A DNA stretch of 64,000 bases from Candidatus Shapirobacteria bacterium (GTDB lineage Bacteria > Patescibacteriota > Microgenomatia > UBA12405): the NCBI GenBank assembly GCA_030698565.1, contig JAUYJS010000003.1:76187-140186 (forward strand). Direction: 5' to 3'. The notes under the pieces were generated by a model that saw only the letters and a program-made list of their open reading frames with translations, was not told the origin of the DNA and did not search any database. Position numbers and translations under genes: made by a program. This document shows, piece after piece, positions 1 through 64,000 of this stretch. The first letter of the stretch is position 1; the number at the start of each line of letters is the position of its first letter.

Positions 1-1285
1 TCAATAAAGTTAAATTACACTTTACTCCTTTATTGGCAATAATATTTGTCATCTGATTCACCTGCAACGGTGTTACATCCAAGTCTCCCTGTCCTATGGA
101 CATATGATAAGTATTACCCAAAAACCATTTTTCACCCTTATTTTCCAATTTCCATTTTTCATCCGGCACCAATCCGGTCACTTCATTTGACAACTCAATT
201 CCAGTCTTTACTCCATAACCATATTTATCCGCCCAGGTTTTTATTCGATCCACCCCCAAAGCCTCGCCTAATTTATAAAAATAAATATCATTCGACCTCT
301 TAATTGCCTTGGTAATATCCACCATACCATCGGTACCGCCATTTTTAGTCCATTGCCAGTTAGAATAAGAATATTCACCCACCTTTATAATTCCCGTATC
401 CTCATAAGTGCTATTTTTATCAATCACCCCAGATTCCAAGCCAGCCGTTGCCATCACAATTTTAAAAACCGATCCCGGATGATATTTGCCAGCCACAGCT
501 CGATTTAAAAGAGGTAGTCCAATACTATCTCCCAAATAACTATTTATGGCATTATTATCCTGACTAAAAGAAAATACATTTGGATCAAAAGCCGGCGATG
601 ATACTAAGCTAATTATTTTCCCCGTCTTCGGTTCACTCATTATTACCACTGCTTTTCTGCCACCAAGTAGTTTATAAATTTTATCCTGCCAGTAGGCATC
701 AATACTCAAATTAATACTTTTCCCCTGTTCCGGTTCTTGTCTCCCCAACTCCCGCAAATATTTTCCCTTGGCATCCACTTCAATCAATCTTTTTCCATCC
801 ACGCCTCGTAAATCACAATCAAAAAATTCTTCAATTCCACCTCGACCAACCACTTCATCTTTTTGTAACTTATTTTGACAATTATTATCTTTTATATCCG
901 AATCTGCCACCTTTCCTACATAACCGCTCACAAATGCCAAAGCTTCTCCATACGGATAATGTCTTTTTAATTCATACGCCAAGTCTTTACCTTCAAATTT
1001 ATATCCATCAAAATCTCCCGCGTCTTGGTACAGCTTATTCCCATTATCCATCTTAAAATACTGATACACACTCTTGTCAATTATTCTCCCTTTTCTATCA
1101 TAAATAACTCCTCTCCCTGCTGGAATCATACTTTCCATTATCCGATTATCCCTAGCCATTGCCTGATAATATTTTTGTTTTATAATTGTTAATTTAAAAG
1201 CCCCAGAAAATAATAGTCCAAAACTTACCACCAAACTCCATCTCAATAACCAATATTTTCCTAAATCTTCGCCTACTTCATTCAT
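1..1285 (-). CDS. mrdA: Penicillin-binding protein 2 (transpeptidase), N-terminal part. The gene runs off the window start.
   Basis: Reverse-strand ATG at 1285-1283 lies immediately after the mreB stop. The translation begins MNEVGEDLGKYWLLRWSLVV..., then a TM segment, a PBP dimerisation region and a transpeptidase-like region (GRGGIEE, SVFKIV). There is no stop before position 1, which is why it is absent from the ORF track. Confidence 0.65.
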   Translation of the reverse strand, partial: MNEVGEDLGKYWLLRWSLVVSFGLLFSGAFKLTIIKQKYYQAMARDNRIMESMIPAGRGVIYDRKGRIIDKSVYQYFKMDNGNKLYQDAGDFDGYKFEGKDLAYELKRHYPYGEALAFVSGYVGKVADSDIKDNNCQNKLQKDEVVGRGGIEEFFDCDLRGVDGKRLIEVDAKGKYLRELGRQEPEQGKSINLSIDAYWQDKIYKLLGGRKAVVIMSEPKTGKIISLVSSPAFDPNVFSFSQDNNAINSYLGDSIGLPLLNRAVAGKYHPGSVFKIVMATAGLESGVIDKNSTYEDTGIIKVGEYSYSNWQWTKNGGTDGMVDITKAIKRSNDIYFYKLGEALGVDRIKTWADKYGYGVKTGIELSNEVTGLVPDEKWKLENKGEKWFLGNTYHMSIGQGDLDVTPLQVNQMTNIIANKGVKCNLTLL

Positions 1286-1286
1286 A

Positions 1287-2405
1287 CTAGCATCGGGTAA
1301 TTAATTTAATTTGACCCAACAAATCATGATTTTGAATCAATTCACCACATCCCCTAATCACACACAAACCAGCTTCATCCGCCACTCGTGTGGTAATTTT
1401 AGTTTCCGCTTCAATTAAGCGGTCTAAGCCTTTGATTTTAGCTCCATTACCCACCAGAATTATTCCTTTTTTCAATATATCATCCATAAGTTCCGGCGGG
1501 GCCTCGTCTAAAACCGCCGATACTAATTTTATAATTTTAGACACATCCATAGATATTGCCTCTCTAATTTCTGCTTCTGTTATTTTTATGCTTTTTGGCA
1601 ATCCCTTCTCCAAATCTCGTCCTCGTATAATAGTTGTTTTACCTTCATTTTTACTATTTTCCCACACATTACCGATTTCAATTTTAATTTTTTCAGCACT
1701 ATTTTGACCGATTAAAAGACCATATTTCATTTTAATATAATTGACAATGCTTAAATCAAACTCAATGCCAGCTACTTTTATTCCCTTACCCACCACCACT
1801 CCTCCCATCGAAATAACACTCACTTCTGTTTTACCTCCACCAATATCTACAACTATTAATCCAGAAGAACTATGAACCGGTAAACCCACACCAACTGCTG
1901 CTAAAACAGCTTCTTCCACCAAAGTCACTTCTCTAGCCCCAGCATTTAAAAAAATTGATTTTACTGCCCTTTTTTGGACTTGATTAATACTACTAGGCAC
2001 TCCCACTATTACTTTTGATTTTAAAATTTTAGGATATTTACTGGGAATTTCTTGAATCAATTTTAAATAATAAGAAATCAAATCTTGCACCGCTTCCAAA
2101 TCAGAAATTATTCCATTTTTAATTGGACTAATAACTTCAATTTGCACTGGTTCTTTATTGAACATTTCTTTGGCCTTGGTACCAAAAGCAATCGGTGTCA
2201 AAATTTTTGATTTAGGTGCCGACAACCCCGTCCACCTCTTTTTTTTCTGTCGCGAGATCATTGACGGTTCATCCACCACCACCCCTTTATCTTTAAGATA
2301 AACCAAAATATTACTACTCCCCAAGTCCACTCCAATGTCCCAACTCAAAAATGAAAGCGCTTTTCTATATTTTTCATTTAACCAAGATGTTTTCATCAAT
2401 TTCAA
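1287..2405 (-). CDS. mreB: Rod-shape-determining actin-like protein MreB
   Basis: 372 aa with DLGSSNILVY (MreB DLGTANT motif), the GGG.TE phosphate loop and overall actin/Hsp70 fold signatures. Confidence 0.9.
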   Translation of the reverse strand: MKLMKTSWLNEKYRKALSFLSWDIGVDLGSSNILVYLKDKGVVVDEPSMISRQKKKRWTGLSAPKSKILTPIAFGTKAKEMFNKEPVQIEVISPIKNGIISDLEAVQDLISYYLKLIQEIPSKYPKILKSKVIVGVPSSINQVQKRAVKSIFLNAGAREVTLVEEAVLAAVGVGLPVHSSSGLIVVDIGGGKTEVSVISMGGVVVGKGIKVAGIEFDLSIVNYIKMKYGLLIGQNSAEKIKIEIGNVWENSKNEGKTTIIRGRDLEKGLPKSIKITEAEIREAISMDVSKIIKLVSAVLDEAPPELMDDILKKGIILVGNGAKIKGLDRLIEAETKITTRVADEAGLCVIRGCGELIQNHDLLGQIKLITRC

Positions 2406-2422
2406 ATTATACTACTACTATG

Positions 2423-4408
2423 AAATCAATTTCTGGAATTATTAAATTTGGCTTTCTATTTTTGTTATTTTTTACGCCCTTAATTTTTACCTCCTTCAAC
2501 TCCGAGCTATTCGAATTGCCCAAAATGTATTTTGTTTATTTAATTACTCTAATTATTCTAACTTTACATTTAATCAATTTTTTTCAAAATAAATCCAAAC
2601 TATTATCCACCAATCTTCTTGTTTTACCTCTTTTTCTTTTTTTACTGTCCCAAGGTATTTCCACATATTTTTCCGTCGACCAGCATACCTCAATTTTTGG
2701 CTATTACTCTCGTCTCAACGGCGGTTTACTTTCACTGATCTCTTATATAATTCTTTTTTTAATTTTAACTGTTTATATCGATAAGCCTTTTATTCAAAAA
2801 ATTATCAATGTTTCCCTTATTTCCGGATTAATCGTTTCTATTTATGCCATTGCCGAACATTTTGGTATCGATAAAGATATTTGGCTTCAAGATGTCCAAA
2901 ACCGAGTCTTCTCCACTTTCGGTCAACCCAACTGGTTAGCCGCTTACCTTTGCATTTTGATTCCCATTGGTTTGGCTCAATCTGTTGAATATTTCTATAA
3001 AAAAAATAAAATTTTATTTTTAATTTATGATCTATCGGCTATCATTTTTTTTCTAGCTTTACTTTTTACAAAATCTAAATCCGGTATTATCGCCGCCATT
3101 ATTTCTCTAGGTTTATTTTTTATTTTAAGTTTTCTCAAAAACAAAAAGTCTCTAAAATTATTAATTCTTAATTCTTCATTATTAATTCTTTTCTCATTAT
3201 CAATCAACAATCCCATCAAAGATCTCCTATTTCCCCAAAAACTAAAGATTGCAGATTCTAAAATTGAAAATTTAAATATTACTCCCTCCGAAGATATCCG
3301 AAAAATTGTCTGGAAAGGAGCCTTAGAACTTTGGCAAAAATTTCCTCTATTTGGTACTGGAGTTGAAACTTTTGCCTATTCCTATTACTGGACCCGACCC
3401 GCCGAGCACAACTTAACTTCCGAATGGGATTTCCTTTACAACAAAGCTCATAACGAATATATTAACTACTTGGCCACCACGGGTGCCCTTGGCTTACTCA
3501 CCTACTCTATTTTCATCGGTGCCATTCTCCTCTTATTTGTTAAAACCATATTAAAAGATAAAGATAATATCTATTTAAATTTAGGTTTATTAACCGCTTT
3601 TATTTCCATTTTAATTACCAATATTGCCGGATTTTCGGTCGTTGTTATATCTCTTTATTTTTTCTTACTTCCAGTATTAATCTCCAAAGATAAATCCAGT
3701 TTTATATTTTCTTTTAATTTCCCTAAATTTATTTCGGCTACCAGTTCTATTGTCATTATAATAGTAGCTTTATTCCTTGGTCAAAAAACTCTTTTCTTTT
3801 ACCTGGCTGACATTACTTATGCCCAAGCTTCTGAATATGACGATCAAAATAAATATAATTTAGCCTATGAACGAATCCAAGAAAGTATTGCCTACAGAAA
3901 TGACGAACCTGTTTATTTAGATAAAGCTTCTTCAGTTACAGCCAAAATGGCTCTTGTCGCTCACAGTCAAAAGAATGACGCCTTAACTCAAAAATATATT
4001 TACGAAACCGAAAATTATTCTAATCAAGCCTTACTTATATCTCCCGCCAATATTAATTTCTGGAAAGAAAGAGCTCAAAGTTATTATTATCTTTCCAGTA
4101 TTGACCCAAAATACTTTCAAAATGCCATAACCGCCCTATCCAAAGCCACAATATTAGCCCCAACAGATGCCAAATCATTTTATTTATTAGGTAAATTTTT
4201 GCAAACAGCCAATCTATCCGACAAAGCCATTCCTTTTTACCAAAAAGCAATTGAACTCAAGTTTAATTACGATTATGCTTATTTTGATTTAGCCAAAATA
4301 TATTTCGATTCTAAAAACTATTCCGAAGCCAAAAAGTATTTTCAAATGGTCTTAAAATATGCTCCTGACAGCCAGGAAAGTAAAGATTATTTAAATAAAA
4401 TTAAGTAA
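2423..4408 (+). CDS. Polytopic membrane protein with an O-antigen ligase (Wzy_C)-like domain and C-terminal TPR repeats
   Basis: Multi-TM N-terminus, then WKGALELWQKFPLFGTGVETF...NKAHNEYINYLATTGALGL (O-antigen ligase/Wzy_C signature), then TPR-like repeats (AIPFYQKAIELKFNYDYAYFDLAKIYF). The start at 2423 is preferred over 2351, which overlaps mreB. Confidence 0.55.
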   Translation, partial: KSISGIIKFGFLFLLFFTPLIFTSFNSELFELPKMYFVYLITLIILTLHLINFFQNKSKLLSTNLLVLPLFLFLLSQGISTYFSVDQHTSIFGYYSRLNGGLLSLISYIILFLILTVYIDKPFIQKIINVSLISGLIVSIYAIAEHFGIDKDIWLQDVQNRVFSTFGQPNWLAAYLCILIPIGLAQSVEYFYKKNKILFLIYDLSAIIFFLALLFTKSKSGIIAAIISLGLFFILSFLKNKKSLKLLILNSSLLILFSLSINNPIKDLLFPQKLKIADSKIENLNITPSEDIRKIVWKGALELWQKFPLFGTGVETFAYSYYWTRPAEHNLTSEWDFLYNKAHNEYINYLATTGALGLLTYSIFIGAILLLFVKTILKDKDNIYLNLGLLTAFISILITNIAGFSVVVISLYFFLLPVLISKDKSSFIFSFNFPKFISATSSIVIIIVALFLGQKTLFFYLADITYAQASEYDDQNKYNLAYERIQESIAYRNDEPVYLDKASSVTAKMALVAHSQKNDALTQKYIYETENYSNQALLISPANINFWKERAQSYYYLSSIDPKYFQNAITALSKATILAPTDAKSFYLLGKFLQTANLSDKAIPFYQKAIELKFNYDYAYFDLAKIYFDSKNYSEAKKYFQMVLKYAPDSQESKDYLNKIK

Positions 4409-4964
4409 ATTTAATCTTATCCACATTCCACTTCGCCATTTTTTCTCCCATCGCTTTAAAAAATTTACCCCCATCTTCTTTGACTCGGTCAATAAACAAA
4501 ACTCCATTTAGATGATCTAACTCGTGTTGATAAACCACTGCATTTAAACCGGTCAAAATTCCTTTTTTATTCACAAATTTTCCGTTTTCCATTTCTTGCC
4601 ACTTCACCGCAATTTTAAAATATCTCTGCAGGGTTCCATAATAATCAGGAAACGACAAACAGCCTTCCAAAAAATCTTCCTCCTTACCCTTGTCATTAAC
4701 TATCTTTAAAAATTCTTTGCGACCAAAAATTTTTTTAATTTCCGGATTAACATATACATTCACTATCTTTTTTTTACTATCTTTAATTCCAAAAAATCTT
4801 CTTTTCAATCCTATTTGAGGTGCCGCCAACCCCACTCCTATTTCCGTACTTTCTAGCACTTCAATTAGGCTTTTAATATCAGTTTCCAATTTAGAATCCA
4901 CCTCTTTTATTTCTTCCGTTTTTATCCTTAAAATTTCGTTAGGATAAATGACTATCTTTTTCAT
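4401..4964 (-). CDS. def: Peptide deformylase
   Basis: GVGLAAPQIG, EGCLSFP and HELDHLNG motifs. Confidence 0.9.
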   Translation of the reverse strand: MKKIVIYPNEILRIKTEEIKEVDSKLETDIKSLIEVLESTEIGVGLAAPQIGLKRRFFGIKDSKKKIVNVYVNPEIKKIFGRKEFLKIVNDKGKEEDFLEGCLSFPDYYGTLQRYFKIAVKWQEMENGKFVNKKGILTGLNAVVYQHELDHLNGVLFIDRVKEDGGKFFKAMGEKMAKWNVDKIKFT

Positions 4965-5014
4965 CCCTATATTTTATCAAATGCCATTGATTTTAAGTTA
5001 TAATTTCAATTAAC

Positions 5015-5878
5015 ATGATTAGAACAGTTTTCTTCGGATCTTCCGAATATTCCATTATTATTCTTCAAAGTCTTCTTAAAGCCGACAATTTTGAGGTAGT
5101 CACTGTCGTTAGTAAAGAAGACAAACCTACCGGTCGCCAACAAATTATTACTCCAAACCCCATGGCTAAATTTGCCAAGGAAAATAATTTAAACTTACTT
5201 CAACCCGCCAATTTTACTCCAGATTTTATTGATAAATTCAAAAAATTAGATCCTGATTTAGGTATAGTTGTTGCTTACGGCCCACCCTATTTTACAAAAG
5301 AAATGATCAACATCCCCATATTTAAAATCGTCAATATTCATCCATCACCTCTACCCAAATACCGCGGCGCCACACCTGGTCCCTGGCAAATAATTAATGG
5401 CGAAACTGAAAGTGCTGTTTCTTTTTTTCAAATCGACGCCCTACCCGATCATGGCTCCTTAATCGCCCAAATCCCTTTTAAAATCGAACCAAATGAAACC
5501 GCTCAGACTTTTTATAACAAGGCTTTTAATTTAGCTGCTTCAAATCTAGACTCTATTTTAGCTAAATATATTAACAATCCAAACGAACTAATTATCCAAG
5601 ATCATAGTCAAAAAACTTATTTTCCAAAATTTACCAAAGAATCAGCCCAAATCGACTGGTCTTGGTCAATACAAAAGATTGAAAGATTTATTCGAGCCCT
5701 AAGTCTTTGGCCAATTGCCTGGACTTACGTTGAAAACCAATTTCATCAAAAACTAAAAATGAAAATTTATTCATCTATATTAGACAAAGAAAATTTAGTA
5801 CCCAAAGACGTTCAAGTTGAAGGAAAAAAAATTACTTCATGGCGAGATATAAGCCAATATTATATTATCTTGAAGTAA
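5015..5878 (+). CDS. fmt: Methionyl-tRNA formyltransferase
   Basis: N-terminal formyltransferase domain with NIHPSPLPKYRGATP. Adjacent to def in the classic arrangement. Confidence 0.88.
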   Translation: MIRTVFFGSSEYSIIILQSLLKADNFEVVTVVSKEDKPTGRQQIITPNPMAKFAKENNLNLLQPANFTPDFIDKFKKLDPDLGIVVAYGPPYFTKEMINIPIFKIVNIHPSPLPKYRGATPGPWQIINGETESAVSFFQIDALPDHGSLIAQIPFKIEPNETAQTFYNKAFNLAASNLDSILAKYINNPNELIIQDHSQKTYFPKFTKESAQIDWSWSIQKIERFIRALSLWPIAWTYVENQFHQKLKMKIYSSILDKENLVPKDVQVEGKKITSWRDISQYYIILK

Positions 5879-5964
5879 AACTAGCTTCGGTCTCTATTCT
5901 TTAATTTTCTGTTTTTTTTGTATTCCAACCAACAAATTTCAACCATAAAATCGGCTATTTATTT

Positions 5965-5998
5965 TTTGACATTACCAAGCGAAAAATATTTAATTAAT
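5965..5998 (+). promoter_or_regulatory. Sigma70-like promoter (TTGACA-17-TTTAAT) plus a strong SD (AAGGAGG) driving the tiny ORF at 6015
   Basis: ttgacattaccaagcgaaaaatatttaat, followed by aaggagg 7 nt before the ATG. Confidence 0.45.
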
Positions 5999-6014
5999 TA
6001 AAGGAGGAAATAAT

Positions 6015-6083
6015 ATGGCAACAAAGAAAAAAACAGTCAAAAAAGCTAAGAAAAAAACAGTCAAAAAAGCTAAGAAAAAATAA
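6015..6083 (+). CDS. Tiny lysine-rich peptide (22 aa, MATKKKTVKKAKKKTVKKAKKK) encoded by a perfect 24-bp tandem duplication
   Basis: Strong SD and consensus promoter. Contains acagtcaaaaaagctaagaaaaaa twice. Not in the ORF track because it is under 60 aa. Confidence 0.35.
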   Translation: MATKKKTVKKAKKKTVKKAKKK

Positions 6084-6105
6084 ATAATCAAAGCTTTGAT
6101 TAGTC

Positions 6106-6134
6106 AAAAAACGGCGCCATTCGGCCCGTTTTTT
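6106..6134. terminator. Bidirectional intrinsic terminator between the tiny ORF and rpmB
   Basis: aaaaacggcgcc-attc-ggcccgtttttt hairpin flanked by an A-run and a T-run. Confidence 0.5.
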
Positions 6135-6139
6135 GTGTT

Positions 6140-6340
6140 CTAGGCTTTTACTATTTCCTTAGCTTCGTTTTTCATTTTCTTTAGGCATTTAGTACAAAAC
6201 TTACCGCTGATTTTTTCCTCACCTACAACCAGCGTAACCTTTTGAATGTTAGCCATATAAGTTCTTGGTGTTCGATTTTGTGCGTGGGATCGGATACGAC
6301 CAATTCTGGTTCCTTTTCCACATAGTGTACATGTTCTCAT
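6140..6340 (-). CDS. rpmB: 50S ribosomal protein L28
   Basis: 66 aa, MRTCTLCGKGTRIGRIRSHAQNRTPR: the L28 C-x-x-C-G-K and SHA-N-T-R pattern. Confidence 0.8.
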   Translation of the reverse strand: MRTCTLCGKGTRIGRIRSHAQNRTPRTYMANIQKVTLVVGEEKISGKFCTKCLKKMKNEAKEIVKA

Positions 6341-6377
6341 ACGGGGTATAATAACAAAACATTAGCCTTTTTAAAAC

Positions 6378-6995
6378 ATGGTAAACATTTTATTCCTATT
6401 TTTTCTTATTATTGCGATTACCATCCATGAATTTTCCCACGCACTAGTCGCTGATTTTCTAGGCGACCCAACTCCTCGTTCTCATGGCCGTTTAACTTTA
6501 AATCCCATGGCTCATGCTGATTTATTTGGCACTATTCTTCTACCCCTTTTAAGTGCTCTTACAGGCATTCCTACTATCGGTTGGGCCAAACCAGTCCCAA
6601 TTGATCCTTACAATTTAGCTAATCCAAGAAGAGACGAATTTTTTATAGCTGCCGCTGGACCATTAAGCAATTTATTACTAGCTATAATCCTTTCTTTGGT
6701 GGTTCGTTTTTCAGGCATTAATAGCGATATTTTATCTATTGCTATTTTAATAAATATTTCCTTGGCTGTTTTCAACCTTATTCCTATTCCACCTCTTGAC
6801 GGTTCAAAAATTTTCTTCAATTTAATACCCGACTCTGAATCTTCATTGCAATGGCAAAAAACGTTAGATCAATACGGTTTTATTATCCTATTAGTATTAC
6901 TTTTTGTTCCTTTTGGTAATTCCAGTTTACTGAGATTAATTATGTCACCTATCATTCACGGATTCAGTAACCTCCTAATTCCAGCTCGTTTTTAA
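6378..6995 (+). CDS. Membrane zinc metalloprotease (site-2 protease/M50-like, HExxH)
   Basis: HEFSHAL motif in the first TM, a downstream LTLNP...D loop, and multiple TM segments. Confidence 0.55.
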   Translation: MVNILFLFFLIIAITIHEFSHALVADFLGDPTPRSHGRLTLNPMAHADLFGTILLPLLSALTGIPTIGWAKPVPIDPYNLANPRRDEFFIAAAGPLSNLLLAIILSLVVRFSGINSDILSIAILINISLAVFNLIPIPPLDGSKIFFNLIPDSESSLQWQKTLDQYGFIILLVLLFVPFGNSSLLRLIMSPIIHGFSNLLIPARF

Positions 6996-7211
6996 TTATT
7001 TTTTGTCAATCAATTCGTTTAAGTTTTCGACCATTATTTTAATATCGTTTTCGTCCATGCCATGCGCCATCCCCCCTTGTTCTAATGTTTCCATCGCCGA
7101 TGCAAAACAACTAAAACAATGCAAACCATAATCCTCCATCAAAATATTGATTAAATCAGGATACGCTCCCACTAACTCCGAAATCAGCATTTCTTTATAT
7201 ATTTTTTTCAT
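6996..7211 (-). CDS. DUF1858-like small redox-disulfide domain protein
   Basis: 71 aa with the CFSCFASAMETLEQG pattern typical of the hybrid-cluster-associated disulfide domain. Confidence 0.45.
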   Translation of the reverse strand: MKKIYKEMLISELVGAYPDLINILMEDYGLHCFSCFASAMETLEQGGMAHGMDENDIKIMVENLNELIDKK

Positions 7212-7597
7212 ATTTCACTTAATTTAACTTTTTTCATTTCATTAAACATGCCTATTTCTATTCGGTTCCAAATACTCGCAATAGCACAAACATTTAATCT
7301 TTTACATCCCTTGTCCGACAAACATTCAACCAAATGCTTGTTTTCTCCCAAAGCTTCAACCAAATCATAAAGACTTTTATTTTTAAAATCTGCCGCCAAA
7401 AAATAACCACCCATCTTCCCCTCTTTGCTTTCTACAATACCGCTCGATCGTAAAAAAGAGGCTATTTGTCCCAGGAATCTATAGGGTAACACTAACTTTT
7501 CTGCCGCACTAGTCAAAGACACAATCTCTCCCTGTCTTTTGGACAAATATGATATAAAAATTATGCTATATTCGATTTTTTTTGATATGCTGATCAT
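7208..7597 (-). CDS. Rrf2-family (IscR-like) transcriptional regulator with three Cys
   Basis: N-terminal wHTH (YRFLGQIASFLRSSGIVESKEG) and a C-x5-C-x5-C cluster (CLSDKGCKRLNVC). Confidence 0.7.
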   Translation of the reverse strand: MISISKKIEYSIIFISYLSKRQGEIVSLTSAAEKLVLPYRFLGQIASFLRSSGIVESKEGKMGGYFLAADFKNKSLYDLVEALGENKHLVECLSDKGCKRLNVCAIASIWNRIEIGMFNEMKKVKLSEI

Positions 7598-7770
7598 GGT
7601 ACAATTATATATCCTACCAAAAGTGTAGTTTTGAGAAGGTGTTTTTTCTAACTAAACTTCTATATTGGGGGGCGCGTCTTTTGAAACCTTGGTTTTAAGA
7701 GTAGTTCTCCACCACGTGCTTTTTAGCATGGAAAAGCCACTATTGAAACGAACTTTTGGTGGGATTTCTT

Positions 7771-8910
7771 TTATATACTGTTCGCCTTTTCCCAAACCAA
7801 TTCCAAACTTTTACTATTATTTATCGCCTCTTTTTCAATCGTTTCCTTAAATTTGTCTTTAAATAACGACGGATTTTTAATATATCTTGCTAAAAATTCC
7901 GATGCCAATCCATTCTTTTCCTTAATCCAACCCAATTTTTTCCGTTTAATTAAAACTAAATTACCGTCTTCCTGACCTCCAATATGGGTGATAGCTACAA
8001 ACGGCTTTTCAGTTGCTACTACATCAAACAAAAAATTTGGACCAGCTTTACCAAAAACTATATCGCAAGCAGACAAAACTTCGGCCATATTATCAATCCA
8101 ACCCAAATTTTTAATCACCACCAAGTCATCTTTTCTAAGTTTTTTAAATAATTTAATAAATTCCTGAACCATGTTATAGCCTAATTTGTCAGTACCGGTA
8201 TTGAATACCACCCCAACCTTGTTTTTAACCAACATTAGTATTGGTAAAATACGTGTCAAAGAATTAGTCCCCAAACTACCACCACCTACAAAAATTACTG
8301 GCCGATCATCGTTGAATCCAAGTTTTTTTCTTGATTTTTCTCTGTCATATTTGGTATACATTTCTGGTCTCACCCACCAACCAGTTTTTAAAATTTTATC
8401 GCATTCTATACCATATTTTTGTGCCATTTTTTCAGCCACCTCATCATATACCAAACTTAAATCCGCTCCTTTTACAAAAGTGATCGGATTTACTGTCCAT
8501 GGATCAGCCACAATATTCCACAGTTTAAACTTCTGATTTGTTTTTTCGCGCAATTTAACCAAAGAATGACTATGGAAGAAATAAGCTGAAATTATTAGAT
8601 CTGGCTTAAGTTTTTCTACATTTTTTTTTAATTTTGGTAAATTCATTACAGAAATTTCTTCTACAAATCCTCTTGCTGTTTTGTTCTCAAAAAACCGATG
8701 AGCTATTCTATTGGACGAGGGCATATATCTATATATAAAAGAATATAAATCCCCCGCCAGTCCTATATTTGGCTCAACTTCTTCGTAATAAACTTTGTAG
8801 TTCGATTCTTTTTCTTTGTTTTTAAGATATCCGTACACCGCCTTAGCAATCGACCTATGCCCCCAGGGCATATGATCAGTCAAAACCAAAACTTTTTTCT
8901 TCGGTGTCAT
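7771..8910 (-). CDS. Glycosyltransferase, MGDG-synthase/UgtP/MurG-like (GT28 family)
   Basis: N-terminal LVLTDHMPWGHRS and a C-terminal UDP-sugar binding half (IFVGGGSLG...). Confidence 0.55.
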   Translation of the reverse strand: MTPKKKVLVLTDHMPWGHRSIAKAVYGYLKNKEKESNYKVYYEEVEPNIGLAGDLYSFIYRYMPSSNRIAHRFFENKTARGFVEEISVMNLPKLKKNVEKLKPDLIISAYFFHSHSLVKLREKTNQKFKLWNIVADPWTVNPITFVKGADLSLVYDEVAEKMAQKYGIECDKILKTGWWVRPEMYTKYDREKSRKKLGFNDDRPVIFVGGGSLGTNSLTRILPILMLVKNKVGVVFNTGTDKLGYNMVQEFIKLFKKLRKDDLVVIKNLGWIDNMAEVLSACDIVFGKAGPNFLFDVVATEKPFVAITHIGGQEDGNLVLIKRKKLGWIKEKNGLASEFLARYIKNPSLFKDKFKETIEKEAINNSKSLELVWEKANSI

Positions 8911-8971
8911 TGTAGTTGTTATTTTACCTCAAAATAAACCATTCCATACTTTGTTATAATTAACCGAATTT

Positions 8972-9047
8972 GCCTGAATAGCTCAGTTGGTAGAGCATCC
9001 CTCTTGTAAAGGGAAGGTCGTCAGTCCGAATCTGACTTCAGGCTCCA
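8972..9047 (+). tRNA. tRNA-Thr (anticodon UGU), CCA encoded
   Basis: Cloverleaf: acceptor gcctgaa/ttcaggc, D arm gctc-agttggta-gagc, anticodon arm tccct-cTTGTAa-aggga, T arm gtcag-ttcgaat-ctgac, discriminator T then CCA. Confidence 0.85.
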
Positions 9048-9084
9048 AAAAGTTTGCTAAAGCCTATGTTATAATCCCTCTTAC

Positions 9085-9837
9085 ATGACAGAAAGATTAA
9101 CCGGAGGATCGGAAATAAGTAGAACAATAGAGGGGGAAAGAACCTTCCCCACTCTAGATAATTTGCAAGAACATTTCATTAATTTATACGACAGAAGAAA
9201 CAATGTATATTTGCCAGGAAGAAATATCAGAATCGAACTCTTCTATCGTGGTGTGGCCGATTTAGTAGACGCCGTTAGAAAAGAAGCAAATGAATATAAT
9301 GTCGAAAACATGTTAGCTCGAGTAGTATCCAGGATTTTTTGTATTGCAAATGGCATTAATAATGTTTCTGTAGCAGAAGGTATGAGAATAAAATATCCTG
9401 CAAACGGATGTTTTTATTGTCATAACGTGCCATGCCAATGTCAAGAAAAAAGAAACGAGCCTGATACCACCCTTGATGTTAGTTCGGCCCAAAAAAACTG
9501 GAGTTTAAAAGATTGGCAAAAACACCTAAATAATCTTTATGGAGATAAGAACAAGAATCATGGCATCAGTTACATGCTCCTTAGATTGTCGTCTGAGATG
9601 GGAGAACTTATTACCGAAGAACATCAAGTTTCAAAAAGAATGATGGATGAAATTGAATCAGGCTACCAATTAGAACTTGCTGATTCATTAGCTTGGACGA
9701 TTGCTGTTGCTAATTTTCTCAATATTGATATTCAGCATGCTGTAGAAAGTCGATACAAAAATGGTTGTCAAAAATGTAGTCAACCTTCTTGTGTCTGTGG
9801 TCCCCACAGTTTTGATCAAATAAGATTTAATATTTAA
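9085..9837 (+). CDS. Hypothetical protein with a MazG-like NTP-pyrophosphohydrolase-type helical motif and two Cys-rich clusters
   Basis: LRLSSEMGELITEE...ELADSLAWTIAVANFLNID (MazG-like EExxE...D), plus CFYCHNVPCQCQ and CQKCSQPSCVCGP. Confidence 0.35.
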   Translation: MTERLTGGSEISRTIEGERTFPTLDNLQEHFINLYDRRNNVYLPGRNIRIELFYRGVADLVDAVRKEANEYNVENMLARVVSRIFCIANGINNVSVAEGMRIKYPANGCFYCHNVPCQCQEKRNEPDTTLDVSSAQKNWSLKDWQKHLNNLYGDKNKNHGISYMLLRLSSEMGELITEEHQVSKRMMDEIESGYQLELADSLAWTIAVANFLNIDIQHAVESRYKNGCQKCSQPSCVCGPHSFDQIRFNI

Positions 9838-9843
9838 TCCTAC

Positions 9844-10098
9844 CTATTCTTTACATTCTTCAACATCATATATCCCCAAAGCTTTTCTCAATGCCCTATC
9901 ATAAATTTTTTGACCACGTCCATCTTCCTCACTAACAGGCCCATCACCCATACTATCAATCACCGACTCAAACAATATTTGTAATTCTTCAAGGCTACCT
10001 CCATATTGATGATAAGCAATAATCAATGTTTCTAATTTAACTTGGTAAATGTTATACCTTCCCGTATCTCTTCTGTCTGCAATCGTCTTTTTTCCCAT
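9844..10098 (-). CDS. Hypothetical small protein (84 aa)
   Basis: ORF only. No recognisable motif. Confidence 0.25.
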   Translation of the reverse strand: MGKKTIADRRDTGRYNIYQVKLETLIIAYHQYGGSLEELQILFESVIDSMGDGPVSEEDGRGQKIYDRALRKALGIYDVEECKE

Positions 10099-10199
10099 TC
10101 CAATTGTGGTTCTGTAGGCGATTTCTCTCCCATATTTAAAACCATATTAACACAATAAAAATAATTCTTCCAAGAATAGACATTTAATTAACCTAATTT

Positions 10200-10568
10200 T
10201 TATTTTTTATCTAAATTCACAATTTTTCTCACCACCTCCAGCCCTAAATAAGCACATTTTTTTCGAACCGAAGTTAATTCCACTCCCAACATTTCTTCAA
10301 TTTCACTACCTTTTATTTTTTTAATATCATCTATTTTTTTGCCTTTAATTTTATCCAAAAGCATGTCCACCGACGCCATACTGATAGCGCAACCGCCGCC
10401 TTCAAACTTAACATCTTCCATTATTCCATCTTGGATTTTTGCTGTAATTTTCAACTTGTCGCCACAAAGTATATTCACCTCAAACGCCTCCACCCCACCC
10501 TCAACCACGCCCCTATTTTGCGGGTTCTGGTATCGATCAATTATTATTTCTTTATATAAATCATCCAT
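10200..10568 (-). CDS. sufU: Fe-S cluster assembly scaffold, SufU/IscU (NifU-like)
   Basis: GCGD...GGGCAISMAS conserved Cys pattern. Last gene of the suf cluster. Confidence 0.75.
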   Translation of the reverse strand: MDDLYKEIIIDRYQNPQNRGVVEGGVEAFEVNILCGDKLKITAKIQDGIMEDVKFEGGGCAISMASVDMLLDKIKGKKIDDIKKIKGSEIEEMLGVELTSVRKKCAYLGLEVVRKIVNLDKK

Positions 10569-10687
10569 AATTCTAAAACCCTTTGTCCCTTCGGGACATT
10601 TCCCTTAAAAAGGGCAATTTTAATAAAAAACTTTCAATTTAATTTTTAGAATCTTTGAACGTGGTGACACATTCACGATGAGAAAAA

Positions 10688-11884
10688 TTAAATAGGAAGT
10701 TTGACCTTAAAAATTTTTCCCACCTCTTTTAAACCTTTAATTAAATTATCAATATCATCTTTATCATTATAAATTCCCAAACTAACTCGGGTCGTCGCTT
10801 CAACCCCTAAAATTTCATGCAAAGGCATAGCGCAATGATGTCCACTTCGAACACAAACTCCATAACGATTTAAAATTTCCGCCACATCATGAGTGTGAAC
10901 GCCTTCAATAACAAAAGTCATTAAACTACTTCCCTGCCCCACTATTTTTAAATTAGGAATATTACTTATTTGTTCTATTAAATAACTCATTAATTTTTCT
11001 TCCCGATCGGAAATAAAATCAAAACCTAAATTTTCGACAAACTTTACCGCTTCAGCCAAAGCAATTACCTCAGCAATCGGTGGCGTACCACCTTCAAATT
11101 TATCCACCCCATCAGCCAAAATTGAATCATATAAACTCACCTCTTTTATCATTCCACCACCATAATTTAAAGGTTCCATTTTATCTAAAATTTCGGATCT
11201 AGCCCACAAAACCCCAATGCCCGTCGGACCATATAATTTGTGTCCGGAAAAAGCATAAAAATCTACACCTAAATCTTTGACATCGACTTTAATATGCGCC
11301 ACAGCCTGAGCCCCATCAACCAAAATTTTGATATCAGAATTATAATTTTTGACTTGAGTCGCCAATTCTTTAATCGGATTTTCCATTCCCAACACATTAC
11401 TTATTTGGGTTAATGCCACCAATTTAGTTTTTGATGTTAAAATATTTTTTAATTCAGTCAAATCTAATTGACCATTTTTTAATCCCAAATATTTTAATTT
11501 AGCTCCAGTTTTTTTGGCCAAGATTTGCCAAGGTAATAAATTTGAATGGTGTTCCATTACTGTCAAAATTATTTCATCACCCTGTTTTATATTAATTTCT
11601 CCCCAACCACAAGCTACTAAATTAATTGATTCAGTCGTTCCTCGAGTAAATACAATCTCATTACTTTTTGCCCCAATAAATTTGGCAACAACATCTCTAG
11701 CTTCTTCATATTTTTTCGTCGCTTCTTCAGAAATTTCATAAATTCCCCGATGAATATTGGCCGAATAAAAGGAATAATAATCGCAAACGGCATCAATTAC
11801 ACTTTTGGGTTTTAACGCCGTTGCCGCACTGTCCAAATAAGCCAGTTTAGAATGTTTTTGATAAATCGGAAATATTTTTTTCAT
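10688..11884 (-). CDS. sufS: Cysteine desulfurase SufS
   Basis: PLP-lysine motif FSGHKLYGPTGIGVLW and the catalytic loop RSGHHCAMPL. Confidence 0.9.
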   Translation of the reverse strand: MKKIFPIYQKHSKLAYLDSAATALKPKSVIDAVCDYYSFYSANIHRGIYEISEEATKKYEEARDVVAKFIGAKSNEIVFTRGTTESINLVACGWGEINIKQGDEIILTVMEHHSNLLPWQILAKKTGAKLKYLGLKNGQLDLTELKNILTSKTKLVALTQISNVLGMENPIKELATQVKNYNSDIKILVDGAQAVAHIKVDVKDLGVDFYAFSGHKLYGPTGIGVLWARSEILDKMEPLNYGGGMIKEVSLYDSILADGVDKFEGGTPPIAEVIALAEAVKFVENLGFDFISDREEKLMSYLIEQISNIPNLKIVGQGSSLMTFVIEGVHTHDVAEILNRYGVCVRSGHHCAMPLHEILGVEATTRVSLGIYNDKDDIDNLIKGLKEVGKIFKVKLPI

Positions 11885-11885
11885 T

Positions 11886-12377
11886 TTATTTGTTTGACTT
11901 AAAATAAGTCAAAATATTTTGTCTATCATCTTTAGACACTCTATCAATTATTTCTGCAAAAAATGCTTTAGTCAATATTTTAATAGCTTTCTTTTTGGTA
12001 ATACCTCTTGATTGTAAATAAAATAATTCTTCTTCGTTTAATTGCCCCACCGTCATTGCATGCGAAGCTTTAACATCGTCAGTTTCAATTTCCAATTCTG
12101 GCCTGGCTATTGCCAAGGCATTTTCTCCCAAAAGCAATATGTTTTGTCTCAAAAAAGCATTAGCTCCAACCGCATCTTTACCAATTTTAATTAGTCCATT
12201 TAGATCTAATTTACCGCCATCCATTACCACTACTTTTACAATTGTATTTCCGTAAGTATTTGGTGCCATAAATTTCATTTCCGTTGTTATTTCTAATTTT
12301 TCCTGCGGTTTTACCACGAAAGCCCTAACAATCTCCCTTTCTTCTCCAATATTATTTAATATATCAGTGTATATCAT
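11886..12377 (-). CDS. sufD: SufD-like protein, short form (C-terminal beta-helix domain only)
   Basis: 163 aa resembling the SufB/SufD C-terminal domain ([17 protein letters not shown]...[15 protein letters not shown]). Full-length SufD is about 400 aa. Confidence 0.55.
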
Positions 12378-13804
12378 CCCACACTTCCTTCCATTTGCAT
12401 GTTAATTAATCTATTTAATTCAACCGAATATTCCATCGGTAATTCTTTGGCAATTGGCTCAATAAAACCATTAACAATCATCGCTTCAGCTTCGTGTTCT
12501 TCAAAACCTCGGCTCATCAAATAAAATAATTGTTCTTCACCAATCTTAGATACCGTTGCCTCATGTTCAATAATACTTTGTGGTTCACTAATTTTATTAG
12601 TCGGATAAGTATCGCTCCGACTATCTTTATCCATGATTAAAGCATCACAAACCACTTTGCTGCGGCTATTTACTGCTCCCTTGTTTATCGAGACTAAGCC
12701 TCTATAGCTAGCCCTACCTCCCTTAAAACTTATTGATTTAGAAATTATTCTGGAGCTGGTATTCGGTGCCAAATGAACGCATTTGCCGCCCGCATCTTGA
12801 TGTTGACCCTTACCAGCAATCGCAATCGATAAGATTTCTCCTCGGGCACCTTCCTCAGCTAAGATAACCGAAGGATATTTCATAGTCAACCTACTCCCAA
12901 AATTTCCATCCACCCATTCCATAATTCCATTTTCTTCTACCCAAGTTCTTTTTGTTACCAAATTGTAAACATTGATTGACCAGTTCTGAATTGTTGTATA
13001 TCGACACCGAGCATTTTTCTTCACAAAAATTTCTACCACAGCAGCGTGCAAACTATCGGAAGAATAAATTGGGGCGGTGCACCCTTCCACATAGTGAACA
13101 TAAGCACCTTCATCCACAATTATCATTGTTCTTTCAAATTGACCCGAGTTAGCGCTATTAATTCTAAAATAAGCTTGAAGTGGCAGATCTACTTTGACAC
13201 CTTTTGGTATATAAAGAAAAGAACCACCAGACCAAACTGCCGAATTTAATGCCGCAAACTTATTGTCACCTGCCGGCACTAATTTTCCAAAATATTCCCG
13301 TACCATATCAGGATAATTTTGAACCGCTTCGTCCATGCTACAAAATATTACCCCTTTATCAGATAAATTTTTTTGTAAACTTCCATATACCACCTCCGAT
13401 TCGTATTGGGCTTTGATTCCGCCCAAATATTCTTTTTCAGCTTCAGGCAACCCCAATCTATCATACGTATTTTTAATTTCTTTTGGCAGATCTTCCCATT
13501 TTTTTTCTACATTTATAGTTGGCTTGATATAGTAATAAATATCTTCAAAATTTATATGACTTAAGTCTCCACCCCAAGTTGGCATCCGTTTTTTATAAAA
13601 AATCTCCAAAGCCAATAGTCTTTTTTCCCGCATCCACAAGGGTTCTTTCTTTATATCTGAAATAACTTTAACCACTTCTACGTCTAACCCTTTTTTGGAT
13701 TTGTAAACATTGTTTTCTATTTCCTTAAAACCATACTTGTACTCACCCATTACCTCTTTTGAAGTTATCTTCTTCTCTTTTTTTAATGATACAAACCGTG
13801 TCAT
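12374..13804 (-). CDS. sufB: Fe-S cluster assembly protein SufB
   Basis: 476 aa with the canonical SufB C-terminus ([24 protein letters not shown]) and a conserved central region. Confidence 0.9.
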
Positions 13805-13807
13805 TTT

Positions 13808-14575
13808 TTAATTTTCAAATGAATAACCTTGGCTTTCAACTTTCTCAACCATCTCCCATCCGCCACTTTTAATAATTTTACCCGTAGACATAATGTGTAC
13901 CTTGTCCGGTTTTAAGAACTTTAAAATTCTTGAATAATGGGTAATTATAATAACTCCAATATTTCTATCCTTAGCCACTTTTGCAATTGTTTGCGCAATT
14001 TTTTTAATAGCATCTATGTCCAAGCCGGAATCAATCTCATCCAATATTATATATTTTGGATTAAAAACCAACATCTGTAAAATTTCTATCTTTTTCTTCT
14101 CACCGCCGGAAAATCCGTCATTCAATCCCCTTTTTAACAATTCTGGTTTTAAGCTCAACGCCTTGGCTTGTGCTTCAATCCATTTTCGGAATTCAATCAA
14201 CGACATGATTGAATCATTTTTTACCTGCCCGCCTAAATGCGCAGCTTTTGGCGGGTTTCTCTTTTTATACACCTGCCACAAAAAACTCTGAACCGTCAAC
14301 CCAGGAATAGCCACCGGGTATTGGTTCGCCAAAAACAAACCTTTCCTAGCTCTTTCATCCGGGGTTTCCTCACAAATATTATTTTCATCTAAATTAATTT
14401 CTCCTTTCGTGATCTGGTATTTTGGATGCCCCGACAAAGAGAAGGCTAGGGTTGACTTACCCGAACCGTTTGGCCCCATGACCGCATGAATTTCTCCCGA
14501 TTTTACTTCCAAATTTACACCAGAAAGTATTTCTTTTTCTTGAGTGGAAACGTATAAATTTTTGATAATTAACAT
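13808..14575 (-). CDS. sufC: Fe-S cluster assembly ATPase SufC
   Basis: Walker A GPNGSGKST, ABC signature LSGGEKKK, Walker B ILDEIDSGLD. Confidence 0.9.
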   Translation of the reverse strand: MLIIKNLYVSTQEKEILSGVNLEVKSGEIHAVMGPNGSGKSTLAFSLSGHPKYQITKGEINLDENNICEETPDERARKGLFLANQYPVAIPGLTVQSFLWQVYKKRNPPKAAHLGGQVKNDSIMSLIEFRKWIEAQAKALSLKPELLKRGLNDGFSGGEKKKIEILQMLVFNPKYIILDEIDSGLDIDAIKKIAQTIAKVAKDRNIGVIIITHYSRILKFLKPDKVHIMSTGKIIKSGGWEMVEKVESQGYSFEN

Positions 14576-14654
14576 ACTCCCACCATTTTAGTCATAGTTC
14601 CCCAAAAAGGCAACAACTAAAAGCAAGGAATTGAAAAAATGGTTTTATTTTCCG

Positions 14655-14738
14655 CGGAGGGTATAGGATTCGAACCCATGAGGGATTGCTCCCACTGGTT
14701 TTCAAAACCAGCGCCATAAACCACTCGGCCAACCCTCC
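14655..14738 (-). tRNA. tRNA-Ser (anticodon UGA), long variable arm, no encoded CCA
   Basis: Reverse complement ggagggttggccgagtggtttatggcgctggtTTTGAAAaccagtgggagcaatccctcatgggttcgaatcctataccctccg. Anticodon loop tTTGAAa and a 16-nt variable arm. Confidence 0.85.
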
Positions 14739-14838
14739 GTATATAGAACAGTGAATTATAACAATTTAGACTTAGAGTTGCCATAAATTGCTCTTTATCA
14801 GAAAAAAATATTTCTGGTAGAATATCAAAGTAATAAGT

Positions 14839-14911
14839 GCCCAGATAGCTCAGTTGGTAGAGCATCCCCTTGGTAAGGGGAAGGTCAAGGATTCAAGTTC
14901 CTTTCTGGGCT
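14839..14911 (+). tRNA. tRNA-Thr (anticodon GGU), no encoded CCA
   Basis: gcccaga...tccccTTGGTAAgggga...aagga-ttcaagt-tcctt-tctgggc-t. Confidence 0.85.
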
Positions 14912-14923
14912 CATCTTTTTCTT

Positions 14924-15253
14924 TCAGCTGACAATCTTCTTCAAAAATTTACCAGCCGGAAAGATTGTCAACAAAATAAAAGAGATTGTTCCCAAAATTC
15001 CAAGTCCCAAAAATATATTAAAAACGTTTTTATAATAACCTAGTTGGTACCAATAAAACCGCATACAATCGTTGTAACCAAAATGCTGGCAGGTAGTATC
15101 AAATTCATTGAATACTTTACTTGAAGTCTGAAACCAAGCAAACGTAGCCATAGCCGCAGAAAATAAAACCAAAATTACCAACATAGTTTTTAGTTCAGCC
15201 AAACTAAAACTCTTTTTTTTTCCTTTTCCTTTTTGTTTTTTCCCAATTCTCAT
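14924..15253 (-). CDS. Hypothetical small membrane protein
   Basis: Lys-rich N-terminus and two predicted TM segments. Confidence 0.35.
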   Translation of the reverse strand: MRIGKKQKGKGKKKSFSLAELKTMLVILVLFSAAMATFAWFQTSSKVFNEFDTTCQHFGYNDCMRFYWYQLGYYKNVFNIFLGLGILGTISFILLTIFPAGKFLKKIVS

Positions 15254-15883
15254 AATCTAACTTTTATTTTAGCACTTTTAACCAATAGACCTTCCTTCTC
15301 AAAAAATTCAGCTAAATCATCATAACCAACATATTGATGCCCGTGTATTCCCAAAGCCTTAGCCGCTTCCACATAATCTTTTATATCATCAACATACACA
15401 CATTCTTTCGATCTTAACTTTAATTTACTTAGCGAATCTTCAAATATTTTTCTGTCCGGCTTCATCACTCCCACCTCAAAAGACAAAGTTACTTTATCAA
15501 ACAATTCAAAGACTTCAGTTTTTTTGACCCCATATTCAAAATCCCATTCACTAGTATTTAGACAGTAAGGCTACTTTATAATTATTTTTTAATTCTTTAA
15601 TCAAATTAAAGGTAGATAAAATAGGCATAAATTTATTGGTATATGCTTCGATAAATTTATCTTTTGAGATATTTAATCCAGTAATTTTCAAAATTCCTTC
15701 ATAAAATTCAGTCGAGCTAATCTGCCCCATTTCATATCGTTTAGGCAAATCGGAATTTTTATAAATAATCTCTCTTAACGACTCGATTGATTGGCCACTA
15801 TATTTTGAAAATTTTTCTAAGATTAATTCATTATTAAACGTGCAGACAACGTTTCCAAAATCAAATATTATTGCTTTTATCAT
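15250..15883 (-). pseudogene. HAD-family hydrolase interrupted by a single-base frameshift in an A-run
   Basis: Track ORFs 15551..15883 (motif I FDFGNV) and 15250..15504 (K...DD motifs) are two halves of one HAD protein. Reading through with one A fewer in tctAAAtac gives a continuous ...KVALLSNTNSEWDFEYGVKKTEVFELFDKVTLSFEVGVMKPD... (HAD motif II LSN). Confidence 0.6.
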
Positions 15884-15896
15884 TAATTATTAATTA

Positions 15897-16640
15897 TTAA
15901 TTATTAATTAATTTATACGGCACAAGTTGTTTAAATTTTTGTGATTCAATTCTTTTAAGAATTTTCTTAACGGTTTCTCCTGGAACACCTTCTAATTCAT
16001 TCTCCATTACCCTATCCGCTTCATCATAAGTAAATCCAAACTCTGTTTCATCTGTTTGTCCATCCCACAATTCGGCCGACGGCCGTTTATTTAAAATATT
16101 TTCTGATAAATTTAAAAACCTTGCTAATTGCTGAACTTGAGTTTTATATAAATGTTCAATTGGTTCCAAATCCGAAGCCGCGTCACCAAATCGAGTAAAA
16201 TAACCCAAATATTTTTCCGACTTATTCTCTGTTCCACACACCAAACAGTTATATTTTTTTGCCAAATCATAAAGGATAATCATTCTAGTTCTAGCCATCA
16301 CATTGCCCAATCTTAATTTATCATCTCCAATATTTTGACTTTCTTTTATTTGATCAACAATTTTTTTTATATTTATTTCCTGCCAATTATCTTCTGGAAT
16401 TTTATTCCATTTACACAATAATTTTCCATCAATACTGCTCTGACTTCCATAAGGCAACAAAACCGGAATTACATTTTCAAAGCCCAATGCTTGGCACAAT
16501 AAAGTACAGGACAATGCCGAATCAATTCCACCCGACACCGCCACAATTGCTTTTTTAAATCCGGTTTTAACAAATATAGTTTTTATAAAATTTTCTATTT
16601 TATTAACTTCCTTTTCTGGTTTTTCCAAAATTAATGTCAT
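15897..16640 (-). CDS. nadE: NH3-dependent NAD+ synthetase
   Basis: PP-loop AVSGGIDSAL and the C-terminal ELWDGQTDETEFG motif. Confidence 0.85.
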   Translation of the reverse strand: MTLILEKPEKEVNKIENFIKTIFVKTGFKKAIVAVSGGIDSALSCTLLCQALGFENVIPVLLPYGSQSSIDGKLLCKWNKIPEDNWQEINIKKIVDQIKESQNIGDDKLRLGNVMARTRMIILYDLAKKYNCLVCGTENKSEKYLGYFTRFGDAASDLEPIEHLYKTQVQQLARFLNLSENILNKRPSAELWDGQTDETEFGFTYDEADRVMENELEGVPGETVKKILKRIESQKFKQLVPYKLINN

Positions 16641-16643
16641 AAG

Positions 16644-17204
16644 TTAGTTTATATATAAAGAATAATTTTTGATATATTTTTCTACCTTATTATTTAGCAT
16701 TTTCCCCACATTTTCTTTTTTAGCTACACTTTGCCGAATTTCAGTCGACGATACTGGCACTTCTTTTACACCTGACAAGATTATCATTTCTTTATACTTA
16801 ATATTTACAGGATAACCAATTCTAGGATATACAAAAACTTGGTAATTTTTTAAAATATCTTGGTAATCTTTCCATTTATTAAAACTTTCAAGTTGGTCAC
16901 TACCAATTAAAAGTAAAAATTTATTATCCGGCATTTTTTGGGAAAAATAATTTAAAGTATCAATTGTAAAACTAGTACCATTTTTTTTAATTTCGTAATC
17001 ACAAATCTTTATTTTATCCGAAACCAAAAAATTCAGCATTTCTAATCTTTCTTTTACCGGGCTAATTTTTTTATCAAAAGGATGTTTGTAACAAGGCACC
17101 AGCCACACCTCATCAGCTATTTTTTTTCGGATAATTTCCTGCGCCATTATCTGGTGTCCCAAATGCGGCGGATCAAAACTACCCCCAAATAGCATGATTT
17201 TCAT
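16644..17204 (-). CDS. nadD: Nicotinate-nucleotide adenylyltransferase
   Basis: MKIMLFGGSFDPPHLGHQ (HxGH nucleotidyltransferase motif). The start is placed at MKIM rather than the track's upstream Met. Confidence 0.8.
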   Translation of the reverse strand: MKIMLFGGSFDPPHLGHQIMAQEIIRKKIADEVWLVPCYKHPFDKKISPVKERLEMLNFLVSDKIKICDYEIKKNGTSFTIDTLNYFSQKMPDNKFLLLIGSDQLESFNKWKDYQDILKNYQVFVYPRIGYPVNIKYKEMIILSGVKEVPVSSTEIRQSVAKKENVGKMLNNKVEKYIKNYSLYIN

Positions 17205-17283
17205 ATCTTTTTCAGTATAACATCGACAACCACTAATTTTTCCATTCCTTGTCAAGCCAACTTCGATGTTAAAATTAATTAAT

Positions 17284-17604
17284 ATGAATATTCAAATCAC
17301 AGCTGATAAGGTAGACCTGTCGGTAGAGATTAAAGAGATGATAAACATAAAAATTGGTCATAAAACAGACCAACTCCTCCCCGATTTAAACGACGAAATT
17401 AAAACCGCTTTTGTTAATATAAAAAGAGATAAATTAGGTCAATATAAAATAAGTTTTGACATGTTACTGCCTGGGAAAAAAGGAAAAATATTTGCTGAAA
17501 ATCAACATTTTGAATTAATTCCCGCCATAACCGGGTTAAGGGAACAAATAGAAACACAAATTAAAAAATACAAAGAAGAACAGTTGCCAAACGCCCGATC
17601 TTAG
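17284..17604 (+). CDS. hpf: Ribosome hibernation promoting factor (HPF/RaiA family)
   Basis: MNIQITADKVDLS...LPGKKGKIFAENQHFELIPAITGLREQIETQIKKYKE matches the RaiA/HPF fold pattern. Confidence 0.7.
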   Translation: MNIQITADKVDLSVEIKEMINIKIGHKTDQLLPDLNDEIKTAFVNIKRDKLGQYKISFDMLLPGKKGKIFAENQHFELIPAITGLREQIETQIKKYKEEQLPNARS

Positions 17605-17619
17605 TTTAAAATACCACTC

Positions 17620-17799
17620 ATGGCTAAATCTAAAAAAACACCTAGAATTTTAATCGCCCTACTCTGTTCTGCTTGTGGCGCTCAGAATTACCTAACTGAA
17701 AAAAATAAAACCAACACTCCCGACAAAATTAAATTCAACAAGTATTGTCATTGGTGTAAAAAAGCAACCGAACACAAAGAATCGACTAAGTTAAAATAA
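17620..17799 (+). CDS. rpmG: 50S ribosomal protein L33 (zinc-ribbon type)
   Basis: 59 aa, MAKSKKTPRILIALLCSACGAQNYLTEKNKTNTPDKIKFNKYCHWCKKATEHKE: the C..CG..NY..KNK..PD...F.KYC..C..T.H.E pattern of L33. Missing from the ORF track because it is under 60 aa. Confidence 0.8.
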   Translation: MAKSKKTPRILIALLCSACGAQNYLTEKNKTNTPDKIKFNKYCHWCKKATEHKESTKLK

Positions 17800-17802
17800 G
17801 TT

Positions 17803-17949
17803 ATGTCATCAGAAAATAAAAAAACACCAAAACCAGTTACGGTAGTCAAACCAGTAGTCCCGGTAAAACCCACCTTTCCTAGTCCACCATCAGGTTCCAA
17901 CTTCAAACCAAATGCCCGATTCCAATCAATAAACCGAAGCCGTAGATAA
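17803..17949 (+). CDS. Hypothetical Pro/Lys-rich small protein (48 aa)
   Basis: The ORF immediately follows rpmG. Its last 24 nt overlap the convergent HAD-like gene. No motif. Confidence 0.2.
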   Translation: MSSENKKTPKPVTVVKPVVPVKPTFPSPPSGSNFKPNARFQSINRSRR

Positions 17950-18552
17950 AGTTTGCCAAACATGTTCCCAATCCTTACACGGTACAATTTTTATATCTTT
18001 TCTCATGTGTTCCGATATTCCTTTATACAAAAACACTGTTCCTTTGTAATCTGAAGATAAACAGTCAATCAAGCCCGGATTGTCATCTATTATCCCTATA
18101 ATCTCTGGATAAAGATTTTCTAAAATCTTAGCCTTCCATTTATTTCCATCTTCCGCCCTAACCTCCAAAGGTCTGGTAATAATTTTAGCTTTGGGAAAGT
18201 TATGTTTTTCCAGCCATTTCTCCGTCCCTTTTAGAACCGAATCCGGTCTGGCTGTAATATAAGCTCGAATCGGTAGAATTTTATTTATTTTTTGAACTAC
18301 AGTATTTGAATTTTCAATCAAAGGCAAATTTTCTTGAAACACATCATCATTTCTCATTTCTTCCATTAAATTCAACCCATTATCAGTTTGCCAATACCCA
18401 GGGTCACTAGCATATTTATATTTTATTTCCATTTCTTCTATACTTAGGTTTTCAGGATTTCCCAATTTTAGTTGTAAATATTCGACCCAAAAATAATTTG
18501 TCCGCGATAAGGTCTCATCAATATCCAATGCTAAACCACCACTTTTTTTCAT
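17926..18552 (-). CDS. HAD-superfamily hydrolase (5'-nucleotidase-like)
   Basis: LALDIDETLS (DxDxT motif I) and the distal IIGIIDDNP motif. Confidence 0.55.
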   Translation of the reverse strand: MKKSGGLALDIDETLSRTNYFWVEYLQLKLGNPENLSIEEMEIKYKYASDPGYWQTDNGLNLMEEMRNDDVFQENLPLIENSNTVVQKINKILPIRAYITARPDSVLKGTEKWLEKHNFPKAKIITRPLEVRAEDGNKWKAKILENLYPEIIGIIDDNPGLIDCLSSDYKGTVFLYKGISEHMRKDIKIVPCKDWEHVWQTLSTASVY

Positions 18553-19076
18553 AATGTTTCTGATTGCACCATTACCACTTCTCCACGCTCATTAGCCAAA
18601 GATACCACCTTAAATCCGAATTTAGTATAAAGTTTTATAGCTGCTAAGTTATGTACCTTGGTTTCCAGCCAAATACCTTTTTCAGGTATCTCGTTGTAAA
18701 TTTTACTATCTTTAAATCGATTTATAGCCTCATTCATAAAATTTGAAGCCATTCCTTTTCCCCTAGCCTCTCCATAAATTCTAATACCAAATGTTATTCC
18801 AAATTTATTTCTGTCAAAACTTTCATCATAATCCGCTTCTGGTAATTTTTTTTCACCCAACCAAAAAATACCCAATAGGTCTTCCTGATCATTTGTTAAA
18901 ATATATATAGATCTACCTTTCTTTTTCCATTCCTCAAAGGCCTCTATACTAGAAAACCTTTTTTGATCGGAAGTAAATTTTTTAATGTCGTCATCTGTAT
19001 TAGTTAAGTTAATTAACTGCTGTATTTGCCAATTATTAATACCATTTTTTATTAAAAAATTATCCATTGTTAGCAT
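18549..19076 (-). CDS. GNAT-family N-acetyltransferase
   Basis: IRIYGEARGKGMASNFMNEAI...LYTKFGFKVV (acetyl-CoA binding motif A). Confidence 0.65.
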   Translation of the reverse strand: MLTMDNFLIKNGINNWQIQQLINLTNTDDDIKKFTSDQKRFSSIEAFEEWKKKGRSIYILTNDQEDLLGIFWLGEKKLPEADYDESFDRNKFGITFGIRIYGEARGKGMASNFMNEAINRFKDSKIYNEIPEKGIWLETKVHNLAAIKLYTKFGFKVVSLANERGEVVMVQSETL

Positions 19077-19130
19077 ATAATACCAATTTCTTAAAAAATT
19101 AGCACTTAAATTACTGATATTATATAGTCA

Positions 19131-19634
19131 ATGGAAAAAATCCAATCGCTAAGCAAATTAGCCCAACTTATTACCCAATTAAAAAAAGGGGGTAAAAAAA
19201 TTGCACTGATCACCGGTTGTTTTGATATTGTTCACCTGGGCCATATTAATCTTTTTCGTTTTGCCAAAACCCACGCCGATATTGTCATTGTGGGTTTGGA
19301 AAATGATTCCACAATTAAACTTTACCAAAAAGGTATAGACAGGCCTTTGAATAATCTCAAAAACAGACTTCAATTTTTAGCCGAATTTCAAAGCATCGAC
19401 TATGTTTTTCCTATTAAAAAAATTATTAAAAATACTTTTGAAAACTACGCCCTTTATGAGCAGATCACTAAAAGGTTAAAACCAGATTTTTTGGTAACTA
19501 ACAAGTCGGCCGACGGTTTTTTACAGGAGAAAAGAAATCGAGCCAAAAAATTTGGTATAAAACTTTTGCTCCACAGGCCAAGTCGGCGCCAATCCTCCAC
19601 CCAAATCATCCAAAAAATAGAATCAGAGTTATAG
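19131..19634 (+). CDS. Cytidylyl/adenylyltransferase-like protein (RfaE domain II/TagD-like)
   Basis: GCFDIVHLGHINLF (HxGH nucleotidyltransferase). Confidence 0.6.
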   Translation: MEKIQSLSKLAQLITQLKKGGKKIALITGCFDIVHLGHINLFRFAKTHADIVIVGLENDSTIKLYQKGIDRPLNNLKNRLQFLAEFQSIDYVFPIKKIIKNTFENYALYEQITKRLKPDFLVTNKSADGFLQEKRNRAKKFGIKLLLHRPSRRQSSTQIIQKIESEL

Positions 19635-19645
19635 TTATTTAACTT

Positions 19646-20173
19646 ATGTTTTCTAATTTTATTTTTCTAACCTTTTTGCTTATCCTTTTAATTATTCAGT
19701 TTTCAATTGTTTTTTATTTTCTTTATACACAAATAATCGAACCCGGTGCCATTTATTATCCAACCAAAATGGATGTGGTCAAAAAGATGCTTAAATTAGC
19801 TAATGTCACCAAAAAAGATACTGTTTTAGATTTGGGTTCTGGTGATGGTCGAATTTTAATCGAGGCCGCCAAACTTGGCGCCAAAGCCATAGGTTATGAA
19901 ATCAATCCGGTTTTAGTTAAACGTTCCCGAAAAAAAATAGAGAAACTCGGTCTTTCTCATTTGGCCACAGTCCATTTAAAAAGTTTTTGGCATGTCGATT
20001 TTGACCAAGCTACTATTATTACCCTTTATCTTTTCCCCAATCTTATGAATCGACTCCAAAAACTATTAGAGAAAAAAATGACTCATCCGCTTTTACTAGT
20101 ATCCAACGACTATCAATTTCCCAAAAAGAAATTTATCAAAAAAGACCAAAAAATATTTTTGTATAAATTTTAA
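19646..20173 (+). CDS. Class I SAM-dependent methyltransferase
   Basis: VLDLGSGDGRILIEAA (motif I) and an N-terminal TM segment. Confidence 0.65.
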   Translation: MFSNFIFLTFLLILLIIQFSIVFYFLYTQIIEPGAIYYPTKMDVVKKMLKLANVTKKDTVLDLGSGDGRILIEAAKLGAKAIGYEINPVLVKRSRKKIEKLGLSHLATVHLKSFWHVDFDQATIITLYLFPNLMNRLQKLLEKKMTHPLLLVSNDYQFPKKKFIKKDQKIFLYKF

Positions 20174-20192
20174 AACCAATCTATTATTTTTT

Positions 20193-21233
20193 TTACTGGT
20201 TTTTATATTGTTGTACCTCTTCGTATTTATATTCCAACTCAACCCCAGCTTTTTTGAACATTTGTTCTGACTCGGCTCCAGCATGGTATTTACGTTCACA
20301 ATATACTTTTTTTACACCACAGTTAATTAACAACATGGCGCAGATTCTACAAGGTGTCATTCGACAATAAACAGTTGCTCCGTCAATCGACACACCTCTT
20401 TTTGATGCCTGACAAATAGCATTTTGCTCGGCGTGAACTGTTCGTACACAATGCTGAGTAATCGTTCCGTCTTCATGAATTGTTTTTTTCATTTGGTGAC
20501 CCACTTCATCACAGTGAGGCAAACCTACAGGCGACCCCACATAACCCGTAACTAAAATCTGTTTATCTCGTGCAATTACACAACCACTTCTACCTCGATC
20601 GCAAGTGGCTCTCTTGGAAATTGCATCGGCCACTTCCATAAAATAATCATTCCAAGATGGTCGAACATGAACCGGCTTATTTTCGATTAAATTAACTACT
20701 TCCAAAACCTTGTGATATAAATCTTCTAATTTTCCATTATTTTCAAAAGTATAATCAGCCAAACTAATACATTTGGATAAATTCTGTTTATTTGGATCAG
20801 CCGAAATCATTTCTCTTTTTTCATTTTCAATGAATTTTTCATAAGTTACCAAATCAGTTTCCGAACCTCGTTTTTTTATTCTTTCATATCTAATTTTCGG
20901 GTCAGCATCAATGGCAAACATAAAAAAATTATCCTGTTTTTTTAAACTTTCCACTTCTCCCGGAGCCCTTAAACTTTCGATTATACAATTAATACCAGAT
21001 TCCTTTGCTTGTTTATATAATTGTTCAGCCAAATAGCTAGATGAATATTTTTCTCTTAAATCATTGGCTACTTCTACCATCGAATCTCGGTTAACCTCCA
21101 GACCTCTTTTTTTAATTTCTTCCACCAAAAATTCTCTTATGGAAAAATGTTTAAATCCTTTTTCTTTAACTAAAAAATCAACAATAGTCCCCTTTCCTGC
21201 ACCCAAGGTACCCGTAATTCCAATGATTATCAT
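20193..21233 (-). CDS. Fusion of a P-loop nucleoside/nucleotide kinase-like domain and a dCMP (cytidine/deoxycytidylate) deaminase domain
   Basis: N-terminal IIIGITGTLGAGKGT Walker A. C-terminal zinc-binding deaminase motifs HAEQNAI and PCRICA. Confidence 0.65.
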   Translation of the reverse strand: MIIIGITGTLGAGKGTIVDFLVKEKGFKHFSIREFLVEEIKKRGLEVNRDSMVEVANDLREKYSSSYLAEQLYKQAKESGINCIIESLRAPGEVESLKKQDNFFMFAIDADPKIRYERIKKRGSETDLVTYEKFIENEKREMISADPNKQNLSKCISLADYTFENNGKLEDLYHKVLEVVNLIENKPVHVRPSWNDYFMEVADAISKRATCDRGRSGCVIARDKQILVTGYVGSPVGLPHCDEVGHQMKKTIHEDGTITQHCVRTVHAEQNAICQASKRGVSIDGATVYCRMTPCRICAMLLINCGVKKVYCERKYHAGAESEQMFKKAGVELEYKYEEVQQYKNQ

Positions 21234-21329
21234 AATTTATAAAAATATTAATTTAAACCATTCTAGCATTCATTTCATTGCCAAAAAATAGATCAAAAAT
21301 CATCAAATCAAAATAATTTAGTGGAACTC

Positions 21330-21404
21330 GGAGACATTGTGTGTGTTGTGTGGATTTTGTTAGCGCAAACGCTAACTAATCCTGTTTGTTTACACAATGT
21401 CTCC
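21330..21404. ncRNA. Structured inverted-repeat element (13-bp perfect arms plus an inner 7-bp hairpin)
   Basis: ggagacattgtgt ... acacaatgtctcc, enclosing gttagcg-caaa-cgctaac and GT-rich repeats. Lies in a local GC-rich patch. Confidence 0.3.
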
Positions 21405-21432
21405 TACAAATATATTGCAGGATAAGATTCTA

Positions 21433-21798
21433 TTAATGAAGCATTTTTAGTTGCGGTCGACCATTGTACCGGTTCAACAACTTCTGAGTTGCTTTCACTA
21501 GCCTCAACTTTGATGAATCAGGATCAGAAACTATCTCTATCCAACCGTACCGAACGAGCTGTTGAATACCTCTATTAAATCTGTGCTGCGAAGTTATAAC
21601 CTTGTGCATTAACGATTCCAAAAAAAGCTCGCTTACCGGAACTACTTCCACTGCCTGTTTCTCAACAAAAACAAAATCCAGAACTCCCAAAAGGATCATT
21701 AGTCCAGCACTTCCTTTCCGTAAACGATGTTCATCAATAACAACCATCGTTACCCTAGTCTTCAATACCCGACCAAACACGGTTTCCACTCTACTCAC
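21433..21798 (-). CDS. Hypothetical protein, possibly a winged-helix DNA-binding protein. Locally elevated GC.
   Basis: ORF with RFNRGIQQLVRYGWIEIV (wing-like). Composition is distinctly more GC-rich than the neighbours. Confidence 0.3.
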   Translation of the reverse strand: MSRVETVFGRVLKTRVTMVVIDEHRLRKGSAGLMILLGVLDFVFVEKQAVEVVPVSELFLESLMHKVITSQHRFNRGIQQLVRYGWIEIVSDPDSSKLRLVKATQKLLNRYNGRPQLKMLH

Positions 21799-22004
21799 CC
21801 TTTCTTATTTCTTAACCTGCATGTCAATGAACTCCCATAATATAACAAATAAATTTTAAAATACAATATTTTTAACAGAAAAACTTATTTTTCCACCAGC
21901 ACCAAAATATTCACTACACCAAGCACTCTGTATTTATCTATTTCAAATCTTGCCCAAAAGTTTGCGGTAGTTTTATTTATATCCAATTGTAATATAATCA
22001 GTTC

Positions 22005-22451
22005 ATGAAAAAAACTGTCACCAAATTTCCCCGAGGAGTTGAAGTTGTCGGCGGTGCTGTCATAGAAAATAATCAAGGCAAACTTTTATTAACCAAATCT
22101 TCAAAATGGAACAATAAATGGGTCTGGCCTGGCGGTCACATTGAACCAGGAGAAACAATCATTGATGGTGTCAAAAGAGAAATCGAAGAAGAGGTTGGAC
22201 TCACCGTAGAGCCTATCGGAATTTTGGCCTGGGGCGAAACAATTGACAATAAAAATTTTCATCGCCCATCTCATTTTGTCTATTTTCATGTTCACTTTAA
22301 AGCTCTCGATGACAAAATTACTCTCGATAATCTTGAACTTCAAGAATATAAATGGGTCACTCCACAAGAAGCATTGACTATGGACATAGAAGTCTCCTGT
22401 ACCAAAACTATAAAAAAATTTATGAAATTTTCAAAAAAGAAAAATAAATAA
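22005..22451 (+). CDS. NUDIX hydrolase
   Basis: Nudix box GGHIEPGETIIDGVKREIEEEVGL. Confidence 0.8.
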   Translation: MKKTVTKFPRGVEVVGGAVIENNQGKLLLTKSSKWNNKWVWPGGHIEPGETIIDGVKREIEEEVGLTVEPIGILAWGETIDNKNFHRPSHFVYFHVHFKALDDKITLDNLELQEYKWVTPQEALTMDIEVSCTKTIKKFMKFSKKKNK

Positions 22452-22466
22452 ACCCTAATTTTTATA

Positions 22467-23009
22467 TTAGATAGCCATTCTCATGGCACTTTCTGGTTTA
22501 TAGTAATGGCGAAATTTTTCTACAGACCATAAAGCCGTTCCTCTGGCAATAAAAGTACTATGCCAAATAGCAGGCTTATCCCGATCAATTTCATCACCCG
22601 AGAAAAAAGCTAATATCTCATCTGTAGGCAAGCCTACGTATACAGCCAAGTGTAAATGAACCAACCTTTCATACTCAGTTTCAAATTTTTCCTTGCCCGA
22701 TTTAATTTTTTTTCCATGACTATCTCTTAATTTTTCTGCATAAATAATATCTCCTTCCTGAAGACCACTAAAAAACTCATTGCTATCAACTTGATTATTT
22801 TCGATAAAAGTTCCTCTACTATTGTTACGTGCATACGGAAGCACTATCTCCGAATGACTAAGATATATTCCCCGAGTTTCTTTAAAATATTGTTGAATTG
22901 CAAAGCGACAATTACCCTTGTCTGGTTTTTCCTCAAGAACCCTCTGAGATACTGGTCCATCAAAAAGACTATATATAAAAGACCTGAACGGTCCTTCTGC
23001 ACTATTCAT
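22467..23009 (-). CDS. Hypothetical protein, possible NlpC/P60-like papain-fold hydrolase
   Basis: Cys (GNCRFA) followed by GDIIYAEK and HLHLAVYVG, reminiscent of permuted/NlpC-P60 Cys-His folds. Weak. Confidence 0.25.
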   Translation of the reverse strand: MNSAEGPFRSFIYSLFDGPVSQRVLEEKPDKGNCRFAIQQYFKETRGIYLSHSEIVLPYARNNSRGTFIENNQVDSNEFFSGLQEGDIIYAEKLRDSHGKKIKSGKEKFETEYERLVHLHLAVYVGLPTDEILAFFSGDEIDRDKPAIWHSTFIARGTALWSVEKFRHYYKPESAMRMAI

Positions 23010-23139
23010 GGGGCGATTATATCAAAACAACTTTTAAAATTAGCTTGTGTAAATTTACTTAGCAGGTTTACCTAGCAACGTTTGCCGATTAATTAGAAAA
23101 AGCAGGTTCACCTGCCGAAGTTCTGCTTTGCAGAACGTA

Positions 23140-23213
23140 TGGCAGGCCCGCCCCGAGTCGAACAGGGAAAAAAGGTTTTGGAGACCTTTGTGATACCATT
23201 TCACCACGGGCCT
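23140..23213 (-). tRNA. tRNA-Trp (anticodon CCA), 3' CCA encoded
   Basis: Reverse complement aggcccg-tg-gtga-aatggta-tcac-a-aaggt-cTCCAAa-acctt-ttttc-ccctg-ttcgact-cgggg-cgggcct-g-cca. Confidence 0.8.
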
Positions 23214-23278
23214 AGTTAGGAATCTCTAAATTATAACATCCAAAATGGCTTAAACTTCCAAAAATAAATTAATTAATT

Positions 23279-23354
23279 TGGTGGACCTAAGGGGACTCGA
23301 ACCCCTGACCTTCCCCATGCCATGGGGACGCGCTACCAACTACGCTATAGGCCC
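23279..23354 (-). tRNA. tRNA-Ala (anticodon GGC), copy 1, CCA encoded
   Basis: Reverse complement gggccta...tccccATGGCATgggga...ggggttcgagtcccc-taggtcc-a-cca. G3:U70 Ala identity pair present. Confidence 0.85.
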
Positions 23355-23395
23355 AAATTTTATATGAAAGTTCTTTTTATCAATTTTGCGTAAAT

Positions 23396-24001
23396 TTACA
23401 AAACTTCCCGAGGTAATCTATAAATATAAATTCCTAATCCTGTTGAAACAATCGACATCACAATAAAGATGATTGGATAGCCAAAAAATTGAATTAATAC
23501 TCCACCTATTAAAGCCGCAAAACCTGTTACTATCGCCGCAATTCCTTCCCATCTCCCCCATTCAATAATAGAATTCTCTTTACTGGTGTGACTAGAATAT
23601 ACAGAGTCGAACGCTGGTGTACCAATAGCCGTAGCCACACCCCAAAGAACCTGTGTCAAAATCAGCTGAGGAATATTATTCATCAAAGCATAACTAAAAA
23701 ATACTCCTCCTCTTAAAACATAACCCAAAGCAATCAATAACTCCGGCTCTTTCACCTTTAATTGCCAATTAGAAAATAAAAATATTAAAATACCGCTAAC
23801 CATAGAATATACCGCCCAAGACAATCCAGCAAAAGCAATATTTCCGCCTATCTCTTGAACAAAAACAGCATAAAATGGCGCAAACAAATTCAAAATAAAT
23901 ACCAATATTGAATTAGCTGTGACCAAGATGGTTAAGCTTTTATTAATCCGCGTATGAGGAAAAACAAAACCAAATATCGTTTTTAATTTATTAATTACCA
24001 T
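23396..24001 (-). CDS. Half-size MFS-transporter-like membrane protein (about 200 aa, 6 TM; resembles the C-terminal half of an MFS transporter); possibly a gene fragment
   Basis: Six hydrophobic segments with MFS-like loop motifs. The start at MVINKLK abuts the tRNA-Ala copy 2. The track ORF extends into the tRNA and is trimmed here. Confidence 0.4.
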   Translation of the reverse strand: MVINKLKTIFGFVFPHTRINKSLTILVTANSILVFILNLFAPFYAVFVQEIGGNIAFAGLSWAVYSMVSGILIFLFSNWQLKVKEPELLIALGYVLRGGVFFSYALMNNIPQLILTQVLWGVATAIGTPAFDSVYSSHTSKENSIIEWGRWEGIAAIVTGFAALIGGVLIQFFGYPIIFIVMSIVSTGLGIYIYRLPREVL

Positions 24002-24004
24002 TTG

Positions 24005-24077
24005 TGGACCTAAGGGGACTCGAACCCCTGACCTTCCCCATGCCATGGGGACGCGCTACCAACTACGCTATAGGCCC
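24005..24077 (-). tRNA. tRNA-Ala (anticodon GGC), copy 2, identical to copy 1 over 73 nt but without encoded CCA
   Basis: Same 73-nt sequence as 23282-23354. The 3' flank reads ACAAAT instead of ACCAAAT. Confidence 0.8.
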
Positions 24078-24174
24078 GAATCAAACTCACTATTTTAACA
24101 AATTTTCCCACATAACCATATATCCAATCAGACACTCCCCAACTTTTATATGATCTGATATTATTAAGGCACTT

Positions 24175-25059
24175 ATGACTAAAATCAAAAAGGCCGTCAT
24201 TGCTGCCGCTGGTCGCGGCACTCGTTTTCTACCTGTAGTTAAATCTTATGCCAAAGAATTAGTCCCTGTTTTAGCCAAACCAAATATCCAACTTCTAGTT
24301 GAAGAATTAATCGGAGCGGGTATTTCTGAAATCTGTATTGTCCACCGCAACGGTGAAACTGGTATTAAAAATTATTTTACTCCAGACGCTGATCTGGAAA
24401 AATATTTAAAAAATAACAATAAAACTTCATTTTTAGATAGTTTAAGAGAAATTTGGGATAAAGTTAAAATAATGGAATTTATTTCCCAACCTCTCGACCT
24501 TCCTTATGGCAATGCTTCCCCAGCTTTAGCCGCTGAATCATTTATCGGCAAAGATCCTTTTGTTTATCTTTTTGGTGACGATCTAATTATCGAACCCAAA
24601 CCCGGTCAATTTCTAACAGAAATGCTTGCCACATACGACAAATTCCACCCCGACGCTGTCATGGCTACCCAACAAGTTCCTTGGGAAGAAATCGTTCGTT
24701 ATGGTTGTATTAAATATAAAAACAATCCTAAACACCCAAACCAAGTCGAAACCGTTGTCGAAAAAATGCCACCCGATGACGCACCTTCCAACAATGCCGT
24801 TCTCGGTCGTTTTGTGGTCTCAAATAAAATATTAGAAAATATCAAAAAACAAGCAATTTCCCGCGACAATGAACTTTGGTGGGCTGATGCCATCAATGAA
24901 TTGGCCCAAACAGGAGTCGTGTTAAATCAAACCATTAAGCACGGTGAATGGATGACAACTGGCGATCCACTTCGTTGGCTTAAAGCCAACATTGCCATCG
25001 CTTTACAAGAGCCAAGGTATTCAGCCGATCTAAAAGAATTCATGCAAAAGATTACCTAA
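24175..25059 (+). CDS. galU: UTP--glucose-1-phosphate uridylyltransferase (GalU-like sugar nucleotidyltransferase)
   Basis: KAVIAAAGRGTRFLPVVKSYAKELVPV (GalU N-terminal signature). Confidence 0.8.
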   Translation: MTKIKKAVIAAAGRGTRFLPVVKSYAKELVPVLAKPNIQLLVEELIGAGISEICIVHRNGETGIKNYFTPDADLEKYLKNNNKTSFLDSLREIWDKVKIMEFISQPLDLPYGNASPALAAESFIGKDPFVYLFGDDLIIEPKPGQFLTEMLATYDKFHPDAVMATQQVPWEEIVRYGCIKYKNNPKHPNQVETVVEKMPPDDAPSNNAVLGRFVVSNKILENIKKQAISRDNELWWADAINELAQTGVVLNQTIKHGEWMTTGDPLRWLKANIAIALQEPRYSADLKEFMQKIT

Positions 25060-25154
25060 GTTAAGTAACTTTAGTTACTTTTTCATACCGCTTGACATTT
25101 ATTATATTTTTTATATAATAGCCCATAATTAATTTTTATAAATTAAAAGCAGGT

Positions 25155-25784
25155 ATGATCAATAAAAATTTAAAGTTTCTTATCGCCCTAGTTACCTTTT
25201 TAGTTCTCCCATCTTCTGTCCGAGCTGATGATGAAGTCAGAAAAATGGAAGTGGATATAAAAGCCAAAGGGTTTAGTCAACAAATTTGGCAAGACAATCT
25301 TGACAGTAGTCAAATAATCTTTGGGCCAAAAGACCAATTTCAAATTCAATTTATAATCAAAAATTTAGGTAATCGTACTCAAACCCAAATTGAAGTCAAA
25401 GAAATTTTACCTCGAACTTTATCTGTGGTTGACAGCCAAATTAAAGCTAATCAAATAAATCAAATTAGCTTTAAAATTCCTCAAATTGCAGCTAATGAAA
25501 ATTACGTCCAAACCATTACTGTTGCTGTAAAAGGTAAAGACTCTATTAATCCAAACATTACTAAAAACGAAGTTCACGCCGCAATTAAATCAGAAATTGG
25601 AACAGCCAGTGAAGATAATTTAGCTTTTTATACCAACAATGGTACTCAAAAAGTAAAATCGGCTACTATTTCTGCTCAAGTTCTACCAAAAACTGGTAGC
25701 AGTGCTTTAATTTTAGGCACGCTTATGGCTACTGCAGTTTTAGCCGCCGGCTACGGTTTAAGAAAATATTCCAGAGGTTACTAA
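25155..25784 (+). CDS. Secreted surface protein with a C-terminal LPXTG-type sortase anchor
   Basis: N-terminal signal peptide (LVLPSSVRADD). C-terminal LPKTG, then a hydrophobic stretch and RKYSRGY. Confidence 0.6.
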   Translation: MINKNLKFLIALVTFLVLPSSVRADDEVRKMEVDIKAKGFSQQIWQDNLDSSQIIFGPKDQFQIQFIIKNLGNRTQTQIEVKEILPRTLSVVDSQIKANQINQISFKIPQIAANENYVQTITVAVKGKDSINPNITKNEVHAAIKSEIGTASEDNLAFYTNNGTQKVKSATISAQVLPKTGSSALILGTLMATAVLAAGYGLRKYSRGY

Positions 25785-25809
25785 ACTTTATAAGTAATTT
25801 TCAAAATAA

Positions 25810-25837
25810 CCCCGCTCCGGCGGGGTTATTTTTTTGC
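25810..25837 (+). terminator. Intrinsic terminator
   Basis: aaccccgc-tccg-gcggggtt followed by a T-run. Confidence 0.7.
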
Positions 25838-25863
25838 CAAACTTAATAAGTTATTATAAATAT

Positions 25864-25902
25864 ATCCTATAACTTGACATTATTATATAAATTTTATATA
25901 AT
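25864..25902 (+). promoter_or_regulatory. Promoter repeat copy 1: ATCCTATAAC-TTGACA-17 nt-TATAAT
   Basis: TTGACA at 25874-25879 and TATAAT at 25897-25902 with exact 17-nt spacing. The upstream ATCCTATAAC block is shared with copies at 26725, 26916 and 26985. Confidence 0.6.
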
Positions 25903-25957
25903 CCCACTTAAATTAATCAATCTAAACTTAAAGCGTTTTTATCTGATTAATTTAAAA

Positions 25958-26036
25958 GTTCTTTAACAAACCGTAAACTTTGAAATTTCGAATCCGATTG
26001 TGAGTACACACTGTGTATTTAGAACCGGATTCGAAA
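25958..26036 (+). promoter_or_regulatory. 5'-UTR element: conserved motif TCTTTAACAAACCGTAAACTTT followed by a 12-bp perfect inverted repeat with a nested palindrome
   Basis: The motif is also present at 27096-27119. Arms atttcgaatccg (25986-25997) and cggattcgaaat (26025-26036) enclose tacaca-c-tgtgta. Confidence 0.45.
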
Positions 26037-26058
26037 TATGTTTTTGGAGGTTGAGACA

Positions 26059-26637
26059 ATGCTTAAGAAGATGATTTCCGTTTTCTTGATTCTGGGTTTA
26101 GTGTTTATCACCCGGTCTGTCCCAGTTTTTGCTGGCGGTACTTCCGATAACCCCGGAAGCTACTACGTCGCACCGGTCAGTATTATCCTAACTTCAAATG
26201 GAAATGCCAGCCTCAATGCCAACGTCTTACTACCATACGGCACAATGGCTGAGATGGGCGACGAAGTCTACTATTCCACTATCAACTCTTTTGACATCCC
26301 AATGAAGGCCCTAGATTCACTAAAAGTCTTTGATCCTGTCAGTATGGTCGTTACCAGGGTTACTTACTCCGGCGTCAATACTCCAGCATCATTCGTCTCG
26401 ATTCCCATTGTAAAGATCAACGTCCCATACAACTACCAGGCTTGGAAGATGACCTACATCGACATCAAGTGCAATGAGGATTACACCTCCTGCACCGGCG
26501 GCTGGTCAATCACCCGATACCTGGGCGGCAATATCTACAAATTGACCCTTGAAAGGGGTAGCACCTTAATCATCCAACCAACCGACGATATCCTCAACAA
26601 TCGGCTTTTGCCACCCATCTTAGCCCAAATAGGCTAA
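26059..26637 (+). CDS. Secreted hypothetical protein, GC-rich relative to the genome
   Basis: SD ggagg 8 nt upstream. Signal peptide MLKKMISVFLILGLVFITRSVPVFAGG. Composition is clearly above the local background. The start at 26059 is preferred over the track's 26038. Confidence 0.55.
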   Translation: MLKKMISVFLILGLVFITRSVPVFAGGTSDNPGSYYVAPVSIILTSNGNASLNANVLLPYGTMAEMGDEVYYSTINSFDIPMKALDSLKVFDPVSMVVTRVTYSGVNTPASFVSIPIVKINVPYNYQAWKMTYIDIKCNEDYTSCTGGWSITRYLGGNIYKLTLERGSTLIIQPTDDILNNRLLPPILAQIG

Positions 26638-26724
26638 TTTCCCACCGGAACCAAAGGAGCGTCGAAGTTCTACTTCGACCTCCTTCCCTTTCGGGGGAAA
26701 ATCTTCAAAGTTTACGGTGTACAT

Positions 26725-26763
26725 ATCCTATAACTTGACATTATTAAACATTACTGTTACACT
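26725..26763 (+). promoter_or_regulatory. Promoter repeat copy 2 (ATCCTATAAC-TTGACA-17-TACACT)
   Basis: TTGACA 26735-26740. A -10-like TACACT at 26758-26763. Confidence 0.45.
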
Positions 26764-26905
26764 ACTTCAGTTCATTAAAAATTAGACAAAAATAAATACC
26801 AAAGGAGAGATGTTGGGGTGGGCTCCTCTAAAGATCTTCACTCCATTTCTCCTTTGCTATTTATATAATATTTTAAAAAAACCTCCATTAATTTGGAGGT
26901 TTTTT
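26764..26905 (+). ncRNA. Candidate small RNA (or 22-aa micro-ORF) between promoter repeat 2 and a strong bidirectional terminator
   Basis: About 140 nt with no ORF of 60 aa or more. A 13-bp near-perfect inverted repeat caaaggagaGatg...catttctcctttg. Terminator aaaaaaacctcca-ttaatt-tggaggtttttttt at 26872-26905. Confidence 0.35.
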
Positions 26906-26915
26906 TTGGTCCCCT

Positions 26916-27023
26916 ATCCTATAACGACTGACATTATTAATTAAATTCCTTCATCCAGCTCTGGTTTGCAAATTGTGTTTTGTTATCCTATAACTTGATT
27001 TTTTTACCATTTAATGCTATAAA
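26916..27023 (+). promoter_or_regulatory. Promoter repeat copies 3 (degenerate: ATCCTATAACGACTGACATTATTA) and 4 (ATCCTATAAC-TTGATT-17-TATAAA)
   Basis: Copy 4: TTGATT 26995-27000 and TATAAA 27018-27023 with 17-nt spacing. Confidence 0.45.
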
Positions 27024-27277
27024 CATCCATAGCAAGAAATTGCTTGTAAGTTGATTATATTTTAGACAATGCGTCTAATTCTCATAATCAATTTAGCTCT
27101 TTAACAAACCGTAAGACTTTTGTTGAAAAAAGAATATCTCATTACATTTAGGCTTGTGTAGAAGAATGATGATGAAATTTTGGAAGAAAAAAATTGGGTA
27201 ATAAAACCCATTCACATAGGCCCCGGCCCCGGCAGAGATCCAATTTTTTTTGCGTAATACGCAAAGGAGGAATTTTC

Positions 27278-28189
27278 ATGTCCGCACCCGGAACAACACC
27301 GACCCGTACCCGCAGGTCTCTTAATTGGCTCACGCGTCACTGGTTCCCAATCCTGATGGTGATGATCGCGCTGGCGGTGCTAGTAGTTTGGCTATTCGTA
27401 TGGCATCCATGGAAGACCACCACTGCCCCGGCACCCGTTGTACCTGCAACTTCCACTACTGCTGTCACTGTTCCAGGAATCGATACTCTGACTGAAGCGG
27501 TCAAGGGAAACACGAAGGCGACGTCCGAAAACACCACTGCGACAATCGACAACACGGCAGCTACAAAGGAGAACACAACGACCTTGAAAAGCAACACCGA
27601 CAAGGTGATTGCTACTGCACCAGCTGCACCTGCACCGGCTCCTGCGCCTACCGTCGTTTACGTCCCGATCCATGTGTCTGCTCCTACTCCTGTTGTTACC
27701 GAATGGGTTACTGAACATGAACTGGACCTGACCCCAAACAAGGGCCATAGAATGTATCAGGTTAGATACAATAATGGAAGAAGAACCGAAGAAATTCGGT
27801 ACTTCACTCCCGAGAGATATATTACTCTCGAGGGAGACATTACTACTCCAACTTCTACCGTCGTCTATGTCCCGACCCCTGCACCTGCTCCGGCTCCCAC
27901 TGGCAACGACTGCCAAGAGTGGACAAAGAACACTAATGGCTCAATGAGTTGGGTCGGCCCAACTGACGGTACGATGAGTATTTGTCAGACGGGGACATGG
28001 CTCGACTGGATTCGCGCCGGGCACACGGCTGTTTTCAGCGTCTCCGTTCCGGGGACACTGGAAATCACCACCGGTTCTTATTCCACCCAAGTCACCGGGA
28101 ATGTGATCACCTACACGGTGATCAACAGTTCCGGCCCTAGTGGCGGCTTCCGCTGGACCCCTCAACAAGGGTACGGCTGGAGACGCTAA
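27278..28189 (+). CDS. GC-rich membrane-anchored Thr/Pro/Ala-rich protein with an internal repeat (hypothetical)
   Basis: SD aaaggagg 7 nt upstream. N-terminal TM anchor (WFPILMVMIALAVLVVWLFVW). The internal repeat APAPAPAPTVVYVP appears twice. Composition is far more GC-rich than the surrounding low-GC genome. The start at 27278 is preferred over the track's 27194. Confidence 0.55.
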   Translation: MSAPGTTPTRTRRSLNWLTRHWFPILMVMIALAVLVVWLFVWHPWKTTTAPAPVVPATSTTAVTVPGIDTLTEAVKGNTKATSENTTATIDNTAATKENTTTLKSNTDKVIATAPAAPAPAPAPTVVYVPIHVSAPTPVVTEWVTEHELDLTPNKGHRMYQVRYNNGRRTEEIRYFTPERYITLEGDITTPTSTVVYVPTPAPAPAPTGNDCQEWTKNTNGSMSWVGPTDGTMSICQTGTWLDWIRAGHTAVFSVSVPGTLEITTGSYSTQVTGNVITYTVINSSGPSGGFRWTPQQGYGWRR

Positions 28190-28277
28190 AAGTCTAAAAG
28201 TCTTACGATTTCAAAAAGGTGGCAGGGTCCTGCAAGCTCTTCGGATTTATCCGAATCTTGTAGTTTCCTGTCCCCTG

Positions 28278-28328
28278 TTCCATTATCGATGTGTGTCGAT
28301 ACTGATGAGTCCAAAAGGACGAATGGAA
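28278..28328 (+). ncRNA. Hammerhead-ribozyme-like motif (type III topology) with a U15.1:A16.1 variant helix III. Ends 6 nt before the GT2 start codon.
   Basis: uucca-U-UAUCGA-ugugug-UCGAUA-CUGAUGA-GUCC-aaaa-GGAC-GAA-uggaa. Helix I, the CUGAUGA core, the GUCC/GGAC helix II and GAA are the same as the canonical copy at 59460-59520. Helix III is fully compensated but carries the noncanonical 15.1/16.1 pair. Confidence 0.45.
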
Positions 28329-28333
28329 ATTTT

Positions 28334-29254
28334 ATGAAAAAAAATAAACAATCTTTAATATCCGTAATTATGCCGGTCTTTAACGCCGACAAATATTTAA
28401 AAGATGCTATAGACAGCATTTTAAATCAAACCTACTCTAATTTTGAATTTATTATTATTGACGATTCTTCAACTGATAATTCTTGGTCCATCATCAAAAA
28501 CTACCAAAAAATAGACAAACGAATTGTTGCCCGAAAAAATAGAAAAAATTCAGGTGTAGCTACAACTTTAAATAAAGCCTTAAAACTTTGCCACGGTGAA
28601 TATGTTGCTCGAATGGACGCCGATGATATTTCTTTGCCAAAACGTTTCCAAATTCAGCTGCACTACTTAAAAAAACACCCCGAAATTGTCGGTGTTGGCA
28701 CCCAAGTAAATATTATTAATAATTCCAACAAAATTACCGGTAAACGCTATTTTCCTACCACCACCAAAGATTGTTACCAATTTTTAATGATCACATCTCC
28801 TATTCAACATCCCACACTAATGGTCCGCACTCAAACCATAAAAAAATATCAATATTCAGCCAACTACAAAACAGCCGAAGATTGGGATCTTTACTTTAAA
28901 TTAGTTCAAAATAATCAATTAAATAATATCAATAAAACTCTTTATAATTATCGACAAAACTTTGGTAGCAACGGCTACAAAAACATCAAAAAAGCATTTA
29001 TTTTAATATTCAAAATTAGATTAAATGCCATTTTAAAACTAAACTATCATCCTTCAATAAAAGGACTTATTATTACTTTTCTCCAAGCCATTCTGGTTTT
29101 TTCCCTACCAGAAAAATTGGTTTTTAATCTATTCACTCTCTGGCGAGTCAGACAACTTTATTTTTTCGAAAATATTCAACTCCCACAATTATTACCAAAC
29201 AATTTAAAAGCCAACCAGCCCAAACTATTTGATTTGGCCAATAATCAGCCTTAA
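28334..29254 (+). CDS. Family 2 glycosyltransferase
   Basis: ISVIMPVFNADKYL...NFEFIIIDDSSTDNS (GT2 DxD region). The start at 28334 (MKKNKQ) is preferred. Its 3' end overlaps the convergent gene by about 107 nt. Confidence 0.7.
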   Translation: MKKNKQSLISVIMPVFNADKYLKDAIDSILNQTYSNFEFIIIDDSSTDNSWSIIKNYQKIDKRIVARKNRKNSGVATTLNKALKLCHGEYVARMDADDISLPKRFQIQLHYLKKHPEIVGVGTQVNIINNSNKITGKRYFPTTTKDCYQFLMITSPIQHPTLMVRTQTIKKYQYSANYKTAEDWDLYFKLVQNNQLNNINKTLYNYRQNFGSNGYKNIKKAFILIFKIRLNAILKLNYHPSIKGLIITFLQAILVFSLPEKLVFNLFTLWRVRQLYFFENIQLPQLLPNNLKANQPKLFDLANNQP

Positions 29255-32200
29255 GTTTCTCATCGTCACTTTTTATCACAAAAGCTTGCTCCCAACCATT
29301 TATCATTGCTGGTTGTAACTGTTCTCTTTTATCCGAAACTGACCAATGACTATGTTTTGCTTTGTTTATCCCAACCACCTTAGGTATCCTTGAAATTTCG
29401 GGAACCAAACTTATACCACCCCAAGCCAATGGTATTGGTTGAGTTACTAAATTAGAAATTTTGTTTACACTTTTATCTCTCCCTACCGCCCAAACTGCGG
29501 CTTCAAAAATGTAATTTTTCCAGTCTATGGGCAATATAAAAGTTTCTAGAATTTGATTGTTTTGTAAATATCCCATTCGCTCAGTCCACAATTTATTTTC
29601 CGCTTTTGTATCTCTAAAATTTAAATCCACCGGAATTCCTTCCAAATTTTCTACTTCCGCTGCCACCAACATCATATTGTTACTTAATTGGGGTGAACTT
29701 TGGCTCAGATAAAAACCAGAGACTCCTCTTTGGTTTTCTATTTTTAATCCATCTTTATCAATCAAAATATTATTCTCTAAACCCATATATTCGGGAATAA
29801 CTCCATAATCCTTTCTCAACTCAAAACTATTGTCTCTACTTTTTAAAATTGGTATTTCCACTTCAAGTAGATCCCCATTTTTAATCTCAATCGGGTCAAA
29901 GTTGAAATTAATATTGTTCTGCCAGTCATTTTCCAGATTACTAATTTTTTCCCAAACAATTGAATCCTGAATCTCCACACCCTCTGGCAAGAAAATTTTT
30001 ACCGTATCTGGACCCCTTAGAAAGATATAATCGCTACTGATCGAATCATCTTCCACAAAATATACCGAAATATTTTGATTCAAGCATTCTCTGGTCCGAT
30101 CAGATTTGATGCATACCTTTTTCCATAAATCTTTAGAACCGTTAGATAATTTTAATTTTATAATCAAATCACTTTCTACTTTTACCAGATTACTAGATAA
30201 ACTTATCTTTTTGTAAGTTTTTTTCCAGAAAGACAAAGTCTCATTTTCTGTAATATCACTATTCCCTAAAAAATTGATCTCCAGAATATTTTTAAAATCC
30301 CAAATATCTTTACTCAAAGAAATTAAGTCTGTTTGCTTTGGTAGATCAAAATTGATTCCACCGATCTGATTGTTTATTATCTCCTTCTTGTTTACCAAAA
30401 TTTTAGGAATAGCCGATCTTACTTCCACTTTTCCATTATCATAATTTAAATTAACTGGAAACTGTTCGGAATTATCTAAAGAAGGCTTGTAAGTTATGTC
30501 TTCACCTTTATAAATATGAGTCAAAACTATTTTCCCTTCTTTAAACCCTAATTTATCGGGTTTCAAAAATAATGGAAAAATTTTCCCATAATTGCCATCA
30601 ATGGACCACCATTCAGTGTTGTTTTTACTAAAAATTTTCCATCTGGTTAAATTATTCCAGTCATGATTCGTATAAATCAAATCATTGCCAAAATCTTCTT
30701 CATCATTAACTTTATATAAGCTCAAAAAATCTTTCTGCCAAACTTTGGTTAAATCCGGATTTGATTCTATTACTTTATTAAAAGTATTCCAATCATATCT
30801 ATAACCATTCTTTTTATCAGTTACACTTTTGTCCGCTATCACCCATTTAACCTTATAATTTTTTAGTGATCTAAAAAATAAATTTGGGTCTTCGCTGTAA
30901 TAAGTATTTACTAAAACATCAAAAGCTATTTCATTCTCTTGCGAACCAGTTGTCAATGATTTTTCAATAATTGGATTAGGAATTAGATAACTCCAAAGAA
31001 CCGAGCCAAAAAATCCCCAGTTATGATTTCTAAAATATAAATTATTCGCCTCCGGAGCCAAATAGATTCTGCCATTCTTGTCTGTTTCGTATAAATAATC
31101 TTTTAATTCAAAATAAGGCTTGGGTATTTTCACCAAATCACTCTTATTTATCAAATCCCCTTTAAAAATAGGCCAAACAAAAAATAATTGGCAGCCGATT
31201 ATTCCTATCAAAATTATTCTTCTCCAAACTTTATGATAATTTTTACTTAATTCAACTAAAAATAAAGAGGCTAAAATCGGAATAATAATTGATAATAACG
31301 GCCAAAATTTAGAACTTCCCCACCGAAATACTTGTCTAAATAAAGGAATATTATTTTCAAAAAACTGATATATAAATCCAAGTGGAGAATTGTCTCTTTT
31401 AATCAAAAAAATACCAAAAAAAAGTAGGAGCACTAACGGCCAAATTCTTTTCCATTGGCCAGTTTTTAAAATTTTTATTAAATATAAAAACGTTAAAAGA
31501 ATTGGTAAAAAAGCTAAATAACTAAAAAACGACCCGTTTTGATATATTGGTGAATATTTAAATAAGTATTCTCCATCATCATTTTTTATATCCAGCCATG
31601 AAGTATAAAATCTCAAAACGTTTCCCAGGTTGTTGTATTTAAGCTCACTTCCAATCGTCTCTGGAGTAATAATCCGGTTGATATAAGAACTTGTTAAAGC
31701 CGACGCATTTGATTTGACATAAAATCCAAACGGAACTAACCAATAAAGCTGAAAAATAATAAAAATACCAAAGACTAAAATTAATCTTCTAAGATTAATC
31801 CCTAAAAGATAAAACCAAAAATAAAAAGTCACTATTATTATCAAAACAACCAAAAATATGGTTGGGACTATTGCCGACGAACTAATTAATAAAATTGAAA
31901 GTAAAAAAAATAAAAAAGTTTTTAGATTCCATTCATTAAAAAAGTTCCAGCTCTGCCACAAAAAAAATGGTAGAAAACCCCAAACAAAAATAAAAGGTTT
32001 CAATGGCGAAAAAAACAACCACAAGGTCAATATATTGGTAAAGTAAAAAACCCCAGTTAATAGAAATAAAGATTGTCCCTGAAAATCATCTAACTTCTTC
32101 TTAAAAATAGAGAGACTTAAACTAGCAATCGACCAAGATCCCAAAAAAAACACCAAAGAAACGCTTAATTGAGATATTAACCACAACGGTACCCCTAAAC

Positions 32201-32471
32201 TATTTAAAAACAAATCTACTCCCGACCTAAAAATATCCACTTGTTCCGAATCAGACGGTACACCTAGCCCCCGGTAATCTCTCCAAGCTGGTGACACCAA
32301 AAGTCTTTTTACTGATACTAGTGGCGCTTCCTCGGGAGAATAGTTATCATTTCCCAATACAAAATATCCCCAATGAAAATTTATTATTATTACCACCACC
32401 AACAATCCCAGCAATAAAAATTTTCCCCAAGATTTAATCAAGCGATCCTTCACACTTGTATTATAAAGCAA
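29148..32471 (-). CDS. Large polytopic membrane protein (1107 aa) with an N-terminal multi-TM glycosyltransferase-like domain (GT-C/AftD-like) and a large extracytoplasmic C-terminal region
   Basis: About 12 TM segments in the first roughly 450 aa, then a long soluble domain. The family assignment is tentative. Confidence 0.45.
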   Translation of the reverse strand: MLYNTSVKDRLIKSWGKFLLLGLLVVVIIINFHWGYFVLGNDNYSPEEAPLVSVKRLLVSPAWRDYRGLGVPSDSEQVDIFRSGVDLFLNSLGVPLWLISQLSVSLVFFLGSWSIASLSLSIFKKKLDDFQGQSLFLLTGVFYFTNILTLWLFFSPLKPFIFVWGFLPFFLWQSWNFFNEWNLKTFLFFLLSILLISSSAIVPTIFLVVLIIIVTFYFWFYLLGINLRRLILVFGIFIIFQLYWLVPFGFYVKSNASALTSSYINRIITPETIGSELKYNNLGNVLRFYTSWLDIKNDDGEYLFKYSPIYQNGSFFSYLAFLPILLTFLYLIKILKTGQWKRIWPLVLLLFFGIFLIKRDNSPLGFIYQFFENNIPLFRQVFRWGSSKFWPLLSIIIPILASLFLVELSKNYHKVWRRIILIGIIGCQLFFVWPIFKGDLINKSDLVKIPKPYFELKDYLYETDKNGRIYLAPEANNLYFRNHNWGFFGSVLWSYLIPNPIIEKSLTTGSQENEIAFDVLVNTYYSEDPNLFFRSLKNYKVKWVIADKSVTDKKNGYRYDWNTFNKVIESNPDLTKVWQKDFLSLYKVNDEEDFGNDLIYTNHDWNNLTRWKIFSKNNTEWWSIDGNYGKIFPLFLKPDKLGFKEGKIVLTHIYKGEDITYKPSLDNSEQFPVNLNYDNGKVEVRSAIPKILVNKKEIINNQIGGINFDLPKQTDLISLSKDIWDFKNILEINFLGNSDITENETLSFWKKTYKKISLSSNLVKVESDLIIKLKLSNGSKDLWKKVCIKSDRTRECLNQNISVYFVEDDSISSDYIFLRGPDTVKIFLPEGVEIQDSIVWEKISNLENDWQNNINFNFDPIEIKNGDLLEVEIPILKSRDNSFELRKDYGVIPEYMGLENNILIDKDGLKIENQRGVSGFYLSQSSPQLSNNMMLVAAEVENLEGIPVDLNFRDTKAENKLWTERMGYLQNNQILETFILPIDWKNYIFEAAVWAVGRDKSVNKISNLVTQPIPLAWGGISLVPEISRIPKVVGINKAKHSHWSVSDKREQLQPAMINGWEQAFVIKSDDEKLKADYWPNQIVWAGWLLNCLVIIVGVEYFRKNKVV

Positions 32472-32500
32472 CCCACGTCTTACAGCCAGGGTATTTAAGG

Positions 32501-33748
32501 CTAACTAAATTCCCTCATCCAATTTTTTACCTCAATATCAATTTCTGCCAAATTTCCTTCCAAATTAGCTTCATTTTTATTTACTTCACAACATACTCGG
32601 TCGATTAAATCAGCCACTTTTATAAAATCTTTTTCTCTGAATCCTCGAGTCGTCATGGCCGGAGTACCGATTCTAATTCCCGACGGTCTCATTGGTGATC
32701 CTTCATCATGAGGCACCATATTGGAATTCACAAAAATATTGGCCTTTTCCAAAGCCACTGCCACCTCTTTACCTCTTTCTTTACCTACATCAATTAGCAT
32801 TAGATGATTTTCTGTTCCAAAAACTTTATATCCTTTCTCCTTTAAAGAATCAGCCAAAGTTTTAGCATTTTTTACTATTTGATGTGCATAATCATTAAAT
32901 TCTTCACTATCGGCCTCATTAAAAGCCACCGCCAACGCTCCAATCGTATTTTCGTGCGGCCCGCCTTGCATTCCTGGAAACACAGCTCTGTCGATCCGCT
33001 TTTCCAAATCCAGTATTCCGAAGCTTTTAGCGAAGGATATCCCTTTTTTAGTCACACCAATAATCGCTCCCCGTGGACCTCGCAAACTTTTGTGGGTAGT
33101 ACTGGTAACAATATGAACATAGGGCACTGGACTCGGATGAGCCCCGCCAATTACCAATCCCACAATATGGGAAATATCGGCAATTAACCAAGCGCCAACA
33201 CTATCGGCAATTTCTCCAAACTTTTTAAAATCTAAAATATATGGATATGCAGTTGTCCCAGCAAAAATAATTTTTGGTCTAGTTTCTTTTACTAATTCAC
33301 CCAACTTTTCATAATCAATTCGACCGTCTGGTTCGACATCATACTGCACACTTCTGAAAAATTTTCCCGAAAAAGTAATTTTTGGATGACCATGAGTCAA
33401 ATGACCACCAGCTGACAATTTCAAACCACAAATAGTATCACCCACTTCCGCCAAAGCCATCAATACTTCACTATTCGCCGGGCTACCAGAATATGGTTGA
33501 ACATTTAAATGTTCAACTCCCAAAAGTTTTTTACCTCTTTCAATGGCTAAACTCTCGATTTCATCAACAAAACCATTACCCTGATAATATCTTTTCCCGG
33601 GGTAACCTTCGGCATATTTATTGGTCAATACACTCCCCAAAACCTTCATTACTTCTTCAGAGGCAAAATTCTCACTCGGTATCAAGTGAATCCCCTCTTT
33701 TTGCCGACCTGCTTCTTTTTTTATTAATTCAAATATTTTTTTATCCAT
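32501..33748 (-). CDS. glyA: Serine hydroxymethyltransferase
   Basis: PLP site VTSTTHKSLRGPRGAII and the typical SHMT N-terminus. Confidence 0.9.
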   Translation of the reverse strand: MDKKIFELIKKEAGRQKEGIHLIPSENFASEEVMKVLGSVLTNKYAEGYPGKRYYQGNGFVDEIESLAIERGKKLLGVEHLNVQPYSGSPANSEVLMALAEVGDTICGLKLSAGGHLTHGHPKITFSGKFFRSVQYDVEPDGRIDYEKLGELVKETRPKIIFAGTTAYPYILDFKKFGEIADSVGAWLIADISHIVGLVIGGAHPSPVPYVHIVTSTTHKSLRGPRGAIIGVTKKGISFAKSFGILDLEKRIDRAVFPGMQGGPHENTIGALAVAFNEADSEEFNDYAHQIVKNAKTLADSLKEKGYKVFGTENHLMLIDVGKERGKEVAVALEKANIFVNSNMVPHDEGSPMRPSGIRIGTPAMTTRGFREKDFIKVADLIDRVCCEVNKNEANLEGNLAEIDIEVKNWMREFS

Positions 33749-33754
33749 TTTAAT

Positions 33755-34483
33755 TTATTTTAACAAACCTCTTTTTTCTATCTCTTTCAAGATTTTTTGA
33801 TGAATTTCTTCCGGAGCCATTAACTGACCATTTTCACAACAATCAATCAAAACCCAACTTTCCGGATTCTGTTCCGCCATCTTTTTATATTCTTTAGCCG
33901 ATTCCATTTGATGATTAAAATCCTCTTCCGCCGCATCCATCACCTGACCACTAGTATATTTTCTTTCTGCTTTTTTCTTGACATTTTCCCGACAAATTGG
34001 CGGATCAACCAACAAAACTATTACCAAATCCGGCGGGATAATTTTCATTTCATCATAACCAGTACTCCACAGCCACTCAGCATACTTTTCCCTTTCCCTT
34101 TCTGGCATTTTAGCAATTTGATGAATATTCGAAGTAAAATACCGATTGCAAATAACCATTTTCCCCAAATCCAAAGCCGGTTTTATAATATCTTTACTCC
34201 CCTCCGCCTCGTCCAAAATATAAGGCAAAACAGTTAAATACGGACTCACTTGCATCGGATCACCAAATTCTTTAGCCAACATTCTGCCTACATGCCTTCC
34301 CCAAAAACTAGTTTCGTAATGAGGATAATCATCAGTGACCACTTCCAAACCATTTTTTCTCAATCCCTCAACTAACAATTCAGTTTGTGTCCCTTTTCCC
34401 GACCCATCAATTCCTTCAATTACAATAAATTTTCCTTGTTGGTTACTCTTATACATTCTTGATTCTTTATAGTCTAGCTTCAA
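33755..34483 (-). CDS. tmk: Thymidylate kinase
   Basis: P-loop FIVIEGIDGSGKGTQ. The true start may be the internal Met (MYKSNQQGKF) at 34456. Confidence 0.8.
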   Translation of the reverse strand: MKLDYKESRMYKSNQQGKFIVIEGIDGSGKGTQTELLVEGLRKNGLEVVTDDYPHYETSFWGRHVGRMLAKEFGDPMQVSPYLTVLPYILDEAEGSKDIIKPALDLGKMVICNRYFTSNIHQIAKMPEREREKYAEWLWSTGYDEMKIIPPDLVIVLLVDPPICRENVKKKAERKYTSGQVMDAAEEDFNHQMESAKEYKKMAEQNPESWVLIDCCENGQLMAPEEIHQKILKEIEKRGLLK

Positions 34484-34595
34484 GCTAAATTCAAATTAGC
34501 TTATCAAGCTAAAAATAAAAAATTAGCCATTAATTAGGCTTTTATTTACAACAAGCATTTGTCTTTGTTCATCCTATTTTGATATACTGAATTTA

Positions 34596-35153
34596 GTGAA
34601 ATTAAAGCCCCATCATCATAAATATAAAAATTTAATTTTATTAGCACTTGGTATTATTGTCGCCCTAATTTTATTTAAAAATTCTGCCTTCCATAATTTT
34701 CTTTTAAGCCTTGGTAACTACGGTTATATCAGCGCTTTTATCGCCGGTGCGCTGTATGCTTCCACTTTTACAGTACCTATTGGTGCTATTATTCTTATTA
34801 CTCTAGCCAAAACCCTATCCCCAATTGAACTAATTATTATCGCACTTTTTGGTTCTGTAATTTTTGATGTCACGGTTTTTAAATTAGTCAAACACAAAAT
34901 TTCGGATGAAATTTCCCACATATACAATAATCCAAAATTTGATCATCACTTTAAAAAAATATTACATACCAAATACTTTGCCTGGACTTTACCCTTAATT
35001 GGTATTTTTATGATCATTTCCCCGCTTCCCGACGAATTGGCCATCGGCTTAATGGGTCTAGCCAAAATTCATGGTCTGGAATTTCTATTAATCTCCGCCG
35101 TTTCTCACGCCATTGGTCTTTCTCTCATCATCTCCGCCTCAAATTTGATTTAG
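34596..35153 (+). CDS. Small polytopic membrane protein, paralog A of the 37042..37608 gene
   Basis: 185 aa with 4-5 TM segments. Clearly homologous to the 188-aa product at 37042..37608 (shared KYKNL, GAFIAG, STFTV, LSPIE, SPLPDEL blocks). Confidence 0.5.
   Translation: MKLKPHHHKYKNLILLALGIIVALILFKNSAFHNFLLSLGNYGYISAFIAGALYASTFTVPIGAIILITLAKTLSPIELIIIALFGSVIFDVTVFKLVKHKISDEISHIYNNPKFDHHFKKILHTKYFAWTLPLIGIFMIISPLPDELAIGLMGLAKIHGLEFLLISAVSHAIGLSLIISASNLI
35122..35146 (+). repeat. Direct repeat DR1 (ctctcatcatctccgcctcaaattt): the 3' end of paralog A
   Basis: An identical 25-mer recurs at 36496-36520. The flanks are also similar (Gatttag vs Tatttaa). Confidence 0.7.
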
Positions 35154-35163
35154 ACCATGTTTT

Positions 35164-35898
35164 TTAGGTCAGTTTGGCAATTTCATTATTCAAAAACATT
35201 ATAGTTTCTTCTTTTAAGGTTTTTCTAATTTTACTAAAAGTTTCAGTTGGCAAAAGAGTATTTAAGTCCTGATCAATTAATGTTTGATTAATTTTTTGTT
35301 TGATAAAATCACAAAGATAAATAAGGTATTCTTTAGTTTGTGTTCCTGTTCTTTCAATTATTACTTGTTCATTATATTTTAAATTTTTTAAGAAAAAATA
35401 ATGAATATCGTAGATATCTCGACCAGCAATTGATTTTTTACGGTCATAGCGATCTTTAACAGCCACCAGTTTATTTGCAAAGATACTTTCTTGGCTTTGA
35501 CAATTAACTGTCCGATTAATTTCCGGCAAAAACACCGGTACATAAACATTTGACTTTACAATAAAATTAAGGGCATCAATTTTTAAAGTGTTTCTTTCAT
35601 TTAGTAAATTAGAATATTTAAGAAAAAATTCTAGGGCTTTTTGACTTTCTTGTTGTAAATTAAATCCAAGTTTGTCAAAAATTTTATGAAATTCAAGTCT
35701 TAACTCTTTTTCGTCTACTCCAGTTTTAAGGTCAAAATCAAGATCAACAGAAAATCTATTAAGGATTCCCATCATTGAAGCGCAAGTGCCACCTTTGAAA
35801 AATAAAGAATTAGACAAAAGAGGGTTGTCTACGATTTCAGTTAAGGTTCTAAGTAAATAAGCTTTGTGAATAGCGTCTGCTGGTTTAACTATAATCAT
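35164..35898 (-). CDS. AbiEii/AbiGii-family nucleotidyltransferase toxin (type IV TA/abortive infection)
   Basis: FFKGGTCASMMG motif and the overall AbiEii family pattern. Its start overlaps the upstream partner by 4 nt. Confidence 0.65.
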   Translation of the reverse strand: MIIVKPADAIHKAYLLRTLTEIVDNPLLSNSLFFKGGTCASMMGILNRFSVDLDFDLKTGVDEKELRLEFHKIFDKLGFNLQQESQKALEFFLKYSNLLNERNTLKIDALNFIVKSNVYVPVFLPEINRTVNCQSQESIFANKLVAVKDRYDRKKSIAGRDIYDIHYFFLKNLKYNEQVIIERTGTQTKEYLIYLCDFIKQKINQTLIDQDLNTLLPTETFSKIRKTLKEETIMFLNNEIAKLT

Positions 35899-36437
35899 AG
35901 ATAGTTGATTTCTTTTTGATAACTTTTAACTAAATCCCAATCAATGATACTATCAGCATCAAAATGATAACTTGGTTGAAAATATAACATGTCGGCAATT
36001 GCCCGCTCAATAGTGGCAATAAAAACACCTTTATCATTTTGAATAATTCCGACACTATTGTTAAGACATTGAGGTTTTAATTGTCTTACTAAATAGGAGA
36101 CTTCATTAATATTAAAATTAGCAGGAGAACTAGAAACAAAAGTGATTTTAGTGGGAGATTGATTGATTATCCCATTTTTAGACAAAATCGATTCTGTACT
36201 TAGATAACTAAATTGATTTATGGCTCTAAAGCCAATTTCTATCGGATCCAATTGATCTAGAGGAACGATGCTGTAAAAACCTTTCTGGATACTAATCAAA
36301 ACCTTTTTTTTAATAAACCTGGCAATAGTTTTATAAAGTGTATTTTGATTTGAAATATTCCAAAGAACTTTCAGGTCTGAGGTATGAAATAACCTTTGTG
36401 CTTGTTGGATTAAAATACCAATTTTATCTTTAGTCAT
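35895..36437 (-). CDS. AbiEi-family antitoxin/transcriptional regulator (partner of AbiEii)
   Basis: 180 aa immediately upstream of and translationally coupled to the AbiEii-like gene. N-terminal wHTH-like region. Confidence 0.55.
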   Translation of the reverse strand: MTKDKIGILIQQAQRLFHTSDLKVLWNISNQNTLYKTIARFIKKKVLISIQKGFYSIVPLDQLDPIEIGFRAINQFSYLSTESILSKNGIINQSPTKITFVSSSPANFNINEVSYLVRQLKPQCLNNSVGIIQNDKGVFIATIERAIADMLYFQPSYHFDADSIIDWDLVKSYQKEINYL

Positions 36438-36495
36438 AGTTATATTATCTAGTACTAATATGTACAGGATAACACAACCATTGTGCTTGTCAAGC

Positions 36496-36520
36496 AGCTG
36501 TCAAACTCTCATCATCTCCG
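36496..36520 (+). repeat. Direct repeat DR2: a duplicated 3' end of the membrane-protein gene, encoding ...SLIISASNFI*
   Basis: Identical to 35122-35146. Behaves like a remnant or target duplication flanking the AbiE cassette. Confidence 0.7.
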
Positions 36521-36549
36521 CCTCAAATTTTATTTAAAAAAAACACCTC

Positions 36550-37020
36550 CTAATAATTCAACGGCGGTCGCATTTTTTTACCCGAATATTTCAACTTCAT
36601 ACCGATAACCTCATCGTAAATTTCCCGAACTTCTTTTTTTATCACTTCAATATCGACACCTTTTGATCGCAAATTTTCCAAAACATATTCCATTGACTTA
36701 GCATAATCATTTTTAAATTTTTTGTTTATATCTTGCCAAACAATTCCTTTTAGTGGGGACAATAAATTTTCGCTAAATAATAATCTTTTGGTCAACATCA
36801 AAAAGGCAATCATCGGATAACTAACCGCACCAGTAAAATAAGCCGTATTATCATTTGAAATGATATCTCTTGTTTCCGGATCATATTTTATATCGTAAAT
36901 TTTGTCCCTCATCGACGAAAAACATTTAGCGTGATTATCATCTTCCAATTTAATTCTTGAATCGGCCATAGCCGTCAATGCTTCATAAACTTTTGAAATA
37001 TGTGGTTTTTTCCAGATCAC
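36550..37020 (-). CDS. Hypothetical protein (156 aa)
   Basis: ORF only. Confidence 0.3.
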   Translation of the reverse strand: MIWKKPHISKVYEALTAMADSRIKLEDDNHAKCFSSMRDKIYDIKYDPETRDIISNDNTAYFTGAVSYPMIAFLMLTKRLLFSENLLSPLKGIVWQDINKKFKNDYAKSMEYVLENLRSKGVDIEVIKKEVREIYDEVIGMKLKYSGKKMRPPLNY

Positions 37021-37041
37021 TAGCTAATATATTACCAGATA

Positions 37042-37608
37042 CTAGGGTTTAATGATTACCGATGCCGATACTATTAAAAATAAGCCGATAGAATTTAAAA
37101 CATAAGACAAAACAATAAATTTGAACGTGCTTAATTTTGACATCCCCATTAGACTAACACCTAGCTCATCGGGCAACGGCGAGGCAATAATAACCGCCCC
37201 TATCACAGGCAACATCCAATTAAAATAATTTGAATGAAACAGTTTTTTGAGATGCCTTTTTTTATCTAAATGCTTATATATATCATTTATTTCCTTGGCC
37301 AAATTGTCTTTGATAAAATGAAATATGAGCACATCTCCGACGACCGCTCCCAAACCAGCAATCAAACCAATTTCTATAGGCGACAGGGTTTCTGCCAAAG
37401 TCAGTAAAACCAAAACACTTGTGGCAACAGTAAAGGTAGACACAAAAAATATACCTGCAATAAAAGCACCAAGATACCCCAAACCATTTAAATGTAAAAG
37501 AAAAGTATGAAACGCTTCAATTTGGGACAGAACAATAGCTAAAATTATTCCCAAAAAAACAACAGTAAGATTTTTATATTTCCACTGATGACCTAATCCA
37601 CCACTCAT
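37042..37608 (-). CDS. Small polytopic membrane protein, paralog B (inverted relative to paralog A)
   Basis: See paralog A. Confidence 0.5.
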   Translation of the reverse strand: MSGGLGHQWKYKNLTVVFLGIILAIVLSQIEAFHTFLLHLNGLGYLGAFIAGIFFVSTFTVATSVLVLLTLAETLSPIEIGLIAGLGAVVGDVLIFHFIKDNLAKEINDIYKHLDKKRHLKKLFHSNYFNWMLPVIGAVIIASPLPDELGVSLMGMSKLSTFKFIVLSYVLNSIGLFLIVSASVIIKP

Positions 37609-37685
37609 ATTATTTATTGTACTTTATATATAATCATTTAAGCCAAAGCAATGCTTTGTGTCTTTGATTTTGGTATAAATATTTA

Positions 37686-39077
37686 GTGAGACTTAATGAA
37701 ATTGGTCAAGCCAAATTACCCGCCCCTCCCCTTTTAAGAAAAATGTTCGGCCCGAGTTTTATATTATTAGGAATGGGTTTGGGCAGTGGGGAACTAATCT
37801 TGTGGCCATATTTGAGTGCTAATTATGGAATGGGGATAATCTGGGCGGCAATTATTGGCATAACCTTTCAATTTTTTATAAATATGGAAATTGAAAGATA
37901 CACATTAATAACCGGTGAAAGTGTGTTTGTGGGGTTAGGTAGAAAACTTAAATTAATTTCACCTGTTTGGTTTATATTGTCCACCTTAATCCCTTGGATG
38001 TGGCCAGGAATCATCTTATCTTCAGCTACGATTTTTGGACAAATAATTGGTTTTGATAATTCGGGAGTCTTAGCAATTCTTATGTTAATTTCTATCGGTC
38101 TGATTTTAACTTTAGGAAAAGTCGTTTACAAAACCCAAGAAAGTATCCAAAAAGCATTAATTTTTATTGGAATCCCGATAATTTTTTGCTTAACTTTAAT
38201 ATTTATTAATTTAGGAGATTGGCCCACCATAGTAAGCGGTTTTGTAGGCAAAGGAACCGATTACTGGTTTATACCAGCTGGACTGCCAATGATAACCCTT
38301 TTGGCAGCTTTTGCTTATGCAGGTGCTGGCGGCAATCTCAACTTAGCCCAGTCTTTTTATATTAAAGAAAAAGGTTATGGAATGGGTAAATACGGCGGTA
38401 AGATAACTAGCGTTTTAACCGGAAAAAAGGAAGAAATAACCCTAGAAGGAAAAACCTTTGAAGTCAACAAAGAAAATTTGAAACTTTTTAAGGATTGGTG
38501 GATAAAAATAAATTTAGAACATCTAATTATTTTCTGGTTTATAGGCGCCATAACCATTGTTTTTTTAAGCTTACTATCATTTTCTACTGTCTACAAAAAC
38601 ACGAGCGAGCTTAGTGGTATTAGTTTTCTTTTCGAAGAAGCTTTATTTATTGGTAAAAATACCCTACCAATAGTTGGTACAATTTTTCTGACTTTAGCTG
38701 CAGCCATGCTATTTTCCACCCAACTTTCCATAATGGATGCTACAAGCAGGATAATGTCGGAAAACTTAGTGATAATAAATCAAGATAGATTTAATATAAA
38801 AAATTTAGCAACATTTTATTATAGATTTTTATGGTTTCAAATCTTATTAAGTATAATAATAATATTGCTTGGATTTAGAGAACCTTTGCAATTGGTAATA
38901 ATCGGAGCATTTCTAAATGCTATTGCCATGTTTGTATATTCGATCGCAGTATTGTGGCTAAACCACCAAAGTCTAGACAAAAGACTTAGACCAAAACCCT
39001 ACAGAATTATAGTGCTATTTTTAGCTATAGCATTTTTCGGATTATTTAGTTTAATGACTTTTCCTTTCAGCCCATAA
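37686..39077 (+). CDS. NRAMP-related (APC-superfamily) membrane transporter
   Basis: GPSFILLGMGLGSGELILWPYLSANYGMGIIWAAIIG aligns with the NRAMP TM1 region, with LGSGE in place of the canonical DPGN. 11-12 TM segments. Confidence 0.45.
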   Translation: MRLNEIGQAKLPAPPLLRKMFGPSFILLGMGLGSGELILWPYLSANYGMGIIWAAIIGITFQFFINMEIERYTLITGESVFVGLGRKLKLISPVWFILSTLIPWMWPGIILSSATIFGQIIGFDNSGVLAILMLISIGLILTLGKVVYKTQESIQKALIFIGIPIIFCLTLIFINLGDWPTIVSGFVGKGTDYWFIPAGLPMITLLAAFAYAGAGGNLNLAQSFYIKEKGYGMGKYGGKITSVLTGKKEEITLEGKTFEVNKENLKLFKDWWIKINLEHLIIFWFIGAITIVFLSLLSFSTVYKNTSELSGISFLFEEALFIGKNTLPIVGTIFLTLAAAMLFSTQLSIMDATSRIMSENLVIINQDRFNIKNLATFYYRFLWFQILLSIIIILLGFREPLQLVIIGAFLNAIAMFVYSIAVLWLNHQSLDKRLRPKPYRIIVLFLAIAFFGLFSLMTFPFSP

Positions 39078-39091
39078 TCCAATTTGCAGAA

Positions 39092-39805
39092 TTATTCCAA
39101 TTCAAAACTAACATTCAAACTTTTACTCACAGTTGCACTACCTGGTTCGACAGCAGCTTTCATGTCATACATCGGATAAATATTACTACCACCACTACCT
39201 TCACTAACACTCATAACTTTACCTAGTTTCCTTCCCGAAGCCTTAGCAATCAATTCTGCTTTTTTCCTGGCATCCTTCATCGCACCATCAAATAAAGTAT
39301 TTTCAATTTTATTGGTATCATCCATTCTAAAATTTGGACCATAAACATTATTAGCCCCACTACTATTCAATAAATCAGCCAACTCCTGGGCTTTATCAGC
39401 ATCTCTTAAAGTAATTTCAATTGAATTGTTAACCACCCATTGACCTTGAGTCGTTGGTCTTTTTTGCCCAGGCATCATTGGATCCTGTTGTTGGTAAACA
39501 CTCATGTTTTGAGTTTTAATATCTTCAGTTGGAATTCCAAATTTTTTAACTGAGTCAATTAATTCGTTAATTTTTTTATTAACTTCATCCACAGCCACTT
39601 CCTTTTTATCATTAAAAATATTTACTCCGGCTGTAAAACTAGCAATTTGATTTTTTTGTTGCGATTTTGCCTCTCCAGTCACAGAAATTAACTCCGCCGG
39701 TATGAAGCTAATTTTCCCCCAATTTACATTTCTCCAAGGCAGCAAAAATGCCGCAGCAATTAAAAATAAAGCCAAAACTCCAAAACCAATTATTGTTTGT
39801 TTCAT
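39092..39805 (-). CDS. SIMPL-domain (DUF541/YggE-like) secreted protein
   Basis: Signal anchor plus the characteristic SIMPL topology (QGQWVVNNSIEITLRD..., GPNFRMDD...). Confidence 0.6.
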   Translation of the reverse strand: MKQTIIGFGVLALFLIAAAFLLPWRNVNWGKISFIPAELISVTGEAKSQQKNQIASFTAGVNIFNDKKEVAVDEVNKKINELIDSVKKFGIPTEDIKTQNMSVYQQQDPMMPGQKRPTTQGQWVVNNSIEITLRDADKAQELADLLNSSGANNVYGPNFRMDDTNKIENTLFDGAMKDARKKAELIAKASGRKLGKVMSVSEGSGGSNIYPMYDMKAAVEPGSATVSKSLNVSFELE

Positions 39806-39844
39806 AATTTATTCTATCTGAAATTCATAGATACTTACAATTAT

Positions 39845-41245
39845 TTATTTATCGCTAAATTCAAATCTGGCACCTGCTAATTGTTTTACTATTTTGTGAG
39901 TTAGATCCTTATTTTCTCCACTAAAAACCATTTGAGACGCCAAAGGCCATTTATTATTGACCACATCCATAACCCCGCTCCATTTATTTTTTACCAAACC
40001 AATACCTAACATCTTTAAGGCTCGTTTGTCATCTATTTCTCCTAATTTACGTTTCCCAGATACTTCCTTATATGCAACCAATAATTCACTAGCCTGATAT
40101 TGCAAATGGAATATTTCATTTTTAAAAGCCTCTAGTACCTCGGTTCTATATTCATTGACCAAATCAACATTCACACCCACTTCTTTCATTTTCTGCACAA
40201 TCTGAGCCACTTGGTCTGTTAATTGTTGATGTTCATCATTAACTGCTGAAACTATGTCAGTATTATTTTCTGGATCAATCCCCATATATTGAAAGTCTCC
40301 GCGTTTAAATTCAAAAAACCGATAGTTTATACCAAAACTTAAACCACTCGCATCCTCAAAACATTTGATTACATCCGGACTTACAGTCTTTATTTTATGA
40401 TAAATATCACCCCGCCTATCCATTGATTTCAATTCTTCTTCTTTTGGATAGAAACTTGTCTGAACCGTTTGTGGATGTCTTTCCACAATCTGCTTCATTT
40501 CCAATCCAACAATTTTTAATAAGGTTGGTGGTAAACCAAACATAGAACCTCTCTCTCCAAAAACAAAAAATCCACCTTCACTGACCATTACACAATTCTC
40601 GGCTGTAATTTCTTCCCTCACTTTTGGAATTACTATTTTGTAACGACCCTCTTCATCAGGCTTTGGCGCTAACGGGTCTGTCGCCATCTCATCCCTAACT
40701 TTTTGTTCTAAACTCATCATTATCCATTCATCACCATACTTGCTTTGTAAATATAATTCTTCTTCCGTAATATCTACATCGGCTCCTGTGGGAGCGTATA
40801 TATGTAAAACATCAACCGCCTCAAACCCGAAAGCTTTTAAATCAACTTGTCGAGCGTCCCGATATAATCTTGTTATTCGCCTCTCCTTACCATCCAACTC
40901 AAAAGTAATTTCTCTTTTTCTTTCTTCTGCAAAAATTTCTGTTTTTGTTTGAATACCGACTGATTGTAATTTTTCCTCAAGATTTCCGGCCCACTGCTCA
41001 TCAGGATCAACAGCGATAAGATGATCCGCATCATAAGCATATAAAACTCTGAGCATATCCTCACCACTTGCTGGATAATAAATAGTACTGTGACGACCAT
41101 TTTTAGTTGCTTCTCTTATACTGGAAATATTTTGGGCCACCCAATCTTTCTTTTCCACATCAACATCTTTACCTGCTACTAAATCAACTACAAGCTGTAA
41201 ATCAGATAAAACTGTTTCTTTATTACTAGTATTTTCTCTTTCCAT
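39845..41245 (-). CDS. Hypothetical cytoplasmic protein (466 aa)
   Basis: ORF only. Acidic, with no clear motif. Confidence 0.35.
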   Translation of the reverse strand: MERENTSNKETVLSDLQLVVDLVAGKDVDVEKKDWVAQNISSIREATKNGRHSTIYYPASGEDMLRVLYAYDADHLIAVDPDEQWAGNLEEKLQSVGIQTKTEIFAEERKREITFELDGKERRITRLYRDARQVDLKAFGFEAVDVLHIYAPTGADVDITEEELYLQSKYGDEWIMMSLEQKVRDEMATDPLAPKPDEEGRYKIVIPKVREEITAENCVMVSEGGFFVFGERGSMFGLPPTLLKIVGLEMKQIVERHPQTVQTSFYPKEEELKSMDRRGDIYHKIKTVSPDVIKCFEDASGLSFGINYRFFEFKRGDFQYMGIDPENNTDIVSAVNDEHQQLTDQVAQIVQKMKEVGVNVDLVNEYRTEVLEAFKNEIFHLQYQASELLVAYKEVSGKRKLGEIDDKRALKMLGIGLVKNKWSGVMDVVNNKWPLASQMVFSGENKDLTHKIVKQLAGARFEFSDK

Positions 41246-41329
41246 TAATTCATAATACTAAATTTATATACACTTATTCAATTTGTCGTAAATGTTTGCT
41301 TTTTTTTCTAGTTTTTCGTAAGCTATGTT

Positions 41330-42076
41330 ATGGCCATACTATATATTTTTCTAGTTCTTTTTATCATTTTTCTTTTATTCAGTTCTATTATTATAGTCAA
41401 TCAATACGAGCGGGGTCTAGTCTTAACTCTTGGCACATATTCTTACACTCTCCAACCCGGTCTCAAACTAGTCATCCCCATAGTTCAACGAGTCATCAAA
41501 GTTGATATTAGAATCAACACCGCCGATATCCCCAAGCAAGAAGTTATTACCAAAGACAATGTTCCGGTCAATATTAATGCCGTGGTTTATTTTCAGGTAG
41601 TCAAACCAGAGGATGCCATATTAAAAGTTCAGGATTATATTTACGCAATTTCTCAATATGCCCAAACAGCTCTCCGTGATGTGATTGGTAGCGTTGAACT
41701 CGATAGTCTTCTAACTGAAAGACAAAAAATTTCCGAAGAGATTCAGAAAATCGTTGATCAAGAAACCGCCGAGTGGGGTGTCGACGTCACCGCCATCAAA
41801 ATGCAAGATATTGAAGTTCCCTCAGATATGAAGCGGGTCATGGCCAAACAAGCCGAAGCCGAACGCGAACGCCGCGCCACCATTATTCGCGCCCAAGGCG
41901 AGTTAACCGCTTCTGAAAATTTATCAAAAGCTATGGCTCAAATGACTGACAGTGGAGCCATTACACTTCGGACTCTTCAAACCATAGAATCAGCCAGCGC
42001 TGGCACGGGCAATACCACCATTTTTGCTCTTCCGATCGAAGTTCTCGAGGGGTTCAAAAAACTAATCGCAAAATAA
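41330..42076 (+). CDS. SPFH/band-7 (stomatin/prohibitin-like) membrane protein
   Basis: N-terminal TM plus IVNQYERGLVLTLG..., and a coiled C-terminus. Confidence 0.8.
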   Translation: MAILYIFLVLFIIFLLFSSIIIVNQYERGLVLTLGTYSYTLQPGLKLVIPIVQRVIKVDIRINTADIPKQEVITKDNVPVNINAVVYFQVVKPEDAILKVQDYIYAISQYAQTALRDVIGSVELDSLLTERQKISEEIQKIVDQETAEWGVDVTAIKMQDIEVPSDMKRVMAKQAEAERERRATIIRAQGELTASENLSKAMAQMTDSGAITLRTLQTIESASAGTGNTTIFALPIEVLEGFKKLIAK

Positions 42077-42081
42077 AATTT

Positions 42082-43110
42082 TTATTTTGTACAGAGAGGA
42101 CATTTATTCCCCAAGTAATAAACCTTGCAATCTGAACACCACTTTGCCCCCTCTGTATCCTTAGTTACCACCATACTGCTTCCATATAATGAATTAAACG
42201 CGTCTTTATTGGACATTCCATGATTCCCTCCTCCAGCTTTTAAATTCATTCCATGCATTCGACTCAAGTAGTCCTCCATCAAATTTCCCAACACCACTGC
42301 TTCAAATTTGTTTTCAATCCTAGCTATCCTACTTCCAAATTCTCGATGTAACTCCAAAGCGATTTTTTCCGCTTCCAAAACACTTCTAATATCCTCTCCT
42401 GCCGCAATTGCCTCAAAAACTTCTGACAATTCTCCAAAAAAAGCGGGAAAATATTCAAACCACTCTTCATCTTTCAAATTTAAACCAACAGGGTGATTTC
42501 TTAAATCATCTGGATTATTTATTTCACCGTCGACAAAATTATCATCATTAATTATATTTAAAACTCTTTTATAAAAATCGAGCCTGTCGTATTTGCCACA
42601 GATCCCTCGGCATTCAAAAACAATAGTATCATCCTCACCAATCTCTTTTAATTTTGCTACTACCATTCTAATTTCTTCATATGGACTATTACCACCGTTC
42701 GGACTAAACCACGCTATAGTTTTGTAACCCCTTAAGGCTAATTCTCTAATATTTTGCATTCCTTCCACCTCCACGCGACCAAGTTCTGTTTCATTGTCCA
42801 CATCCATTTCTTCCAGATCCCCATTTTCCATCAGTCTCATCGGCACACCATTTTTAAAAATTAATTCAAAAGGATTTACTCTTTCTTTTAATTTTTCTGT
42901 TTGCAAATTTTCTTTAATTGCCCTTGCCACCTGACCATTATCCCAACCATTATTACAATAACCCTGCAAATCTAAAAATAAATTCACTTTCTCTAAATTA
43001 ACTCTTTCGCCACCATTGGAAACAATTACATCGCTATAATCTGGTTTCAAAGCACCACTCCCATCTGTGGGATAAACAATCCATTTTCGATTTAAAATTT
43101 CTCGTGTCAT
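42082..43110 (-). CDS. Hypothetical protein with a C-terminal zinc ribbon (CSDCKVYYLGNKCPLC)
   Basis: ORF plus a C-terminal CxxC...CxxC. Confidence 0.35.
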   Translation of the reverse strand: MTREILNRKWIVYPTDGSGALKPDYSDVIVSNGGERVNLEKVNLFLDLQGYCNNGWDNGQVARAIKENLQTEKLKERVNPFELIFKNGVPMRLMENGDLEEMDVDNETELGRVEVEGMQNIRELALRGYKTIAWFSPNGGNSPYEEIRMVVAKLKEIGEDDTIVFECRGICGKYDRLDFYKRVLNIINDDNFVDGEINNPDDLRNHPVGLNLKDEEWFEYFPAFFGELSEVFEAIAAGEDIRSVLEAEKIALELHREFGSRIARIENKFEAVVLGNLMEDYLSRMHGMNLKAGGGNHGMSNKDAFNSLYGSSMVVTKDTEGAKWCSDCKVYYLGNKCPLCTK

Positions 43111-43235
43111 ATTTACTTTTTGCTCGAAAGATTTGGTCCTCTGGCTTCGGTATTCCGTAGCTCGATTTAATCGAGCGAAGGATACCTTTACAGTTGCGGC
43201 ACAGCGCGGGAATTACACCCGACTTTCCCTAATTT

Positions 43236-43760
43236 TTAAATTTTTTTGGTCTCCGCTCTCAGCAAGCGAGCTACCATAAATAAATAATCCGACAATCTAT
43301 TAAAATATCTAATCGCATTAAAATTAATATCTTTTTGTTTTTTTAAACCGACCACCGACCGTTCTACTCTTCGACATACACTTCTAGCAAAATGCGCCAA
43401 CGCCTCGGACTGATTTTCACCAGGAATTATAAATTCTTTTAGCACCGGCAATTTTCCCTCCCACTTATTTATTAATTCTTCCATTTCTATCAATTTTTGA
43501 TCATAATCCAATTTGCCACCGAAACCAGACATCTCCCCATTGATGACATATAAATCTTTTTGAATTTCCGAAATCTTAATTTTTAATTCGGTCACCTGCC
43601 TGCCGGCAGGCAGGTTATTAATTTCCGCCTTAAACATTCCCAACACCGATTGCAATTCATCAATCTCTCCAATCAACTGAATCGTCAAATGATCCTTGCC
43701 CACCCGCCCGCTACCGAGCTGGGTTTGTCCTTGATCACCTGTTTTTGTTGTTATGCTCAT
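43236..43760 (-). CDS. pduO: ATP:cob(I)alamin adenosyltransferase, PduO-type
   Basis: N-terminal TKTGDQGQT motif. Sits downstream of nrdJ. Confidence 0.8.
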   Translation of the reverse strand: MSITTKTGDQGQTQLGSGRVGKDHLTIQLIGEIDELQSVLGMFKAEINNLPAGRQVTELKIKISEIQKDLYVINGEMSGFGGKLDYDQKLIEMEELINKWEGKLPVLKEFIIPGENQSEALAHFARSVCRRVERSVVGLKKQKDINFNAIRYFNRLSDYLFMVARLLRAETKKI

Positions 43761-43763
43761 AAT

Positions 43764-46241
43764 TTAACTACACTTACTATACCCACAAAAAATATTAGTA
43801 CATTTAAAACAGCCTTCTTCAGCTCGCAAAGGACTGCCACAATCAGGACAAGCACTAAATTTGCTCTCAACACTGGCCTGTTCGCTTCTTAAATTAGATA
43901 GTAATTCAGTTTTATCCACCTCTATTGCCGTCTTTTCTTCATTAAAAAGATTCATTTGCTCGCCTTTTGAAATTTCCATAAGTGTCTTACCAACTGCATC
44001 AAACATGCTCAAAATTGTAGAATTACCCAAACCAATTTTTTGACCACAAGAAATACCGACTAATTCCGAAGCAACTTCATCCAAATTTGCCCCATATTTT
44101 AATGCCAAAGAAGACAATCTTCCAGTTACTTCAGCCGCTCCTGCCATGTAACCGCCGCTTTTACCTAAATTTACAAATACTTCAATTGGACCGTCTCCTT
44201 CCTCAAAAAATACAGAAGTATAAACTTTTCCCACATCACAAGGTTTTCTTATTCTGACTCCCCTGGCAATTTGCGGAGTTACCTTTTTCTTTGGTTCAAC
44301 ACTGGCAACAATATTTTCAGTTTTATCTTTTTCCCTAACTTGTTGCAATACTTCTTTTTCCCTAGAACCGGATCTGTAAATTGTGATTCCTTTTGTTCCC
44401 AAAGAATAAGCCAATCTATAAGCATTTCTCACATCATCAACATTAGCTTCTTTTGGAAAATTAATGGTTTTGGATACTGCATTGTCCACAAATTCCTGGA
44501 AAGCCGCCTGCACTTTTATATGCCATTCCGGACTAATTTCCAAAGCAGTTATAAAAACTTCTTTTATATCTTCAGGAATTTCACTAATTCCTTTTAGGAT
44601 GCCGCCATTTTTAGCAATTTTTTCCGCCAATTCTTCATTATACAAATTTCTTTTTTTCAATTCTTCCATTAAAATCTGATTGATAAAATATAGAGTTTTC
44701 CCTTCAACTGTATTTTTTTGGTAAGACAAAGAGAATACCGGTTCAATTCCAGAAGAAGCATCCGCGATTACACTAATAGTTCCAGTTGGAGCAATAGTAG
44801 TTAAAGCCATGTTTCTTGGTCGATAATCAGTATTGGCATATACACTCACATCCCAACTTGGAAAAGCACCGCGCTTGCTTCCTAATTCAATTGTCGCCTC
44901 TTTGGATTTATCCTGAATAAAACTCATGATTTTTTTGGACCACTCAATTCCCAAATCCGAATCATATCGAATTTTGAGTTTAAAAAAGCAATCAGCCAAG
45001 CCCATTACCCCCAAACCAATTCTTCTGGTTTTCGACACCATTTCTCTAATCTTTTCTACAGGAAACTGGTTAACCTCAACCACATTATCCAAAAAATGAA
45101 TAGCATGTTTAACAGTGTATTCCAACGCTTCCCAGTCAAGGTCATTCCCATTCACAAACTTTGCCAAATTTATACTTCCCAAATTACACGCATCATAAGG
45201 TAAAAGTGGTTGTTCACCACAAGGATTAGTGGCTTCAATTTTTCCCAAAGCTGGTACCGGGTTAGACCGAAATTCATTCATTCTGTCAATAAATATCAAT
45301 CCCGGATCACCATATTGCCAAGCCAAACGAGTAATCAAAATAAATACCTTATAAGCATTCAATTTCATCGCCACCTTTCCGTTATGAGGATTAATCAACT
45401 CATAACCTTCGTCTATCTGCTTTGCCAAGGCCCATTCATAAAGTTTTTTTGTCCACTGTTCTACTTCTCTCAATCTCGCATCTACATCTCTATTTTTTTC
45501 TGCTTCTCGAATCGCTTCCACCACGTCTTCAGGAATTGAATCATCACTTACAAATTTTTTATCCTCGTCCACCTTCTTCATAAAAACATTAGTGATCGCC
45601 AAAGAAATATTGAAGTTGGTCAAACTAAATTCATCCAACTTTACAATGGCAAATCGTAAGACGTCAGGATGATCAACCGAAAGCATTCCCATATTAGCTC
45701 CGCGACGAACTCCACCTTGTTTTATTTGAGCAGTTACATCGTTATAAGCTTGCATAAAAGAAACCGGGCCAACGGTTGTACCACCACTGCTCGCGATATA
45801 ATCGCCGTAAGGTCTCAATCTGGAAAAGGAAAAACCAGTTCCACCACCACTTTTGTGGATTTTGGCCATATTGGACATTGTTTCCAAAATCGAATCCATA
45901 CTATCTTCAATCGGCAACACAAAACAAGCCGATAATTGTTGATGTTTCTTTCCGGCATTGACCAAACATGGTGTATTTGGAAAAAACTTTTGTTCCGCCA
46001 TCAAGTTATAAAAATCAACAGCCAATCTTTCCACGTCTTCCTCATTGGCTCCAAAATCACCATCCGCCTTAGCTATATTGCTGGCCACTCGCCAAAAAAT
46101 ATCTTTAACCTTTTCCACCGGTTTACCCTCTTCGTTTTTAATAGCGTATCTGGTTTCGGCAATGTAGGTTGCATTGTCCGATAATTGTGGTTCGGCTAAA
46201 TTTAAAGCCATTATTGATTGGCGGTTTTGTGGATCGGTCAT
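43764..46241 (-). CDS. nrdJ: Adenosylcobalamin-dependent (class II) ribonucleotide reductase
   Basis: NPCGEQPLLPYDACNLGSINL active-site region and the C-terminal Cys-rich tail CPDCGSP...CFKC. Confidence 0.9.
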   Translation of the reverse strand: MTDPQNRQSIMALNLAEPQLSDNATYIAETRYAIKNEEGKPVEKVKDIFWRVASNIAKADGDFGANEEDVERLAVDFYNLMAEQKFFPNTPCLVNAGKKHQQLSACFVLPIEDSMDSILETMSNMAKIHKSGGGTGFSFSRLRPYGDYIASSGGTTVGPVSFMQAYNDVTAQIKQGGVRRGANMGMLSVDHPDVLRFAIVKLDEFSLTNFNISLAITNVFMKKVDEDKKFVSDDSIPEDVVEAIREAEKNRDVDARLREVEQWTKKLYEWALAKQIDEGYELINPHNGKVAMKLNAYKVFILITRLAWQYGDPGLIFIDRMNEFRSNPVPALGKIEATNPCGEQPLLPYDACNLGSINLAKFVNGNDLDWEALEYTVKHAIHFLDNVVEVNQFPVEKIREMVSKTRRIGLGVMGLADCFFKLKIRYDSDLGIEWSKKIMSFIQDKSKEATIELGSKRGAFPSWDVSVYANTDYRPRNMALTTIAPTGTISVIADASSGIEPVFSLSYQKNTVEGKTLYFINQILMEELKKRNLYNEELAEKIAKNGGILKGISEIPEDIKEVFITALEISPEWHIKVQAAFQEFVDNAVSKTINFPKEANVDDVRNAYRLAYSLGTKGITIYRSGSREKEVLQQVREKDKTENIVASVEPKKKVTPQIARGVRIRKPCDVGKVYTSVFFEEGDGPIEVFVNLGKSGGYMAGAAEVTGRLSSLALKYGANLDEVASELVGISCGQKIGLGNSTILSMFDAVGKTLMEISKGEQMNLFNEEKTAIEVDKTELLSNLRSEQASVESKFSACPDCGSPLRAEEGCFKCTNIFCGYSKCS

Positions 46242-46696
46242 TTGTTGGTTTTTTTATAATCTATAATTAATTTCTCAAAGTCATCAATAGAATTAACATC
46301 CAAGTAAACAGTGGCAAATCTGATATAAGCCACTGGGTCCAGATTTTTCAATTTTTCCATCACCATTAAGGCAATTTCTCTCGAAGGTATTTCGACACTT
46401 TCCCAATTCAAAAGTTTCATTTCAATTTCATCAATTAAATTCGCCCTTTCTTCTTCAGTTAATTTCCAGCAAGCTTTTTCAAAACATCTTTCTAATTTTT
46501 CTCGGCGGTAGTCCTCAACTCGGCCATTCTTTTTCACTACTTTCAAATCAATATTACCCACTCTTTCATAAGTAGTAAATCTTTTTTTGCATTGCAAGCA
46601 TTCCCTTCTTCTTCGGTTAACTTTATTTTCTTCCGCATCCCGACTTTCCAAAACGTTGGATTCAGTGAAAGCACAATAAGGACACATCATAAACAT
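46238..46696 (-). CDS. nrdR: Transcriptional repressor NrdR
   Basis: Zinc ribbon MMCPYCAF...CLQCKKRF plus an ATP-cone. Overlaps the nrdJ start by 4 nt. Confidence 0.85.
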   Translation of the reverse strand: MFMMCPYCAFTESNVLESRDAEENKVNRRRRECLQCKKRFTTYERVGNIDLKVVKKNGRVEDYRREKLERCFEKACWKLTEEERANLIDEIEMKLLNWESVEIPSREIALMVMEKLKNLDPVAYIRFATVYLDVNSIDDFEKLIIDYKKTNK

Positions 46697-46863
46697 TAAT
46701 TTTAATAATTAATATTCTGCTTTGCAGAAAGCACTATTTATAGTGAGTGATAATTATGATACCCACTACCAGTAGTACCAGTCAACTAGAAGTTAATGGT
46801 ACATACTCATCCAAAATCACTCAACTGTAAGGACCAAAATTGAATAATAATATTGAACAAAAA

Positions 46864-47091
46864 TTAAATTTTATCCTGTTTTTTACCCTGCCAAGAATCA
46901 AAAGTACCAATCTTTTCTTGATTATAAAAAACAAAAGTAGCCCCTCCAGATCCGTTTTTACCTTCACCGCTTTCATTGTAAACAATCCCGTCTAAACCGA
47001 TATCTTTCATAAAATCAGAAAATGCCGAAGACCATGGCGGGGAGGGAGATACTCCCACACCCAATCTCTTATCAGTTGCTGTTCGCAACAT
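46864..47091 (-). CDS. Hypothetical small protein (75 aa)
   Basis: ORF only. Gly-rich. Confidence 0.25.
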   Translation of the reverse strand: MLRTATDKRLGVGVSPSPPWSSAFSDFMKDIGLDGIVYNESGEGKNGSGGATFVFYNQEKIGTFDSWQGKKQDKI

Positions 47092-47102
47092 GACTCTTAA
47101 AT

Positions 47103-47646
47103 TTATATCCGGTAAACCCCACTTACGTCATTTAAATATTTCAAATAATCGTCCTCAATTTCTTTAATATCACTCAAATCTTTAGACCTGTCTCTTTTTT
47201 CTAAAATATCTTTATAAAATTGCTGCCAACTCTGAACAAATTCTACCGGCACCGGAACATTATTATCTAGATTTTCCCTATCTCTTAAATCTAAAAGTTT
47301 TGCCTCAAATGGCAAAAGAGATATCACTTTTGCATCTGCACTATCTTTATATTGTCTCACTCTAGAATAATTTTCAGCTTCATTTCTACTTTCAGTCATA
47401 TAAAATCCCTCACCTAGCGTCCAACTGCCATCACTATCAAGTATTACATCTGAAGAATAATCAAATCTTGAATCAAATTTAAAATCCTTTGCGCAACCAT
47501 GATAAAGTAATTCTGGCGAATTTGAAAACTCCTCTGGACTTAAAGTTCTAGGATCAACCAAACCCACGACCCTAAAACCAACAGGTTTTTTTTCTGACTC
47601 AAGTTTTATCTCTGGCCTAGGCAATTCTGCCAATCCATCACTCATT
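47103..47646 (-). CDS. Hypothetical protein (about 181 aa)
   Basis: The start at MSDGLAELPRPE is preferred. The track's upstream Met overlaps secE. Confidence 0.3.
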
Positions 47647-47685
47647 ATTTTTAATAAAAAATAACATCTGCTGTTATAATACAGC

Positions 47686-47874
47686 ATGTCCCGAATCATC
47701 CAATACTTTAATGAAGTAAAAGCTGAGTTTAAAAATATAACTTGGCCCAAAAGAGAGACTTTAATTCAGCTTACAGTTGTGGTAATATCAATCTCGATTG
47801 TTATTTCCCTAATACTGGGAGGATTCGATTTTATTTTTATAAATTCTATTAGATTATTAGGCGAAATAAAATAA
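47686..47874 (+). CDS. secE: Preprotein translocase subunit SecE
   Basis: 62 aa with a single TM. Conserved position immediately upstream of nusG. Confidence 0.75.
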   Translation: MSRIIQYFNEVKAEFKNITWPKRETLIQLTVVVISISIVISLILGGFDFIFINSIRLLGEIK

Positions 47875-47881
47875 AAATAGT

Positions 47882-48478
47882 ATGCCAAAAACTTCAGCTA
47901 AAACTAACAAAAGAGAATTTTTATTTAAGCTTTCCAATCAAGAGCCCAGCATTGACGCCGCTTGGTATATTATTAACACCTATTCCGGTCACGAGTATAA
48001 AGTCATTGAAGCTCTAAAGACCAGGATTAGAACCATGGGTTTGGAAGATCATATTTTTCAAGCTGTCGTTCCAATTCAAACCAAAATGGTTATTCGCCGT
48101 GGTCAAAAAATTAAGTCTCAAGAAAAAACTTTTCCAGGTTATGTTTTAATTCAAATGATTTTAACCGACAATTCCTGGGTCACAGTCCGAACCACTCAAG
48201 GTGTCACTGGATTCGTAGGTATTGAAAGCAAACCGTCCCCCATTTCCCAAAAAGAAGTTGACAAAATTCTAAAAGTTACCGAAGAAGATAAGCCAAAATA
48301 TCAAGCTCCATTTGCTATCGGCGATGTAGTCAAGGTTACCAGTGGTCCATTTGCTGATTTTATTGGTACTATTGATACTATCGATCAGGAAAAAGGCAAA
48401 ATCCGAGTTCTTGTTTCCTTCTTCGAAAGAGAAACTCCAGTCGAATTAGACTTTTTACAAGTTACTAAAGAATTATAA
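47882..48478 (+). CDS. nusG: Transcription termination/antitermination factor NusG
   Basis: NGN domain plus C-terminal KOW (VKVTSGPFADFIGTIDTID...GKIRVLVSFFERETPVEL). Confidence 0.85.
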   Translation: MPKTSAKTNKREFLFKLSNQEPSIDAAWYIINTYSGHEYKVIEALKTRIRTMGLEDHIFQAVVPIQTKMVIRRGQKIKSQEKTFPGYVLIQMILTDNSWVTVRTTQGVTGFVGIESKPSPISQKEVDKILKVTEEDKPKYQAPFAIGDVVKVTSGPFADFIGTIDTIDQEKGKIRVLVSFFERETPVELDFLQVTKEL

Positions 48479-48482
48479 AATT

Positions 48483-48908
48483 ATGGCCAAAAAAATAAAA
48501 ACAATTGTTAAATTAGCTCTTCAAGCTGGTACAGCTAACCCAGCTCCTCCAGTCGGTACCGCATTAGGTCCTCATGGTATCAAGATCATGGATTTCTGCA
48601 ATGAATTCAATGAAAAAACCAAAGATATGCGCGGCTCCTTGATTCCAGCAGTTATTACTATCTACGAAGATAGGTCTTTTGATTTCATTATCAAAAAGCC
48701 ACCAGTTTCCGACACTATCAAAAAAGTTAGTGGTATTACCAAAGGTGCTGTTACAACCGGCCGAGAAAAAGTTGGTAAATTAACCATGGCTCAAGTCGAA
48801 GATATTGCCAAAAATAAATTAGTTGATTTAAATACCAAAGATTTAGAAGCGGCCAAGCGTTCTGTCATGGGCACCGCCAAATCCATGGGTGTCGAAATCG
48901 TCGATTAA
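48483..48908 (+). CDS. rplK: 50S ribosomal protein L11
   Basis: MAKKIKTIVKLALQAGTANPAPPVGTALGPHG. Confidence 0.9.
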   Translation: MAKKIKTIVKLALQAGTANPAPPVGTALGPHGIKIMDFCNEFNEKTKDMRGSLIPAVITIYEDRSFDFIIKKPPVSDTIKKVSGITKGAVTTGREKVGKLTMAQVEDIAKNKLVDLNTKDLEAAKRSVMGTAKSMGVEIVD

Positions 48909-48925
48909 AAATTAAACAAAATCAT

Positions 48926-49729
48926 ATGAGCAAAACCACTCAAGAAAACAAAAAAAAATCTCTCAAAGAGAAAAAAAACAAAGTGGAAGAGACTTCGCAA
49001 ACCAAAAAGTCTCGAAACGCAACTGTAGGGGCGAATCAAGATTCGCCTATTGCCACGGAAACTGCAGCTGAAATCATTACTGATGATGTCCAAAGCGAAA
49101 CCAAAGCATCAGAGGAAACAGTTAAATCAACCAGAGAAGCCAAAGTCAGAGGCAAAAGATACAAGGCCGCCAAAGCAAAAATTGACGTCACTAAGTATTA
49201 TCCTCTCCGAGAAGCTATTGATTTAGTTAAAGAAACTTCTTTATCTAAATTTGATGGTAAAATCGAAGCCCATGTCACCAGTTTAGATATTGGTGTTGTC
49301 GGCGAAATTACTTTTCCCCATCTTGAAACTGCCACCAAAAAAATAGTCGTTTTAAATGACACTATTTTGGCAGAAATCAAAGAAGGTAAAATTAATTTTG
49401 ATATTTTAATTGCCACTCCAACCACCATGCCAAAACTTTTACCTTTTGCCAAAACTCTTGGTCCAAAAGGTTTAATGCCAAACCCAAAAAATGGTACCTT
49501 AACCGATAAGCCAGAAGAATCTGTCAAGAAATTATCAGTTGCCAAAACTGTAATCAAGACCGAAAAGAAAGCTCCGGTTATTCATATTGTTGTTGGAAAA
49601 GTTTCCCAACCAATTAATGAATTAATGTCCAACATTGATGAATTAATCAAAGTTGTCAAACCAAGCAAAATCAAAAAATTGGCTATTTGTGCCACCATGG
49701 GTCCATCAGTCAAAGTCGAAATCAAATAG
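48926..49729 (+). CDS. rplA: 50S ribosomal protein L1 with an approximately 60-aa Lys/Glu-rich N-terminal extension
   Basis: L1 core (GKRYKAAKAKIDVTKYYPLREAIDLVKE...). The first 60 or so residues are a low-complexity charged extension. Confidence 0.85.
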   Translation: MSKTTQENKKKSLKEKKNKVEETSQTKKSRNATVGANQDSPIATETAAEIITDDVQSETKASEETVKSTREAKVRGKRYKAAKAKIDVTKYYPLREAIDLVKETSLSKFDGKIEAHVTSLDIGVVGEITFPHLETATKKIVVLNDTILAEIKEGKINFDILIATPTTMPKLLPFAKTLGPKGLMPNPKNGTLTDKPEESVKKLSVAKTVIKTEKKAPVIHIVVGKVSQPINELMSNIDELIKVVKPSKIKKLAICATMGPSVKVEIK

Positions 49730-49754
49730 TTTTTCATATTTAGTTTGTTTTTGT

Positions 49755-49817
49755 AGAGACGCGCTGCAGCGCGTCTCTTTTGTTTTGTATTCAACCCCGC
49801 CACCCGGCGGGGTTTTT
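49755..49817 (+). terminator. Tandem intrinsic terminators after rplA
   Basis: agagacgcgc-tgca-gcgcgtctct followed by a T-run, then aaccccgcc-accc-ggcggggttttt. Confidence 0.75.
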
Positions 49818-49893
49818 GGTAAGCGATAATTCAATTTAATAAAAAAAATTAAGTAAACGTCCTATATAAATATAATATGTTATAATCCAAACA

Positions 49894-50640
49894 ATGTCGC
49901 CGGAATTTGGTGCTCAAAATCCAAACTTAGTTCGAGGTGAAACTGACCTTAGAATAATTTCGCACCCTCCAACACCACAAATACAAAAATTGGCCGACAT
50001 TAACTATGGACTATATGATGAAAAAAACTTATTATGCCCTTTATCCCCAAGTTTCTTTGTTGGATCGCTAATAATTGCAGCAAACAAAAGTATTTTTTCT
50101 GATTTATTAAAAAGTCAGAATCCTCAAATACCAGTAAATTCAGAGCTCGCCACACCAATTGAAATCCATCATCAAGTTCCTTTAGTAGTTCACAGTACCA
50201 TCACCGGTAGAGAAGAACATCCTAAACTACTTGCTTCAACAGTTCTAGTTAAAAAAGCTTGTGGTTTGTATACTGGAGTAGTTTTAGAGGGACCATTAAC
50301 CGGGCTTTTATTAACAAAACATACCGGGTCTCAATTTTCACAAAAGATGCTTGTTGATCGGCTATGGAACAACGACCAGCTTGATCAAAATTCATTAATA
50401 AATACCACTTTTAGTCTTCCTGTATCCAAAAAATATTTGCGACAGTATTTACAAAACGAAACCGCAGTTGAAGATTTTTATAAAAAAGAAGATGCAATTT
50501 TTAGTCAGTTGTATCAAGATGTCATTCAAACATTTAATGGTAATACTGTATACGAATTTTTCTTGCTTATGTGCCAAAAGCTCGGTATAAAAGTCGACAC
50601 TCAAAACTTTCATTACACTACCGCTATTCCAACTCTTTAA
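49894..50640 (+). CDS. Hypothetical protein (248 aa)
   Basis: ORF only. Confidence 0.3.
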   Translation: MSPEFGAQNPNLVRGETDLRIISHPPTPQIQKLADINYGLYDEKNLLCPLSPSFFVGSLIIAANKSIFSDLLKSQNPQIPVNSELATPIEIHHQVPLVVHSTITGREEHPKLLASTVLVKKACGLYTGVVLEGPLTGLLLTKHTGSQFSQKMLVDRLWNNDQLDQNSLINTTFSLPVSKKYLRQYLQNETAVEDFYKKEDAIFSQLYQDVIQTFNGNTVYEFFLLMCQKLGIKVDTQNFHYTTAIPTL

Positions 50641-51539
50641 CTCTCTAACGCCAACTCAATCATCCTCTCCAGAAGTTCCGGATAGGAAATCCCGGCCACC
50701 AATGCTTCTTTGGGCAACAAAGAATTTGGGGTTAAACCAGGAATGGTGTTAATTTCCAAAACATACGATACATGATTTTTTAAAATAAGATCGATTCGGG
50801 CAAAACCTCTGCCGCCCACAATTTTAAAAACTTCTACCGCAATTTTTTGCACCATTTTTGTATCATCATCAGAAATTCTCGCCGGCACAATTTCTTCGCA
50901 TTTCCCATCCGTATATTTTGCTTCATAATCAAAAAACTCGTTTTTAGGACAAATTTCAATGACCGGCAATGCCATTGGATTTTCATTGCCCAATACTCCA
51001 CACGACAACTCTATCCCTTCAATAAATTCTTCCACGATTGCCTTATCGCTAAACTCAAAAGCTTTTTTTAATGCTTCATTCAATTTTGATTCGTCCCTGA
51101 CAATACTCACTCCCACACTCGACCCCTGATCAGACGGCTTAACCACCCATTTATTCCCTAAACTTTTAAAAACTACATCGCGCGGTACATTAATGTTATT
51201 CTGCTTCATTAAACTTTTAAAACTAATTTTATCCATTCCCAAAGCCGATGCCAACACTCCACAACCAGTATATTTTATTCCCAAAAATTCCAAAAACCCC
51301 TGCACCACCCCGTCTTCCCCACCCCGTCCATGCATCGCAATAAAAACTACGTCCGGTTTAAATTCATCAATCCAACCCAAATCTTTTATATTTAATTTTT
51401 TATTTTTAGACAAAATAACCGGATAAACTTCATATTTTTTTGTATCTAAATTTTTTAAAACTTCTTGTCCCGAAATCAACGACACCTCATGTTCCGAGCT
51501 ATTTCCACCCATTAAAACAACAATCCTTAGTTTTGGCAT
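50637..51539 (-). CDS. ddl: D-alanine--D-alanine ligase
   Basis: VVFIAMHGRGGEDGVVQGFLEFLGIKYTGCGVLASALGMDK and an ATP-grasp C-terminus. Confidence 0.88.
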   Translation of the reverse strand: MPKLRIVVLMGGNSSEHEVSLISGQEVLKNLDTKKYEVYPVILSKNKKLNIKDLGWIDEFKPDVVFIAMHGRGGEDGVVQGFLEFLGIKYTGCGVLASALGMDKISFKSLMKQNNINVPRDVVFKSLGNKWVVKPSDQGSSVGVSIVRDESKLNEALKKAFEFSDKAIVEEFIEGIELSCGVLGNENPMALPVIEICPKNEFFDYEAKYTDGKCEEIVPARISDDDTKMVQKIAVEVFKIVGGRGFARIDLILKNHVSYVLEINTIPGLTPNSLLPKEALVAGISYPELLERMIELALES

Positions 51540-51578
51540 TTCTAAATTATATATTATTCATCTTGTTATAATCCTTTT

Positions 51579-52382
51579 ATGTCCAAGCCATTATTTATTA
51601 TTAAACTAGGTGGTAGTGTAGTTACGTATAAAAATTATCAATTCGCCAAACTTCGTCAAAAAAGACTCCATGAAATTGCTGTTGAAATAAAACAAGCCCA
51701 AAATAAAATTGATTTCGATTTAATTTTAGTCACAGGCGCTGGATCTTTTGGCCACCCTTTAGCCCACAAATACCAAACTCAAAATGGTGTTTATAACCAA
51801 GATCAAGCTCATGGATTTTGTGAGATAAAAACATTGATGAACAAAATGGTCTCCCAGATAGCGCAAATTTTAAATCAAAATGGTTTAAGCGTATTTCCTT
51901 GCCAGACTGCTTCATTAATAGTTCAAGACAAAGGTAAGATATCTTCTTTCAACACTGATCCAATAAAAAATTTATTAAAAATAGGAGTTATTCCTTTTTT
52001 GTCAGGCGATGTGTCTAGTGATATAACATTAGGAGGAAGTATCTGTTCTGGCGATGCTATCGTCCCATATTTAACCAAAACTTTTAAAGTTGAAAAAATA
52101 TTTTTTGCTAGTGATGTGGATGGTATTTTTGACAAAGATCCCAAAAAAAATAAAACTGCTCAAGTCATACCGATTATTAATTCCAAAAATTTTTCTGAAT
52201 TAATTAATCAAATCGGTACCAGTAACAACACTGATGTTACTGATGGAATGAAAGGTAAAATTTTGAAATACAAGGAGGAAGTAAACCAAACACCGGCTTT
52301 TGTTTTCAACGGTCTCAAAAAACAATCCGTTTTCAACGCAATTTTAGGAAAACAAAAAGGCACTATACTTGATTTGGTCTAA
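51579..52382 (+). CDS. Amino-acid-kinase-family protein (isopentenyl phosphate kinase/FomA-like)
   Basis: IIKLGGSVVT N-terminal motif, GAGSFGH, and a length of about 260 aa typical of IPK. Confidence 0.55.
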   Translation: MSKPLFIIKLGGSVVTYKNYQFAKLRQKRLHEIAVEIKQAQNKIDFDLILVTGAGSFGHPLAHKYQTQNGVYNQDQAHGFCEIKTLMNKMVSQIAQILNQNGLSVFPCQTASLIVQDKGKISSFNTDPIKNLLKIGVIPFLSGDVSSDITLGGSICSGDAIVPYLTKTFKVEKIFFASDVDGIFDKDPKKNKTAQVIPIINSKNFSELINQIGTSNNTDVTDGMKGKILKYKEEVNQTPAFVFNGLKKQSVFNAILGKQKGTILDLV

Positions 52383-52980
52383 ATCCCGGCACGCATTTAC
52401 CCCTAATATAAACACTTCCGTCTAAATCTTTTATTTTAGACTTAAGATCTCTAGCCATCTCCCATATTCCTCTCCTTCTGGGCATATTTCTGATTGCACC
52501 AGGTCTTACCCATCTATATTCCAATAATTCATTATTATCAGCCCTTAACATACCCAAATTTATATTCCATGAATTTTTATCTATACACATAACAAACACC
52601 CTACCCCAAACCGGAAAATCAACACCTACCTGATAATCACCTAACCAAAATTTTGAAGAAACATCATAAAATTGAGCTGCAAATTCTTCACCTGTTTCTT
52701 CTTTTACAGTTCGACGTAAGGTATCTTCATCAGTTTCACCAGCCTTAACGGTTTCAAAAGGGATACTCCAATCACCAGCCTTTTTATCCATAAAAAGTTT
52801 ATCTTCTGTCTCCTTACCTATCAAAACCTTACCGTCGTGTGAAATTATCATTATTCCAATCCCAGCAGGTTTTATTGTTACCAACTCTGAAAAATTAGTT
52901 AAATATTGACTTCGTACCTCTGGCATATTATTTACACCAATAACATCACCTTCGGTGTGTAGACATTCTTTTTTTCCCAT
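52363..52980 (-). CDS. NUDIX hydrolase
   Basis: Nudix box GETDEDTLRRTVKEETGEE. Confidence 0.7.
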   Translation of the reverse strand: MGKKECLHTEGDVIGVNNMPEVRSQYLTNFSELVTIKPAGIGIMIISHDGKVLIGKETEDKLFMDKKAGDWSIPFETVKAGETDEDTLRRTVKEETGEEFAAQFYDVSSKFWLGDYQVGVDFPVWGRVFVMCIDKNSWNINLGMLRADNNELLEYRWVRPGAIRNMPRRRGIWEMARDLKSKIKDLDGSVYIRGKCVPGFRPNQV

Positions 52981-53062
52981 GTAAGCCCTAATTTACCATA
53001 AAAATGAAATTTATCAATTTAGGATAGGTAAAATTGTCTATTTAAGCTAAAATAGCTTAATA

Positions 53063-54448
53063 ATGAAAAAAATTCTTTCCCTTATATTTCTAAACTACCT
53101 TCGCCTTTTTGCTAAACTTCAGCTTGCCAAAATTGGCTTAGTTCAAAAAATCAAAGGCAAAAAATTAATAATCGTCGGTATCACTGGTTCGGCCGGAAAA
53201 ACATCCACTCTTTTAGCGACCCAAGCCACCCTGACTCCCAATTTTAAAGTTAAAACTAATTCCAGTGGCAACTCTGAATCCGGAATTCCATTGAGTATTT
53301 TAGATATCAAAATTAATGGCTTTTCTCCAAAGGATTGGTTAATAGTGGCCCTATTAGCACCAATAAAACTAATTGCTAATTGGAAAACCTACGATATTTT
53401 TCTAGTCGAAATGGGAATTGATGGCCCAATTCCACCCCAGAACATGTCTTATCTTTTAAAAATCATCAAACCCACTATTGGCATTTTTCTAAATGTTGGT
53501 TCGGTTCACTCCATGCAATTTGATAATACTATATCCAAAGACATCAAAGGCAATCAAAGATTAAAGAATGTCACCGAAAATATCGGTCGAGAAAAAGCCA
53601 AATTAATTAATTCCCTCCCCTTAACCGGTTTTGCTATTTTAAATTTAGACGATTCTATTGTTTCTCAAACGACCCATTTTTCTCCTGCTCATAAATTAAC
53701 CATTGGCCATAGTAGTGGCGAGCCGACTTTTAAAATCATAAAAACTCAAACCGGTCCCAACGGTTTTTCCCTCTCTTTTTCGTATCAAAGAAAACGCTAT
53801 CAACTCAATTTGCCCAAATTTGTTCTGCCTCAAATTTACAGTGTCTCCATTGCCGCCGCACTTCTAACCGCCGCCAGTTTAAAAATAAATATTGATACTG
53901 CAATTCAAAATTTAACTCAAAATCTCCATGTTCCCCACGGTCGATCTAGCCTTTTTGAAGGCATAAATAATTCTAAAATAATCGATAGCTCTTATAATTC
54001 TTCACCGCTCGCTTGTATTGAAATGCTCGATCTTTTAAAAAATTTTCCATCACCCCGAATTGCTATTTTAGGCGACATGCGCGAACTTGGCCTCGAATCT
54101 CCCCAAGCCCACAAAACTATTTACCAAAAAGCCCAAAACTCAGCCGATTTAATTATTAGTGTTGGTCCGGAAACCCAAAAATACTTCACCCATCCGAAGC
54201 TTTCAGCGAAGGAGGGTTTACCTTCTACCCTTTTTTTTCAATATTGGTGGCAAGCTCTCAAATTCATTAAAAGTCACCCTGAGTTTGTCAAAGGGTCTAC
54301 AATGTTAGTTAAAGGTTCTCAAAATACTATTTTTCTTGAAGAATTAATTAAACCACTCCTAAAAAATCAATCCGATATTAAACACCTCTGCCGCCAATCC
54401 CCCTACTGGCTCCAAGTTAAACATAATTTCAAAAACAGTATTAAATAA
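53063..54448 (+). CDS. murF: Mur ligase family protein, probably UDP-MurNAc-tripeptide--D-Ala-D-Ala ligase
   Basis: P-loop GITGSAGKTSTL. Mur ligase middle and C-terminal domains. Adjacent to ddl. Confidence 0.7.
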   Translation: MKKILSLIFLNYLRLFAKLQLAKIGLVQKIKGKKLIIVGITGSAGKTSTLLATQATLTPNFKVKTNSSGNSESGIPLSILDIKINGFSPKDWLIVALLAPIKLIANWKTYDIFLVEMGIDGPIPPQNMSYLLKIIKPTIGIFLNVGSVHSMQFDNTISKDIKGNQRLKNVTENIGREKAKLINSLPLTGFAILNLDDSIVSQTTHFSPAHKLTIGHSSGEPTFKIIKTQTGPNGFSLSFSYQRKRYQLNLPKFVLPQIYSVSIAAALLTAASLKINIDTAIQNLTQNLHVPHGRSSLFEGINNSKIIDSSYNSSPLACIEMLDLLKNFPSPRIAILGDMRELGLESPQAHKTIYQKAQNSADLIISVGPETQKYFTHPKLSAKEGLPSTLFFQYWWQALKFIKSHPEFVKGSTMLVKGSQNTIFLEELIKPLLKNQSDIKHLCRQSPYWLQVKHNFKNSIK

Positions 54449-55055
54449 TATCCAATAAACCCTCCGGCTCGTCAATCAACCAATCCGGTTCATATTTTTC
54501 TAAAATATTTTTTGAATTAAATCCCCAGCTCACTGCCACAATTTTTACCCCCGCTTTTTTGCAGGCCTCAATATCTCTAACTTCATCCCCCACATAAATC
54601 ACATCTCCTACTTTTAGCCCCCTCTCTTTTAATAAATGCTTAATTATTTTCTCTTTGCCAAACAAATTTTTTTCACTATAAATATAGCTAAATATATCAA
54701 TTTCGTTTTTTACCAAAAATTTTTCAACATTTTCTTTTGAATTTGAAGTTAAAATTCCCAACACAAACCCTTGGGCTTTAAGTGTGTGCAGTACATCCAC
54801 TAAGCCATCTATTATTTTAATATCGGCAATTTTTTTGGTCTGTTCTTCCTGGCACCTTTGAATAATCTTGGGCAATTTAAAAAGAGACACCTTAAGTTTT
54901 TTTAAAGCCTCTCTCGCTCCTTCCTCTCGATAAATATCGATTTCATATTGAGTAATCGGTTTGAATCCAAATTCTGGCGCCAAATCTCCCAAAATTTTAA
55001 TCAACGATCCAAGTGAATCAGCTACTGTCCCATCAAAATCAAAAATTATTTCCAT
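54441..55055 (-). CDS. HAD-family hydrolase (phosphatase)
   Basis: MEIIFDFDGTVADS motif I, and GDEVRDIEACKKAGV motifs III/IV. Confidence 0.7.
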   Translation of the reverse strand: MEIIFDFDGTVADSLGSLIKILGDLAPEFGFKPITQYEIDIYREEGAREALKKLKVSLFKLPKIIQRCQEEQTKKIADIKIIDGLVDVLHTLKAQGFVLGILTSNSKENVEKFLVKNEIDIFSYIYSEKNLFGKEKIIKHLLKERGLKVGDVIYVGDEVRDIEACKKAGVKIVAVSWGFNSKNILEKYEPDWLIDEPEGLLDII

Positions 55056-55064
55056 TTTTTAATT

Positions 55065-55640
55065 TTAACCCTTAAACTCTCTATCTTTTTTCATTTCCCT
55101 CTTAATTAAATTTCTCAAAAATACCGACCTGGGAATCATTTTCTGTTGGGACACCCAGTCCAAATAAGCTAAAATTTTTGGGCTAACAAAAAAATTAAAC
55201 CTAACATCACTTTTTGACTTGGCCGTAATTATCAATTTTCTTAACACCACCTTGATTTCACTTGTTTCCTTGTAATTGCCAATCAATAACTTATCCGTTT
55301 CTTCAACAGTAGACAAAATATTTGATTCACCATCACCTTTATAAAGTAAAATAGTCGGCTTCATTAAATCAAGTGATACTGAAATTAAATATCCCACACT
55401 CAAACTCTCACTTGTCGTTTCAGCCACCACAATATCTGATTTTTTTATCTGATCAATTATTTTTTTGTTATACAGTCTCTTTTCATCTAAACCAAAATTG
55501 TCTAAATCTGCTTGACTGTAATTAATTACGTGGTCACAAAACACCTTATCCTCGAAAGTTTTTAAGATCGAAACAATCTCTTTATAGTCGCTTGAATGCT
55601 TATCTTTGTGTTTGACTGATGCGATAAAACATACTTTCAC
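55065..55640 (-). CDS. Hypothetical two-domain protein: a nucleoside 2-deoxyribosyltransferase-like Rossmann N-domain plus a C-terminal ribbon-helix-helix-like tail
   Basis: N-domain SDIVVAETTSESLSVGYLISVSL...PTILLYK. C-terminal RFNFFVSPKILAYLDWVSQQKMIPRSVFLRNLIKREM (RHH-like). Confidence 0.3.
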   Translation of the reverse strand: MKVCFIASVKHKDKHSSDYKEIVSILKTFEDKVFCDHVINYSQADLDNFGLDEKRLYNKKIIDQIKKSDIVVAETTSESLSVGYLISVSLDLMKPTILLYKGDGESNILSTVEETDKLLIGNYKETSEIKVVLRKLIITAKSKSDVRFNFFVSPKILAYLDWVSQQKMIPRSVFLRNLIKREMKKDREFKG

Positions 55641-55810
55641 GACAAAACCCCCGTCTCCATTTTTTTTATTTTTTTAGTGTCTGAAAATTTCCTGCTTTTC
55701 ATTACGAATTGACCAATTATATCAGATAAAATACAGATAAAACAACCGGCTGAATATCCCAATTCTTCTCCGCCAACTGGCGGATTATAATGACAAACAA
55801 CAAATCATTA

Positions 55811-56824
55811 TTAATTATTAATTATTAATTTATTTTTAAAGAATTGTATGTCTCTCTCTGCCACCATCTCCCAATTTTTACTCAAATTATGATCATCCCC
55901 ACTATATATACTAAGCCAAACTTCTTTATTTAATTCCTTAAGTCTACTTTGCAAATTTTTTTGCCATTCTAATTTTATCCAAGTGTCCGCAGTTCCTTGA
56001 TGAAGCATTATTGGAGCCTTTATCCAAGATAAATAATTCTCAAAAGCATATCGGCGCACATCATAATACTTTTTAAATTCTTTAATTTTTTCAATAACCA
56101 ACCTCCCGTTATCGTCCAAGTCAGAGGCCGTGTCCAACACACTGTTAGGAAACGGATTCGTCATTGGTGCCCACAAAGTCGTTGGGTAATTACCACCCGT
56201 GATTTCCAAAATCGACAAGGCAATTTGTCCGCCATTGCTGTGCGCCCAAATCCCAATTTTTTTATCATCAACGAATGGTAATTTTTTAACCGATTCAATT
56301 AAATCCAATACCGTCATCACCTTTTCAAATCTGGTTTCCAAAATATCCAAGCTTTCATCATCCGACAACCCATAACCCAAAAAATCTATTGACACCGTAT
56401 TAAAACCCTCGCCGGCCAATTTGTCCGCCATTTTCCAGCTACCAGATCCAGGATAATATCCTAGTTTATCAGCATAACCTCGGACCATAATAATAGCCGG
56501 TCTTTTGATACCATCATTTCTAAAATTAATTACCCCACTAATTTTTTTCCCATCACTTTCAAAAATAAAAACTTTACTGGAAGAATTTTTACTGGCAATT
56601 ATCCTCCTATCATCAACTTCAGTCGGCTCTCTAATAAATTTTATTTCAGAAGCCACCCCGCCCCTCTTTTTTAACGAATCAAAATCATATTTTTCTAATT
56701 TTTTTTCAATCGGATCTTTTTTCTGGCCTCTGGGATCAAAAAAGTAATTGTCTTTTTGAAAAAAACCATTTACCCCAACCACTACCATTCCTATTAAAAG
56801 CAATATTCCCAAAATCTTTGCCAT
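55811..56824 (-). CDS. Secreted alpha/beta-hydrolase (S9/dienelactone-hydrolase-like)
   Basis: Signal anchor. Nucleophile elbow GIWAHSNGG. Distal D and H (GDDHN). Confidence 0.65.
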   Translation of the reverse strand: MAKILGILLLIGMVVVGVNGFFQKDNYFFDPRGQKKDPIEKKLEKYDFDSLKKRGGVASEIKFIREPTEVDDRRIIASKNSSSKVFIFESDGKKISGVINFRNDGIKRPAIIMVRGYADKLGYYPGSGSWKMADKLAGEGFNTVSIDFLGYGLSDDESLDILETRFEKVMTVLDLIESVKKLPFVDDKKIGIWAHSNGGQIALSILEITGGNYPTTLWAPMTNPFPNSVLDTASDLDDNGRLVIEKIKEFKKYYDVRRYAFENYLSWIKAPIMLHQGTADTWIKLEWQKNLQSRLKELNKEVWLSIYSGDDHNLSKNWEMVAERDIQFFKNKLIINN

Positions 56825-56879
56825 TACCTATTTTATCCTGCTTGATGTTATATTAAAAATAATTAAGAATTTATTCATC

Positions 56880-58313
56880 ATGCCAACTATTCAAACCAAC
56901 AAGCGCCGCATCTACACTCTCAACAAATTAAAACCAGAAATCACCGCTGTAACTTTTGCCAAATGCTCCCGCTCTCCCGATTCTTTTAAAAATATTGCCA
57001 AGGAATTAACCGAAGCCAAATCCAGCGCTTTCAATGAAAAATATGTGGTTGGTTATGGCCATGGCTCAGTTGCCGAGCATGCCACCTTGCACATGGCAAT
57101 CGAAAACGTTTCTATTTTAGCGACCAAAGTTTTAGAAGATAACCGCCTTGGTTCTTATACTGAAAAATCCACCCGTTACCAAGTTTACGATCGCACCCGC
57201 TACTACAAACCCAAAAATATCATGCGTTCTGAATTTGGCAAATTATATAAAGAGACTATGAATTTTATTTTCGATACCTATTGCTCACTTTTTGAACCAA
57301 TGAAAGCTTTCATACTCAAAAAATACCCCAAAGGTGCAAAGGAAAATGATATGGCTTACAATGCCGTCCTCAAATCCCGAACTTGTGATAATATCCGCTA
57401 TCTTTTACCCACAGCCACTTTAACTAATTTAGGGATGACCACCAACGCTCGGGTTTTGGAACACGCCATTGTCAAACTTTTGTCCAATCCATTAGACGAA
57501 ATGAAACAAATTGGAGAAGAGGTCAAATCCCAAGCCATAAAAGTCACTCCGACTTTACTTAAATACGCTCAACCAAATCCATATCTAGTAAACACCACAA
57601 AAAAGTTAGAAGAGCTAAGCCATAAAATTTTACCCAAAAATATTAATCCCAGTATTCCAGTTCAAATTGTTAATTATGACCAAGACGCTGAAAATAGATT
57701 GATTACCGCCCTTCTTTATAACGGTTCCAATTTGCCCTATAACCAAATTTGGCATGAAGTCAAAAAAATGTCCCAAACTGATAAAGAAAATATAATCGAT
57801 GAAGCTCTAAAAAATCGCAGTGCCTTTGACGCTCCTATACGCGAGTTAGAACACGTTTATTATACTTTTGATATCTTGATGGATTATGGTGCTTTCCGCG
57901 ACATTCAACGCCACCGCATGTGCACTCAAACCAATCAAGATGTTACTATCGATCATGGTTTCGATACCCCTCCAGAAATTATTGAAGCCGGTCTAAAAGA
58001 ACCTTATTTAAAAGCGATCAACAAAGCCGTTGCACTTTATCAAGCCATGTCCCCAAAATTCCCCAAAGAAGCTCAATATGCGGTTCCCCTCGCTTTCCGG
58101 AAAAGAGTTTTATTTACCTGGAATTTGCGCGAACTTCATCATTTCATTTCCCTGCGAAGTACCAAAAAAGGCCATATTTCTTATCGCCGAATTGCTCAAG
58201 CCTGTTGGCAACAATTAAATGAAATTCATCCGCTTTTAGCCAAATACATCCGAGTCGACATGACCGAAGGATCCTCTTCTTGGGCCGCATCGATGTACAA
58301 GCAGGTGAAATAA
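56880..58313 (+). CDS. thyX: FAD-dependent thymidylate synthase ThyX-like, double-length (477 aa)
   Basis: ThyX N-terminal pattern (AVTFAKCSRSPDS...YGHGSVAEHATLHMAIENVS...RYQ) and a second RHR-containing module (RHRMCTQT) in the C-terminal half. Confidence 0.6.
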   Translation: MPTIQTNKRRIYTLNKLKPEITAVTFAKCSRSPDSFKNIAKELTEAKSSAFNEKYVVGYGHGSVAEHATLHMAIENVSILATKVLEDNRLGSYTEKSTRYQVYDRTRYYKPKNIMRSEFGKLYKETMNFIFDTYCSLFEPMKAFILKKYPKGAKENDMAYNAVLKSRTCDNIRYLLPTATLTNLGMTTNARVLEHAIVKLLSNPLDEMKQIGEEVKSQAIKVTPTLLKYAQPNPYLVNTTKKLEELSHKILPKNINPSIPVQIVNYDQDAENRLITALLYNGSNLPYNQIWHEVKKMSQTDKENIIDEALKNRSAFDAPIRELEHVYYTFDILMDYGAFRDIQRHRMCTQTNQDVTIDHGFDTPPEIIEAGLKEPYLKAINKAVALYQAMSPKFPKEAQYAVPLAFRKRVLFTWNLRELHHFISLRSTKKGHISYRRIAQACWQQLNEIHPLLAKYIRVDMTEGSSSWAASMYKQVK

Positions 58314-58315
58314 AC

Positions 58316-58352
58316 ATCCTATATTTCAATTTATATGTAAATTTGGTATAAT
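58316..58352 (+). promoter_or_regulatory. Promoter with an extended -10 (TGgTATAAT) preceded by an ATCCTATA block, then a 5'-UTR 15-bp hairpin
   Basis: atcctatatttcaatttatatgtaaatttggtataat. Further downstream, cggtaacacgtttct...agaaatgtgttaccg (14/15 complementary). Confidence 0.45.
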
Positions 58353-58509
58353 CCGGGCGTTTACTAGAATTCAAAAAATAAAGCATTTATTGAATTTTTT
58401 AAGCACCTTAAAATTTGCAGAACACTATTTTTCGGTAACACGTTTCTGAATAGACTAAAGTATTTAGAAATGTGTTACCGAATCTAATTTTGAAAGGAAT
58501 GAATCTTCA

Positions 58510-59400
58510 ATGGAAATCAGAACGATACCTGTTTCAAGTTCAAAAATGCACCCAATGACGCGACCCGGTTACTTAGCCAATATGTTTCAACAAACCGGTG
58601 GATTCCAGTCAATGCTCCTTGCCAATTATCTGGCTCAAGAACACCAACGAGGCGAAGGTATCAAGAGTCACACTGAAGTCTTATCTGTGATCATCGACGG
58701 TCAACGGTTGGAAATGACCTTGGATCAAATCAATGATCATTTGGCTAAGCTATCAGGGAATATTCCTCAACTTGAAGCCGTCGTTTCCTGGGGAAGAGAT
58801 CCATACCAAAAAGTTCTCTCTTGGATACATGGCCTACCCAACTCCTCACACGAACGTCCGATGATTCAGGAAGGACCACACTTGGTCCTGGCTCTTTATA
58901 GCTATGCCAAGGATGGCCTTCGTCTTTACCGGACTCTTCAGAGAAGGCCGTTCGACGTTAAAATTGATACGGTCCGGGGGTTCACTGGCACAACAGAAGA
59001 AATGTATGGCAACACCAACCCTGACGTCATTCTCCAACACATTGTCAAAACCATCGGCGACGAAGCTGGTCAAAAGTGTCTTGACATCCGGGACATCGTT
59101 TTCCTCGGCGCCCATCATGTCAACTCTTCTTTTGTCCAATCAAGAACCGCTCTCTTCGGGATCGAAATCGACCGAGACAGATTCCTGGAAAGCAATCGTG
59201 TGTTTACATCTGAAGAAGCAAAAAGGATGGAGCGACAGTACCAACAGCAGGGTTTACTCAGTCAAATTATTGAACTGACTATCCCTCAGTTTTTGGCTTA
59301 CGGATGTCACCCCGACGTCTGTCGTGACTTCACGGCCGATGCCCCCCATCAAGCAATATTGTCTGCTCATCTCCTCAACCTCCTTAAACCTTCCAACTAA
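58510..59400 (+). CDS. GC-rich hypothetical cytoplasmic protein (296 aa)
   Basis: The ORF is much more GC-rich than its neighbours. It has its own promoter and is followed by a strong terminator. Confidence 0.5.
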   Translation: MEIRTIPVSSSKMHPMTRPGYLANMFQQTGGFQSMLLANYLAQEHQRGEGIKSHTEVLSVIIDGQRLEMTLDQINDHLAKLSGNIPQLEAVVSWGRDPYQKVLSWIHGLPNSSHERPMIQEGPHLVLALYSYAKDGLRLYRTLQRRPFDVKIDTVRGFTGTTEEMYGNTNPDVILQHIVKTIGDEAGQKCLDIRDIVFLGAHHVNSSFVQSRTALFGIEIDRDRFLESNRVFTSEEAKRMERQYQQQGLLSQIIELTIPQFLAYGCHPDVCRDFTADAPHQAILSAHLLNLLKPSN

Positions 59401-59428
59401 GAGAATCGGGTTCTCCCGATTCTCTCCC
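59401..59428 (+). terminator. Intrinsic terminator-like hairpin (11-bp perfect stem)
   Basis: agagaatcggg-ttct-cccgattctct. Confidence 0.6.
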
Positions 59429-59459
59429 CCTCCGGGGGTCAATGTAATTAGTGTTCTGT

Positions 59460-59520
59460 AAATATGGTCTATCGAAAAATCGATACTGATGAGTCCCGTA
59501 GGACGAAACCAAATATTTTT
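59460..59520 (+). ncRNA. Canonical type III hammerhead ribozyme motif
   Basis: aauaugg-U-C | UAUCGA-aaaa-UCGAUA CUGAUGA GUCC-cgua-GGAC GAA A-ccaaauauu. Every core position is canonical: CUGAUGA, G10.1:C11.1, G12A13A14, A15.1:U16.1, and a GUC cleavage triplet. Confidence 0.6.
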
Positions 59521-59666
59521 AATTCACTCTATATACTTCGTTATGAGTTCCAATATTTACAAAATGAGCTATGCCGTTTTCAACAAAATAAATCATTCTA
59601 ATACTATCATTAATTGAAATACTCCAATAACCATTCAAGTAACCTTTCAATTTAAAGTAAAATATC

Positions 59667-59933
59667 TCACTTATTCAGTTTATCAAGAATTTTATCAAAA
59701 TATTCATCAGTATTCCTAACTTTAATCCATTTTACTTTTCCACTTTTTGCATCTCGAATATTTTTTAATGTTTCTTCAGAAAATTCTAAATCATCGCTTT
59801 CCTCCAAATCCTTTATCATCAAATATCTGGTATATGCCGCCAAACTTATACCATATTTAACGGCTTTCCTTTTTATTTTGCTCTTAATTGAATCTGATAA
59901 ATTTATTTTTATTTGACTTTGTTTAGTTTCCAT
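59667..59933 (-). CDS. Small RHH/antitoxin-like DNA-binding protein (orphan)
   Basis: KINLSDSIKSKIKRKAVKYGISLAAYTRYLM resembles ribbon-helix-helix antitoxins. No adjacent toxin ORF was found. Confidence 0.35.
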   Translation of the reverse strand: METKQSQIKINLSDSIKSKIKRKAVKYGISLAAYTRYLMIKDLEESDDLEFSEETLKNIRDAKSGKVKWIKVRNTDEYFDKILDKLNK

Positions 59934-60015
59934 AAACTAATTATACCCCTATTTCAGTACTTTTCCAGGACCTTAATTTATTCGAACTTATTTTTTACTT
60001 TACTTTAAAAATTTG

Positions 60016-60150
60016 TGCTATAATAACCCCATCTTAACCGAAGACAGTAGGCTTGGCTAATCACCATTGAAAAGTCCTACCGAGGCAAAAGCAATTTGTT
60101 TTTATTTTGCGCCTCGATCTTCGAGGTTTTTTTTATTTTAATAACAAATT
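60016..60150 (+). promoter_or_regulatory. rplJ promoter (TGcTATAAT) and L10-leader-like structured 5' UTR ending in an attenuator terminator
   Basis: Extended -10 at 60016-60024. Hairpins gtagg...cctac. gcgcctcgatcttcgagg followed by a T-run at 60109-60134, just before the rplJ ATG. Confidence 0.5.
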
Positions 60151-60666
60151 ATGCCAAATCAAAAAAAAGTAGCCAAAGTCGAAGATGTAGTTGAAAAACT
60201 AAACAAAGCTAAATCAGCCGCTTTAGTTCAATATCAGGGTTTAAATGCCGCCGATATTTCTGCTCTCCGCGATCAAATCAAACAAAATGGTGGTCTCATG
60301 GAAGTCACCAAAAACACTCTTATTACCCGTGCTTTAGCCAAATTTGGTATCACCTTACCTGAAACCCTCACCGGTCCAACATCCATTGCTTACTGTAATG
60401 ACGATGAAATCGCTCCTCTAAAAGAAATTGACAAGGTCAATAAAACCAAAGATGTCACCGCCTTTAAATACGGTATTTACGGCAAAAAACTTTTATCAGT
60501 CGATGAATTAAAAATCTTTTTAAGCTTACCTTCCAAATCCGATCTCTTGGCTCGATTGGTCGGCGGCTTGGTCAACCCATTGCAACGTTTAGTTTATGCA
60601 ATGCGTTACAACCAAACTCAATTAGTTTTAACCTTAAAAGCTATTGCTGAAAAGGAAAACAAATAA
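60151..60666 (+). CDS. rplJ: 50S ribosomal protein L10
   Basis: MPNQKKVAKVEDVVEKLNKAKSAALVQYQGLNAADISALRDQIKQNGGLMEVTKNT. Confidence 0.88.
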   Translation: MPNQKKVAKVEDVVEKLNKAKSAALVQYQGLNAADISALRDQIKQNGGLMEVTKNTLITRALAKFGITLPETLTGPTSIAYCNDDEIAPLKEIDKVNKTKDVTAFKYGIYGKKLLSVDELKIFLSLPSKSDLLARLVGGLVNPLQRLVYAMRYNQTQLVLTLKAIAEKENK

Positions 60667-60702
60667 ATTATTAATTTTTAATTATTAATTAAATATAAAA
60701 TT

Positions 60703-61098
60703 ATGGCAGAAGAAACCAAAATTAGTGCAAAACTACAGAAGATTATTGACTCTGTATCCGAATTATCAGTTCTCGAACTTTCCGAGCTCGTTAAAGCTTT
60801 GGAAGTAGCCTTCGACGTCAAAGCTGCTGCTGCTGCTCCTGCCGCTGCTGCTACCGCTGGCGAAAGTGCTCCTGCAGCCGAAGAAAAAACCGAGTTTGAA
60901 GTCGTTATGACTTCTGCTGGTACCAACAAAATTGCTGTCATTAAGGCTATCCGAGAATTCAAACCGGAATTAGGTCTTAAAGAAGCTAAAGATTTAGTTG
61001 ATGCCGCTCCTGCTAACTTAGGTACAATGAAAAAAGAAGTCGCCGCTGAAGCCAAATCCAAAATGGAAGCCGCTGGTGCGCAAGTGGAACTAAAATAA
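60703..61098 (+). CDS. rplL: 50S ribosomal protein L7/L12
   Basis: N-terminal dimerisation domain, an Ala/Pro hinge and a C-terminal domain ([11 protein letters not shown]...[12 protein letters not shown]). Confidence 0.9.
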
Positions 61099-61142
61099 TT
61101 AATTATTTTAGTGACATCCCTTTAGGGATCGAGCTCAAATTT

Positions 61143-61170
61143 AAAACCCCGCCAAACGGCGGGGTTTTTG
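61143..61170. terminator. Bidirectional intrinsic terminator
   Basis: aaaaccccgcc-aaac-ggcggggttttt. Confidence 0.75.
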
Positions 61171-61187
61171 GTTTCAATAAAAACAAC

Positions 61188-61271
61188 TTATTTCTTCTTA
61201 CTTCCGCAACATCCACAACAAGCTTTTTTCTTAGTGGTCTTAACAGCTTTTTTAGCAACGACTTTGGCCAT
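61188..61271 (-). CDS. Tiny basic Cys-cluster peptide (27 aa: MAKVVAKKAVKTTKKKACCGCCGSKKK)
   Basis: Short ORF between the manC-like gene and the shared terminator. It resembles the other tiny Lys-rich ORF at 6015 (MA.KK..VKK.KKK). No clear SD. Confidence 0.25.
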   Translation of the reverse strand: MAKVVAKKAVKTTKKKACCGCCGSKKK

Positions 61272-61300
61272 ATTATTTATTTAATTACTAACTACTAAAA

Positions 61301-62380
61301 TTATAACAGCTCGATTCTTTCTTTAGCCTTCAAAGTATCTACCACTTCCCCTACTTTGCCAGACTTATCTTTTTTCAAAACCAGTAAAGCATCGCCAGTA
61401 TCCACAATCACCAAATTTTCAACTCCAATTGTCGCCACATATTTACCATTTGGTCTGGAAATAAAATTTCCACTGCCATCAATTTCTAAAATATTTTCAT
61501 CGGTTTTATAAAGATCATTAGTCACCATAAAATTAGCCAACGATTCCCAAGTCCCAAAATCGATCCAATCAAACGGCAAATCAACCACATATGCATCGTC
61601 CATTTCATATTTAGTCACTCGTGCTTCTATTGGATCTTTTGGCATTTTTGCATATTCTTCTTTGACTACTCTATCTTCATCTGGAGTATCAAAAACATCT
61701 ACCATTTTCATCAAAGGTTCATACCATTCTGGTGCCCTTCTTTTAAAAGCTTCCAGCATCAATCTTGGCGTCCAAGCATAATGGTTGGCATGCCCCAAAA
61801 CCGCTCCGCTTTCAATTTGGCTTTCATCCCGATTCGGATCATCTCTCATCACCCATTTTTTCATCTTATAAATTGTTACATCACCTGTATTTTCAATTTC
61901 ATCTCCAGCTACCATAAAATCAATTCCAGCCACACCGTGTTTTAATCTAATTCCTCCAGTCATTAATTTTCCGTCCCGTTTGATTAAATAATCAAATTGT
62001 TCTATTGTCTCCAAAAACTTTTCCGCCGGCCTTCTTAAAACATCTGCCTGCACCAACATAAATGGTTCATCAGGAAATTTTTTAAATAATTTAGCCGCCA
62101 AGAATCCTGTAGCCGGTCCCTGATTTCTCATTTCCGGTTCTATAAAAAAATTACCATCAGGAATTTCAGGAACCTGTTCCTTGGCTATTTTAGCTTGTAA
62201 TGCATTTGTCTGGATAAAGATATCTTCCGTGCTAAATTTTTGTCTCAAAGTTTCATAGTTGATTTGAAATAAAGATTTACTCTCAAAAAATTTGACAAAA
62301 TGTTTCGGCATTGTACTGCGACTTACCGGCCACATTTTTGATCCAATTCCACCACATATTATTATTGGTTTCATGAACAA
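61301..62380 (-). CDS. Mannose-1-phosphate guanylyltransferase-like nucleotidyltransferase
   Basis: IICGGIGSKMWPVSRSTMPKHF (ManC/GMP N-terminal signature). Confidence 0.65.
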   Translation of the reverse strand: MFMKPIIICGGIGSKMWPVSRSTMPKHFVKFFESKSLFQINYETLRQKFSTEDIFIQTNALQAKIAKEQVPEIPDGNFFIEPEMRNQGPATGFLAAKLFKKFPDEPFMLVQADVLRRPAEKFLETIEQFDYLIKRDGKLMTGGIRLKHGVAGIDFMVAGDEIENTGDVTIYKMKKWVMRDDPNRDESQIESGAVLGHANHYAWTPRLMLEAFKRRAPEWYEPLMKMVDVFDTPDEDRVVKEEYAKMPKDPIEARVTKYEMDDAYVVDLPFDWIDFGTWESLANFMVTNDLYKTDENILEIDGSGNFISRPNGKYVATIGVENLVIVDTGDALLVLKKDKSGKVGEVVDTLKAKERIELL

Positions 62381-62381
62381 A

Positions 62382-63380
62382 TTATAACCTACAAAAATCT
62401 TTTATGTTTTCAACAGTCGTTTTTACAATTCTCTCAATCGCTTCTACTGTATTAAAGGCATTATGTGGAGTAAAGACAACATCATCCCTATCTTTCAGCA
62501 AATGATAACTTATCACTTCCCGTAAATCTTCTTTACTTGTTTCATTATTCATTACTACACTCACATTCTCGACTAAGTTTTCCTCTTCAGTTACGTCTAA
62601 TCCCGCTCCGGCTAAAATTTTATTGTTCAAAGCCCACACAATCGCTTCAGTTTCCACCACTCCACCTCTAGCTGTGTTGATCAAATAACTTCCTCGTTTC
62701 ATTAATTTAATATTCTTTTTATTGATTAAATGAAAAGTCTCTGGAATAGACGGTACGTGTAAAGTTATAAAGTCGGATTGACTTAAACATGTTTCCAAAT
62801 CAACATACTTGAAACCTAATTTTTTAGAGATTAGGGGATCCTGATATTGTTCCACACCCAAAACATTCATTCCAAAGCCTTTGGCGATACGGATCACATT
62901 TTGGCCTATCTTTCCGACTCCAATTACACCTAATGTTTTATTATACAAATCCACCCCAGTTAAACCATCTGGCGTAAATTCCCCGTTCTCCACAGCTTGG
63001 TGGGCTACTACAATTTTTTTAGAAATCGCCAAAAGTAACCCAAAAACATATTCAGCCACAGTATTTGATCCATAAGTCGGTACACTTTTAATTTCAATTC
63101 CTCGTTTTTGACAAGCCTCCGAATCAATATGGTCGATTCCAGTTGACCTCGTGGTTATCATTTTTAATTTGGGTAATTTTTCCAATACCAGGCTATCCAT
63201 CTTGGAGTATATAAAAATTGAAATGACATCGTAATTAGCCGCCATTTCTAAATTATCCTGTACTTCTTCTTCAAAAATTCCTACCCCAAAACTATCCAGT
63301 TTAATTATTTCCCGCTCAATCATTTCTTTCTCCCAACTCTTAACTCCAAAAAAAGCGATTTTATATTCTCCATTATTCAT
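62382..63380 (-). CDS. D-isomer-specific 2-hydroxyacid dehydrogenase (NAD-binding)
   Basis: GVIGVGKIGQNV Rossmann motif and the catalytic R/E/H pattern. Confidence 0.75.
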   Translation of the reverse strand: MNNGEYKIAFFGVKSWEKEMIEREIIKLDSFGVGIFEEEVQDNLEMAANYDVISIFIYSKMDSLVLEKLPKLKMITTRSTGIDHIDSEACQKRGIEIKSVPTYGSNTVAEYVFGLLLAISKKIVVAHQAVENGEFTPDGLTGVDLYNKTLGVIGVGKIGQNVIRIAKGFGMNVLGVEQYQDPLISKKLGFKYVDLETCLSQSDFITLHVPSIPETFHLINKKNIKLMKRGSYLINTARGGVVETEAIVWALNNKILAGAGLDVTEEENLVENVSVVMNNETSKEDLREVISYHLLKDRDDVVFTPHNAFNTVEAIERIVKTTVENIKDFCRL

Positions 63381-63552
63381 ATTTCTATTTTACATCAAAA
63401 GCTTAGTAAGTAAAAAGAAAATTAACGCCACAATTTAGGCAGATTATCTTATTCAAACTCTCTTATTTTTTATCACCATATTGACACACAAATATACTCT
63501 ATGTTTTACTCTTATTAGTTATTAATTACTTTGATACAAGAGGAGCCGGTCA

Positions 63553-63813
63553 ATGGACTATCAAAACGAATCACAAGACAAACTTGTGAAACAAAATACT
63601 TCTGCCCCAAAGAAAGTAAATGGAATCTCCATCGACAATCTTCCCGACCTGTTAACAGTCGCCGAAGTTGCCGATCTCCTAAGGGTCAGTAAACTGACCA
63701 TTAAACGTTGGGGAAAAAGGGGCAAATTACCTGCCATCCGTATCAATGCACGAGGCGATCGCCGCTACCGCAAGGAAGCTGTTTTGTGGTTGCTTGGCAT
63801 CCAATCGGATTAA
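63553..63813 (+). CDS. Excisionase/MerR-like HTH DNA-binding protein; GC-richer than the background
   Basis: LTVAEVADLLRVSKLTIKRWGKRGKLPAIRI...RYRKEAVLWL (Xis-family HTH). Followed by the perfect terminator aaagaggtaccc-tcgc-gggtacctctttt at 63838-63866. Confidence 0.55.
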   Translation: MDYQNESQDKLVKQNTSAPKKVNGISIDNLPDLLTVAEVADLLRVSKLTIKRWGKRGKLPAIRINARGDRRYRKEAVLWLLGIQSD

Positions 63814-63869
63814 TACAACCTACCTGCCTAAACAACAAAGAGGTACCCTCGCGGGTACCTCTTTTGGTT

Positions 63870-64000
63870 TTAAATAGTCACTCGTCCCCGTGAAGTTCTT
63901 TTTACCAATCCTCTTTTCATTAAATACGGTTCATAAACTTCAGTAATTGTCCCCACATCTTCAGTCAATGCCGCCGCAATATTTTCTACTCCCACCGGTC
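63870..64000 (-). CDS. ruvB: Holliday-junction helicase RuvB, C-terminal fragment. The gene continues beyond the window end.
   Basis: Reverse translation ...[42 protein letters not shown] matches the RuvB C-terminal winged-helix. Confidence 0.6.

Follow-up and report, generated by a model that had tools for sequence, protein, structure and literature searches.

A GC-rich gene in a Candidatus Shapirobacteria genome is followed by a short stretch that reads like a hammerhead ribozyme, which raises the question whether this is a genuine self-cleaving RNA and, if so, what it does behind that gene. The window, the whole stretch of 64,000 nucleotides analysed here (contig JAUYJS010000003.1), carries the motif on its plus strand. 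The first-pass annotation had placed it at 59460-59520; we located it at 59460-59518, with every core nucleotide as described.

The hammerhead motifs of the window

The elements read at 59.5 kb are these:

59460-59518, plus strand: type III hammerhead ribozyme, whole motif (sequence, Rfam RF00008, subfamily model R1, MFE fold)
59460-59468, plus strand: helix III 5' strand, AAAUAUGGU (direct read)
59469, plus strand: C17, the cleavage position (direct read)
59470-59485, plus strand: helix I, 6 bp, made of UAUCGA (59470-59475), loop AAAA (59476-59479) and UCGAUA (59480-59485)
59486-59492, plus strand: catalytic core CUGAUGA (direct read)
59493-59504, plus strand: helix II, 4 bp, made of GUCC (59493-59496), loop CGUA (59497-59500) and GGAC (59501-59504)
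59505-59507, plus strand: GAA of the core (direct read)
59508-59518, plus strand: A15.1 (59508) and, from the same position on, the helix III 3' strand, ACCA-AA-AUAUU (direct read)

The core (C3 U4 G5 A6 N7 G8 A9 ... G12 A13 A14) is intact, and direct reading of the sequence confirmed three further features that had been proposed, namely the G10.1:C11.1 pair, the A15.1:U16.1 pair (U59468:A59508) and a GUC triplet with C59469 at position 17. Because all of these are present, self-cleavage is predicted between C59469 and U59470. Helix III consists of 4 bp, a 2-nt bulge (A59512, A59513) and five A-U pairs. The MFE structure of the isolated 59-nt RNA is the three-way junction, with all three helices formed; in the MFE fold with 126-nt context helix II is disrupted by a weak alternative pairing.

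A default Rfam scan of the window at gathering thresholds reported no hammerhead. Run permissively over 221 nt, the Rfam check that had been suggested gave a match of the 59.5-kb copy to Hammerhead_3 (RF00008, clan CL00010) with E=5.9e-8, or about 2e-5 by our own scaling to the 64-kb window, so that a hammerhead hit was obtained, but at 41.1 bits, 7 bits short of the curated gathering score of 48.5 bits, which is why the default scan omits it. Since the E-value is still significant, the sub-threshold score is a shortfall of calibration and not a failed structural feature; the bit-score cut-off is the only feature of RF00008 membership that this copy fails, and a relative (L129) passes it. The subfamily model R1, described with its relatives below, assigned the copy 64.5 bits (E 1.6e-19), and two instances of the core pattern CTGATGAGTCC-N4-GGACGAA were counted in the window, with 0.01 expected.

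The second occurrence lies 31 kb away, between the following genes:

27194-28189, plus strand: 331-aa ORF with the highest GC in the window, with a TM helix, P/A/T-rich (GC 0.54, z=4.1)
28278-28328, plus strand: another hammerhead of the subfamily, carrying U15.1:A16.1 and a CAU triplet (sequence, R1 76.9 bits)
28334-29254, plus strand: GT2 glycosyltransferase gene directly 3' of the second hammerhead (Pfam PF00535, E 3.5e-36)

The first-pass annotation had called this site a near-twin behind another GC-rich ORF. The position behind such an ORF was upheld, as was the kinship: the two copies have helix I, the core and helix II in common (a 28-nt core). They are not catalytic twins, in that the 28.3-kb copy has a U after GAA, paired with A at 16.1. 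Owing to this swap the triplet is CAU rather than NUH, and cleavage is predicted after U28283. In Rfam the copy reached 17.8 bits, as a partial match only. Between it and the start of GT2 (28334) lie 5 nt. A scan of the window with the subfamily model returned these two copies only, the next-best match having 13 bits.

The swapped pair also occurs in L181 and L146, which like the 28.3-kb copy have U:A in place of A15.1:U16.1. L181, whose GT2 is 95% identical to that of the window, has retained the variant, and the swap in L146 arose independently. A natural U15.1-A16.1 variant with weak cleavage is known among the bacterial and prophage hammerheads as well (PMC3088659). Because the swap is kept in L181, is independent in L146 and goes with weak cleavage in a natural hammerhead, the 28.3-kb copy is probably a slow cutter.

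Relatives of the ribozyme in Patescibacteria

In species-representative genomes an exact-pattern scan matched at nine loci, of which seven carry a Patescibacteria label (Collier-, Shapiro- and Woesebacteria, Paceibacterota), and a pattern with helix II and helix III left free gave 46 metagenome loci, the search patterns having fixed the sequence of either helix I or helix II. After chance matches and duplicates were discarded, 34 distinct copies remained. A covariance model built from 12 copies recovered the known set and five more with divergent helices, and 39 related copies, nearly all from genomes and metagenomes of Patescibacteria/Microgenomates, were aligned.

The alignment showed extensive covariation. 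Standard pairs made up 95.0% of its cells versus 78.7 +/- 1.0 in shuffles, and double-sided, compensatory changes were found in 14 of 16 pairs versus 6.1 +/- 0.9 in shuffles, counts that are to be read with the metagenome copies not being independent events and with pair counts flattered in alignments A3 and A4, which were fitted to the model. Either value was reached by 0 of 500 shuffles, and the signal collapsed when the alignment register was slid. Covariation was found in all three helices; the two pairs without variation are G10.1:C11.1 (39/39) and one G:C pair of helix I. Helix III differs in nearly every copy (GCAU/AUGC, AGUUU/AAACU, CCAGU/ACUGG and others), and helix II is found as GUCC/GGAC, GUUC/GAAC, GUCU/AGAC and GCUC/GAGC; loop II can contain inserted hairpins. 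Compensatory changes in helix I are seen in L171 (UUCCGA/UCGGAA) and in L182 (AUUUGA/UCAAAU). The catalytic core is identical in all copies displayed, the 15.1:16.1 pair is A:U in 36 of the 39, and G is absent from position 17, where the 34 copies parsed have U, C or A. Three relatives scored 49.2 (L129, above the 48.5 cut-off), 47.2 (L128) and 40.3 bits (L126) against Rfam Hammerhead_3.

On this comparison of sequences, the motif belongs to a genuine type III hammerhead family of which the window copy is a member, because compensatory changes affect 14 of 16 pairs, G is absent at position 17 and one relative passes Rfam. Selection on the subfamily is shown to maintain both the ribozyme fold and the rule at the cleavage site. 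As far as sampled, it is confined to Patescibacteria, mostly Microgenomates (Shapiro-, Woese- and Collierbacteria). It recurs there, and a hammerhead in this kind of reduced genome is not, as had been supposed, unusual. It shares with Hammerhead_3 the catalytic core, an open helix III, capped helices I and II, H at position 17 and the geometry of 6 bp in helix I and 4 bp in helix II. It differs in a nearly fixed helix I (UAUCGA/UCGAUA) and a loop II of AAAA, and in being chromosomal in Patescibacteria and not located in viroids, satellites or plant or metazoan repeats. It is a lineage-specific hammerhead subfamily, and neither a new ribozyme class nor a new mobile element. Our literature search returned no paper linking hammerheads or self-cleaving ribozymes to Patescibacteria, CPR or Microgenomates, which is absence of evidence only; the locus would thus represent an element of known type whose setting we found nowhere described.

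Genes and promoters around the ribozymes

The remaining features on which the interpretation draws are listed here:

26038-26637: third most GC-rich ORF (z=2.5)
58316-58352, plus strand: putative promoter, with a degenerate ATCCTATA box, -35 TTCAAT, 16-nt spacer and extended -10 TGGTATAAT
58510-59400, plus strand: GC-rich ORF of 296 aa with the ribozyme in its 3' UTR (GC 0.47, z=2.6; GC3 0.48, z=2.5)
59400-59425 and 59426-59438, plus strand: two stable hairpins directly past the stop codon, no U tract (fold)
59519-59933, minus strand: decayed toxin-antitoxin module, convergent on the ribozyme (NCBIfam/PHROG)
59519-59650, minus strand: RelE-family toxin, C-terminal half only (RelE model positions 49-88 of 88)
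59667-59933, minus strand: relB-like gene (NCBIfam/PHROG)

The association of the hammerhead with a GC-rich upstream ORF, first remarked at 59.5 kb, is real. ORF calling on the window gave 62 ORFs of 120 aa or longer, among which ORF 58510-59400 ranks second in GC, and ribozymes lie behind two of the three most GC-rich ORFs, for which random placement has a probability of about 0.002 by our own estimate. The GC3 of these three ORFs is shifted equally to their GC. Across the subfamily, the upstream ORF exceeds its locus in GC in 29 of 32 copies (median +0.07), versus only 10 of 30 for the downstream ORF.

Searches of Pfam, NCBIfam and PHROG assigned no family to the three GC-rich ORFs, the 331-aa ORF having one weak PHROG match (E 0.0045). 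The 296-aa ORF at first looked like an orphan, with only a self-match in a word-indexed protein search; this was overturned by an exhaustive HMMER search, which returned 19 remote homologues at E<=1e-3, and on that evidence the protein would belong to a small family without an assigned function. Homologues of it occur without a ribozyme. One of them (L185, 38% identity) occupies the corresponding position, directly upstream of an L10 leader, rplJ and rplL, with a ManC-like gene beyond as in the window, at a locus that has neither hammerhead nor TA module. In another case 6 nt separate the homologue from the gene that follows.

The GC-rich genes have a promoter box in common, ATCCTATAA(N)YTTGA(CA)-N17-TATAAT. 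It is present three times in the 25.8-27 kb island of the window, three times in L185, and, in L122, L126, L128, L129, L132, L158 and L182, at a distance of about 1.2-1.4 kb 5' of the ribozyme; its degenerate form at 58316-58352 is the putative promoter that we infer for the 296-aa ORF. At GT2 orthologue loci that lack the hammerhead, the upstream ORFs are still GC-rich (0.58-0.64 versus 0.42-0.43). A search for a ribozyme or other RNA at two such loci (L183 and L184) and behind ORF 26038-26637 yielded nothing credible. Because of the synteny and homology across genera described below, the remote homologues, the same placement in L185, the GC-richness at loci without a ribozyme and the common promoter box, the GC-rich genes look like a resident, co-regulated class and not a mobile cassette. 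As a separate observation, the leader palindromes of both islands have GTATTTAGAA in common, a motif that is not conserved in relatives.

All copies of the subfamily lie between same-strand genes or behind one. The distance from the stop codon of the upstream ORF to the cleavage site has a median of 91.5 nt and is 54-124 nt in most copies, and in each of the 29 copies whose upstream ORF could be measured this spacer contains a stable hairpin (-18 to -81 kcal/mol), without a U tract in those inspected. Three contexts recur. In the first, found at at least 11 loci including the 28.3-kb site of the window, a GalU-like gene, a gene for a GC-rich membrane-anchored protein, the hammerhead, GT2 and a gene for a large membrane protein follow one another. 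This synteny is conserved across several genera; L122, L125, L126 and L128 encode homologous upstream proteins (E 1e-70 to 1e-10), and the 331-aa ORF is their positional counterpart. In the second, a two-gene block lies between two hammerheads and is followed by the adenylosuccinate synthetase gene purA (L124, L171). In the third, the hammerhead precedes rplU, a T4SS pilin gene or a HAD hydrolase gene. Same-strand pairs of hammerheads bound blocks of 2-2.5 kb in L124, L171 and L174. In L182 a hammerhead stands behind each of two consecutive GC-rich ORFs, with the promoter box of the next gene immediately 3' of the first.

At 28.3 kb, the spacer between ORF 27194-28189 and GT2 contains a weak terminator-like hairpin and no strong terminator, and a promoter scan found no sigma-70-like promoter between that ORF and the GT2 start. 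At 59.5 kb, the annotation had spoken of a terminator after ORF 58510-59400. The term is inaccurate because the two hairpins have no U tract, and terminator prediction called none between the stop codon and the ribozyme; we propose that they may instead be 3'-protective structures of the cleaved mRNA. The intergenic region is convergent, as had been noted, with the relB-like gene on the minus strand, and no same-strand gene follows within 400 nt. In L185 the L10 leader and rplJ follow straight after the homologous ORF, and this arrangement suggests that the 59.5-kb ribozyme once lay between its ORF and rplJ, and that the TA module was probably inserted later and then decayed.

Proposed role and competing explanations

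We consider it probable that the motif is a genuine Patescibacteria hammerhead which makes mRNA 3' ends and separates neighbouring cistrons, rplJ having once been the partner at 59.5 kb. Transcription from the promoter near 58316-58352 would run through the GC-rich ORF, the two hairpins and the ribozyme, which would be transcribed as part of the 3' UTR because no intrinsic terminator lies between stop codon and ribozyme. Judging by the intact core and the covariation of the family, the RNA would then fold into the three-helix junction and cleave itself after C59469. The upstream mRNA would be left with a 2',3'-cyclic phosphate 31 nt past the two hairpins, and the read-through RNA would be detached; in most subfamily members the latter would be the next cistron, starting with a 5'-OH and the compact ribozyme body. 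For the subfamily at large, the making of mRNA 3' ends together with the separation of neighbouring cistrons is the most likely role that the sequences suggest, because the module of ORF, hairpin and hammerhead usually precedes the next cistron (GT2, purA, rplU, T4SS pilin). By analogy, it matches the processing role proposed for bacterial hammerheads, the cutting of polycistronic RNA into gene-length mRNAs (PMC3088659; PMC6155905); such hammerheads cleave polycistronic transcripts of about 2 kb in vitro (PMC3088659).

The published cases of bacterial hammerheads are mostly tied to prophages with changing neighbours (PMC3088659, PMC6155905). For the question what hammerheads do in bacteria, the present subfamily offers a cleaner handle: its copies number in the dozens within a single lineage and stand in fixed syntenic places between GC-rich and housekeeping genes. 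Natural comparators exist in orthologous loci with and without the ribozyme and in the maintained U15.1:A16.1 variant, and owing to these and to the fixed positions the idea of a 3'-end maker and cistron separator is directly testable.

Going further, the elements could constitute an expression module conserved on Microgenomates chromosomes, made up of a promoter with the ATCCTATAA box and, after a long leader, a lineage-specific GC-rich ORF, a hairpin without U tract and a hammerhead, in which cleavage replaces intrinsic termination and insulates a housekeeping gene. We regard this extended version as doubtful. If true, it would give a bacterial hammerhead a physiological, non-phage role, the adjacent housekeeping gene would have a 5'-OH and a ribozyme-capped leader, and mRNA excised from the 2-2.5 kb blocks with two ribozymes (L124, L171, L174) could be circularised. 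The ORF of such a module is often a membrane or secreted protein, and the genes that would be insulated are GT2, purA, rplU and rplJ.

The 59.5-kb copy could also be a relic, descended from a functional intercistronic hammerhead but now decaying and without a role, its partner separated from it by the TA insertion. It is the least typical member of the subfamily. Both loops are conserved in the subfamily, loop I as UGYRUR and loop II as AAAA; with AAAA and CGUA in their place, this is the only one of the 39 copies in which both depart from the consensus. The loop I-loop II contact, on which fast cleavage at physiological Mg2+ depends (PMC6155905), may therefore be missing here. The copy also has a bulged helix III, and its subfamily score is the lowest among the insertion-free copies. 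It also abuts the truncated RelE remnant with no same-strand gene downstream, and homologues of its upstream ORF manage without a hammerhead. Against decay, the core, G10.1:C11.1, A15.1:U16.1 and C17 are intact and the three helices form, and loop contacts are not required for cleavage by minimal hammerheads in vitro (PMC6155905). Nor is the absence of a close downstream gene peculiar to this copy, being found also in L156, L174 and the first copy of L182, and a cutter could keep some use here, since RNA transcribed past the ribozyme would run antisense to the TA module. Because of the loops, the bulge and the alternative pairing in longer context, decay of this copy keeps some weight, but we judge it unlikely.

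A structured RNA that does not cleave, for instance one controlling the translation start of the downstream gene, is improbable. The downstream start lies within 30 nt of position 15.1 in 16 of 30 copies and overlaps helix III in some (L122, L125, L126, L132, L137), and several members have a likely Shine-Dalgarno sequence, AAGGA, in loop II/helix II with the start overlapping or just past helix III, a layout that would suit such control. Variants expected to cleave poorly are moreover maintained with their U15.1:A16.1 pairing kept (28.3 kb, L181, L146). However, the natural hammerhead with this pair does cleave (PMC3088659), the strict conservation of the catalytic nucleotides and the absence of G17 in 34 copies would go unexplained, and control of a downstream gene is inapplicable to the 59.5-kb copy, which has none.

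The first-pass annotation had further taken the GC-rich genes and their hammerheads for a foreign-looking, possibly mobile unit, that is, one acquired horizontally as a cassette, a retrozyme-like element or a circular-RNA element. This is now very improbable and largely refuted. What speaks for it is that the upstream ORFs exceed the mean of the window by 2.5-4 sd in both GC and GC3, that lineage-specific genes without a Pfam family predominate upstream versus housekeeping genes downstream, and that same-strand hammerhead pairs enclose 2-2.5 kb blocks. But the two islands of the window have no DNA, repeats or ends in common beyond the ribozyme core, only two copies occur in 64 kb, and no integrase, transposase or reverse transcriptase was noticed among the flanking ORFs, for which no dedicated search was made. 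Synteny and homologous upstream proteins extend across genera, the promoter box is conserved and of host type, GC-richness persists upstream in relatives without the ribozyme, and the family of the 296-aa ORF has members without it. Subfamily-specific patterns had 0 matches in the 2.9 million viral contigs of IMG/VR; the generic hammerhead core pattern is abundant there (>120 matches) and uninformative for the subfamily. The neighbourhoods of ThyX orthologues in relatives, examined for an empty site, are not syntenic.

Retrozymes and viroid-like and Obelisk circular RNAs carry type III hammerheads, and share with the present loci a hammerhead that adjoins or flanks a unit of about 1-2.5 kb. 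The paired ribozymes of L124, L171 and L174 add to the likeness, in that they would produce 5'-OH and 2',3'-cyclic phosphate ends, which could permit circularisation by a ligase. In contrast to those elements, the unit here is chromosomal DNA among ordinary bacterial genes in two independent assemblies, the window has one ribozyme per gene and no repeats or LTR-like ends, and the ORFs, which lie in conserved synteny, are served by sigma-70-type promoters of their own. The DNA of the window is present in a Logan assembly and in SRR13727534.

The bacterial hammerheads described by Perreault et al. 2011 are mostly of type II and lie near integrases and prophages with changing gene neighbours (PMC3088659; review PMC6155905). 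The present copies resemble them in being intergenic, on the strand of the flanking genes and sometimes paired around short blocks, and differ in being of type III, non-phage and syntenic beside housekeeping genes (GT2, purA, rplU, rplJ region). Their neighbours include thyX, rplJ/L, GT2, purA, rplU and a T4SS pilin gene, with no integrase or phage gene noticed among them; the only PHROG matches among them are the TA genes and the weak match of the 331-aa ORF.

Chance resemblance to the hammerhead consensus, to which the score under the Rfam gathering threshold might point, is refuted by the E-value of 5.9e-8, the two core patterns versus 0.01 expected and the covariation that 39 related copies show in each of the three helices. 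Sub-threshold Rfam matches in CPR genomes can thus be real.

A promoter box and leader hairpins of the GC-rich genes

The GC-rich, lineage-specific genes are preceded by a promoter box of conserved sequence, ATCCTATAA(N)YTTGA(CA)-N17-TATAAT, not only in the window but also in several further genomes of Microgenomates. Outside the window it was found at the related loci L122, L126, L128, L129, L132, L158, L182 and L185. The box looks like a dedicated promoter or a regulator site of this gene class. In addition, two of the window's GC-rich ORFs have a long 5' leader that contains a perfect or near-perfect palindromic hairpin of ~50 nt. The 3' arm of both palindromes carries the motif GUAUUUAGAA, which was not found in the related loci.

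Promoter boxes and leader hairpins in the window
25864-25902, plus strand: promoter box
26725-26763, plus strand: promoter box
26985-27006, plus strand: promoter box
58316-58352, plus strand: promoter box, degenerate copy
25985-26037, plus strand: palindromic hairpin
58433-58480, plus strand: palindromic hairpin

At 26725-26910 (plus strand), between two GC-rich ORFs, a strong promoter box stands about 150 nt ahead of a clean bidirectional terminator (AAAAAAACCUCC...GGAGGUUUUUUUU). The two elements enclose only a small ORF, and the interval may be a small RNA or micro-protein gene.

Paired hammerheads in related loci

Four related loci carry two hammerhead ribozymes on the same strand. The blocks bounded by these pairs span ~1-2.5 kb and hold one or two functionally uncharacterised genes. 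If both ribozymes of a pair cleave, the RNA would be released with 5'-OH and 2',3'-cyclic phosphate ends.

Same-strand hammerhead pairs
L124, 5019-5081 and 7581-7643
L171, 4652-4714 and 7026-7088
L174, 4420-4494 and 6350-6423
L182, 2329-2391 and 3400-3461

The contigs of L122 and L126, which also bear hammerheads, are assigned in their MAG records to Gammaproteobacteria and Candidatus Methanoperedens. Their gene content and synteny are typical of Microgenomates, and the labels are probably binning errors.

Surroundings of the 59.5-kb ribozyme and ribozyme-less loci

Beside the ribozyme lies a decayed toxin-antitoxin module, in which the RelE/StbE remnant covers only model positions 49-88 of 88. 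The relB/RelE module is not present at the syntenic locus L185, where a ribosomal protein L10 leader of the RF00557 type likewise lies 3' of the homologue of the 296-aa ORF.

59519-59933, minus strand: relB-like antitoxin gene, then the C-terminal half of a RelE/StbE toxin
60020-60142, plus strand: ribosomal protein L10 leader (RF00557, 50.4 bits), upstream of rplJ

Two loci with orthologues of the glycosyltransferase gene GT2 have long hairpins in the spacer (L183, 3330-3510; L184, 3310-3510), and neither spacer contains a hammerhead or any Rfam match. The ORFs upstream of these orthologues are very GC-rich (0.58-0.64). L183 and L184 are natural comparators that lack the ribozyme.

Elsewhere in the window, two tRNA genes of the same sequence (65.4 bits each) are spaced by 723 nt, suggesting a local duplication.

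23282-23354, minus strand: tRNA gene
24005-24077, minus strand: tRNA gene
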